Of a DNA stretch of 64,000 nt, positions 1 to 64,000 are shown in pieces. The notes under the pieces are model-generated. The model worked only from the letters and a program-made list of their open reading frames with translations. It searched no databases and was not told where the DNA came from. The DNA comes from Octopus sinensis (Eukaryota): NCBI RefSeq assembly GCF_006345805.1, contig NC_042999.1, positions 148,490,001 to 148,554,000 on the forward strand, written 5' to 3'. The position numbers and the translations under genes were made by a program. How positions within the stretch are numbered: position 1 is the first letter of the stretch; every line of letters begins with the position of its first letter.

Positions 1-1419
1 CAAATCCACACACAAAGTTTTGGTTGGCCCAAAGGTGCCACATAGTAGGACTGAACCTGGAACCATATGGTTGGGAAGCAAACTTCTTACCACACAGCTA
101 TATGTACATTTCATAAGATATTGACTGACTGGTCATTCACCTTCTTGCCTTCTCTCAGATCTTTTTTGAAAGCTCAGAAATATACATGCATGTTGTGCCA
201 AACATTTAATTTTCTATTGAATAAGTTCAACTTTTCCAGTGAATGTGTGAGTGAGAGATGATAAATGGAACCTTGGTTGGAAGGAAGTTCACAAATGTTA
301 GGAAAGAAAATTCTGCCATTGCTTTTTAAAGAAATATGTTTGTATTTCTTGTATTTTTAATATATGTGAAATGTATGATGCTGTATATTAAAGGCAAAAT
401 ACTTCCTAAAAAAACAAATTGAAGCTTTTTGATCTACACAAACACAAACATGCAATACATATATGAATGCATTTGTGTGCATGTTTAACCCTTCATTACT
501 GTATTTATTTTAAGAAGCTCTGTGTTTCTTTCAATTACTTTAAATATGACAAAGAATTTAGTAAAATAACTTAGTTATCATTCAGCTAGTATTAGGAACA
601 TAAATTGTGACTAAAGTTTGGTGGAAGATTTTGATTCAAAACTTATGAAAACAAGACATCTGTACTAAAGAGCCAGAGCCGGTTTCAGCTGGGTTGGTAA
701 CGAAAGGGTTAATGTTGGATAGCCTTGATGCAGCTGACCCGTGATCTTTTTAACCATCACCAAACTGTTTTTATTCAAACTGCTTCTTAAATTAAATTTG
801 AGAGATTTGGTTGTTGTTTCTAGCTGGTCAAGCAACCACTTAGATACCCTCACTGATTGCTTTTTGTGTATTTGGTGAATGACATGCTGACAGGCGTGTA
901 CTTAGGGCACCAAAGAATGTGAGCATGACAAATGGTTAATTTTAAAAGTAAGTTTTTAAAAACAATGCAATTTGTGTTTTTACCTGTTTCCTTAATTATA
1001 AGTAAAAACATTGCTTATATTGTTTGTTTTAAATAATATAATAAAAAAAAAACAGTATATGTAATTGTGAATGGAAAAAATCTGAATCTATGACCTTGTA
1101 ATTTGACACACAGCACTTATATTTTAGGTTTTATCAGTTATTCAATGAAAAAGTCAAGGAGGCATTGTTCGTTAAGGCCACCAGTTGACCTGAATCCAGT
1201 TTTGTGAGTTGGAGGATGAGAAGTTAATTGTGGCTTGAGTAGGAAAAGAGTCAATACTTAGGATAAACAAATAACCAGAGCCAACAAAGGAGGCCCTAAG
1301 AAGTCAGTCGATCTACTAGAAATAGTAAACAACAAAAAACTAGAAACGTCAAATGACACCTCTCCATCTTAAAAGGTTATATTGTATGATGTTGTCCTAG
1401 ATACACCATCACTATTTTT

Positions 1420-3130
1420 AGATTGATTTTTTCCATGCTGACATTGACTGATCAGGTTGTTAAAGTTCAAATTAGTTCTTATTTAGAGTTACTATCCTTC
1501 TATAGAGAGTTGGACCATGTCTCATGTGCACTTACTATTTTGGCATGTTTTCCCTTACTATCAGCAACCCCTTGATACAATGGGTGCAAACCACCTGGAG
1601 TCTCAGTCCCTTGCCATCCTTTTTTTTAGTCCTAACATCATAGACCCTTTCTCACCACTTCATCCCATGTCTTCCTGGGTCTACACTTTCCACATTCTCA
1701 CTACAATTAGAGATTGGCACCTCTTGATGCAACTGTATTTACTCATACATATCACACGACTGTACCAGAACAGTCTTCTCTCTTGCATGCTACATCTGAT
1801 GCTATGTATACCCAGTTTTTCTCTCAAATCCCTTACACTCTGTCATATACACACACTGACATTAGCCATCCAGCCATTGCATATATCCTCAATAGCCACA
1901 GCCCATGTAGCATAGCTATTCATACACAGGCCTCATACTATCTACCTTTCACTCTGAAGGAAAAGCCCTTCATTACTAACAAAGGCAGTAGCTCTCTGAA
2001 CTTTACCCAGCCTATTCTTGTAGCTATGCGTTTAGAAGAACCTCCCCCATGACATTTGAGGGAGTCTATTTGTTGTACAATTTCTGGTGTTTAATGTATC
2101 TGCACATCTGCCACATGTAAAGACTTTCTCTGTTAGTCTTCCTGTGATACCATTGCACCTTTTATGTGTCCATAGCTTGGACTGGGTACATCTTATGGAG
2201 TTTCTCCCAACACCTTTTCTACATAATGAGCTGGACCATCTCCCCAAAGGGGTCTGTGATTTGTCTGTTTTCCGACATATCAATATTTAGTTTTTGCTAG
2301 ATTTGTCCCCAAATCTTTGACCGACTCAGCTATGAGAACTAGGTCAATAACATACAAATCTCATACACAGCTATCCTTAAACTCCTTTGTTATGGCCTTG
2401 AGGATCATAATAAACAGAACCTGGATGAATATTGAACCTAGATGGACACCAACTTGCTTGCTAAATTCCTCACAGAATTTTTTAACCATCATCTTGCTGA
2501 CAGCATATCTGTAAATGGCTTATATTTTCTAAATGATCACCAGATTACAGAGTATGAAATCCTATCAACTGTTTTCTATAAGTTGTCAAAATCTAGGCAG
2601 AATGGCTTACTTCTAGCTAAGTATTTCTCCTGTAACTGTCTCCATAAGAATGCACCAGTGATACACCATCATACAAACCTGAACTATATCTTGTCTGGGC
2701 CAATTCTCTGAATCAGTTTTGCTGTAACTTTCATATATTTAGTCCAACAATTTGAAATCACTGTTTTAACACTCTCTGGAATGTCTCCTTTATCCTTGTA
2801 GCAGTTGATGAGATACTGTTAAATCAGGTAGGATAGGCACATTCCTGTCCTACCTGAATGACTATGTAATGCATGATCTACTTTGATAGATATTTGAAGC
2901 AACTCAGCAATTATTCTTTGTGGTCTAATTGCCCCAATTTCCTTAATCAATGACTATATAGCTGCCAATTTCAATGACTGGTATCTCTTTACAGCTTACT
3001 TGGGTGTAGGCTCTCTCCCCAAAATTCTCAACACCCTTTTGTAATAGAATTTACATAACTTTTTGTTTTTAGAGTCAGTGTGAGCAAGTGCACTGCTATA
3101 CAATATAATTGCTTTCGTATACACTTTTCA
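1420..3130 (-). mobile_element. Degenerate RTE-clade LINE fragment (reverse transcriptase region)
   Basis: Broken minus-strand frames resemble RTE RT segments (NCYKDKGD, RQLQEKYLA, GVHQGSVLSP-like, YADD-like, RWYGHV-like) with many stops and frameshifts. Boundaries approximate. Confidence 0.75.
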
Positions 3131-4326
3131 TCACCATCTCACAGATGGTAGGGAACTGGGTGATTTGTATGTGGTGACATTGTAAGGGAGGAGTGAGAGG
3201 CCAGATATGGCCAGTCTGAGCATAAAAGAAAGAAAATATTTAGGCCAGATATGGCTGGTTTAAATCACACTGCTCTATTTATAAAGAAAGAACACAATGG
3301 ATAATGTAGCCCTAAATGACTGGAAAAATATACTAGATGGTCACAGCTGGAATCTCTTTTATGCAAATGTTTAGTTCATTCAGGTTCACCCAATTTCCCC
3401 TCTAACCTCCACCTTCAAAGTATATCTCATTATTATGCTGCATCACACTTGGCAGGTGGCTGCCAAGGGAGGTAACAACTGCTTGAACTTCTTTCACACC
3501 TTCCTTATTCTAGTAACCATGGTTAAAACACAAACACGAAAAGAAAATATAAAAAAAGCAAATCTGATTTTAAAAATTGTTAAAATAGCTTTAATGTCCA
3601 TTTGCTTAAATTTTTCAATAATCGTGTCAATATATGACAATTTCTTCATTTCCGAGTGACGTGTAAGCTTTTTTTTCTTTACCTCCATATGACCAATGCC
3701 ACAAATATGCCAAGTGTCTTCTTGTTTGCAAAGTACCCTGCGTTTGGTGTGGATATAAAAGTGGTGATGTTAACATTAGCAGTTGTGATAGAAGTGGTGG
3801 TGGTAGTAGCAGCAGTAGTGGTGATGGTTGTGGCAGTCTTTTTTTTAAAAATTTTTTTCTTTTTTTAATAATATTAGCAGCCGTGATAAGTTGGTATTAG
3901 AGAGCCAATGGTAGCATGCAACACCAAACAGCAGAGAGAAAGAGAGAGAAAGATAGAGAGAGAGAGAGAGAAAAAGAGAGATAGAGAGAGAGGTGGGGGT
4001 CACATTGAAGACACAGCAAAAGTGAAGAACTGGCTTGAAGTCTTTTGGAATATGCCAGTGACTGCTGTACACCAGATGTACACCAGAAGTAATTTAGATG
4101 CAAACAAAGTGAATACTGCATTGGTTCTGAATGCAGCACAATATTAACACCAGATGTATTCTAGATGTACTCTAGATAGTCACAACATTGGTTGAAAGAA
4201 GAGACAAGAATTTGAAAAAAAAAAAAAACAACAAAAAAAAAACATGGTCAATGAATGTCTTTTTTTTTTCTTTTTCATTTGGAACTTGATTTCTTTGCTT
4301 TTTGTTTAACGAAAAAAAGGCTATTT

Positions 4327-5644
4327 TTTATTAAAAATATAATAATGAAAATTAAAGAAACTAAAGCAATTTTGGTGGAGTGGAGGTGGGGTAATGGTAG
4401 ATAGATAATGGCGTGGTGGAAGGGGCTATGATGACATGTATAGAATCAAAGAGTATATTAACAGAAACAGTGTTGGAATACTAGGTAAGGAGCTTACAAA
4501 AGAAACATCTGTAGGAAGGGATTACATAGGGACATTCTATTAGAAACATTGGGGGTAGAGGGCAAATAGGGATAAATAGAAATAATTGAAATAGGATTGG
4601 AACATGCTAAGGGAAAGAGTGTAATGTAGTCAGGTAAATGTTTCTAATTTAGGAGCAATGCCTGAGATTTTGAGAGGAGAGATTAGCCAATTAAATAGAT
4701 TAGTCAATTAAACAGATCCTTGTACTTAACTGGTCGTTTATTTCATCAATAATGCTGAAAGAGGCATTTTTAGGTGGGCTGAAGTGGAGAAAAGTGATAA
4801 AAGTCCAACCAGACTTTAGGCAATGGGATACTATTAAACTTAACAAGTGATAAAAGGGAGATTTTAAAAGGGTACTGTAATAGAGGGGCGAATGTAGTAG
4901 ATACACTAGAATATCAAATGACAGAAATAAGAGGTGGAAGGGGAGATAACAAGAGGGAGAAATGTTTCAAATTAAAAAAAAACACTATTTCACAGAAAGT
5001 TTTAAATGCAAACACAGAGATGAACATCATATACACACAAGTACATATAAAGGACATATTGTATGCATATAGAGTATAAACATATACAGATTACTTGCAG
5101 TTATATTGATGTGTGTTTGTGTGTGCAAGAGTGTATGAAGAAGAATATATACTCAATATAGTTACATATCCGTCAGCACACATAAAAACACACATACATG
5201 CACATATAAGGATACAGATGTGCACATAGTGACACAAACAACTGCATGAATTGTGTATTAGTTAAATGGTTAGTCATAACGTCTGGCAAACAAGAAGAGA
5301 AAAAAAAAAAGATGATTTAGATTCCACGTTGAGAGATGAAAGAATATTTTGGTTGGCTACAGCAGTATTGAGGGTAGTGTCGACAATTTCAGTTGCAGCA
5401 GCAGCATTTGATGGTTTTGAAAAGAAATTTTTTAAAAATAAAACAAAAAAAAAAAAATTATAAGAAAAGACAAGAAAATAATATGAAGACCAATGAATGA
5501 GCGGAGGTGGGAGTGGGGTGAAGGAAGAAAACAAATGTCTGTATTTTTCTTCTTTTTTTTTGTTTGTTTGTTTTTTGTTTTAATTGCTTGATTTTCTTTT
5601 CTTTTTTTTTTTGTAATTTTTTTTCCTTTAATTTAGTTCTCCAT
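4327..5644 (-). other. Probable Csk 3' UTR (U-rich), candidate AATAAA at 4327-4332
   Basis: Long U-rich stretch without recognisable SINEs directly after the stop. The 3' end is not determinable, since AATAAA is common in this AT-rich DNA. Confidence 0.4.
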
Positions 5645-5821
5645 TCACACAGTGGTGGCACGTAAATTGTGCAACATATTCAAGATATCCTGAAACAACG
5701 GCCGATGATTTGGTTCCATATCCCAGGTGTGTCGCATGATTCGGTATATTTCAGGAGGGCAGCCGTCTGGGGTCTCCATTCTGTAGCCCCTTTCGACATG
5801 TCGTACAACTTCAGCAAGAGG
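5645..5821 (-). CDS. Csk: Csk last coding exon (PLAEVVRHVERGYRMETPDGCPPEIYRIMRHTWDMEPNHRPLFQDILNMLHNLRATTV*)
   Basis: cttatcaag acceptor after a U-rich tract and TGA at 5645-5647. Typical kinase C-lobe end. Confidence 0.95.
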   Translation of the reverse strand, partial: PLAEVVRHVERGYRMETPDGCPPEIYRIMRHTWDMEPNHRPLFQDILNMLHNLRATTV

Positions 5822-6599
5822 CTTGATAAGTAGCAAAAAAAGGTGGAGAAAGAAAAGAAAAAACAAATCTGAATGAAAATTTGGTAAACTAATTTCAGAT
5901 AAATTAACAGAAAAAAGAATAATGAACAACCCTCCCCACTTCTCTCACTGTAACCACTGGGTCACCTGTTAGTTTTGCTCTCTATGGATATACATAAATA
6001 TCAGTGTTTTGATATCTACTTTTCTAAGTGCATCGACATCAAAATAAAAATCAAATGGAAATTGTAGTTGTGATACCTGTACCGGTGGCACGTAAAAAGC
6101 ACCATCCGAACGTGGCTGATGCCAGCACTGCCTTGACTGGCTTCTGTGCCAGTGACACGTAAAAAGCACCAACCGATCGTGGCCGCTGCCAGCCTCCCCT
6201 GGCACCTGTGCCAGTGGTACGTAAAAAACACCCACTACACTCACGGAGTGGAGCGGTTGGCATTAGGAAGGGCATCCAGCTGTAGAAACACTGCCAGGTC
6301 AGACTGGAGCCTGGTGCAGCCTCCTGTCTTCCCAGGCCCCGGTTGAACTGTCCAACCCATGCTAGCACAGAAAATAGTCGTTAAACGATGATGATGATGT
6401 TTTCCATGCAGCAACAACATCAACATGGAAATATTAAGATAATTTCAGTGTATATCTCATGTAGGTTCAAGACATGCAAGTTTTAATCTTGAGTCTACAG
6501 TGTAGTTTTCAGAGCATCAAATTTGGTTGAATAGCAGAATCAGTAGACTGGTGAACAAAATATTCCGCAGGATTTATTAAGGAACCTTGTTGCTTTTGA

Positions 6600-7025
6600 A
6601 CTTTGGATTTTGAGAAGGATTGAGAGAGCAATGGTGAGAGAAATGTGTGGCATGAGGCTGTTTGATAAGAGGGGGACTGAGGACTTGATGGGGATGCTGT
6701 GGTTGGAGGAATCAGTGGAATGGCTGGCAAGGGTGAATGGAGTGCGGTGGCATGAGCATGTGGTTGAGGAAGGATGAGGAGCATGTTCTGAAGAGGGTGT
6801 TAGAGTTTGAGGTAAATGGACAGTGAAAGCGAGATAGACTAAAGAAAATATGGAGGGGACAGGTGGGGGAGATTGGGGTGGGGAGTTGGCTTGAGAAGGG
6901 AGGACAGCCAAAACCAGGTGAGATGGTGAGAGGGCAGTTGTTATGGCACTGAGGTAGATCTGCCCACCCCTGTTAACAGGGACAAAACCCAGATTCAAAA
7001 TGATGGATAATGATGATGATGATGA
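6600..7025 (+). mobile_element. RTE-type LINE 3' fragment ending in (GAT)n
   Basis: Broken translation resembling RRIERAMVREMCG...GVRWHEHV...EEHVLKRVLEFEVNG, followed by a gatgatgat tail. Confidence 0.65.
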
Positions 7026-7396
7026 CTGAGGTCAACTTTACTTTGTAGCTTTCAGTGGGACCGAATCTGGAACCATGTGGTTGGGAAGCAAGTTTCTTGA
7101 CCACAGAGTCATGCCTGTGTCAATCATTTTGCACACGCATTCCTTTGATACAAATGGTTGGACGGAGATCACAGTCTGAGTTCTTATTTGGAGTCATTGA
7201 AATTCTAACAAATTGGGGAGGACATCCCAACAGTCATACATTTAAATACTGACATGGTTACTCTGACTGGATGCCCTTCCTAATGCCAACCACTGTACAG
7301 AGTGTACTGGATGCTTTTTACATGGCACTGGCACTAGTGAGGTTGCCAAGTAATATGCAAGACAAAAACAAGAAACCCTTCAACTGAGTGGGGTTA

Positions 7397-7597
<201 letters not shown>

Positions 7598-9058
7598 TCA
7601 AATGTGTCTTTGGGAATAGCATTAAACTGTACACGTTATAGTTCATTTAGCAACGGAAGAAATAGTTGCCAGGCCTTTTGTGCATGCTACAGGGTGATAA
7701 ACTGAATAACTGTATAGGAGCTGCTATTTCTCTTTTTTGACACAACTAAATCTGGAGTCAGAGTTACAAATTGGTTTTACAAGTCCTTGCAGATTATAAA
7801 AATTTCATTTCTTCAGCTCTCTGTCTCTGTCTGTCTGTCCGTCCGTCCCTCTCTCTCTCTCTCTCTCTCACACACAACTGTCGTCATTGTCATCGTCACC
7901 CTCAACATCAACTTGATAGGAACTGGTGAGCCAGAGGAATGCACCAAGTTCCAATGTCTGCTTTGGTATGATTTCTATGGCTGGATGCCCTTCATAGCAC
8001 ACACACCACACATGTAAGTTAACTTATTAACAGTTTAGGCTGGTGCATTGGGAAAATCATTAAAATGTCAGACATAATCCCATGGGATTTTTAGCTACAG
8101 CTCCTTATGTCGTGAGTTCAAATCCAGCTGACTATGACTAATTCTTCTAGCACTGGTAAAATAATTACCAATTATGTACTGGGCTTGATATAATTGTTCT
8201 CTCTTCCTCTAAATCAATTGAACTTGTAGCCCATTGAAAGATATCTCCAGCTACCAAAAGGTCAAATAATCTACTATTATCTGCACTACAGCATTTATAA
8301 ATTCTTTCTACTATAGGCACAAAGCCTGAAATTTTGTGAGGCGGGGATTAGTCGATTACATCAACTCCAGAGCTCGACTGGTACTTATTTTATTGACCCC
8401 TAAAAGGATAAAAGGATGGAAAGCAAAGTCAACCCTCAGATTGTAAAGCTAGAAGAAATATCAGTAAGCATTTTGTCCAGCAGAGTAATGATTCTGCTAG
8501 CTTGACACCTAAATTATAAATAAATTTTATTTATAAGTAAAAGGTAGTAAATATTAAAACTGTATAGAAAGGAAAAGGCATTTTTCATCATGAAAAATTA
8601 GGTAATAAATTTGAAGAGATGTCTTATATTAGGCTGCAATTACAGGAAGGCAGATGAATCAACAAAAGAGGGAGGAGAAAAAGAAATAATTGATATAAAC
8701 TGTTTTAAATCTTTCACAAGTCAAAGCAAAATTGATAAGGAATGGGGGAAATAAATCAAAGTCAAAAGATAAACAATTGAACTATCCTACACTATTTCAG
8801 CCAGATCTATCAACGTATACAATGTATCAGATGTTGAGGAAAGTTAATAAAAAAACTTTGTTGGTTTTGAAGAGATTGTATCTAACACATTGTTATGCCC
8901 TTGTAGAAAATAGCCAGAAACTTTATGGCAATATTTGTTTGAATGTAAATATTACAGGACTGAGAAAAAAAGGACATTTTAAAAATGATCTTAAAAATGC
9001 TACCAAAGTTGGAGAAGCAATTTATTTTCAGAGATTTACCAATCATAGAGAAGTTCTA

Positions 9059-9952
9059 TGAGGTGGTATCAAAATGTTCCCAGATTAGTTATGTCTAATA
9101 AAAAATAACTTATTTTCCTAAATTTTATCATCATTTCCTTTGAAATAGTCATAGTCACCTTATGCAGCAATACACCAGTTTCAGCATTCCTGTCACTTTT
9201 AGAATCTGGCCTGGAAGTCACTTTCTATAAGCAAGACAATGATCTTTTGTGATTCACTCTCGATCTTGACAAGGTTGTTAAAACGACAACCTCTGAGTGG
9301 CATTTTCATCTTGGGAAAGAGATGGAAGTCTACAAATGCTAAATCTGGCAAACAGGACGAGTGCAGAAGTGATACCATGTTGTTTTTGGCAAGAAACTCA
9401 CAAGTGAGGAGAGCTTGGTAACAGGGCACATTGTCGTCATGAAGAATTCAATTCTTCGCGTTCTACGGATCCAGTTGCTTTCACCAAATGTCCCCTCAAA
9501 TGCTTCAAATTGTCGTTGATTGTCCTCTTACAATTCCCATGCAGAAGCTGATGAGTTTTCTCCACATTTTTGGGGGTGACACTCGTGACAGGTCTTCCAG
9601 GGACACTCTTCCGTTTTTGATGCACCTGTGCTGCTCAAAACATTGTGTATGACCCATTGCCTTGTCACTGTAAGCTTGACAAAGTGTACTCAATGTCTCT
9701 GTAGCAAACTTCCCAAGTTTAACGCAAAATTTCATGTTGGCTCTTTGTTCCCGTCCATGACAAAATCACAGGCCCCAACATACACATGATCGCAAAACCA
9801 TAAATTTCACAACTTGCAAAGTAAACACAACAATGTCACTCAACACACTGCCTCATCAAGATCACTGCTAGCTCTCACTGCACACATAACTGTGTACTGC
9901 CATTTGTTGGCAAGCTACAGAACTAGTCAAGAAACTTTTTGGTACCACCTTG
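9059..9952 (-). mobile_element. Internally deleted mariner (Tc1/mariner) element with both TIRs and TA duplications
   Basis: Imperfect TIRs of about 32 bp (tgaggtggtatcaaaatgttcccagattagtt / rc caaggtggtaccaaaaagtttcttgactagtt), flanked by TA at 9057-58 and 9953-54. Transposase remnants: KFCVKLGKFATET (HTH), GRPVTSVTPKNVEK, and FLAKNN..PDLAFVDFHLFPKMK (YSPDL-type). Confidence 0.9.
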
Positions 9953-10195
9953 TAATTCAAGAGAACTACAAAAAGATTTTAACAACTGAGACATTCAACT
10001 GTTTGTTATCTGTTCCCACTTCTTCCTCCATTTTTTCCCTAGTGCTTTTGTTTTTGATTTATTCTTTGTATAACGGTTCTTAGATATCTTCCTCAGTCTG
10101 TTATGACTTACTAACTTTACGCAGACATTTAAACTGACTGATTAAATAAATAACATGACCAACATGTGTTTTAAAAATAAAATGATAAGACGTTA

Positions 10196-10300
<105 letters not shown>

Positions 10301-11414
10301 CTAATGTGAATTAAAGAGAAATAAAAATAATCAGCATAAACTATACACAAACAACATAAATAAATAATGTTTTATTACCATCTTCATGAAAACTTATAAG
10401 AAATATTCAATAACAACACAAGAAATTCTTCTGTCAATTTAAATTAGACTTGATGTCTTTCAAAATTACTAACAGGTGGGGTAGCTGCTCTTCACAGGAT
10501 TACTGAGGCTGTTGTGTTTACGCTCTCACCCATTCTTAAAGTGCAAATAGCACTAAGATTTCTTTGGGGATCTCAGCAATACTCTCCTGTTTGAAGAAAC
10601 CCAGAGACATCAAATCAAAAGAATAGTTTTTGATAAATATATAAAACCAAAAATGTATTTATTAATGCATTTATTTGTAGGCAAACCTATTTATAGTTCA
10701 TACACCTAAGTAGAGACAAACTATTTACAGGTAGCAAAATTATAGGGTAGAGTCATTAATGCATAGAATAGAATGCCTCCCTGTATTTGTTCTAACTCTT
10801 TGCACTGAGATCAAACTGTGTTGAAGTCAACTTAGATTTTTATCTTTTAGGCTTGATAAAAAAAAAGTACCAATCCTGGGTAGTGGATAGGTAGTGCTGT
10901 CAGAACATGAAATGGGATGCATTGCAATATTTGTTCTGATTGTTTGTGTTCCAAGTTCAAACCCCACCCTGGCCTACTTGAAGTGGTGGTGAGATTTAAT
11001 AATTTGTCAGTTTAACATCACTACATAACACCCTGGCTGCGTGCGACACTGCATTCTGTTGCAAGATATGTGGTTTCAGAATACCTCCTCTTTCACAATT
11101 TTTTTTTTTTTTTTACAGGGCTCCAATCTCAGAAGTCCTTAAAAAGAAATTCTGCATTATCTTGCTGGAATTGAGTGAATGGATCATTGTCGTCTTTTAA
11201 TGTCCATCTTCCATGAAAGAGTGTAGTGGGTGCTTTTTACATGCCACTAGCACAGAAGCCAGTCAGGTGGGCCAGGCATCGATCACGTTCAGATAGTGCT
11301 TTTCATGTACCACCGGCACGGGACCCACTCAGGGGGCACTGGCATCGGCCACAATCAAGTAAAAGTCTTGAAGGAAGTGCCCAACCACAACCAGAGTTAA
11401 AATAATTCAAACTA

Positions 11415-11702
<288 letters not shown>

Positions 11703-12659
11703 TTAGAGTAATCAACCAAAACAGTAAGGGCTAACTCGATTGCATATCATCAATAGTGTTGTGCTGTCTCACTGGCAGAAAATAACTTCACTGCATTATC
11801 TAGCCATCAACAATACCTCAATAAAAGTATCATTGAAAGGATTAATTTATTAGTTGACCATCGAAAAACAATCAGAGATATATATCTTCACTATTCATAA
11901 CTTGTTGTCTGCACTGTTGAACTACGATCTTTCCATAAGTCTGAAGAAAACAAGGGCCATCTCCTCTAAAATTCTTCTTTAAAATGACATGAAGATAAAA
12001 CCTCAATGATCCAGTGAGTTTCAGAACATTACAGGTTATTATTACACCTGAGCTATGAATATAATGTGATTCATGGAGCTGTGAGACTTATTGAATGATG
12101 TGTTTGCCAATATTTCTGTAACAAGATTTTTGATCCCGCACCAAACCCACAACTTTTAGGAAACTATCAGCAGGTACTGTTGTTACATGTCCCACAAACA
12201 TGTACATGCAAGATGTATGAAACCTTTCCATCATCATCATCATTTAATGTCTGCCTTTCATGCTAGCATGGGTGGGATGGTACCACAACAGCCAGCCAGG
12301 CCGAAGCCTGCACCAGACTTCTGTGACTGTTTTGGCAGGATTTTTACAGCTGGATGCCCTTCCTAGCACCAACCACTCAGTAGAGTGGACTTATGGGTAA
12401 ATCTGTTTTGTTCCAGAGACCTAGGTATAGCATTCAAGATTTGTAGAAAACAAAAGTTATCTAACCAATATTAAGGCTAACTACACAAAGAATACTGCTG
12501 ATCCTATATGAGAAAAAAAAAAAACAGTTGTTAAATTACAAAATAATAAAGTCATTTATTAAGCATTCTTGGTACAAACTTAGAAATCCACTTCTCAGAT
12601 TGCAACTGAGATATGAATAGTTTTATCTGTAGTAAAAAAAAAACTTGTTACAAAACTTA

Positions 12660-12830
<171 letters not shown>

Positions 12831-13059
12831 TTAAAAAGATTAAAATTCATTTGAATATAAAACTCAGTAAAATATTCCTCTTAATTTAATAATATAAGCC
12901 CAGTGCATCTCTTTCAATATTTGTTGTTCACAAGTTCAAGCACAATGGAATAGAGTACCATTGGATGTAACTTTTAAGCAAGTGTTTTCTTTCCCTCCCA
13001 TATTTTACATGGTTATTGGTATGGAACTAGTGAAGTTAAGCAGATGGTGTCCTAGCAGA

Positions 13060-13290
13060 AGTATATGGCTTAGTGGTAAGGGTTTGGGTCATGAGTTTTG
13101 ATTCTTGGTGGTGTGTTGTGTCCTTGAGCAAGACACTTAATTCCATGTTGCTCCAGTCCATTTAGCTAGCAAAAATATTTAGTACCTATATTTCAAAGAA
13201 CCAGCCTTGGTCAAGCCGAATCTCCCTGAGAACTACATTGTGGGTACTACTGAAATGATTGTCACAAATGGTGAAGCTGAATTTTTTTTT
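13060..13290 (+). mobile_element. tRNA-headed SINE with V-domain-like core (similar copies ~15955-16280 +, ~19040-19150 -, ~34310-34480 -)
   Basis: tggcttagtggtaagggt head and a GTGTCCTTGAGCAAGACACTT core repeated across the copies. Confidence 0.65.
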
Positions 13291-14527
13291 TGTGCCACAC
13301 CTTGCATAAATGTCCTACTGTTAAAAAAAATTCTATCAAAAAACTTTCATAAAAAAATTGAAATTTATGAACTTAAAATACTTATGAGAGAAATTAAGAA
13401 AAGGTTACAATGCTGATGAAAGAAAAATACAGACATGTGTTTATACATAATGCAACATTCTTTGCTAATTCTTGATTAAACTTATTAAAATAAACCCAAA
13501 ATATCTTTCTCCTTTAAACTTAATTGTATTTTCTTTACCTCTCAAAAAGAAAATGATATATATATTTTTATACATGCATATGTATCCAGACAAATATGCA
13601 TATATAAATATTCAATAGATGAACTATATGTTATTTTGAGGCAAAATTGAGGCAAATATTGCATTATCATCATTATTTAACATCCATCTTCCATGCTGGC
13701 ATAGGTTGGATGGTTTGATAGGAGCAGGCAAACCAGAGAACTGTACCTGCTCCATCATCCGCTTTGGCATGGTTTCTATGGTTGGATGCCCTTCCTAACA
13801 CCAACCACTTTACAGAATGTACCGGATGCTTTTTATGTAGAACTAGTGCCAATGGGGTTGCCAAGTAACTTGCAAGATAAAGATCCCTCAACTGAGAAAA
13901 TACTGAAATGATAACTGAAGATGAAAGTAAATTTTTTCCTACATACAAAATAATCTATATTTAACAAAGCAAATGATTTGCAGTGTTTCTATTAGAAGCA
14001 GTTAATTTATGCAATCACTGCTGTTATAATACAGAAAGTATTTTGCCTTGTCCAGACTTCAATAACACTTCAATAAATGAGTTTCACATTTTTATCAGTA
14101 TAAAAGCTAAAAAATACAACATAAAAATGGTTGTATTCAGTCATGTTAGACATGCAATTATGGTGGGAAAATAACTGCAGATCAAACACTTCAAACATAA
14201 GAAAGAAAGAGAGACGTTGAAATTTTATAACTACATAAAAAAATTAATGTAAGAAATATGAAATTAAAACAACCTGTGGATTATACAAGTTAATTTGAAG
14301 ATGGGAAATGTTTAAGTTAATTCATTTTGTGGAGTTATACCAAATAGACTGCATACATAAATAAACTAACTTTTGTATTGCATACATATTAAAGATATGA
14401 CCTGAATGTATCATGTTATTTCATAGAGAGTTGTTTAGAATTTTGATAAACAGTGGAGGTAAAAATAGTAAAAAGTAAAGCTTTGAATGAACCTTGTTTT
14501 ACACATGCACACAAAGATACATACATA

Positions 14528-14932
14528 TACTCTTTTACTTGTTTCAGTCATTTGACTGTGGCCATGCTGGAGCACCGCCTTTAGTCGAGCAAATCGACCC
14601 CGGGACTTATTCTTTGTAAGCCCAGTACTTATTCTATCGGCCTCTTTTTTTGCCGAACCGCTAAGTGACGGGGACGTAAACACACCAGCATCGGTTGTCA
14701 AGCAATGCTAGGGGGACAAACACAGACACGCAAACACACACGCACATACATATATATATATATATACATATATACGACAGGTTTCTTTCAGTTTCCGTCT
14801 ACCAAATCCACTCACAAGGCTTTGGTCGGCCCGGGGCCATAGTAGAAGACACTTGCCCAAGGTGCCATGCAGTGGGACTGAATCCGGAACCATGTGATTG
14901 GTAAACAAGCTTCTTATCACACAGCCACTCCT
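14528..14932 (-). mobile_element. SINE family S1 (tRNA-derived head, internal (TA)n/(CA)n), near full-length
   Basis: Reverse complement of the 28667-29083 copy. Other copies at ~1-105, 19490-19862, 20660-20870, 21530-21690, 22725-23080, 39175-39535, 40100-40580 and 55110-55275. Confidence 0.85.
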
Positions 14933-17699
14933 ATATGTAAATTATATTTAACTTTTCATGTTAATATCAATGAACTGGTTGATATAAATTTAGTCATTTG
15001 TATATTGTTGGAATACTTGGTGCTATTGAATTAGACATGGCCTGGGCCAATTTTGGTTGTAACTTATCTAAGTAATCTAAATGACTCTCCTGCTATTAAC
15101 CAGTCAAGCATGACGAGGTAAATGGAAGAATTTGACACCTACAAAGATTCACGCAAGTTTGTGTAATGAGAATGTACAACTTCCTTAATGCAATCCTTAA
15201 TAAGTAAATCTATTTATCCTCATCATTTAATGTCCACTTTCCATGCTGACAAGTGGTGGGTGGCTTGACAGGAGGTTGCAAGCGGGAGAGCTGCACCAAG
15301 CACCAATTAGCATGATTTCTGCAGTTGGATACCCTTCCTAATGCTAACCACTTTAAGGTATGTACTCAATGCTTTTTACATAGCACCAGCAGTTTATATG
15401 TAGTATCAGCATGGATGCTTTTTACACAGTACCAACACAGTGCTCATTCCTATGTTTAAAAAAGCAACAACCCAATTCATGCATTAACTAAAAAGTACAG
15501 AGGAACAGTTAGAGACTGATGAATTCATTTTTTGGCACCATAACCATGAAACCATTTTTTTTTACAACATACTATACACTAACATGTACAAGAGCCTGGT
15601 ATTGAGACAATTGGTGTTAATTTTAATTTACAGCTTAGCAGTCAGAGATCAATAAAAGCAAAAATCAATGAAAATAATAAAATGATATGATTTCTCTCTC
15701 TTGTTATTTTAAATGAAATGTTATTGATTGAATTACTGTTTTGATCTTAACCAGCCTTTGATGCCTAACTCTAAAACACCTTTACATAAATTCACAACAA
15801 ATGACTAAAGTGTTCGCATAAGCTTAATGCTATTTGATAAACTGTTTTCATTCAAGTTCTTGTTCAAAACAAGTGGCAGTTTATCACAAACACAATTCCT
15901 TTTGTTTTACAAACTGACTTTCTCTTAATCACACAAATATAGCAATGTTGTGAAAGTACATAGGTTAGTGGTTAGGGTATTTGGCTAATGGTTGTAAGGG
16001 TGCGAGTTTGATTCCTGGTGATACATTGTGTCCTTGAGCAAGACACTTTATTTCACATTGCTACAGTCCACTCAGCTGGCAAAAGTATTTAGTAACTATA
16101 TTTCAAAGGGCCAGTTTTATCACGTTCTGTGTCATGCTGCATCTTCCTGAGAACTATGTTAAGAGTACACATGTCTGTGGAATACTCAGCCACTTGCAAA
16201 TTAATTCCATGAGTAGGCTGTTCTGTTGACCAGAACAACTGGAACCCTCATTGTCGTAACCAATGGAGTGCCAGTTAGTAATGGTGTATCTAACCATTTT
16301 GCAACAAACTTGCCTCCCCCCCACCTTCCCTGGTTCTATCATAGAAGCTTCTTGTTTTAAAGTAATTGAAATTTAAACTTTCCATCAAAACTGCATTTTA
16401 ATTTGCTTCCCAAATACCAACATAACAAAATTATTTGATTAAATTCTTCCTTATTTTTAAAATGAAATGAAATAGAAGCAGAGGATTTCAGTAGAAATAT
16501 GGTAACAAATGAGATACCAGTCACAATCATCATCATCTTCATTTAACGTCCGTTTTCCATGCTGGCATGGGTTGGATGGTTTGACTGGGGACTGGCAAGC
16601 CAGGAGGCTGCACCAGGCTCTAATATGATCTGGCAAAGTTTCTACAGCTGGATACCCTTCCTAACGCCAAACACTCTGAGAGTGTAGTGGGTGCTCTTTA
16701 TGTGCCACTGGCAAGGCGGCCAGTCAGGCGGCACAGGTAACGACCACGCTCGAATGGTGTATTTTACATGCCACCTGCACAGGAGCCAGTCAGGCGGCAT
16801 ATTTTCCTGACTGCTGCTGTTCTTGCTTTTGTTATTTAGTTCCAGGTCAGCTCTGTGATGAAACCTGTAATGAAACACTGTCTATCCCATCTTTCTGTAT
16901 ATGAAGGACCACATATTCAATGTGTCCTTCCTTTTTTTAAGATGTTAGAATGTGATTCGAGAGAATTAGGGTTATCATCATTATCATCATTTAACGTCCG
17001 CTTTCCATGCTAGCATGGGTTGGACGATTTGACTGAGGTCAAGCAAACCAGATGGCTGCACCAGACTCCAATCTGATCTGGCAGAGTTTCTACAGCTGGA
17101 TGCCCTTCCTAATGCCAACCACTCCGAGAGTGTAGTGGGTGCTTTTACGTGCCACCGGCATGAGGGCCAGTCAGGCGGTACTGGTAACGACTTTATTTTT
17201 AGAAAATCAAGCAATGACGTGGAGGCTCCCACACTGGCTCACCTATGTTGTTTGTGTCATAGGTAACTTTATGGTACAAGAAGGTGTTCTTATATTATTA
17301 TTCACCACATCTTAATTGCTTGTTAATGGCTGTTGCATGTCTTGAGAACTTTTCGCTTTCCAAGTTCTGAGTTGCTCCTTTACTCTTGCAGTCATCTTCA
17401 TGTATTTCATAGATTTCAGCCACACTACCCTTCAACATTTATGCAAGGTCGTGTTATCATCACAATATTGCTGTCATCAACAAGGGTAACTGGAAAGAAG
17501 CCCTCAAGAGAGCTGAACAGCAGAAGGTCTTCAGAGAAGAAACCCACCTCAGGAAAATGTTTTGACCCTTAACTTCTTACACTTTAAGAGGACTGGGCCA
17601 CATCTAAGTCATGACTCCTGAGTGCCCTTCTGCTGACACGTTTTAGCCACTTGGGTATCAGAGACCTGTGCATTTAAACTGCCTGGAGATTTCACTCAG

Positions 17700-18010
17700 T
17701 TGTGACTACTCTTCATACTATGGCAATCCCTCAAGGTCGAGGATGATGGTCTTCGCGCAAATTTATTGGTGAGTCCGCAGGTGACTGATAAGACCAATTC
17801 TTGCTCGAAAAGATCAGTCACAGTGCGGACATCTAGTGCCGGAAGGGAGAGTCGCACGTGGTTGTTGTTGGTGCTCCTTCCATCGTCGTCTTTTCTCCTC
17901 CAGCTCTGCAGACCTTTTCGACTCGAAATTCGCCGTTCCCTCATGGATGGTGGTTTTCCAGAGTGGTCTGTTTTTTTTGCCGTTTCCTCCCATAGAATCA
18001 GCTTTCAAAC
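17700..18010 (-). mobile_element. 3' end of an RTE-type LINE with a C2H2 zinc-finger motif
   Basis: Translates as ...LWKTTIHEGTANFESKRSAELEEKRRRWKE...GTRCPHCD*SFRARIGLISHLRTHQ*, with one internal TGA. Confidence 0.8.
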
Positions 18011-18133
18011 TTATACTCAACGAAGAAATAACATTGGTTGTCATGGTAGCAGTGAAACATCAACACTATCACAATGAAGGGAAAAGGTAAACAGAGGCCA
18101 AACAAACAAACAAAAATATGTTAAATAACTTAC

Positions 18134-18236
18134 GTCATCACGGATGCTTCTTTAAGAAAAGTCTGCGCTGCTCTGTTTCTGTCTTTTAGTTGTTTCACAG
18201 CAACAAGCTGTTGGTTGTAGCAGCCTTTATATACAT
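18134..18236 (-). CDS. Csk: Csk exon: kinase N-lobe (DVYKGCYNQQLVAVKQLKDRNRAAQTFLKEASVM+AC), 103 nt, phase 1 to 2
   Basis: tactaacag acceptor and GTAAGT donor. Contains the VAVK lysine and the alphaC glutamate. Confidence 0.96.
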
Positions 18237-19968
18237 CTGTTAGTAAAATTGACAAAAGTGAAATATGAATAAATTACTGCTTCATTATTTACATTTGACA
18301 GATATTTGTCCTCATCAAGAAAAGGACAAATATCCATCAAATGTAAATAATGTACATAATTCCTCATCTCTCAAATATAGAACTGAAACTGTTGCTTGAT
18401 AAGAAGAACCTCTATGATAATGACCCAAAAGTGTTGTAACATTTTAATTAAAGTTTCTATATCCTAATGGTTCTTTTAGCTTTACAATTCTGCTAATTCA
18501 CATCCAAAAAGATACATTACAAATTGGATTTAAAGCATCCTCATCATTCTCATCACCATTTAACGTCTGTTTCCCATGCTGGCATGGGTTGGATAGTTTG
18601 ACAGGAGCTGGTAAGGCGAGGGGCAGCACCAAGCCCCACTGTCTGTTCTGGCATGATTTTGATGCTTAGATGCCCTTCCTAACACCAATTATTTTCGAGT
18701 GTACTGAATGCTTTTCATGAGGCATCAGCACCAGTGCTTTTTACATGGCACCAGATGTTAACTATACCTTTCCTTAAGAAAAATATTCACTACTATTTTT
18801 ATTTAACAGAAATCTACAAAACACAGATATACAGCTTTAGGGTTTTTTTTTTGTATTTCAAACACAGACATCATCATCATCATCATCATCAGTGGTGTCC
18901 TTTTATGCCTGTTTTCCATGCTGGCATATATTGAACAGATTGTTATAGCTGGAACCAGCACATATTATTTTTAAGCTCTTTCTTGAGACTCTTAACGCTG
19001 ATATCCTAGGTTTCTGTGATGGATATGTTCTCCACAAGATGTAATGTAAAATAAAGTGTTTTGCTCAAGAACACAATGCATTGCCTAGCCCAGGAATCGA
19101 AACCACAATCTTATGACCATGAGTCCAATGCCCTAATCACTAAGCCTTGCATTTCCACTCTTTGGGGGTTACCTAGCCAGAGGTTCACATCTCATTTGTT
19201 ATTCATTTTTCATCTGGTTCCTATGGCTGGATGCCCTCCCCAACACCAATCAGTTTACAGAACACATATATTTTTTTTTATGATAACAGCATCAGAAGGG
19301 TATCATGTTCTCATTAATATTAAAGGATCTTCAAAACCTTATAATTTACAGAATATAAGATTGAGAGACCACATTATAAAATGTCTCACTTTTAAAATTA
19401 AAGCACAACGTGAAAAAAACAGAAAAAGATATCTATTCTGTATAAAGCATTTAAAATAGAGAAAATTTCATTTCCCAACTGTATTGTAACAAAAAAATAG
19501 ACACAGGTTAGGAAGTTCAGTTTGCAACCACATGGCTGTAGGTTCAATCCCACTGTGCGGCACCTTGGGCAAGTGTCTTCTATTATAGCCTGGGACTGAC
19601 AAATGCTTTGTGAGTGAATTTGGTAAATGGAAACTGTGTAGAAGTCTGTTGTATATATATCCATGTGTTTGTACCTTTGCCTGTGTTTGCCCCCTCACCA
19701 CTCAACAACATATGTTGGTTTGTTTACACACCCATAACTTAGTGGTTTGGTCAAAGAGGCCAATAAAATAAGTACCAGACTTGAAACAGGTCCTGGAGGA
19801 TAATCTGTTCAACTAAAATCATTTAAGGCATTGCTCCAGTCCAGTGACTGAAACAAGTAAAATATAGAATGTTTTTTTTTTTTAAGCTGTCCACTTAAAA
19901 AGAAAAAAAGTTATAGTTAGCAGCTAACAGAGCATGGAAATAATACTAACTTTAAAACTAATACTTAC

Positions 19969-20137
19969 CACCAAATTCTCCTTTACCAATAGGTTCTTTA
20001 ATATCAAGGAATTCAGCATTAATTACCCAGCCGCCTCTTTCAAAATCCTTAAAATTAACTGTTGTAAAATTATTACCGGTTTTCCAAAGTGGTTTAGAAA
20101 GTCTTGTACACAAGCCATCAGCATCTTTCTCATAGTG
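19969..20137 (-). CDS. Csk: Csk exon: SH2 end, linker and P-loop (HYEKDADGLCTRLSKP...IGKGEFG+G), 169 nt, phase 0 to 1
   Basis: tgttgcag acceptor and GTAAGT donor. Contains the GxGxxG motif. Confidence 0.96.
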
Positions 20138-20819
20138 CTGCAACATCAGAAATAGCAAGCATAAATAACACTTCTGCTACACTGTAACAAACTTTACATG
20201 GAATATATGTTCTATAAAGAGTTTACATCATTTAGCTATTATTTATATGTATTAAATTATTAAAGAATTTAAAAACGACATCTGCGGAATCATGCAAAAT
20301 TCCCATATGAAGAATTTAAAACAGATATTAACATAATCTAAGGAAGTATATTTTTCAGATAATTTACAATGGAAAATAAAAATTAAAAAAAATTCTAGGC
20401 ATGGAATAAAATTGCTATTTTGAAACTATAGGAAAAACAGTTTGTTTTTTTAATAATTTATAAGTTATATTCGCAAACATTTTTTTAACTAAATCAAAAT
20501 TTATCAGAAGATAATTATTAGAGTTACAGTATTGTACAGAGTTACAGAGCTGTATTGACTAAAAAAAATATTGAACATCTTGATATAGCAAGTATCAAGG
20601 CCCATGATTATTATATTACATTATAATCTATCTGTTATGTATTTCATGAAGATAATCTTTTACTTGTTTCAGTCATTGGACTGCAGCCAAACTGGGGCAC
20701 TGCTTTGAAGGGTTTTAGGCAAATGAATCGCCCTGGTATTTATTCTGTCAGCCTCTTTAGCTGAACTGCTAAGTTATGGGAATGTAAAGTAACCAACACC
20801 AGTTGTCAAGTAGTAGTGG

Positions 20820-20852
<33 letters not shown>

Positions 20853-20873
20853 CAAACATACATACACACACAA

Positions 20874-21253
20874 GTAACAAAAATGTACACCTGTCAATTC
20901 ATTACAGCCATTTCAAGCGACTCCTTTAATTTAATTGGTTAAAGGAAACATTACATCATTCAAAAGAAACTGTTCTTGTCAGATGACTGCATAGACTTCA
21001 AACATAAAGGATATAACCATTTCCTTAAAATATTCACATCGGTGGCAGATATGACAAAAGAAACAATGTCAATATTTTGAGTTGTGTTAATGATGTGAAA
21101 ATGTTAAGGAAATGGTTATATCCTTTATGTTTGAAATCTATGCGATCATCTGACAAGAATGGTTTCTTTCAAATGATGTAATGTTTTCATTAATTAATTA
21201 AAGTAATCACTTGAAACGGCTGTAATGAATTGACACCTATACATCTTTGTTAC
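20874..21253. mobile_element. MITE-like foldback element, arms ~165 bp, spacer ~50 bp
   Basis: 20874-21040 is an imperfect inverted repeat of 21092-21253. Confidence 0.8.
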
Positions 21254-24200
21254 TCATTTATGTTTTATTCACCTAACTTGGAATCTGCACTTTAGAAATA
21301 CTATAGAAAGTACCTTTATAAAAAGTACAGGTCTGAATTAAGAGTGGATATCTTCACTTAGCTGGGGTGCATTGTCTGCACATATGGCAGGAATATCAGG
21401 TAGAAACACCCCTGCATGGAGTTTTGATATTCAGTATTCAATTAATATTGTTTTGGTGTGTGGGTTATACCGACCTAGCAAGATGCTTCAATATAAGTAC
21501 CTAATTCAACAGAATCTTAATTACACACACACACATGAAAGGCTTCATTCAGTTACAGTCTACCAAATCCACTCGCAAGGCTTTGGTTGGCCCATGGCTA
21601 TAGTACAAAACATTGCCTAAGGTGCTATGCAGTGGGACTGAACTTGAAACCATGTAGCTGGAAGACAAACTCAATACCACACAGCTATATATACTTGGGT
21701 CTATTGATATTAAACCCTATTTTAATCGATTTCAAATGTATAGATAAAAGGTTTTGAAACCATGTAGTTGGAAGGCAAACTCAATACCACACAGCCATAC
21801 TTGGGTCTATTGATATTAAACCCTCTTTTAATCAATTCAATTGTATAGACAGAAGGTTTTAAGATAAAGTTTACAACGTAAAAGGTTCAAACTGAGGAGA
21901 AACTAATAACAAATGAAGTGATATAGTTTTCTTACTCTTGAGTATTCTCAGTGAGAAACTAATTGCTAAACAGAACTATTAAGCATATTCGTGTATTAAG
22001 TTCAGACTGATATTACACAGCTGTCCAAATGTAGAAGTGTAAGAAACTTTTTTAGAAACATTTCAAATTACATTATATAGGGGTCATTAAATTATAAGTT
22101 TAGATTTTGATGTACTAAACCAGTAGTTCCCGACATGTGGTCTGCAGAATCCTGGTGGTCCACAAAGGTAGTACTGAAGGTCTATGAGCATGTTAAGCTG
22201 ACAGACCTTTTGATATCTTGGGGGGGTCTGTGGGAAAACTCATTTAAATAAAAGGGGTTCTTGATAGTGAAAAGGTTGGGAACCACTGTACTAAGCAGTG
22301 TACTTCAGATACTGTAATTGTATTCGAGAGTATTTCTGCTGTACTAATAATGGTTTCAAGTTTTGGCACAAAGCCAGCAATTTCGGGAAGATGGAGGGGC
22401 TAAGTCGATTACATTGATCCCCAAGGCTGAACTGGTACTTATTTTATCGATCCCAAAAGGATGAACAGTAAAGTCAACCTCAACAGAATTCAAACTCAGA
22501 GCATAAAGATGAACAAAATGCTTCTAAGCCTGGCATGGTGATGATTCTGTTGGCTCATCACCTGCTTCTGCTGTCATAGCAACACAAGATTTTAACCAAC
22601 ATTGCATGTACAATTGGATGAAATGTCAACTAATGACATTACAAACTCTATGAGGTCAGAAAAAATATGGGATTGATTCTTTGTTTTTCTTCATTTTTCT
22701 TTTTTGTCCAGATGGAAACATGGCTACATGGTTAAGAAGCTCACTTTACAACTACATGGTTTTGGGTTCAGTCTCATTGTGTAGCACCTGGGGCAAATAT
22801 TTTCTACTATAGTCCTTGGTTGACCAATGCCTTATGAGTGAGCCTGGTAGATGAAAACAGCGTGGAAGCCTGTTGTGTGTGCATATTCCACCACAGCTTG
22901 AAAACAACTGTTGGTTGGTTTATGTTCTCATAACTTAGCAGTTTGGCAAAAGAGACCAAGAGAGTAAATACTAAACCTAAAAACAATAAATACTAGAGTT
23001 GATTTGTTCAACTAAACCCTTCAAGGTGGTGCTCCAGCATGGTTGCAGTCCAATGACTGAAACAAAGATAAAAGACGAAGAAATGGTATAGATATAGGCT
23101 TATATATTTGTCCATTATATTCAATCACACAGTGTCAGTTACAAAGTTGTCCTGCTACAACAGATATGTTCTGGAGTACATTTACAATAAATTTTAGTTC
23201 TTCTCTAATGATTGTAAAAGATAAGTGAAAGAATTTTTGAAATTTTAAAAGAAATTTATACTTGAAATTTTCAATTTGCCACACATCCATCACCATTATG
23301 TGTACAAACCATGATGTGATTCGGAAGTTCTAGAAATATATTTTGCAACTAATTTTCGTGTACAGCAGGAATTGCATTAGTTATTAAGTAACCGCTTTCA
23401 CTAATTGACTTTAAACAGGATTCACTACAATAATTGAATTACAATTTTGATCAATTATTGGAGTTACCTCCCTTGCTTGTTTACAGATTTTTATAAATGC
23501 CTAGAGGGAGCTGTTGACTAGTTGCTCAGATAATCTTAGAAGCTCAAATATTTTCAACACATATATCACAATATGTCAGGCTTATTTAGTATGCCAAATG
23601 CTTCCCCGAGGTTTCTTTTTTAAATCTATAATGTGGTTTACATATACATTTATATATGTATATATCTACATGTACATACTCACAGAGGCACACACACATC
23701 ATCATTTCACATCTAACTTGCCATGCTGGTATGAGTTGGATACTTTTGTCATAAGCTAATAAGTTAGTTTTTATCCAAAGTCAACACCTCTTCTTAAATG
23801 GTTCAAAAAACCAGATCTTGTTCATATGCTCCATTTTTGGTATGATTTCTATATTTGGATGCCCTTTTTAATATCATATGATGAGAGAGTGCAGAATGAT
23901 AGGAATTGTGATTGGAAGGCATTGAATGTGAATATGGGTGGCATGGTACAGTGATAGAGAGAAAGAGAGAATATCAAATGGGTGGGAGAGCAAGAAGCAG
24001 ATGATGTCTAAACAGGAACATAATGGGTGTCCTACGTCTTCCCAAGTTGCCTCCTTCCACAGGTTCCACTCACTTTAGGCATCTGTTACTTCTTCATGCA
24101 GCTGTCAGTCTTTGTACATATCACCACAGCCATACAAGGGTAGCCTTCTCTTTTGCATATTACATATAATTCCCCTTATATCCAGTTTTTCTCTCTGCTC

Positions 24201-24879
24201 ATTTGTATAACAATGTTCATGCACACAGACATGACACATTCATCAAAGCGTGTTCAACTAATTTCTTTCCATCCTTTGCATATTCTCCACATTCAAAGTT
24301 GCTGTCTTGCTACCATGTAGTATCACACTTCATAAACAGGCATCATGAAATAACTCAACGTTTGGAGAGAAGTAACTATCTTATCAGACTTCTACTTTAT
24401 TTCTTGCTCTGGCAGATACACTTTTGGAAAATCACCCACCTCCACTGCTAATTAGGTCAACTAGGTAACAAAAGTCATCAACTACTTAGCATTTGAAGGA
24501 ATTTATCTTACATATATACTGACTTCTCCTTACTTATGTCCATCTGCCAAATATGTAATTTTATCTTCCCTTTCAAGCACTCATACACCCATAGTGTATG
24601 AGTGCTAGGATTCAATTAATTAGTCTGAGGAGATGAAGATATTTATTGCTCAAGAAGACCATATAATTAACAGTGAGGATGTGTGTTCTGAAAGTATACA
24701 GCTAGAGTTAAGGGTTGGGAAGTGTGAAAGGTGCTCATGCTCAATATACAGTAAAGTTGGAATTCCATATGAGGTACAGGGAGATCACAGGTAGGGTGAC
24801 AGGGAATGCAGGTTACATCTAGGGCCAGTAGCAGTAACAATACGTATCAGAGAAATCTCTTCAAATATTGGGAAAACTC

Positions 24880-25470
24880 TCTAAAATTGGTTGCTAGCCT
24901 TTGTTACCTAGGTGACTAATTAACAATGGATGTAGAAGTGTTAAAAAAATAGCAGGCAAAGTAAGAATGGAGTAGAAAATGGTAAGGGAGCTAGTTTTGA
25001 TGGCAAGGATTTCTCTCTTGAGATTGAAAAGCAGATTATATGATGCTTGTGTGCCGGGTGCATTACTGTATGGTAATGAAACAGGGGCCTTGAGTATGGA
25101 AGATTTACAAAGGCTGAAAAGAAATAAATGAAGCATATTTAAATGTATGATAGGGCACAAATGAGTTGAGAGAAAAAACTGGATATAAAAAGAACCAGAC
25201 GCTGTGTGCAAGAGGGACAATAAAGTTGCTACAGGTATAGAATGCATATAGAGAGGATGTTAGTTGTATAAAGAAGTGGTGAGTACTACAAGAAGATAGA
25301 ATGTGTGGAAGTAGGAGATGGGATAAATTGGTGAAGACTGCTTTCAAGAATCTAAACCTTATCAAAAAAATTGCAACTTATAAATAAGTATGACTTAGTG
25401 AAACACTGTTTTCAAGTGGACCCACTCAGCCTACCCCAGTATGGAAAACCAGATGTAAAATGTAGACATT
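24880..25470 (+). mobile_element. RTE LINE 3' fragment (RT C-terminus plus tail)
   Basis: Translation RLYDACVPGALLYGNETGALSMEDLQRLKRN resembles the RTE YGSETW region. The tail ccagtatggaaaaccagatgtaaaatg resembles the S3 tail. Confidence 0.7.
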
Positions 25471-25680
25471 TTACATACAAACATACATATACTGATCTTT
25501 GTTTTTCTTATCTACCACCCATTCCCTATCCTATCACATTAACTGTGTAACAAGAAATGGTATCACATTGGATTTGCCTTCACTCAATCATCCTTTTATC
25601 CTGAATCTTCTCTGTTGATAACCATAATCTTTTCTCATCAGATTCACTCCCTTAGCAGTACAATCTTTATTACTAACCAT

Positions 25681-26037
25681 TAAGCAAACCATCCGATCGT
25701 CGTGTCCGCTGCCAGCCTCGCCTGGCCCCCGTGCCGGTGGCACGTAAAAACACCATCCGCTCGCGTCCGTTGCCAGCCTCGCCTGGCCCCCGTGCCGGTG
25801 GCACGTAAAAGCACCATCCGTTCGTGGCCGTTTGCCAGCTCCGTCTGGCACCTGTGTGGGTGGCACGTAAAAAGCACCCACTACACTCACGGAGTGGTTG
25901 GCATTAGGAAGGGCATCCAGCCGTAGAAACACTGCTAGATCTGACTGGGCCTGATGCGGCCTTCCGGCTTCACAGACCCCAATTGAACTGTCCAACCCAT
26001 GCTAGCATGGAAAACGGACGCTAAATGATGATGATGA
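25681..26037 (+). mobile_element. SINE-like family S3 with internal ~60-bp tandem units and RTE-type (GAT)n tail
   Basis: Three GC-rich units containing GTGGCACGTAAAAA, then GGCATTAGGAAGGGCATCCAGC and AACCCATGCTAGCATGGAAAACGGACG..AAATGATGATG. More than 15 copies in the window, e.g. ~6075-6400, 16538-16800, 16983-17190, 29740-29950, 35360-35630, 36695-36920, 37170-37500. Confidence 0.85.
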
Positions 26038-28666
26038 TCACTCTCTCTTGGAGTACCTCTTTATCTACCACCCATTACTGACATCCATTACACTCACTTC
26101 CAGTACACACTCTTCTATACTCATGCTTCTCTCCTATTACTCTCCTTCCACACTTGTTGTCTTCTATCCAATGTACTTATCAACAACCACCTTGTAGATG
26201 TCTGCATTTCCTTGTTCTTAACATTCTATCTTTCTTCCATTACTCTACTATATTCCTGCCCTGGTTTGTTTTCATTACTATATTCTTCAGATGTCTGACT
26301 GGTCAGACTGTGGCTCTGCCATAAAGTATATCGCATATTTCGCTTGGAATTTGGTAACTGAATAATTTTTGTCATTTGTTTTGATGTAGGTTTATCCAGG
26401 TCTTTATTCTGTATCCAATAGAATCTTTAAGCTCTAATTGGAAATATTAGCAACTATTCTATAGATATCAGGTTTTTTTAAGGCATGGGATTGAAAAAAT
26501 ATTGTTCTTATTTCTCAGGTACTGGATGGCCATATGTTATAGCAAGAGACATATGAGAGCAATGGCATCAACTTCCCTCATTCACCATATATAACACTCC
26601 ACATAGAGAACAGATATTGGTTGAAATCTGTAAAGGAGTGTGTAAAATTATGTAGCATCTTTATTGTTGTTCATTAATCTCTTTCTCTCTCTCTCACTTT
26701 TACTAATACTACTTCAATTACCATCTCCTTCCTATTACTTTTTCTTCCACCATTAAACTGCTCATAATTTTCTTCCATCCAATGTCCTTACCAAAAACCA
26801 AACTATAGCAGCCTTTTGTCTCTCTTTCACTACTACTTCTTCTATTACTCCTTTATTTCCTCCACTATAGTTCTCAACAATCAACCACTTATTCTGTTTC
26901 TTCCTATTTCATCACAGTCATGTGTTGCCTTAAATGGGAGACAGCACAGGCAGGGCAACCACTTTTAATCTGGTGCCAATGAAAAATGCACTTAATACAC
27001 ATTGTTTAGTGGTTGGCAAATGAACAGAAGCAATGTAGACTTGAGGGAACACTTTATTGAGAAGATTCTTTGTGTTAACAAGATGATAACAATAAAATGC
27101 ACCCAGTACACTCTGTAAAATGGTTATCATTATGAAGGGAATGCAACCATTGAAAGCATGCCAAAAACAGAATGTACAAGAGACAGGTGGTCTCAGACCA
27201 ATCTAGAGGGACAGTAACACTATGGTTTCAGTCATTTGACCATAGCCATGCAAGGGCACCAGCTTTAAAGGTTCAGTCTAGCAATTTTGACTTCAATATT
27301 AACTTTTGCAATCTCTAAACCACTCTAACAGACACAGTATATTCTCATACACATATACATGAATATACAAAAGGCTTCCACTGATTTTCTGCCCACTACA
27401 TTCCAATAAAGTATTGGTTAACTCAAGGCTTGTGTAAAATAGGTGCTGTGAGTATAATCAAATGATGGCATGTCATTATGAAGTGAACTTGGTAATCACA
27501 GAACCATGCCAGCATTTGACATTTGGAAGGGCATCAAGTTGTAGAAACAATACTAAAGTAGATATTGGGGCTTGATGCAATTCTTTGGCTTGTTAGATTT
27601 CATCAAACCATCTCGCCCTTGCCTGTATGGAAAATAGATGTTAAATGATGATTCGATTCAATTTGTCTGTCTGTCTGTGTAATATTTTCGGCTAATTGTT
27701 ATATGTCGATTAGTGTATTGAAGTGTTGAGTAGAGCACTGGCACAGTTTGGGCTACCTGGTGCCATCTGCAGTCAGGGTATATTTCTGTTGGATCTACTT
27801 TAGCAACTCTGCTGTGATAGTTGAGATAATAATAATAATAGTAATTTCTTAGGTGACCAGAAGATGGATTTGGCATTAATCTTTATTTTGTACAACGGTC
27901 ATTTTGACCCATCCTACTACTGCTCCTTGGTAGCAGGATGGGTCGAAATGACCGTTGTACAAAATAAAGATTAATGCCAAATCCATCTTCTGGTTACTTA
28001 AGAAATTACTATTATTATTATTATATAGTCAGCTAGAATTTATAATGGCACCTAAGGTTTCACTCTGACATAAATATTATGCTAATGTAAAATTTATGCT
28101 CATATAAATATTTATGTTGCATATTTTAACTAAAAGCCAATATGATAAACATTGACAGGACAGCACAAGTGTCATATAAATGAGGTTTTTGAATTTTGTT
28201 TTGACATGATTTACTGTTAGTGAAAGGAGATCCCTCTAAAATACCCAAATACCAGAAGGAGAAGAGTAAATACTCATTCTTCAATTTGACTGTTTTTATG
28301 TCTGAGCAGCTGTGTCTCTCGATGCACATGTGAAGTAAGAAAAACCAATAATATTTACATAAATGCATCATGCACGTACACAAACAAGTATGCATGTGCT
28401 GTTCCAAATATGCATATATAAATGGATATATGCAAATACACCTTTACATGCCCAATCATACACACATACACCCACAAACATTATTTTGCCATGGTAAAAT
28501 CATGAACTTCAAATAGCATGCCATACCATGTAGTGTATGCATATACAATTTGACAAACATTCTTGAATCCTAAGAACTGAATCACAATGAGATAGCCACT
28601 ATATGGTTGAGAGGTGCCACTATGTAATTGATACATAACTCTCATGAAAGATATGCTACATATGTA

Positions 28667-29083
28667 GGCGTAGGAGTGGCTGTGTAGTAAGTAGCTTGCT
28701 TACGAACCACATGATTCTGGGTTCAGTCCCACTGCATGGCACCTTGGGCGAGTGTCTTCTACTATAGCCTCGAGCCGACCAAAGCCTTGTGAGTGGATTT
28801 GGTAGGCGGAAACTGAAAGAAGCCCTTCGTATATATATATATATATGCATGTATATATATTTATGTGTGTGTATATGTTTGTGTGTCTGTGTTTGTCGCC
28901 CCCCAACATCGCTTGACAACCGATGCTGGTGTGTTTACATCCCCGTAACTTAGCGGTTTGGCAAAAGAGACCAATAGAATAAGTACTAGGCTTACAAAGA
29001 ATAAGTCCTGGGGTCGATTTGCTCGACTAAAGGCGGTGCTCCAGCATGGCCACAGTCAAATGACTGAAACAAGTAAAAGAGTA
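28667..29083 (+). mobile_element. SINE family S1, near full-length
   Basis: A-box-like GTGGCTGTGTAGTAAG, B-box-like GGTTCAGTCCC, CCTTGGGCGAGTGTCTT core, internal microsatellite, 3' end GACTGAAACAAGTAAAAGAGTA. Confidence 0.88.
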
Positions 29084-29919
29084 TATGGCTGAAGAATGTA
29101 ACGATAGCAAATCATGAATATATTTAAATACTGACTGACTTCTGTATTGATTGTTAATCAATTAACAAGTGTGGCTGTGTGGTAAGAAGTTTGCTTCCCA
29201 ACCACATGGTTTTTGAGCTCAATCCCACTCAATGGCACCTTGAGCAAATGTTTTCAACCGTAGCCCTGGACTAGCCAATGCCTCATCACTGGATTTGGCA
29301 GATGGAAATTGAAAGAAGCCTGTTATATATATGTGAATGTGTGTGTCTGTTACTATCCTTTTGCCTTGACATTGCATGATGGCTGTAAATGAGTGTCACT
29401 CTCATGCAAGTGGTGTCTTTCATGAAAACATGTCCAGCTAGGTGGGGGGAAATATTACCTCGCTTGGAAACGGGTATGGGTTGGCAACATGAAGAGCATC
29501 CAGCCATAGAAAATCCATCACAACAAATTCCATCTCACCCTTGTGGGTATGGAAAAGTGGATATTCAATCAATAACGATGATCATCATCATGATAATGAT
29601 TTCAATGTAGCTGATCTTCTTTCAAGCACCGGGCCTCACAGAGGCAATGACTGAGACCTTTGGCATAATGTCATGCTTGAGAAAAAAACCCATCAAGCCG
29701 AGCAAAATCACAATCAAAGCAGATACCGGTGTCACATAAATGGCGCCCATGATGGTGGCACGTAAAAGCACCCATTACACTCTTGGGGTGGTTGGCATTA
29801 GGAAGGGCATCCAGCTGTAGAAAATTATGCTAAATCAGACTGGATCCTAGTGCAGCCTTCCAGCTTGCCAGCTCTGGTCAAACTGTCCAACCCATGCCAG
29901 CATGGACAATGGACGTTAA

Positions 29920-29953
<34 letters not shown>

Positions 29954-31654
29954 CTGTGAATATATGGGAACACATGAATATGCATTTGTGTGCTTCTTCA
30001 CTCATTACTTCATGTGGGTGAAAGTGTGTATACAGAAGTACATATGTGTATGTGTGCATATACATGCAGGTGGAAACACATGCACACATGTGTGTGGGTG
30101 TGTGTATACATAACACTGTATATAAATATCTGCGTGTGTATGAAACATTTACATTTAAAAATCTAGTTTTATACACTTCACGTAGTCTTCCTAAGTACAT
30201 TCATACAAACTTGTCTATTCAGACATAAGGACAAAATCAAATCAAGGAAGTATTTAACACCCACCACCTCCATCCACCTTTCTGGTATTTAGGGATTTGA
30301 AACCGGCCTCCTTCACCAGCATTAAATCAGGACTAACATGAGATTAAAAAATCTTGACTATATGAAACTTGTCTGTCCTATCAACATCACTTTGTCGACC
30401 ATTTTGGCTTTTAGCCAGAATCCACACGTTGAATAGATCTATATAAGCCATTCATTGCATTAACCCATATCTCTGTATTCCCTACCTCTACCCATCTACT
30501 CCTTATCTCCCACTCTTATGAACTTACCTGATCTTCTGCTTCTATCCCTGCAACTGTTCTGTCCCTATCCCCATCACATTCAGCCTCTTATTCCTGAGGG
30601 TACATCATGACACTTCATCCCTACCATCTTCACTCCCTTTCCAGCCGAGGTAGCCATGTCTCTCGTCTACACCCCTTCCAATCATTCTATCATACTCTTG
30701 TCTCTCAGCACCTAGCATAAGCCACCTTCCTCAATGCTACATCCTGCTTCAATCAAGGGGTCTTGTTTTGTGAGCTACTTGCGACCTCACCAATGCTGGT
30801 GACACAAAAAAACACTAGTACACTGTCTAAAGCGGTTGGAGTTAGGAAGAGCATCCCGCAGCAGAAACCCTGCCAAAACAGACATTAGAGCTTGGCAGAG
30901 TCATCTGAAATGTCAGATCCTGTCAAACTGACCCATACCAGCATAGAATACTGACCTTAAATGGTGACGGTTACATTCATATACACACTACATCATCATG
31001 GTATGCTTATACACATAACATCAATGTATACCTTATATGGATACTATACATCATGGTCTCGAGGTTGTCATAAATATGCCTCTTTAAAATTCACGATGTA
31101 GAATATTTCATGGAACATTTATTTTTTAAAAAACAAAGCTTTGAAATGAATGATATTTTTTTTTTTGGTGGGAAAGGGGATGGGAAGCTGTGATATTCAT
31201 ACTTTCCCAATGGACCATAACAGCATATGTTGAAAATTTCCATCTAATAATTAATTGAAACCAGGTCAGAATATGTCTTACTTTGAGTTTTGTTCTATCA
31301 ATTTAAAGAATAATTATATTATCATTATTACTAATATTGTTATTGTTTTAAATACATTCTATAGAACCCTGAAGATGAAAGTTTGTGGCATGTATTAAAA
31401 TGAAAACAAATTTGATTTGGTAACCTTTCTTTTTAACATAGTTTACATACTAACACTTACGGAAAAAAAAGCCAAAATAAAACTGATACTATACTAATAT
31501 CTTTGTACAGTTTATGACACACCAATTACCTACAACACATACTGGAACAATAGTGAAAGAAAAAAAAACAATTCTACCATCACAATATTTAAAAATATAT
31601 ATTATACTAGAACAATACCTGAATATACATGTATTACACTATATGTTCTTGAAG

Positions 31655-31691
<37 letters not shown>

Positions 31692-32615
31692 TATTGTATC
31701 ATATGGCATTTAAAAACTTTTCCATTACTGCTCTTGTTGAAAATATATCATGCAAACAACATTAGTTGATCACCAGGCTATGCACATCAACCATGCAATG
31801 CAGTTAGGGGACAGGGACAAGCAGAAGTTTTATATATATATGTATACACACACTTACAAAGCGGGATAAAATAAGGTTATCATTAAACACCGTGTTTATA
31901 ACGTCAAATAGCAAAAAATTGAAAAAACATGTTTAAGGCATGAAACAAACCATATACAATGAAGATTTGATGAAATTGCTGAAATCGCAACTGTTCTGTG
32001 TGTATATGTGGTTGTTTGCATGTGTGTATATATGCGCACGCGTGCATGTATGCAATTAGATACACCTGGGGGAAGTAAAAACTGTAATAAAATTTGTTGG
32101 AATACAATTATTATTCAATGTATGTCTGTGTGCATATGTGCATGTGCGTTTTTGCATGCATGCGTGCATTTGTGTATACTGTTTGAAAACATGATTATAA
32201 CACTTTTTTTTAATAGACTATCATTATGCTTATACAAGTTCTAGACAGTAGGTCTCATTCTTTATTACACTGTTAAAAATATGAAACAATGTCCAATGTT
32301 TTGTCTTTTGTTTGTCTCAATCATGCAGTTATTTTGCATGTAACTTCACACATTTTCAAGACTAAGTACAAGAAAGCTCAAATGTTGTTGCGGAACCTGG
32401 TTTGAAACATCAGGATTTTTGTCTCCTCACAACATTTGAATTTATCTAAATTTGCACATGTTACTAAATTAATGTTGCTATCATCAACCACTGCTAGTTT
32501 GCTTGGTCCTCTGGTTTTTATCGGTAATTAAAAACCTAGTTTATAACTGACATCAGCAATTACCAACCAAAGCATGTTGAATTTTCGCTTTCGCATTTGG
32601 TTTGGAAGATTTTTT

Positions 32616-33006
32616 CATGTGAACTTGTGTGCTGAAACAATCTTTGTTATATATTGGGAGGGTCATTATGCTAATAATAAACACACACACTGGTTGTACT
32701 TTACTTCATTATTTATTTTTTTTAGTTAATCAAATTAACCAATTAACAAATTGATTATTAACTAGGGGACAGACAGATCAAAAGCAGATCTGAAGTAGAG
32801 AGGGTATGTCATTCATGAAATCACAAATGGAGACGAAAGGACTTTGACAAACTTAATCAATTAATTAATTGGTTAAATAACTAACAAACTGAAAAATAAA
32901 AAATAAAAAAGTGACATAGGACCAGTGTGCGTGTGTGCTTATTGTTAGCACAATGACCTTTCTGAGACAACAAAATTATTTTTGTTTTCAGCATATATTG
33001 ACCATG
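32616..33006. mobile_element. Older MITE-like element with degenerate long inverted arms
   Basis: tgctgaaacaat...ggtcattatgctaataataaacacacacactggt is mirrored by accagtgtgcgtgtgtgcttattgttagcacaatgacc...ttttcagca. Confidence 0.6.
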
Positions 33007-36000
33007 TGGCCATGTCTAGTTTTATGTGACTCACAGCTATTTAGTGGAGTACATATATAATACACAACATCAAATTTAAGAAGTCTACAAAATGTGTGAA
33101 AGCACACAAGCTATTTAATTTAGAAAAAGCATTGGACATTTTTTATATATTTGGAAGAGTGTAATATGAAGGGAGATCAATAAGTTTGGAAAATTGCAAG
33201 GTGAGCTATTAAAAACGTGTAATAGTCAAGGTTTCAATAGTATAAGCATTAGAGAGCTGCTCCCCATGTATGTATGTGTGTATGTATTTATGCATGTATA
33301 TATATATATATATATATATAACATGCATGTATGTGCAGGAGTGTTTAATTCTAAAGATGAAAGTCCCTAGTGAGAATTTAGTTTTATGCATTGTTTGGAA
33401 TTTAGGGGTCAGCATGGAAGTATTTCATTAACTTATTGCCCCTACCCAATCACTACCACCATCAACAACAACCATTTTGGTAATACTTTTGTTTTGACAT
33501 GGATTTTGTTATGTAGTCCAGTGATAGTCATTAATACCGATAACTCATTATCATTTACATATGATTAACACCTCTATAAGAAAAAAAAAAAAAAATCTTG
33601 TCCCTATTGAAAATTATATTTCAATTTTAGGTTTGTGAATAAAGAGGCAGTAAGAAGAATTCCTCTCAGAAATTCCTGCATCACTTAAGAATGGTTATGC
33701 TTTTTTTGTATTGGAAAAGATCAATTGGTTTTTGTGTGTGGTTTACTGTTATCATTTGTTTGTTTTCATGTGAGTTATGCAAAAAAGATTGCAACTAATA
33801 AACATATTTCTTGAAATCTGTTAAGTTGAAGAGTTGACACGGAGAGAATCATATGTACCAGGACATGTAAATGATGTGATATGGTGCTTTCCTAGTACAG
33901 ATGTTCAATAAGGAAGTGGATTATGTGAAATAGTTTCAATCAATCATCAATCAATGTGTGTGTGTATACATAGTACACACAAGTTTAATGCTTTTATATT
34001 TCTTATGTTGGCTGTAAGAATTCTAGCACAAACTCTGCTTTATCAAATTTAATATATGGAAGTCTAACAAAGAAACAAAGACTTAAATTTTAGGGATGGG
34101 CAGAGTCAATTAGCTCAACCCTCATACTCAACTGTGGAAAGAACAAGAAGTGAAATGTGGCAGGAATTGAATTCAGAATATCAAATTTGCCAATCCACTG
34201 TGTTTATCACAATTAATATCCTGGCTCTTCAACAGTCATGATGACAAGTTGATTCAATTAACTGACCAACCCCTTGCCAATGAAATTAATGAGCAAGTGG
34301 CTGAGTACTCCACAGACATGTGTACCCTTCACGTAGTTCTCAGGGAGATTCAGCATGACCCTTTGAATTATAGATACACCTTATTTTTGCCATTTGAGCA
34401 ACAAAAAAAGTGTCTTGCTCAAGAACACAATGTACCAGGAATCGAATTGAAGACCACTCTAACCACTAAGCCATGCACCTTATATGTAATGTATAAAATG
34501 GCATCATGGTTAATTAAGTCCAAGAGACAAAACTTTCCAACAATACTTTTAATAATTAAATATTTTAACTTGAAATATAATTCTTAAAATATGACTGAGA
34601 AAAAGGAATATTTGAACAAAATATTCAGTCTGATGTTTTCTCCAACTTAATTGAAGAAAATGTTGTGGCAAAAATACTTGAAAAAAGTGGAAAATAAGAA
34701 ATAAATTGTAGATATAAACAATATTCTCTCCAGACCAACAATGATGTCTGAAGGAAGAGCATGGTCAATACAGCTACACACTAGTGCCATTGTAGGCATT
34801 GTCATTGGAATGCAAAGACCTGGAAGAGCCAGCACAAAGCACCCTGGCTGACACTAATATTTTCTGTAATCCACCAGCTTGGATTGGATCCCTTTGTTTT
34901 TACAAACCCTAAAAGGCAAAGTAAACATCAGTAGGAGTTGAACTAAGAATTTACAGTCAGAACAAACACAGTGAAGCATTTTATCCAATGCTCTACTTTG
35001 CTGCCTTACATACACACATATATATATTCACATGGAAACTATTAAATGTTAGATATGTACACGTATATTAGTATACACACACATATATATACATATACAC
35101 ACACATGCACATGCACAAACACATATATATATACATATGCAAACATATCTGCCGCATACATATATGCAAACACATACACAAACTGCATGGCACTAGTGCT
35201 AGTGCCGCAATAGAAACTGCCCAGTAGCTGTCATAAGGTGGTGGGCATTAGGAAGGGCTTTCAAGTATAGAAACAATATCAAAGCAAATATTGCAGCACA
35301 GTACAAACCTCAGACCCACTGGATCTTGTAAAACCATCCAACCTATGCCATTATGGAACATCATCATCATCATTGTTTAACATCTGCTTTCCATGCTAGC
35401 ATGGGTTGGACGATTTGACTGAGGTCTGGCAAACCAGATGGCTGCACCAGAGTCCAATCTGATCTGGCAGAGTTTCTACAGCTAGATGCCCTTCCTAACA
35501 CCAACCATTCCGAGAGTGTAGTGGGTGCTTTTACGTGCCACCTGCACGAGGGCCAGTCAAGCGGTACTGGCAACGACCACACTCAAATGGTGCTTTTTAT
35601 GTCCCTGCACAGGAGCCAGTCCAGCGGAACATGGGTATTAAATTATGATGATAATGATGACAAACGCACACACATATTTACATATACCATATACATATAC
35701 ATATATAATTATATATGTTTATGTTTATAACCATATGCATTTATATATATATGAATGTATATGTGTCTTCCAAGCTGGTATGTGCTGGAGGATTGGAGCA
35801 AGCTCCAATGTCTGCTTTGGAATAGTTTCTATGGCTGGGTCCTGTTCATAATTACAACCATTTTACAGAATGTACTGGATGCTTTTTTTTTCCCATAACA
35901 CTGTCACTAGTGAAGCCAGCAAATAACTTGCAAGATGTAAAATGTCGACTCAAATTGTATGTAAGAATACATACATATGTACATACATGCATGCATATAC

Positions 36001-36919
36001 ATACATGCGTGTGTATGCATTTATTCATGTACACGTAATCATCATCGACAGTTGATATCCATTTTCCATGCTGGCATGAGTACACACACACACACAATCA
36101 TAGGCAGCCAACTGGCAGAGTCATTAGAACATCAAACTCATTGCTTTGTGGTAATTGTTTTGGCTATATACATTCCGAGTTCAAATCCTGCCATGGTCAT
36201 GTTTTCCATTCTTTCAGATTCAATACAATAAAATTCCACTTCTGCAAATAGGCTAGTTCTTCTCTTTCTCTAAATTTTCTTCCTGCTTGTCTCTTCTTCT
36301 TCTGGTGAAGGATGGGTTTTACTAGGTCTAAAATGCTTGCCATGCCATTAGTCACAATAATATCCCTCTGACTCCATCAAGAGGGCAAGGGCTTGTAGAA
36401 TGGCATTTTATATATATCATCATCATTTGATGTCTGTTTTCCATGCAGGCATGGGTTGGATGGCTTGACAGGAACTGGCAAGGCCAGGGGCTGCCCCGGG
36501 TTCTGGGATCTCTTTTGGTTTGGTTTCTACAGTTGGATGGGATGCCCTTCCTAACACCAACCACTCTACAGAGTGTACTACTTTACATATATACATATAA
36601 ACATACATACACATATATGAGTGTATATATATATATATATATATAAATACATACATCGTACATATATATACATACATATATACATACACATATATCATCA
36701 TCATCGTTTAACGTCTGCTTTCCATGCTAGCATGGATTGGATGATTTTGACTGAGGTCTGGCGAACCAGATGGCTGCACCAGGCTCCAGTCTTGATTTGG
36801 CAGAGTTTCTACAGTTGGATGCCCTTCCTAATGCCAACCACTCCGAGAGTGTAGTGGGTGCTTTTTACGTGCCACTGGCATGGGGGCCAGTCAGGCGGTA
36901 CTGGCAACGACCTCGCTTG

Positions 36920-37170
<251 letters not shown>

Positions 37171-38079
37171 ACATATCATCATCATCATTTAACATCCACT
37201 TTCCATGCTGGCAAGGGTTGGATGGTTTGACTGAGGACTGGTGAGCCAGAGGCTGCACCAGGCTCGATCTGATCTGGCAAAGTTTCTATAGCTGGATGCC
37301 CTTCAAACGCCAACCACTCTGAAAGTGTAGTGGGTGCTTCTACATGCCACCGGCACGAGGGCCAGTCAGGTGGTTCTGGCAACGACCATGCTCAAAAGGT
37401 GTTTTTACGTGCTGCCAGCACAGGAGCCAGTCTGGTGGCACTGGCAGTGACCATGCTTGAATGTTGTTTTTCATGTGCCACTGGCATTTGTGCCAGTAAG
37501 GCGACACATATACATATATACACATATATCATCAACATCATTTTAATGTCCAGAACTTTGGATGGGATTTGTTGAGATAGATTTTCTGTGGTCAAAGACC
37601 CTTCCTATTGTCAGTCCTTACCCATTTCCAAACAAAGTAATAATTCTCTGTGGTTGGACATGTTTTTGCAGAAGACTGGAAACAGAGAATGTTGCTTGTA
37701 TGACAGTGACTCTCATTTACAACTATTGCATGATGTCAAGACAAGGAGACAGACACAGACACATATAACTATATATATACACACACACATATATATACAT
37801 ATAGATGTACATATATACATACATATACAAGGCTGCCAATATAAAAGGACCTACAGCAGCAACTCTGGTCCCTTGGACAAGTATATTTGTTTCCACATAT
37901 GCTTCTCCTGGAGCTGGTGTAAACACCACCTTAGTCTTCAGGTATATTGTAAGTCTAGAAGTTGTAAAGCACTGGAGAAGTGGTTCATTATTTATTTTCT
38001 AATTATTGTAATTTGGCTGAGTCACAAGACCAGCATATCTTCAAATCACAACAAATCACGGACGGTAGTTATAAAATCC

Positions 38080-39140
38080 TTTGAATTTGCTTTAAAACAA
38101 TTCATATTAAACAGAATGTTCATTGTATGCTGTCAGACAAAAATGCCCAGATACCAAATCTGAACTGCAAATTGTATGGGGAACAAAGCTGAACCAGAAA
38201 AATTTAGTGAGCACCAACTTTCCAAGATTCTCCACAGTGGATTTGTATTCACAGAGTCAAAGGCTTTTGTTAAATTAATGAAAACCTGGTAAAGGCAGAG
38301 TCTCTGCTGTATGCACTTCTCTTGCAACTGTCTGATGACAAAGACCATATCTGTGGTACCTCTATGTGATCTAAATCCACACTGATGCTCTTGGATAATG
38401 ATAGAGCATATATATATATATATCTACAGCTGTTTCTATTAGAAATCTTGTGAATATCTTTCTGGCAGTTACAAGAAAACACCATGAAAGTTATCACAGT
38501 TTGACTTGGCACATCTTCCCTTATGCAAAGAAATCTGTATAGTATTTCTCTAATGCAATGGAACTGGTGAGCCATTTCCTGCATTGACAATTAGTGTTGT
38601 CATAAAATCAGCTACTACACCCTTACCATGCTTAATAATAGCCTTAGTTTGTATTTATCCATGGTAGATGGATTGTGAAAAGAAAATCAGTGAAATGCTC
38701 CAGTCATCTTCTAAGAATACTATCAGTAAATCCATCTTTGGAACAACAGCTGATTGGCATGGACCATACATCTGTTTTAACAAGCTGTACATTATTTGGA
38801 GTCTTTTTTTATTAAGGGCCAGTCAAATATTTTTGGATATACACAACCACCACACATTTTCGTCATTGCTGTCAGTTCTCTCTTCAAAGTTGATTTATAG
38901 TGCTTCAAAAAATCTTCTGCCTTCGAACGTTCCTTTATATGTAAATTAGGATTGAGCAATTTTTGGTATAATTTATGCTTCATGTTTACAAGATTGGATG
39001 TTTCAGAAGTATTTTCATTGAACCAATTTTAGAAGCTGTGGCATAAAACTTTTGTTTGAAGTCTGACCATGAATCATTAGATTATGAATTTACTAGAGCT
39101 CTACAAAATAACTCAGATATTGCAGGATGCTGAAGATACC
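38080..39140 (-). mobile_element. Degenerate RTE (BovB-like) LINE RT fragment
   Basis: QCGFRSHRGTTDMVFVIRQLQEKCIQQRLCLYQVFINLTKAFDSV on the minus strand, with stops and frameshifts on both sides. Confidence 0.8.
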
Positions 39141-42100
39141 AGCTTTCAACCATCTTAGAACCTTTGTGTTATTCTTATCTTTTACTTGTTCAAGTCATTG
39201 CCATGTGGCCATGTTGGGGCACTGCCTCGCAAAGGGTAGCCAAACAAATCAACCCCAGTACCTATTTTTTAAGTCTGGTACTTATTCTATCAGCCTCTTT
39301 TGCTGAAATGCTAAGTTATGGGGACATAAACAAACCAAGTGGTGTAATGTCAAACACAAACACGTATATAAGTGACAGGCTTCCACACAGTTTCTGACTA
39401 CAAAATTCACTTACAAGTCACTGGTTGACTCAGGGCTGTAGTAGAAAACACTTGCCCAAGGCACTGAACATTGGGACTGAACCTGAAAACACATGGTTGC
39501 AAAGTGAGCTTCTTAACCACACAGCCATGGCTGCACCAGTTGTAAATTGTTTTCCAACAACCAGCTTCAACTTTGTTCATACAAGGTAGTCATCTGTCCA
39601 ACACAGTCCCAAACAATACTTTAACATTACAAATATCAAGAACATCCAGCTTACATATTATCACAAAGTCTGCAAGATAACCTTGCTATGAATTAGCATT
39701 GGTGCAGGAAACCTAACAACTTGTGTTCCAGGTGGAACTGTATATTGCATGTTACAAGACCCAGTTCAGAATATAGCCACAGCAGGTAAAAAACATTATT
39801 ACTCATTTTACATATGCTGAAACATTCTAAACTAGACCTTGGGACAAGAACTTCACTCTTATATGCTCTTTCTATTAATAACCTTCACCTGTTTTTCAAG
39901 TAAGGGTTATTTTGAGGTTTTTTTTTTCAACTTCACGAGCCTTCAAAAGCATTGAAGTCATTGGTTAGAATATCAACATAGCAGGAATGTAAACATTACC
40001 ATAGCTTTCACTCAAATGGTGACAAGTGAAATATCAACATTCATGCAAACATATGCATGCATGAGCACATCTATGCACACACACACACATACATGCATGC
40101 ACGCCACAGTTTACTAAAGTATCTATTGACTGAATCCACTCATGAGGCATTTGTCAGCCCAGGGCTGAGATACTTGCCCAAGGTCCCACATAGTGGAAAG
40201 AAACTGAAGCTGCATCATTGTGGAGCAACCTTCTTTACCAGACAGCAGAGCCTGTATAAATATATATCCTTTATCTCTTATTTGTTGCAGTTATTGAACA
40301 GCAGCCATGCTGGGGCACCGCCTTGAAGGGTCTTAGTCAGATGAATTAATTCCAGTAATTATCTATTTTAAACTTGCTACTTATTCTATCAGTCTCTTAT
40401 GCCAAACTGCTGAGTTATAAGGAAGTAACCAAACCAACACTGGTTGTCAAGAAATGGTGGGGACAAACACACACACACACACAATGGGCTTTGTTCAGTT
40501 TCCATTAACCAAATCCACTCATAAGTCATTGGGTGACCTGGGGCTATAGTAGAGAACACTTGCCCAAAGTGCCAGGCAGTTTTCAGTCGCTTTTAACTTC
40601 AAGTGGAACTTTATATTTAGCTACTGACATATCTTCAATTTCATTTTCACATGCAAAAACACACAATTTTAAATATACACAGTTTTAATATTTAATTTGA
40701 AACATGATTAATTGTAATTTGTAACTGATACTGAATTACAAAGCTCTAAGATAAAGCACATTACTTGCTTCTGTCTAATCGGCTGAAAATAGATATATCA
40801 TTCCCATAATGAATGGTTGATATTAAAAAGGATATTCAACTGCAACACACTACCTGCTCAATAAAATTAGTTAAACTGTCATTAAGTGAAATTTCAAATA
40901 AGAAATGGAATTACCATAATACTACTGTTGACTTTTACAAAAGGATTCCTAAAGCAAGGTTATCAATTGACTAATGCACAGTGTTTTTTTTGTTGTTTTT
41001 TTCATAGAATAGAGAAATACAAAATGAATGCTCCATCATGAAGATAAGCAATTCTTAGACAGAAGTCTATAGGATTTGCTTAGTCCATTTAAGTCTTGGA
41101 CTGAGTGGGGATGCCCATGAACTTTGCAAGTTCTTCTAAAATGGGGAGACCAATGTGATTGGACAATTGATGAGTAAACTGTTTGGTGGTTTATAGTTCT
41201 GGGTTACTGGGTCTTGTTTTATTAACCCTTAAAGAGGTGATAATAAAATAAGGACCACTGGGATAACTAAAATGAATAGTTATGGAACTGAGCTATGTCT
41301 GTGCACTGAATTGAATGTTAACTCATCTGTTGTGAGCCAAAAGTCAGTTGGAGGGTAATTGAGAGAGAGATGGAGAAAGAGAGAGATAGAGAAAGATTAA
41401 AAATACAAAAACAACAGTTTGAAAATAGAATTTGAAACAATTCTGTGTTTTCAGGGTGATATATTTAACTTGATCACATATGCATCTTGCATCTGACATA
41501 ATTCACAATAGCTCTGAGCACTGATTAATGAACAAATTACATTACAACATACAAGCATTACTTTAATAGGTAAAATGCTGAGAAAGAGAGAAGAGGTTCA
41601 ACTGTAGTGGACACCAGAGATTTCATTTCCCCTCACATATCCAGTCTTTCTTAGTGAAGTCAAAGTATAAATGCCACAAAAGCCCTGCAGAGTTACAAAG
41701 ATCTGGTTCTCCAGTTTAATAGGCATTCTGAAATTCTATGTCAGAGTCTAAGTTTACTTTGATTGTTTGGGACAATTTATAAGGAAAAAGAAATGAAGTT
41801 ATAGGACATCGATTGCAACAAGTACCAAGCCTAGTTTCAATGGTGTCACTGTGTTCCAACCAAAATACAGACATGGGAGAGGAATTCTCTTCCAGCTACA
41901 TTCAAGCTGACAACCTCTTCCAAAATACAATAGTGCAAGAACAACACTTGAACATGGACAGAGCAGAAATTGGGAAGACTTTAAGGCGTAGACAACAGTA
42001 TTATATCACTAAGTGCTATATAACTAAGTCAAACTTGAATCCACGCCATTACTATATAGAAAAGAAAAAGAAAATAAAGAAGAATCATGCATATCAAAGC

Positions 42101-42466
42101 AATTGATATTTATTGAGTGGAAGTTATAAACCCACTTGTTTAGAAAAAATAGAATTTCCCTGAGCAGATTTGTCCTTTTTTTTCTTTGATAGCAAAAAAG
42201 ACAATAGTATTACACAAAATATTGCAGCAGCAGACAAACAGTTGTTCCTTATTGCACTTATACTGCATAGCAGTTTACAGAGTGACATGACAACCATTCA
42301 TGCTGAGAATGACACAAATACTTAACAAAAGGAATATGAAAAGTAGGCGATAATTTATGAGAGAGAGAAAGAGACAGATAGATAGATAGATATAGATAGA
42401 GAATGAGAGAAAGAGAGAGAGAGGGAGAAACAGAAAGAGAGAGACAGAGAAAACTGTAATATGTAC

Positions 42467-42686
42467 CTCAACTAAATGTGGTAGACTGTCAAAGAAGACT
42501 TCCTTATCTATAGTTAATTTGTTGTTGCAGTAGACTATATGGTAATGCTCAACTTTCCTCTGGTGACACACACACAATGTGTAGTCTCCGGGGTAATTCT
42601 GGCTTTCTCGCAGTAAAAACAACCCATCTTCCATCATTTTAAGAAGATCTTCAGCTTCTTGACGTGTGATCTTTCCATGAAACCAT
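42467..42686 (-). CDS. Csk: Csk SH2 exon B (canonical-like), 220 nt, phase 2 to 0: [73 protein letters not shown]
   Basis: Acceptor ggtttttgtag|ATGG and donor GAG|gtacat. 1+73 codons, the same length as the human CSK SH2 segment W82-E154 and about two-thirds identical to it from memory. Confidence 0.95.
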
Positions 42687-43037
42687 CTACAAAAACCGGG
42701 CAGATTACACATCACATAGGGTTTAACAGAGCCAGAATGAAAAATTGTGGAAATTCTCAAGCAAGAAAAGATAACCCAGGATTTCATTCTTCTCCTTGAA
42801 AGTAAGGGTTTTTATTAGTAAATTAGGCAATAGTGCAAACTGAAAAATGAACAGCTGTTTTCAAAAACAGTTAATAAATCCAATTGTCCATTGGTATTTA
42901 TTAAACACAGTAACACAAACCATAAAAAAAAACAAATTAATTTAAAAATAAAATTTTAAAAAATTTGTATAAATGTCAGAACTTTAAAACAAAAATATTA
43001 GTTACTGATATGCCTGATTTAATTGTTATTCACTAGC

Positions 43038-43068
<31 letters not shown>

Positions 43069-43188
43069 GTGTGTGTGTGAGCTGACAAATCAATATGAAT
43101 GCATATATCTCCAGGAGAAAAATGTACACACATTAACATATACACACACACATGTATTATATACGTATGCATATACATTACACACAGG

Positions 43189-43259
<71 letters not shown>

Positions 43260-43325
43260 TATATATCCACACATTCATGAGGATACATGAACACACATGC
43301 ACATATATACATAGATATAAATATA

Positions 43326-43364
<39 letters not shown>

Positions 43365-44078
43365 TATGCACACACACAAATATATACATGTATTTGTACA
43401 TATATATTAAATACGTACTATGTATAAAAATATGCATACATATACTATTATATATGCCATACATGTATATGCATCATACATTTGCATATAGACATATACT
43501 CAGACACAAACACACGCACGTTCCACATCATCAGATTTATATCTTGGTGAGCAGATCTTCCATACCATGGGATTTGTATTCTGGCTGTTGTTTGTGCGTT
43601 AATTATAGCAGGCTACAATTAACTAGCAAACTACACGTCACAAACAAGATGAGCAGGTCAGTGATGTTGTCTAGCTCACGTGACCAAAATACATATTTGA
43701 TGATCTGGTTCTCTAATGGCCATGATATAAATCTGATAATGCGAAACACTTTATTGGTCATTTTGTGAATGTAAAATCTACATAAAGTTATATATATATA
43801 TATATCTCAAAAGGATGTGTTATAATACTATTCCACATATGTATATAAATATCAATGTGTGTGTGTGGAGATATATGTATATGTCAATGCAGTTATATAT
43901 GTATGTATGTATGTATATATATAAATGCATTTATGAGGGTGCGTGTATTATATACATATATATACGCACACAAATTTACATATACATACATATATATGGC
44001 TCTGTATACATGTTTGTGTGTGTGTGTAAATGTATAGAAATATACACATAAATAAATACATATTTTATATATATATAT

Positions 44079-44147
<69 letters not shown>

Positions 44148-44200
44148 CATATATATATCTATAAATATAGATTCATACATAAGGTGTGCACACACACACA
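43038..44200. repeat. Compound (TG)n/(TA)n/(CA)n microsatellite field, interrupted by unique sequence at ~43510-43790
   Basis: Directly visible; it accounts for the spurious 241-aa ORF. Confidence 0.9.
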
Positions 44201-45264
44201 TTAACATGATTGATTCCCATCATGCACTTGAATTCCTTTGGAGTTTCCTTAACTCTCAATGGTCTCTACATTGAGAATCTACAGGATTTTCTAAAAGCTA
44301 AAAACCCTAATACCCAGACATTGGTTTGTGAATACCCTCTTTAGCTACTGCACAAGGAAGTTAAGCAAGTTTCCATGAAATATAGACACTGTGAGTGACA
44401 TGTAGAGTTTAGATTGGGCTATCCCTTGAAAGCATGATGTTGGGAATAGATCATTTCATGTCTTTCTTCTAAAATTCCATTCTACTGATTCAAACAATAA
44501 CTATTGAAATCGTAGCAGTCCTATGCCATTACATAAATGAAGCACATTCTTCATTTTACATATGTCATCTTCACAAGAGACCATAACTACATATGCCATT
44601 CATAATCAAATCATTGTTGTTGTTGTTGTTTGGCAGCATGTCAGCTCTGATCAAGTATTACTGTGATCAAAAGCATTCCAACCATGACCAATCTCCTTTA
44701 CCATGTTTAGTTTATTCTGGACAACAGTATCTAACGCCCTCTATTGAGAAGGTAGGGAGTGATTTTAATAATAATGATAATAATAATAATCCTTTCTGCT
44801 ATAGGTACAAGGCCAGAAATTATTGAGGAAACAGAATTTTTGAGGAAACGGAAGTCAATATTATCAACCCTGAAAGGATGAAAGGCAAATTTGACCTCAG
44901 TGGCATTTGAACTCAAAATGTAAAGATCCGGAAGGAATGCCAATGAACATTTCGTCTGAAGCGCTGATTATTCTGCCAGCTTGTTGCCTTATAAATAAAT
45001 AAAATAAATTAATTAAATAATAATAATAATCCTTTCTACTGGAAGTACAAAAGGCCCCAAATTTTGAGGAAGGGATTAAGTTGATTACATTGACCCCAGT
45101 GCGTAACTGGTACTTATTTAATTGACCCTGAAAGGATGAAAGGCAAAGTTGAGCCCGGTGGAATTTGAACTTAGAACGTAGCGATGGGCGAAATACTACT
45201 AAGCATTTTGTCCAGCGTGCTAACAATTCTGCTAGCTCACCGCTTTCAATAATAATAATAATAA

Positions 45265-45300
<36 letters not shown>

Positions 45301-45811
45301 TAATAATAATAATAATGATAATAATAATTATAATCCTTCCTACTGTTGGTACAAGGACTGAAATTTTTGGGGAGGGGATAATAACTATTATAATAATAAT
45401 AGTCATCATTTAATGTCTGTTGTCCATGCAATTACAGCAATGGCATCAAATTTTTGCATTAGTCTAGCAATTTTAGGAGGAGGGGAAAGTTGATGACATC
45501 AACCAGAGTGTCCAAATGGGAGTCATTTTATCAACCCCGATAGGATGAAAATCGATCTCGGCAGTATTTGAACTCAGAACACAGAGTGAGAAGAAAGGTT
45601 GCTAAACATTTTGTCCAGTATGTTAATGAGTCTGCCAGATTGTTGCCTCAATAATAATAATAATAATAATAATTATTATTACAGCTGCAGAAAACAGTGT
45701 TATCAGGGATGGCGAGGATACTTAAGAAGGTTCTTGGCATCCAAGGCTACTTGTTGTAACCCGATGTTAGGATTCTTTTCTTTTCCAACAGTCTAATCTG
45801 TTGAGTGTATA

Positions 45812-45848
<37 letters not shown>

Positions 45849-46068
45849 TAGTTTTGTCTAATAACAAATGCAGGATATTTCCGTTCATATTTTGAATTGC
45901 TGTATTCCTGTGTTCTTTTCATTTTTCACTTTGAAACCAAGGAATACAGACATACTGTCGAAGTACTGTTCAATTCAATATACGGAGTCCAATATCTATT
46001 ACAAATTGTATCATGCTCTTCTTATTGATTATTTATCTTTGTGAATGGTTACATCAATCTTCATAAAT

Positions 46069-46099
<31 letters not shown>

Positions 46100-49000
46100 A
46101 ATAAAAATCATAATAAAAATGATAATAATCCTTCCTACTATAGGCACAAGGCCCGAAATTTTTGGGGGAGGGGTTAAGTCGATTATATCAACCCCGATAC
46201 GCCACTGGTATTTAATTTATTGACACTAAAAGGACAAAAGGCAAAGTCGACCATGGCAGAATTTGAACTCAGAATGTAAAGACAGACAAAATGCCGCTAA
46301 GCATTTTGCCTGGTGTGGTAATGATTCTGCCAACTCACTGCCTTGATATATGATAATAATAAAGAGAAACCTACATCTATTTTTGAGATATGAACCCATG
46401 AAGTTTTAACACAATTATGTATTGTAAAATTTGCAGTTTAGTATTTTAAATAAAATAAAATAAAAACCACGAGAAAGTAAAGATTTATAAATAGATTTAC
46501 TATTTACCGGCTATAATTTCAATCCCCTCATAATATTCTTATTTATGAAGTTTGGAAATTTGCAATTTTTAACCTAAAATCTACTCTACACAAAACAATG
46601 CCTTGCATATTTATTGCTGATACATTCCAAGAGATTCAAATGGGAATAACATGCTAATCGCTGTTGTGTTTTGTCACAAGAGAACAACTTCTCCTTTACA
46701 AAGAATGTGTTTGTAACTTATCACATAAGGTACTGCCAATCTGTAATCATATCAGGTATTGCCTACCTGTTAACATATGGTGCTGCCTGCCTATTATATA
46801 GGCTGCTGTCTAACTATTATCAACTATATCTAACTTATATTTTGTGCAACCTACTGGTTATAATATAGGGTGATGCCTATCATGTGGTAAGATAATTGCT
46901 ATCATATAAAGTGCTTCCTAGGTGCTACGCTATACTAAACTGCCTAACTGTTATCACAGAGAATACTGACTATCATTACCATGTAGGATGTTGCTTATGC
47001 ATCATGTAGGATAGCACTTAACTGTTGACATACAGGATGCTGCGTAACACAATAGCAGCCTGTGTGCATATTACAAGAATCTAACTACATCCATGCAAAT
47101 CTGAAAAATGGCAAGGGCGAAAATTAAGTAGGCATTTCAATTCAGCGATAAGTAAACATCTGCATGCCTGAAAAATAAATGAATCCCAAGAATATTAGAT
47201 AAGTTAGGGTTTGAGGCAAAGGGTTGTTGCTTGTGGTGGCAGCGACAGCAGTGGTGGTAGTGGTGGTGGTGGCGGTAAAAATAAACAGTTAGAATCCAGG
47301 CTGCATCTGTGAGAGTCCAAAGCAGAAAAAAAAAAGAAAAAAAAAGAAAAATGAAAAACAAAACAAGAAAAAATTAAATGCAAAAAAAAAATAATAATAA
47401 TTGCGTACAAATGGTCATCTCTGTTGCTGTTATTATTATAATAATCATTATTATTATTACTACTTATATTAATGTATCTAATAAGAGAAGTCATTCAGAA
47501 AAGTGATTGCTGTTATTTACTAAACTAATTATTTATCTAGCAAATGTGATGATGATCAAAAGAACTCTATAGTTCTAATACTAATATTCACTAATTAGTA
47601 AAAACTAAATGAAAACCTTCAGTCACCATTCATGACACTCTCTTTCTGATAGTAATCTAGTCACTGTACAAAACGATTTAACTGTAGATGCATATTGTTA
47701 GGAAACGGGCCCCTATCACAACTGTGTAATATCCAGAATAGATATATGAACAGGAGTGGCATCGGTGCCACTTAAATCAACACTAAAGAACAGAACAGAA
47801 AGGAAATCTTTCAAAGAGAATCTATTCCTAAGTATTCTTGAATAAGTTGGTTATCGAGTTAAACTCTCAGAAATTCCAAATGCTCAAAATCTAAGCACAT
47901 TGAATGTGTGTTGCATGTACAAGTATTTTCTCAAAGACAAGATCATATTTACATATGCTTATTCGTGTGTGTGTGTGTGTGTGTGTGTGTATGTCTGTGT
48001 GTATATATATGCATGTATGTATGTGCAAAAATCTGCCAATTTTTTTTTTTTTTAATATACACTACACTTTGAAAGACAGCTGTCATAAACAAGACTGGAT
48101 ATAAAGATAAAACACAAGAGACAAACTAATGAACAAAATAAAATACAACAATAACAACAACAAAAAAATAAAACAACAATTTGACTGACATTCCAGAGAG
48201 ATGACAAGATAAACCAATTAATGACTGACGGATCCAGACTGACAATAACGGACAACCAATATATAGAGATAAGGTAAAAAAGAAAGGAAACCAATGGATT
48301 TGGTTGTAATTTCTTCAATGAAAATATACAGTTTAATTTTTCAAAAATTAAATCATTTCACAAAGCCAGAAAAAGTATAAATCCAGCTATGAGTCAATTG
48401 CTCCAAAAATGAGTTCACATCAAATTAATAATTATTTAGGTTTTTTTCTTTTTTTTTTTCCTTTTGCTTTTTTTTTTTTTGGAGTAAATCCAATTATTCA
48501 AGTTGATTACAAACATTACGGTATTTCATTTTTTATTTTTCTTTCAATGGCAATGAGGAGTATGGGATAGAGAAAGGAGGGAGGCAAGATAACAATCTAG
48601 GGAACAAAGAAGGCTGGTTGTTCTGTTCTGAGGAATTATTAAAAGAATCTCTATGAACCTGTAAGATATAGAACATCTATATATATACGTATGTATATAT
48701 GCACATCTATAAAATGGAGTCAACAAAAAAAAATAAATTGTATGGAATACAAATAGAACAGTGTGTGTGCGCACTTGTAAGTGTGGCTGTGTGTGTGTGC
48801 ATGCGCATGTAACTACATATACCTACAGACTATAAAGTAAATACTTTACTATATAATGCAATAACAGTGTTAATAGATACAGTATAAACTAAACATGACC
48901 TATCAGAACTTTAAAAAAAAACCTGAAACAGCAAAAATAACTTATAAAACTAAATAGCATTGAGTTTTAAGAATTGCAGAAGTTGGTTCTTTTATTGCAA

Positions 49001-49909
49001 AGTAACAACTGGGATGCTTAATCTATGTTATTTATGGAATAGATGATACAGAAGTGTAAGAAGACCAAACCAAGAGAAGAGCAGTGGCTCTGTTAGATGA
49101 GAAAACATTTCCAAACTACTTGAAATTGCTTTAGAGCTAAAAATGAAGGATTATTCTAATGAGCAGGAAATTCAGGAAGCTCTTCAACTATATAATTAAA
49201 TTCTAAATCACACTTAAACAGAAGTACATAATAAGGGTTCATGCCTTCAGTATAAAGCATCAATAATGAAAAAAAAAAAAAAATGACATAAATAAATAGG
49301 AATCGGACAAATGAAGAAGCTTGCTTAAGATATTCAATGCAAGAAAAAAAATAATTAATTTTCGTTTAATAAGCTCGAGAATTAATTTCTAATTATTTAA
49401 CACTCGATTATCCCAGAAATTTAATCACTGACAAAATTAGTTTCTAATTAAACTGCAAAGCTTCTAATTCAATAAACCCAATGCCGACAGAGTTATAACT
49501 GATGTATTTGAGAAAAGTGATGAGTAAATATATGAGATTGGATGCTGAGAGAGAAAAAATAAAAACATTTTTTTTTTTTAAAAACAGAACCCGCTGTAGT
49601 TTATACATTGTTGTGAATATTTGGATATGTATGTGTGGTTGGATGTTTTATGAGCTATCTCATGATTTAGTGACACATCTAGTCATAAAATATAAGTAGA
49701 GCAAAGATGCAAGTTATGCAATTATCTTCAGTTTGTTGTTTAATCACAAACTAGTAATAGCTGCAAAATATTTTCACTATCTGGCAGACATGCACAAATG
49801 TTTAATAAATCAAAAAAACAAAGAAAACTGTGTTGAGAACAGAGGCGGCTCTGATGGAAAGAACGGAGGTGCCTCCAATGAATGGAAGTATCTCCAAAGA
49901 AAAGTATAC

Positions 49910-50135
49910 CTCAACTAACTCCAGTAGAGTATCGAACTGAAGATCACCACCATCGACTTCAACCTTATTGTTAGTCTGTAGCACACGATAGTGCTCCACT
50001 ACATCCCCAGGGATGACTAGCGACAAGGTGTAATCCCCAGGGTAATGGCCATTCTCTCGTACAAGGAACGACCCTATCATGTGTCCAGCCAGAAGAGATT
50101 CTGCTTCTTCTCGGCTAACTTTTCCATGATACCAT
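49910..50135 (-). CDS. Csk: Csk alternative SH2 exon A (divergent), 226 nt, phase 2 to 0: WYHGKVSREEAESLLAGHMIGSFLVRENGHYPGDYTLSLVIPGDVVEHYRVLQTNNKVEVDGGDLQFDTLLELVE
   Basis: Acceptor gtatttgttgcag|ATGG and donor GAG|gtatac. Open frame of 1+75 codons with SH2 motifs (W.HG, FLVRE, YPGDYTL, VEHY, LVE). Same boundaries as exon B. Confidence 0.88.
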
Positions 50136-53100
50136 CTGCAACAAATACCACAGGCTGCTAAAGGAAACAGTTGCATAAAAGAACATAGAAAACATCCACA
50201 AAAGAAAAAAAAAGAAAAGAAAAGATACACAGTTAAATTAAATCATATATTAATATCAAAAGCTTTTAATTAGTTAAAAAGAACCACTCCAAAATCATAA
50301 CTGTATAAAAGACCTTCAGTGTCCTGGAAAATTTCCAGGCAATTGACATACATTTATACATAAACACATTTGTTTTTGTTGGTTTAGCATCAGATTTTTT
50401 TTTACCAATCTGCAATATAGGTTCTTTGTGTTCTTGTTGGTGGATCAACTTAGCTGGGTTTTCTTTAGCATCTCTCTCTCTCTCACACCTTTTCAATGAC
50501 TGTAATGTCACTCAACTCCACTAATTAAACCACTCATTCACGTTGTATGTCCATAATAATGCAGCCATTTTTCTTTCAGGCATTAACCAAAGATTTCTCA
50601 AGTTCACCTTCACTAAACCTGTCCTTCAACTTGATCATAGAACATACTTTCATGGCTATACACCCACCATATATCAGGTTCATGCTTCACAAAATGAGTG
50701 TTTCATATAGAACCAATTTAACTTCAACAGACATAACAGTTCAATAAATTTTTACTCACTTTGTACCTAAAACACAACCACTTGATGTTCATTAAACTGT
50801 TCAAGTAAAAAACATTTATCTATAGCCTTCTGCAAGCTCTGCTCCAAGTAGTCCCTTACAGCATACACTTAGGACAACAGGGAGCCTCTACATGGTCACA
50901 CGACCTGCTAGAAATAGCAGCCATATATATCAAAACAAACCCAACTGTCTTAGAAAAGAACACAATGTGGTCCTGGGTTTCTTTGCATGAAGGAAGCTGG
51001 GATAGTTGTGGCAGAAATCCCTTTGATCACAGGTCTGTTCAATGAAAGCTGACCTGGAGATTAATGAACAACCACAATAATTGCAATAACTGATGAGATC
51101 TACTAATTGCACCTAATTGCTCAGCTGACAACTTTAGAACTACTTATATGTCATAGATCTGGTCATACTGGACTGACTAGGAAGAGGGGGGAAATTTACA
51201 ATTAGAATTTCACAGAACCTTTGTGGTTGTGAGTGTTTTTTTTTTTTTTTACATTAATTATTGTCAAAACAAGACAGAGACAATCAACCAACAATTTGGT
51301 TGAATAATTTCAATCAATTTTGATTGGCTAATTAGCAGAGTCATCAGAGCATTAGATAGAATGCTTTGTGATATTAATTTTTTCTGATTCTCTGTGCTTT
51401 GAGTTCAAGTTCTCCAAGGTCAGTTTTGCTTTTCATTCATTCAGGAATGATAAAAAGAAAGTAGTACCCATCCAAGGGTACTGTAAAGACGTCTGGTTCT
51501 TGTGTTCTGAGTTGAAATGCTGTCATGGCTTACTTTGGATATTTCTTACAAGGGAGAAATGACCCTACAGAGCCCAACCCCTAACATGTTGATCCACCTG
51601 CTTCTTGAGTTTGATGGAAGACTATTAGAGGTACTATTAGAGGTACACTTAAGCCCTATTGAAAATATTTTACATTGGAAATTCTGCACATTTCTTCCAC
51701 AACACATAAAATACAAACATACATAAACATCAAATAATAGTATCATACAATTGACAACATTATTCAGAAATATTAGAAATTAAAAATAAGTGATTTATTA
51801 CAGTTTACCTTTATTACTGGAATGGAACTCCAAAAGAAAATAAATAAATAAATAAAATAAAAGGTAAAGAGAATTTTAAAAAAACAACATTTCAATTCTT
51901 AAATGTTGAAAATGTGATGAGTAAGGAAGACACTTCACAGAAAAAAAAAGCCAAAATAAACAAAGAAACAAAACAAAAAACAAACAAACAAACACATGAG
52001 CCAGAGCATTTGTGTTGCTATGATCTCAGTTTCTACTATGGCTATTGCATGGTAGATGCAGGTAATCCTTTGCTTAAACACCACCACCTGACCCATAACT
52101 ACCTTTAGCAATGTATGAAGTCATTTTGTAAGAAATTTCAACCAGATGTCTACTCTGAGGATAACTTCCTTCCTCTCACCAATCCCAGAGATCCTAAGCA
52201 ATAATATATACACTCAACCCCGTTTAAAAGCCTCTAAAGGATTTATACAACCGGGTGATTAGTAGTTTTGTGGTGAATGGAAAGGAGATAAATCTGTGAT
52301 GGCCAGTATTTTCATAAGCTAACATTACCAGTTGCTCTGGTACTTCTTATACCCATGGCTGGTTCATATACGATATTGTTCTGATCTGAACCATCAGCAA
52401 CAAAACACCAGCAATAGATTTGAACTCCCAATTCATGAAAAAAACCAACTTTACCTATTCTAAAATAATATAAAGAGAGCCCCTTGGGAGATCATTCAAG
52501 CAGCTAGAAACAGTAGACAAATTTCTAACCAATCACACAGTGTATTAGAAAAGAAAAGCAGGTCACAACTGGAACTCTTGGCTGAGCTGACCTGGTACTA
52601 ACATTAACAAAACAGCTGTCAATCTCACCTCAGTATTCATTGGTTGTTACTAAATAATATAATAGTATCCAGTAGTTAAACAACTGACTGTTCTTCCTGC
52701 TTCAATAAATATTCTTAAAAGTTGAATAATATAATTTACTTGAAGCAAAGTGGAATACAACTAAATCTAATTAAGAAAACCACGATACACTGTTGGAAGT
52801 AAATGAGTAACAACAGAAGTTTACACAGTTTTGCCAGTTTTGCCAAGTGCAAAATATTTCAATTTACAGTGGAAGGTAAATGTAACTTAAAAGCAATTTG
52901 CTTTTCTTTTGTGTTTTTTTTTAACTAGTACCTTAACTGTACAGCATTAATAGGGTTGTAGAATGCAGGAGCTTATCTTCATTTCGTCAGGCACTTCCTT
53001 TCTATGGAAAGCTGTAAGTCTAATGCAGATCTATCCCTTGCTAAGAATGGTGATCAGCACAAACAGAAGACAAAAATGTTTGTCAGTTATGCAGTGCTTT

Positions 53101-53680
53101 CCGGCATATAACAGTGTGTTTCACCTTCTCATAGTACTTAATCTTACAACTAATAGGTAAGCTACAAAAAGTTAACTGCTTTTTGTCAAAAGTAAAACAC
53201 TGTAAAGAGTGAGATGATACAGGGTAGACTACCCAGCCATTAGGTTGGCATATCATGGACTCTGTGACAATCTGTGGGTCTTTAATGGAGAAAGGGTTAC
53301 AGTACATATATCAATAGATTGAAAACAATTATTATTATCATTATTGTATTATTATTATTATTAAAGCAGTGAAGTGATAGAAATGGTAGAAGGCCAGACC
53401 AAGTGTCTAGCATTATCTTAATTTTCTCTTTAAGCTTTAACTGAGGTCAAATCTACCTTCTATCATTCCAAAGTTGGTAACATACTAGTCGTGTTTTGGA
53501 GATGACTAAATCCTCTAAAATTCAATAATAATAATAAAGAATAATATGATAATGATAATATTTTGATTTTTGCAACAATAATGAGTACAACAACAACAAT
53601 AATAATAATATAATTGTTAACAACCAACAAAAAGGCAGATAAAACATGGAATAACAAGATAAATAAAGTAGATTACTTAC

Positions 53681-53781
53681 GGCATAGTCTGTAAGGAGAC
53701 TTCTTGTCTCTTTTGAACATAATTTGCTGGAATCATTCCTTCTCTGCCATATGAATTTTTAGCTTGGTACCAATTAGGGTC
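53681..53781 (-). CDS. Csk: Csk exon: SH3 C-terminal half ([33 protein letters not shown]+CC), 101 nt, phase 0 to 2
   Basis: ttttag acceptor and GTAAGT donor. The peptide closely resembles human [29 protein letters not shown] (recalled). Confidence 0.95.
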
Positions 53782-56700
53782 CTAAAATAAACAAAATTAA
53801 AACTAATTAAACACAGGAAACTAGAAGTATTAAAATGAAGAATTTTCCTTTTATCTTTTTGGTACCAACCCACCTCAGACTATGCAAAACTTCTTTTAAA
53901 AATTTTCCTTATCTAAATTAAAAATCTTCCAACCTAATTTTATGTAAGAAATTTATTTTTTTAATTATGTTCCAAACATCAGCCTAATAATGAAAATGTA
54001 GGCTATTTTACTAAATTCCTTCAAATTCTTCATTATTTAGGAAAATACTGAAACATAGTGACTTCCATTAGAAATATGGTTTATAAAAGTGCTACAGAAG
54101 TGATAATTGGAGAACAGCTGATTATATTTCCCTCAGAAATTGATTGATATTTCATTTTATCAACCCCAGAAGGAGTTTTACACCTTGATACTGTCAGTGT
54201 GTGTAGTAAAGGTGCACAGCTTAGAAAACAATATTGGACCCACATGGGTTTGACTCCTGAACTGCGTGTTGTCTCTTTAACACATAATGCATGACAGGCC
54301 ACGATTGTGGCCCAGATAGACATTTAATTTATGGGCGTTTGTTGGGGTATAATGTCACTCAAACGCTTCGATACTCCCCAGAATGCAAGAGGACTAATAG
54401 TTCAACTAATGACTTTTCAGATGATGTAAAACTTGACACCATTATATACTAAGAAGATATTTTAACTATTTTTTTGTTTTTTATACGTGCATGGTAGTCT
54501 CATTTGCATAAAATGTGCTCAGCAGTCCATGCTATGTAAGTGCAAATCCCAGCATTTTATGGGTTAAGCTTGGCCCTAGTTTATTCAGCTGAAAAATGAG
54601 TATCAATTTAGTACTGGTGTAGACTTCTGTACCTCCAGCTCTCGCATCCTTGATGCTCTGCTGAGCATGGATGAGCAGGCTAAGAAAGTGTCTATGGCTG
54701 CTCACAACTACATGAGCTTCTAAAACAATTGGCAAAAGCAAAGTACATGTTCCCAAGTCAATATACACTTGATAGTGATGGCTATGCTTTTGACTTACGT
54801 GTGTGTTTCCTTTGTACATGGATACCAATGGTCAAGTCTACCAAGTTCTCAGTATCAGGTGTAATAATATAACTTACTGCTATTAGTTAGTGGAAGCAGG
54901 GTTGTCGAAAAACATGAATTGTTGGATTGAAGTCATCATCAACATTTCCGTTGTTTTAATGTCAACTTTTCCATGCTTGAATGAGTCAGATTTTCTACAG
55001 TTGGGTGCCCTTCCTGTCACCAGTCCTCACCCTGTTTCCAAGTAAGGTAATATTTCATGGAGAAATATTACCTTTTATATATATATAAAACTGAAAGAGA
55101 CCTATCATATATATACGATAGGCCTCTTTCAGTTTCTATCAACCAAATCTACTTAAAAGTCTTTGGTTGGCCTAGTGCTATAGTAGAAGATACTTGCCCA
55201 AGGTGCCACCCAGTAGGACTCAATTTGAAATGCTGTGGCTAGGAAACAAATTTCTCACTACACAACCACAGCTGCATCTAGTGCTGAGTTCAGCTTTTGT
55301 TGCAACAAGTTACTGCGATAGACCCACATCTTACAAGAAGGTGATTTGTCTCGTTTAATACTAGAGAACTTAGGTAGATATATTGGCCCCTATGGTGTCT
55401 TGTATTTCAAGAAAAGACTAACTTAGCTTCAACTACAGTTTAAAGTTTTCTTTACAAGTGGTAGCTAACCCTATTTATTTATTCCTCAAACTACATGGGG
55501 ACACACATTCAGAGCTTTGGTTTAATTTCTTCAACAAAGTACTTGAGAGGTCCACTTTCTCTTGATAGGAAACTAGTGCCCAGAAGTGCTGACACTAGAC
55601 TCCTACAATTATGTAGAATTAAGTGCCTTGCCTGAATTAGATCAGATTTCATCTTATAATTTGCAAAAGCATGAAGACCAATTAGTCAGATCGCTATGTT
55701 GCTTCTATATATAATTGTATGCGAAAAACGAACCATCTCAATTCTGGCATCTGATAACAAACTAATAAGTTACATTGGTATGATAAGGAACTCTACAGAC
55801 AATATCTTAAAAAACAACAATAGATTTTGTTGTCTTGGAAAGGTCATTGTTGTTTGACCCCATGTCAGACCTATTCAAGATCTATTATTAAAAGGTATTT
55901 CAGCTGTAACAATTGTCTTACTCAATGTAATACTACACTGTTTAATGGGGTCCTGTTTTACCTTTTTTTTTTTTGGATGGCATGTTATGATATGAGGGAG
56001 GTTTGACAGCTCATTTTTAGCAAATTGAGTGAATGCATAGAGGGTTTCTTATTGGTAATTTGATTATGTTTTAAGTCTTAGTATTATTTCCCTGCTAACT
56101 TGTAACACAATGATATACTATATTTATATATATAACTATACATACACCCACAACAGGTATATACACCCATTATTGGTGTCACAATGTATTTCTGTTTTTA
56201 GGACAGAGCATTATTCCTCTAATAACAGAACTTGATCAATTTTATTAAAAAAATCATTACACCCATAACCATACAATTGCATATACCGTAAGAACTTTTT
56301 TTCCGCAAAAACAAGAATAAATTTTAGTGTGTGCATAAATTACATGAGTAGATTGCTTCCAGAAAATTTTAAGAAAATTTTTTTGTTGAAAAACGTAAAC
56401 ATTCATACTGGAAGTTGACTCGTTTAATGTCAGAAAAGGTTTTTACAGAAAAAATATAATGAAGTTGACTTTTATTTATGCTGGATGGTATAATGCTTAC
56501 TTTTTCTGTGTAAATTTACAAAAAAAACATTAAATAGTTAACTACTTTTTGAAGTTTGATGTTCATGCTGGTGATCACAGTCTGGGCCATATTTTACATT
56601 GTTTGGAGTTTCTACTTATCACAATGGAGCCCAGCAATTTTCTTAAATAGACCAGGAAGCTATCGCTCGCTTTCTCCACGTTAGGACAATGAAATTCATC

Positions 56701-59080
56701 ACTGCCAATATCGCCACTACCAGCTCTTATTGCATCTAACGCTGATGACATCATAATTCATCCTTGTGCATGTAAACTCACTAAGTGAATATGACTTAGC
56801 ATTCCTCGAGAAACCTTCATTTACCTTATGCGATGTTTAATGTTGTTTCACATTCATGTTGAATTATGCAGCAATCTTATGTTCTCTTCATAGAACACTT
56901 GTAATGTATGCCTTACCAGTTCTTTTGGTATAGTAGATTTTTGTTATTCTTGTTTATGTCTCCTCACAGACATGTATATTCTAACAAGTCGCTTGTTAAA
57001 TTTTGCACCTCTCTTGTTCAATAAACACTGAGTTAAACTTGCAAAGCTGTTTATTTTCTCCTTTAGATTTTTAATGTTTATTTTAGCGGGTTACCAAACT
57101 ATCAGTTTGTTCTCCCAACTAAAATGGTAATGACAAATTTTGCTTGACATTTTATAAGTATGAAAGGGATTAAAATTTCGATACTCCATATCAAAGGTTC
57201 ACACAAGAATAGGCAGAAAATCAGAGCTTGAGACAAGTAAACACTTTCGACCAATCAAAATTCTGCTTACATAATTAGTTTGATGGATCACTTTCCTCTG
57301 TCAGTTGAGTAAAGTGTCATCCAAACTGATGTTTATTGGTAATTAAACTTGTGCATATTTACCAGCTTTGTTTTTGTTGATAAGAATTATCAACAACTTT
57401 TCCTGTGATCGTGATATGAGAAAAGTACCATCCAAACGTAGTCAATGCCAGTTCTCCCTGACTGGCTCCCATGACGGTGGCTTATAAAAAGCACCCACTA
57501 TACTCTTGGGGTGGTTGGTGTTAGGAAGGGCATCAAGCTGTAGAAACCTTGCCAGAAACTGTCCAACCCATGCCAGCAAGGAAAGCAGACATTAAATGAT
57601 GACGATGATGAAGTAGAAAGGTATTTCTTACTTAAAGAATATCATATGTCATTGATCAGATTGTAGATTCAATCAAAACCTCTGTGATGATATCAAATGT
57701 TATATTATTAACATGATATTACAACAGATGTGAATATAACAGCATGATTCTAATAGGACTCAAACTTATGTTGTCTGTGCTAAGTTGCTATTCAATATTG
57801 AACTGCTGCACCCACGTAAAGCTAAATTTCAATATATGTCACAGTACCACGCAATGGCAAGTGAAACAAAAAGAATTTTCTGTTTACATAAGTGAAATTA
57901 CTAAATTTCTATAATGGTAGATTCTTTGTGTAAAGAAGAAATTAAATCTATACAATGTCAGAATGGAGAGAAGAGGAAAAATGATCAAAGCTGGTTGGAT
58001 TCATTGGAATTATTGGAGAAACAGAATAATTCTTGGTGATAAAAACATCAATATATTTGTTTAGTAGACTGTATCTCAAACATGAATGTAGCTGTGCCAC
58101 ATGAAGAGTACCAGAGCTGGTACCATGTAAAAAAACATCCAGTACACTATAAAGTGGTTGGTGTTAGAGAGGAGATCCAGCTATAGAAACTATGCCAAAA
58201 CAGATGATTGCAGCCTGATGCAGCTCTCTGAATTGCCAGCTCCTTTCAAACTGTCCAATTCATACCAACATGGAAAACAGGCATATGATGATGATGATGA
58301 TGACGACAATTATGAATATACTGGATAGAAAAAAAATTCTCTTGGATGGGAAAAGACAGATTTGAACCATGTATTTACTGTATTGCAGACTCAGTAATAT
58401 GTTTATTCTGAAACAGAAGAGTCAGAAATCAAGCCAATCTAAGCCATGAGAGTGATGATAATGATGTTCCTTATCATGGTGAGCTATATAGAATTTTTAT
58501 CTTTTATCAGATTGAGCTTATAGTCACTTGGTGTCGTTGACTAAATTTGATCAATTTTATTTGATAGGATGGACATATATGAGATAAGTGGGGGCTAGTC
58601 TGAACGCTCACCATCAACTTACAAGTTGTCTGACACAATCTTGGTTATGTTGACGTTTACAATATAAAGTTCAGTGGTCATACAGTTTTCATTGTGGTTC
58701 CTCTTGCCGGAAGATTGAAAAACAATAAACAGGTGGTTTTCATTTCAATGTTTTAACTGTTACATTGAATAGGAGAAGCAATTATGTAACAACCTCTTCA
58801 TTGGTTTGTGATTAAGTATTAAGTAAATTGAGTTGACATTTTTATCCCTTTATCACCTCTGCTTGCCAATTCATTATATTAATTGCTTTTTACATTAATC
58901 ATCCACAACATAGAAGCACTGGAATTTGAAAAACTGCTAAAAGTAAACCTTAGATCATATATCTGACTTCAATTCATGTCTTTGATTGTGAATCCCTAAA
59001 CCAGATCTTAGAAATGTCTTTAAAGTCCTCAAAAGGAACTTGAAAGCCAGTTCCTAGCTCTCCAGAAGGATAAAAGTTAA

Positions 59081-59316
59081 GGCGGTGAGCTGGAAGAATC
59101 GTTAGCACACCGGGTGAAATGCTTAGTGATATTTCGTCTGCCGCTACATTCTGAGTTCAAATTCTGCCGAGGTCGACTTTACCTTTCATCCTTTCGGGGT
59201 TGATTAAATAAGTATCAGTTATGCATTGGGGTAGATATAATCGACTTAATCCGTTTATCTGTCCTTGTTTGTCCCCTCTGTGTGTAGCCCCTCGTGGGCA
59301 GTAAAGAAATAAGAAG
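59081..59316 (+). mobile_element. SINE family S2 copy
   Basis: High similarity to the copy at 63753 over its full length. Confidence 0.85.
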
Positions 59317-62300
59317 GATAAAAATTCTCCCTCAACAGAATGCCACTCTTCCACCAATAAAATGATTTGGTATTCCTGGTAATTATATTAACAAAGGCAT
59401 GTAGAATAAAGTGCCTTGCCTAGAAACACAATGAAAATGTTAACAATGAGAAATTTAGAATTGCTCATGTAATGTTCTATCCACCTAGCCATTTAGCAAC
59501 CACTGTTCTCAAATATTCATACAAAAATCTTGCACGCCAATTATACGTCAATGCAAGATTGTTTTATTGTGTACATATCAAGCTATCTGATTAACTGTCA
59601 AGCAAGTTTTCAGTGTGTTTTATATCTTGTGTGAGTTAACAGTCAAAACACATCAAAGTCAGGGATTAATGGTCGAAATTTCTACACAGACAAGAGAGTG
59701 TACATAATATCAACACTTGACAACCAATTTATTAACTTAATTAGTTTAAAGACATATTTGTGAGTTGAAACAACAACAACAAAATCTAGCTAAGAATGTT
59801 AATAATAATACTAAACAACAATGGTACACAAGTGATTATAAGTGGTGTCTGATTAATCACCAACTTAAAAAGGTTGATTACTCCTAAACTTTGATATGTT
59901 CATGACAATATAAGGATAATAATGATTTCTAAGACAGACAGAAGGCAACAGATGTTGGGAAAGGAACAGTCAATTTAATTTTAAATGCTCAACCAGTGCC
60001 AGTATGGAATGTGGATACGAAATGAAAATGATGATGGTTCAATATCTGATGGGTGATTATTTTGTCAGATCTCAAAAGGATGAAAAATGAAGCCAGTCTT
60101 GGCTGGATTTGAACCCAAAAGCAATGGGACACAAACTAAACATCACAAAGCTTTTTAATTTTTTTTCCATATTGAGTATTTTAAAGATAAACACAAGGAC
60201 ACACATTTGGACAAGAGATCTGTTAATAAAATTGACCCCAAGTAAACCATAGCTGGCAAACAAACACAGCTAAACAGGAAACTACGGAAGTGGCAGTTTT
60301 TCCTCATTGCAAACGTGTGTAACAGCGAAGTAGGGTGTCTTTTACTTTTTTTTTAGTTTTGCTTTTTGACATTGAGTATTTCAAAAATAGACACCAGGAC
60401 ACACATTTTTAGAAGTGAGACTAGTCAATAAAACTGACCCCAGTCAATTCATCCAACTCACTAGATTTAGTATTTGAAGAAAGGTTAACAATAGTGATAG
60501 TTGGGTTTTGACATGTTTCATATAACATCAGAAGTACTTATTTTTCATTTAATATCAATGGTTTAGAATGCGCACTTTTAATTAAGCACTTTCATTCCAT
60601 TTGAGTGCACTTCTGCAACTGAAACAGTTCTTAAGTATTCAAAGTTGCCTATTAGAACCATTTAAAAAAAAATTTAATTAATAACCTCTTATCTTTCATC
60701 TTAACAGTCATGACTACATCCAATTAGATTATACCAAAGATGTACTGAAAAGTTTTGAAAAATCTAAAGCAAAGCTTTTGGCTTGATGTTTCTTCAATGT
60801 TTTCCCTTCTGCTTTTATAACTGATAAGATATAAAAGGAAAAAAAATTACTTCTTTCACTTTTTCTCTTTTGAAGAAACTATCTTTTTTCCATGCTAGAC
60901 TGAGTAGAAAAGAAAAATTGTTTTCTCAACTGCTAACTACTTAATCATGCCAAGTAAGCAAAGTGAGGTAAACAGAAATAAAGAAAAACTTTAAGGAAGC
61001 AACTGATGGTTTACATTGATATCCATCAATTCTGAGATTTGAAATTCATCTGTCTTTGAAATTCATATTTCATAAATGAGGTAAATATCATCATCATTTA
61101 AAGTCCATCTTCCATACTGGCATCAGTTGAACGGTTTGACAGGAGTTAGCAAGCTGGAGGACTGCACCAAGCTCTAGCATCTGTTTTGGCATGGTTTTTA
61201 CAGCTAACCACTTTACAGGGTTTTAATGCCAACCACTTTACAGAGTGGACTAGATGCTTTTTACAAGGAACTGGGTGATCTTTGCTTGGCACTAGGTACT
61301 TTTTACATAGTTATGTGTTTTGATTAAGGATATTATAACAGATGGCTCGGAGAACTTTTAATTATGTGGCCAGTGGTTCAGCAACTTAACCTTTCTGTTA
61401 CCATATTTCTATTGAAACACACTGTCATGGCATCATTTAAAAACAAATAATTTAGTAAAGTAACTGTGTTATTATTAAACTGGAGATTAGAACATAAATA
61501 TGAAATTTTGATGAAAGGTTTTAATTTAGAACTATTGGAAACAAGAATTTTTGTACCCTAGTATCAAAGACAGCCTCAGGTGAGTTGGTATGAAAGGGGT
61601 TACCCTCACTGCTAGGACTGCAGTGATAGAGAATGAAATTTTGTTTAAGAATTTTAACTTTGCTACTAAAGTAAAATGTCTAAATAAATTTTTTTTATGC
61701 TACCATAAGAATCCCTTCCAAGTTTAATTTAGACATTTGGTGGGTAATTACCAAAACAAAATAAAGAGTCAGGAAATAATTTTGACAAAAATAAACAAAC
61801 TAGTATTTTATGAGTAAGAAGAAAATTCTAGGGAAAATCTCTTTTGGGAAGGAAGGTTATAGAATAGCGTAGGTTAGCAAGTTGAAGAAAAGAAGATGCA
61901 ATGAGACATTTTGGGTGCAGTCAGGATGGAAACGGGAAGTGCAAAGGTTGTTATATTAAACAAAGAACAAAAAATGGTTGCACACACACGTGCTTAGGAG
62001 CAAAGGGAAAAGTTCAGACTCAGTTCCAAAACCATCTCAGGAACTCGTGATTAAAAGGAGTGTACACCAAATAGATGAGAAAACTATTGTATGGAGGTGG
62101 GTTGTATCAACCAGCAAATAGTTTCATCTTTGTCATATATATCATTGTGATTAATAATAGTAAAAGAATCCAGTTGTAAAATCATCACTTGTTAAGAAAA
62201 GAAAAATGCCACGAGTAACATATTATTACACATCAGCTGCTGTAAAAGCTGTTTACTGGTACAATTTGTATTAATCATGAAAGTAGGAGAGGAAAATAGA

Positions 62301-62736
62301 TAAGAACTGAAATTACGACGTGAAATGCATAGTAAGTTATTTGTTGGTGGAAAGTTAGTTCACAAGACCAGAAAGCTTTAAACAAGATAAGGTTCAGGGG
62401 AGTTGCACAAACCTCTTACACAAGTATCAACATTGAAAACGTTTGTTAAAACAGACTAGCTTCACAAAATATTAAATGTCAATGTTGAAGGCGTCATCAT
62501 TGATGTCATCATCCGCTGTTGCAATTTCACATTCTACCTCTTGTAAATCTCAATGAATTTATACCAGTTAGGAGAGGGAAAAAAAATTGCAATAGGTGCA
62601 GACATCACAATGTGGTTAAGAAGTTTGCTTTGGAACTATATGTTTATGGTTCAATTCCAAGGCAGACTACAGCCACAAGCTAACCAATATTTTATTTCCT
62701 AAGTGAATTGTTTGATGGTAACTGCGAGAAGTCCCT

Positions 62737-62769
<33 letters not shown>

Positions 62770-63084
62770 ACATGGATGTGTTGAGTCTTTCCCAGCCTTG
62801 ACATCTGTTTGCAGATTAGAAACAAGATCTCTATTCACAAAGTGTCATTGTTTACAGTCTCCATCCCCCACCCCTTCACAAAATAAATGAAACAAGTCCA
62901 GCCATTGTGCTGTTCCTTGTTTGAAGGAACAAGTGAAGTAAGAGCCAGCTTGAAAACAGGTGAGGGGAATGAAGGTGTAAACAAGTGTATCCAACAGTAG
63001 GAAATCTACCTCAACAAGTTTTTGGTTCACTCAGGCAAGTCTAGAAAAGTCAATGATAAAACTATGTAGAAAATGATAATGAGA

Positions 63085-63310
63085 ATGGTAGTGGTGGTGA
63101 TGATGGTGGTGGTAATGATGATGGTGGTGGTGGTGATGATGGTGGTGGTGGTGATGGTAATGATGATGGTGGTGGTGGTGATGGTTATGATGGTGGTGGT
63201 AATGATGGTGGTGGTGGTGGTGATGGTTATGATGGTGGTGGTGATGGTTATGATGGTGGTGGTGGTAATGATGGTGGTGATAGTGGTGGTGGTGGTGATG
63301 ATGATGGTGA
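63085..63310. repeat. Interrupted (GGT/GAT)n triplet repeat
   Basis: Directly visible. Confidence 0.95.
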
Positions 63311-63752
63311 CAAAGTATGTGATCTGGTGTCCATTTCTAGGCAATCTGAATCTTACAATCGATCAGGTTTCAATGCTTAATTGTTATAACCCCCATTTAC
63401 ATCATTTATTCCTCACAAACAAAATGGGGCTATCAACAAGCTGAAGTAGTTTAGTCCCAGATCCACTCTGCCTTTCAGCTCACTGGAGTTGTTAAAAGAG
63501 TACCAACAAAGAATTAAGGTTAATTTAATCCTCAAAATGTTTGGTATTGTGCCTGTGATAGAAATTTTCATTATCCTCCTAATGTTGACTTTTACTGTTC
63601 ATCCCTTCTAAGTGCTAGGACCAAATTGTGCTTTTGTACCAATATAAAAGATCAGTCATCATCAGTATCATCACTATAATATCAAATAGAGAAATAATCA
63701 TCATCATCATCGTCGTCGTCGCCACCACCATCATTATTATTATTATTACAAA

Positions 63753-64000
63753 GGCGGCAAGCTGGCAGAATCGTTAGCACGTCGGGCGAAATGCGTAGCC
63801 GTATTTCGTCTGCCGTTACGTTCTGAGTTCAAATTCTGCCGAGGTCGATTTTGCCTTTCATCCTTTCGGGGTCAATAAATTAAGTACCAGTTATGCACTG
63901 GATCGATGTAATCGACTTAATCCGTTTGTCTGTCCTTGTTTGTCCGCACTATGTTTAGCCCCTTGTGGGTAATAAAGAAACAGGTATTTCACCTGTCGCT
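63753..64000 (+). mobile_element. SINE family S2 (tRNA head with Nin/Deu-domain-like core); runs to the window end
   Basis: GGCGGCAAGCTGGCAGAATCG head, GAGTTCAAATTC B-box, core GCCTTTCATCCTTTCGGGGTCAATAAATTAAGTACCAG resembling the Nin domain. Other copies at 59081-59316, ~8305-8510, ~22365-22560 and 44800-46345. Confidence 0.8.

Follow-up and report, generated by a model that had tools for sequence, protein, structure and literature searches.

Csk of octopus very probably contains two mutually exclusive exons that arose by tandem duplication and would give rise to two kinases differing in phosphotyrosine (pTyr) recruitment and/or in SH2-kinase coupling. The pair, SH2-up and SH2-down, is located in a window of 64,000 nucleotides of chromosome C3 of Octopus sinensis (NC_042999.1, positions 148,490,001 to 148,554,000), and each mRNA would take one of the two exons into an otherwise single-copy Csk core. 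The bulk of the SH2 domain, starting at its first residue (Trp) and extending through the conserved ...LVE, would be encoded by the chosen exon, and its C-terminal end comes from the constitutive exon that follows. Src-family kinases have their master brake in Csk, and a conserved either/or choice of its SH2 domain would mean that splicing, not gene duplication, tunes where and how this brake acts in a large animal phylum.

The Csk locus and the reading frame of the SH2 exons

The Csk gene lies on the minus strand of the window, and a tblastn search with human CSK found all its exons in order (Table 1), the first SH3 coding exon being located outside the window, ~28 kb upstream (G000:C3:148582329-148582451). 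The encoded protein has the SH3-SH2-kinase order, its nearest similarity is to CSK, and its database matches are named tyrosine-protein kinase CSK. Its activation loop has no Tyr, and the protein ends with ...NMLHNLRATTV, lacking a C-terminal regulatory tyrosine; the Csk family, unlike Src-family kinases, lacks both of these tyrosines (PMC10016382). Further downstream (~33 kb), beyond the window and on the same strand, lies a Csk-like paralogue with an SH2 exon of its own.

Table 1. Features of the O. sinensis Csk gene, in positions of the window
Feature	Position	Strand	Length (nt)	Description
SH3b exon	53781-53681	-	101	constitutive; second half of SH3 domain (DPNWYQAKN...SLQTMP)
SH2-up	50135-49910	-	226	divergent 'EVDGGD'-type SH2 exon; exon A of the initial annotation
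SH2-up 3' intron flank	49795..49909	-		candidate splicing-regulatory flank; adjoins SH2-up donor
SH2-down	42686-42467	-	220	canonical Csk-type SH2 exon; exon B of the initial annotation
Constitutive exon after SH2 pair	20137-19969	-		phase 0 start; begins CACTATGAG (HYEKDADGLC)
Kinase exon (DVYKGCYNQQLVAVKQLK...)	18134..18236	-	103	
Kinase exon	12661..12819	-	159	
Kinase exon	11457..11556	-	100	catalytic loop HRDLAARN; donor GTGAGT
Kinase exon	10205..10300	-	96	DFG and activation loop without tyrosine
Kinase exon	7463..7549	-	87	
Last coding exon	5645..5821	-	177	ends ...NLRATTV and stop codon TGA

The initial annotation had placed two homologous SH2 exons between the single SH3 exon and the single HYEKDADGLC exon, with coordinates that proved exact to the base, and had put their identity at ~48%, which we computed to be 49% at the protein level. 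The SH3b exon, identical to residues 47-81 of XP_029633373 (P0018), ends with ...ATGCC in front of gtaagt (donor GTAAGT), i.e. in phase 2, leaving CC. SH2-up, which translates as (P)WYHGKVSREEAESLL...EVDGGDLQFDTLLELVE, starts with ATGG after the acceptor tgcag and ends with GTTGAG before gtatac, a weak donor (GTATAC), and SH2-down is delimited by tgtag and ATGG on one side and by GTTGAG and gtacat, again a weak donor (GTACAT), on the other. The two are separated by 7.2 kb without any other coding exon, and no third SH2 exon is present within the window. The constitutive exon after the pair completes the SH2 domain at its C-terminal end (HYEKDADGLCTRL) and then encodes the SH2-kinase linker and the Gly loop.

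Both SH2 exons lead from phase 2 to phase 0. As the length of each is 1 mod 3, an mRNA with both or neither of them runs into an early stop: upon inclusion of both the second one is read out of frame up to a premature stop codon, and skipping of both results in ...QTMPTMRKML...AAG-stop. The two translations thus bear out what had been predicted, and the same frame arithmetic was found in oyster (226/220) and abalone (223/220). In the proposed mechanism the reading frame would enforce exclusivity, mRNAs with double inclusion or double skipping presumably being removed by nonsense-mediated decay (NMD). A Csk with tandem SH2 domains, in which the two exons are joined in frame through alternative splice sites or a linker exon not yet seen, is extremely improbable. 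Divergent and canonical SH2 sequences are strung together in models from Mizuhopecten (P0234, 525 aa) and from a Biomphalaria-like snail (P0237), but these look like prediction artefacts: in one of them the first exon is cut short internally, and the other reads through intron sequence (LVEVYFFPLHGLCTFSQ). We flag both as mollusc gene models in which a tandem SH2 has been wrongly assembled. Moreover, direct joining is out of frame by phase in octopus, oyster and abalone, and every NCBI-pipeline-type isoform model (XP_/isoform X) examined, from six genera, has one SH2 domain.

That only one SH2 exon enters each mRNA, as the initial annotation had claimed, agrees with the annotated isoforms of three Octopus species, which are computational gene models (XP_/CAI; RefSeq/ENA) and carry each exon alone. 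SH2-up is found in isoforms X1/X3/X4 of O. sinensis, X1/X3/X4/X6 of O. bimaculoides and CAI9720295 of O. vulgaris, and SH2-down in X2/X5, X2/X5 and CAI9720294/96, respectively, the remaining exons being common to the isoforms. Among Logan transcript assemblies the canonical exon is present in an octopus contig (P0017), and full-length transcripts are of the canonical form only (one octopus contig, ~50 squid-like and >280 oyster contigs). The divergent form is represented there by one partial oyster contig; in contig L014 (oyster RNA) the SH3 exons are spliced to the divergent exon. A spliced octopus transcript with SH2-up, full-length or partial, was not found in the protein collection. Since the full-length Logan transcripts are all canonical, the divergent isoform may be minor or tissue-restricted. 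Mutually exclusive use of the two SH2 exons is supported, and the pair is far beyond chance, as the exons are homologous, have the same phases and intact splice sites and are kept in other species.

Conservation and age of the exon pair

The protein sequence of SH2-up is identical across Octopus and Argonauta, the divergent form being annotated in the latter as well. Comparisons addressing selection on SH2-up rest on two Logan contigs. Relative to that of another octopod (L001) the exon has 4 differences in 226 nt, 4 of them synonymous and 0 non-synonymous, at an intron identity of ~70-87%, and relative to a distant cephalopod (L012), which has the same 226-nt exon, dN is 0.096, dS 1.9 (saturated) and omega 0.05. 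From this conservation SH2-up clearly appears to be functional.

Exons of the EVDGGD type are carried by isoforms or ORFs of oyster, scallop, abalone and a Biomphalaria-like snail; both exon types are present in each of these groups, as in the cephalopods. The divergent exons of cephalopods, bivalves and gastropods form one clade (support 98/89). In Crassostrea virginica and H. cracherodii the divergent exon (226 or 223 nt) is located upstream of the canonical one (220 nt), and every other exon length is identical to octopus. Because orthologous divergent exons occur in oysters, scallops, abalone and the snail, the pair is older than the cephalopod-bivalve-gastropod split. The initial annotation had argued for an old duplication under selection and against a decayed copy; the divergent exon is indeed intact in relatives from all three classes, its dN/dS is 0.05, and the duplication turned out to be much older than had been guessed. 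These comparisons strongly support an old duplication that would have arisen before the three classes split, with both copies since kept under purifying selection.

The same data bear on the idea that SH2-up is a decaying pseudo-exon or a 'poison' exon, which together with SH2-down creates NMD targets and thereby lowers Csk, its protein sequence being irrelevant. This is very unlikely. Double inclusion does lead to a premature stop, and the canonical exon is present in every full-length Logan transcript found, but such a role would not require an open SH2 frame to be conserved. SH2-up, however, is invariant in protein sequence across Octopus and Argonauta, differs from L001 by synonymous changes only and has a low omega against L012 (dS saturated), three mollusc classes retain its SH2 motifs and an EVDGGD signature, and many annotated isoforms use it alone. 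We regard as practically negligible the possibility that each exon is part of a transcription unit of its own, SH2-up coming, for example, from a separate or nested gene. The downstream paralogue implies that Csk-like duplication has occurred at the locus, but the SH3 and kinase exons on either side of the two SH2 exons occur only once in the window, the annotated isoforms join each of them to identical flanking exons, and the same arrangement is found in oyster and abalone, where both SH2 exons lie inside compact Csk genes of about 14-18 kb.

Residues distinguishing the two SH2 versions

SH2-down is 66% and SH2-up 48% identical to human CSK, and their Pfam SH2 (PF00017) scores are 94.1 and 75.7 bits, respectively, at a cutoff of 21 bits. 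For the divergent isoform AlphaFold gives pLDDT values of 80-91 across the SH2 domain, the top Foldseek match is full-length Csk (1K9A, TM 0.69-0.71) and the top sequence matches are CSK SH2 structures; its predicted fold is that of a normal Csk. Type-specific residues were identified in an alignment of 28 mollusc exons, 14 canonical and 14 divergent, using human CSK numbering. The pTyr-binding residues Arg89, Arg107, His128 and Tyr129 are kept in both exon types, with Arg alphaA2 (R89), Arg betaB5 (R107, FLVRE) and His betaD4 (H128) being invariant in 28/28 exons. In cephalopod SH2-up Asn replaces the phosphate-contacting Ser109, and this exon sits on a long stem branch in the tree, so that its properties may differ from those of the bivalve and gastropod versions.

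The cleanest difference between the types concerns position 133, which is Tyr in 14/14 canonical exons and aromatic in 0/14 divergent ones. Position 111 is mostly Asn in canonical and always His in divergent exons, position 150 also differs consistently, and the EF loop changes from TID-EE to EVDGGD, gaining one Gly. Octopus SH2-up has Glu at position 127, where most divergent exons from outside the cephalopods have Asp. In SH2 domains the EF loop generally determines the form of the pockets that accept residues on the C-terminal side of the pTyr. The SH2 domain of Csk localises the kinase via pTyr adaptors and activates it allosterically, and a review describing the roles of Y133, E147, N148, M150, E154 and E127 names Y133 as one of the residues on which activation by SH2 ligands depends, and M150/N148 as kinase-activating (PMC10016382).

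We infer that ligand specificity and/or SH2-kinase coupling have diverged between the isoforms, i.e. that the two kinases would differ in the pTyr ligands recruiting them and/or in the transmission from ligand to kinase. The type-specific residues seem to point at least as much to coupling (Tyr133) as to ligand choice (EF loop). It is conceivable, though less likely than not, that the exons are functional and exclusive but that it is chiefly intramolecular regulation (basal activity, SH2-to-kinase coupling) that sets the isoforms apart, rather than the docking specificity proposed in the initial annotation. The pattern at positions 133 and 150 fits this, Y133 and M150/N148 being tied to activation, but the EF loop is also remodelled by type, and position 127, where most non-cephalopod divergent exons have Asp, is the Csk-versus-Chk specificity switch (PMC10016382). 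Effects on docking and on intramolecular regulation are not mutually exclusive. The isoforms constitute a natural paired experiment, as identical SH3, linker and kinase parts are combined with two SH2 modules, and could help to separate SH2 specificity from SH2-kinase coupling, e.g. with respect to the role of Tyr133.

Splicing control and comparison with known systems

The weakness of the two SH2 donors, pointed out in the initial annotation, is evident next to the constitutive Csk donors of O. sinensis (6x GTAAGT, 1x GTGAGT) and is shared by relatives: in octopus and relatives a G at +5 is absent from 7/7 SH2-exon donors vs 2/25 constitutive donors (p about 1e-5), so weak SH2-exon donors are conserved across species. 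The intron flank adjoining the SH2-up donor (Table 1) is ~99% identical to that of another octopod (L001), whereas the surrounding intron is ~70-87% identical (window versus Logan genomic contig). Exon choice would presumably be regulated via these conserved sub-optimal 5' splice sites and the conserved flanking intron. Other routes to exclusivity found no support. GTATAC resembles the U12 consensus GTATCC, but neither downstream acceptor is preceded by a U12-type branch site and the relatives' donors are GTATAT, GTATTA and GTAGCT, so the splice sites are not U12-type and U12/U2 incompatibility was rejected. Steric hindrance is inapplicable at a spacing of 7.2 kb, and the z-scores obtained with RNAduplex on 500-nt flanks of the relevant exons were near 0, giving no sign of docking/selector RNA pairing in the flanks scanned.

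Vertebrates have two kinases of the Csk family, CSK and CHK/MATK, which share the SH3-SH2-kinase plan, can both inhibit Src-family kinases and differ in SH2 ligand specificity, this being set largely by a single residue, Glu127 in Csk and Ile167 in Chk (PMC10016382). These are encoded by two genes and diverge over the whole protein, whereas in molluscs one gene swaps ~75 SH2 residues, with SH3, SH2 end, linker and kinase being identical; unlike Chk, octopus SH2-up retains Glu at position 127. At the level of splicing, the mollusc isoform pair would be a counterpart to the Csk/Chk genes of vertebrates. Tentatively, and a little short of evenly balanced in our judgement, molluscs and perhaps more lophotrochozoans may, since a time before cephalopods, bivalves and gastropods separated, have had a splice-selectable SH2 cassette of two exons, enlarged to three in some lineages, its EVDGGD isoform, always without Tyr133, having another ligand set and activation response. 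Splicing would then do what vertebrates do with separate Csk and Chk genes, a clean case for the question of alternative splicing versus gene duplication.

To our knowledge such a mollusc Csk SH2 cassette has not been described. The initial annotation had likewise known of no description, which holds for the literature, where searches on mutually exclusive exons of Csk or SH2 domains, octopus and molluscs yielded nothing relevant, but not for databases, as both exons are already in RefSeq/ENA models of O. sinensis, O. bimaculoides and O. vulgaris. Function-switching mutually exclusive exons are known from FGFR2 (IIIb/IIIc), JNK/MAPK8-10 (exon 6a/6b) and PKM (exons 9/10). Like these classical pairs, the Csk exons are homologous neighbours of near-equal length and the same phase, used one per mRNA and swapping part of a binding or regulatory domain; unlike them, they swap the SH2 phosphotyrosine reader of a cytoplasmic kinase, for which no case was found in the literature. 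Tandem-duplicated mutually exclusive exons are described as rare events of ancient origin and functional importance (PMC9741552, PMC8373072, PMC5740500). Another ancient pair across invertebrate phyla that changes a protein's substrate or ligand choice is that of coq-2, whose mutually exclusive exons are common to helminths, molluscs and annelids; it concerns a different protein and pathway, and its consequence was shown experimentally, whereas that for Csk is deduced from sequence (PMC7434440).

Exon structure and annotated isoforms of Csk

We mapped Csk in the window by tblastn with human CSK as query and reconstructed the exon chain. Two SH2 exons, an upstream divergent one (SH2-up) and a downstream canonical one (SH2-down), are located between the constitutive exon for the second half of the SH3 domain (SH3b) and the constitutive HYEKDADGLC exon. 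Both are assigned as SH2 by Pfam, and their protein sequences are 49% identical by alignment, close to the approximately 48% of the initial annotation. They have the acceptor side ag|ATGG and the donor side GTTGAG|gt in common, and either exon completes the CC carried from SH3b to give Pro, followed by Trp. Six of the seven constitutive donors in the window are GTAAGT and one is GTGAGT; the donors of SH2-up and SH2-down are GTATAC and GTACAT, respectively. Having reread the exons and rebuilt the chain, we found all previously claimed details of exon boundaries, phases and donors to hold. Translation of the exon chain also bore out that only one SH2 exon can be used productively, as inclusion of both leads to the second being read in the wrong frame and skipping of both results in a stop codon within the next exon. 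A third SH2 exon was not found within the window by tblastn and genome search, the latter placing the window at G000:C3:148490001-148554000. The 7.2-kb intron separating the SH2 exons is densely filled with TA/CA-type microsatellites and low-complexity AT-rich runs, and these repeats give rise to long spurious ORFs on both strands.

Coordinates of Csk exons and related loci (window positions unless another sequence is named)
Feature	Location	Strand	Evidence
SH3b exon	53781-53681	minus	tblastn and exon chain
SH2-up exon, 226 nt	50135-49910	minus	tblastn and exon chain
SH2-down exon, 220 nt	42686-42467	minus	tblastn and exon chain
Seven more exons after SH2-down	ending at stop codon 5645	minus	tblastn and exon chain
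Repeats in the inter-SH2 intron	43026-44220; 44730-46220
Csk-like paralogue	G000:C3:148424970-148462089	minus
SH2 exon of the paralogue (L004)	G000:C3:148461868-148462086
Isolated kinase-exon fragment	G000:C3:148561565-148561681	minus
Apparently intronless kinase matches	G000 C8:86248810-86249637; C26:7665208-7666014; C7755:89919-91287; C8697:135433-136793
Three-exon Csk, L019/L020	10049-14112
EVDGGD-type SH2 exon, L019/L020	10049-10270
Canonical-type SH2 exons, L019/L020	13429-13662; 13888-14112
Three tandem SH2 exons, L018	9161-12156
Three tandem SH2 exons, L017	106-1960

A protein search confined to the SH2-up segment gave a 100% identical match to O. bimaculoides isoform X3, annotated as tyrosine-protein kinase CSK, and O. 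sinensis proteins are identical to the translated constitutive exons. In the public annotation SH2-up is present in isoforms X1, X3 and X4 of O. sinensis and X1, X3, X4 and X6 of O. bimaculoides, and SH2-down in X2 and X5 of both species, the count of RefSeq transcript models being no measure of isoform abundance. In O. vulgaris SH2-up is found in CAI9720295 and SH2-down in CAI9720294 and CAI9720296; for Argonauta hians we saw SH2-up in GAB1600530, with an exon protein sequence equal to that of Octopus, and no SH2-down form. As public annotation already has both forms, in separate isoforms, mutual exclusivity is the annotators' reading as well, which supports the mutually exclusive use of the two exons proposed initially.

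Every alternative 5' exon combines with either SH2 exon in the annotated isoforms. O. sinensis X4 and X5 (P0033, P0015) reveal at least two alternative N-terminal coding exons, MRSLFATN... and MPMDRQ..., these 5' exons lying outside the window, and O. bimaculoides has a third, MKGVSIQHH.... Skipping of the first SH3 exon in some Csk isoforms (MRSLFATN|DPNWY) would reduce the SH3 domain to one half.

Constraint and age of the SH2 exon pair

SH2-down encodes a canonical Csk SH2 domain, with 66% identity to human CSK and 82% to squid-like transcripts; SH2-up is divergent, its identity to human CSK being 48%. The possibility that SH2-up is a pseudo-exon is effectively excluded, as it is contradicted by the pattern of substitutions and by an intact predicted fold. 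Compared with a genomic contig of another octopod from Logan (L001), SH2-up shows four differences in 226 nt, all at synonymous third positions; the introns are about 70-87% identical, and the approximately 115 nt of intron directly following the SH2-up donor are nearly invariant. In L012, a contig of a far more distantly related cephalopod, the SH2-up exon is likewise 226 nt long, with acceptor ttccag and donor GTATAT, and comparison with the window gave dN = 0.096, dS = 1.9 (saturated) and ω = 0.05, in line with the selection previously claimed for the upstream exon. AlphaFold predicts the SH2-up isoform with pLDDT values of 80-91 over an SH2 domain whose secondary-structure pattern is normal; among PDB entries the model matches full-length Csk (1K9A) best, and the solved domains nearest to SH2-up by sequence are CSK SH2 structures.

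The initial annotation had further proposed an old duplication, and a search in relatives recovered the divergent exon in oysters, scallops, abalone and a snail. When short N-terminal variants are set aside, six RefSeq Csk isoforms and one UniProt entry of the Pacific oyster differ solely by the swapped SH2 exon, which comes in a canonical version and in one with the hallmarks of octopus SH2-up (WYHGK.SREEAE, FLVR, NK.EVDGGD) and one extra EF-loop residue. This divergent type, termed EVDGGD after its EF loop, is annotated or present in Ostrea, Saccostrea, Crassostrea virginica, Argopecten, Mizuhopecten, Haliotis and a Biomphalaria-like snail, and also occurs in several genomic ORFs found by a representative-library search. 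All EVDGGD-type exons group in a single clade (UFboot 98, aLRT 89) in a tree built from 52 SH2-exon peptides, and within this clade the cephalopod SH2-up pair sits on a long stem; the canonical exons fall among generic metazoan Csk. In the whole-gene loci of C. virginica (L015) and H. cracherodii (L016) the divergent exon, 226 or 223 nt long, lies upstream of the 220-nt canonical exon. From SH3b to the stop codon the exon lengths are equal in octopus, oyster and abalone (101, SH2, 169, 103, 159, 100, 96, 87 and 177 nt). Gene size differs several-fold, from about 14-18 kb in oyster and abalone to more than 87 kb in octopus. The conserved order, lengths and type in oyster and abalone indicate that the SH2 pair is older than the divergence of cephalopods, bivalves and gastropods, and support an ancient duplication kept under selection. 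This split dates to the early Palaeozoic.

Exon choice and differences between the SH2 types

The oyster Logan contig L014 (protein P0085), in which the SH3 exons are spliced to the divergent exon before the sequence continues into the downstream intron, demonstrates that this exon is used in oyster RNA. All full-length transcript contigs found in Logan, namely 1 from octopus, about 50 squid-like ones and more than 280 from oyster, contain the canonical exon, and the divergent isoform may be a minor or tissue-restricted form.

Double inclusion and double skipping are unproductive in octopus, oyster and abalone alike. The weakness ascribed to the SH2 donors is conserved, +5 G being absent from 7/7 SH2-exon donors examined vs 2/25 constitutive donors of these three genes (hypergeometric p ~1e-5). 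Aberrant products would presumably be removed by NMD, and the choice of exon could depend on trans-acting factors that work through the weak donors and the conserved flank at 49909-49795. As bases of exclusivity, U12/U2 incompatibility and steric hindrance were rejected, and docking/selector RNA pairing is unsupported, the RNA pairing scan having been uninformative.

We placed 28 mollusc exons, 14 of each type, on human CSK numbering by alignment. Since R89, R107, H128 and Y129 are kept in both types, both should bind phosphotyrosine. Y133 is an invariant Tyr in the canonical type, whereas the divergent type has A/T/R/Q/I and never an aromatic residue; the EF loop reads (T/S)ID-EE in the former and EVDGGD with an inserted Gly in the latter. 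Likewise, position 111 is mostly Asn in canonical but always His in divergent exons, E127 is Glu in canonical exons and Asp in the divergent exons of non-cephalopods, and position 150 (M150) is polar or Pro in the canonical and hydrophobic in the divergent type. According to PMC10016382, activation triggered by SH2 ligand requires Y133 and E147, N148 and M150 serve to activate the kinase domain, E154 has a suppressive role, and E127 separates Csk from Chk SH2 specificity. Together with these published roles, the type-specific residues suggest that swapping the exon affects the surface that sets ligand specificity as well as the one through which SH2 and kinase communicate, neither of which we rank above the other. 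The different docking specificity initially inferred for the isoforms is thus plausible, but probably only half of the picture.

The nearest functional analogue of the Csk SH2 pair is the vertebrate Csk/Chk gene pair. In kind, these are ordinary mutually exclusive exons derived from tandem duplication, as FGFR2 IIIb/IIIc, JNK 6a/6b and PKM 9/10. The pair is already implicit in RefSeq, with the isoforms annotated, and the mechanism is standard; new here are the deep conservation, the selection, the type-specific residues and the three-exon variants. A full-text search of open-access papers and preprints found no description of mutually exclusive exons of Csk or any SH2 domain, and this clean, ancient case of an SH2 exon swap is apparently unpublished. 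It makes SH2 specificity versus allostery in Csk directly testable.

Three-exon variants and related loci

In the bivalve-like contigs L019/L020 (ENA ERZ25073280/85) SH3b of Csk is followed by three alternative SH2 exons ahead of the remainder of the gene, and no more than about 225 nt separate the two canonical-type exons. In L018 (ENA ERZ25070167) and L017 (Logan SRR30853453) one Csk gene contains three SH2 exons in tandem, all of which lack the EVDGGD signature, so that multiplication of Csk SH2 exons is not confined to the octopus lineage or type. Two database proteins, P0234 (Mizuhopecten yessoensis, 525 aa) and P0237 (metaclust, Biomphalaria-like, 442 aa), combine a divergent with a canonical SH2 exon in a single model, in one case via a shortened first exon and in the other via intron read-through; both have the appearance of annotation errors arising from failure to recognise the exon pair.

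Outside the window, about 33 kb downstream of the Csk stop codon, lies a tandem Csk-like paralogue, which is very divergent and forms the longest branch of the tree. Its SH2 exon has the same phases (WFHGNITRQEAEGILKENIDGSFLIRESKTNIGEYSLSVYHQSEIIHYHIQFKNKQISLDAKNYFKNLYKLIE) and is 49% identical to SH2-down and 36% to SH2-up, and at least two kinase-exon matches lie alongside. A further fragment outside the window matches the catalytic-loop kinase exon (residues 300-338) at 72% identity; it stands alone in the long intron that follows the first SH3 exon of Csk, ahead of the window, and may be a stray duplicated exon or pseudo-exon. Elsewhere in the genome, several long, apparently intronless tyrosine-kinase-domain matches have 39-44% identity to Csk; SH2-like parts are present in some of them and stop codons in some, and the matches could represent retrocopies or other genes for kinases.
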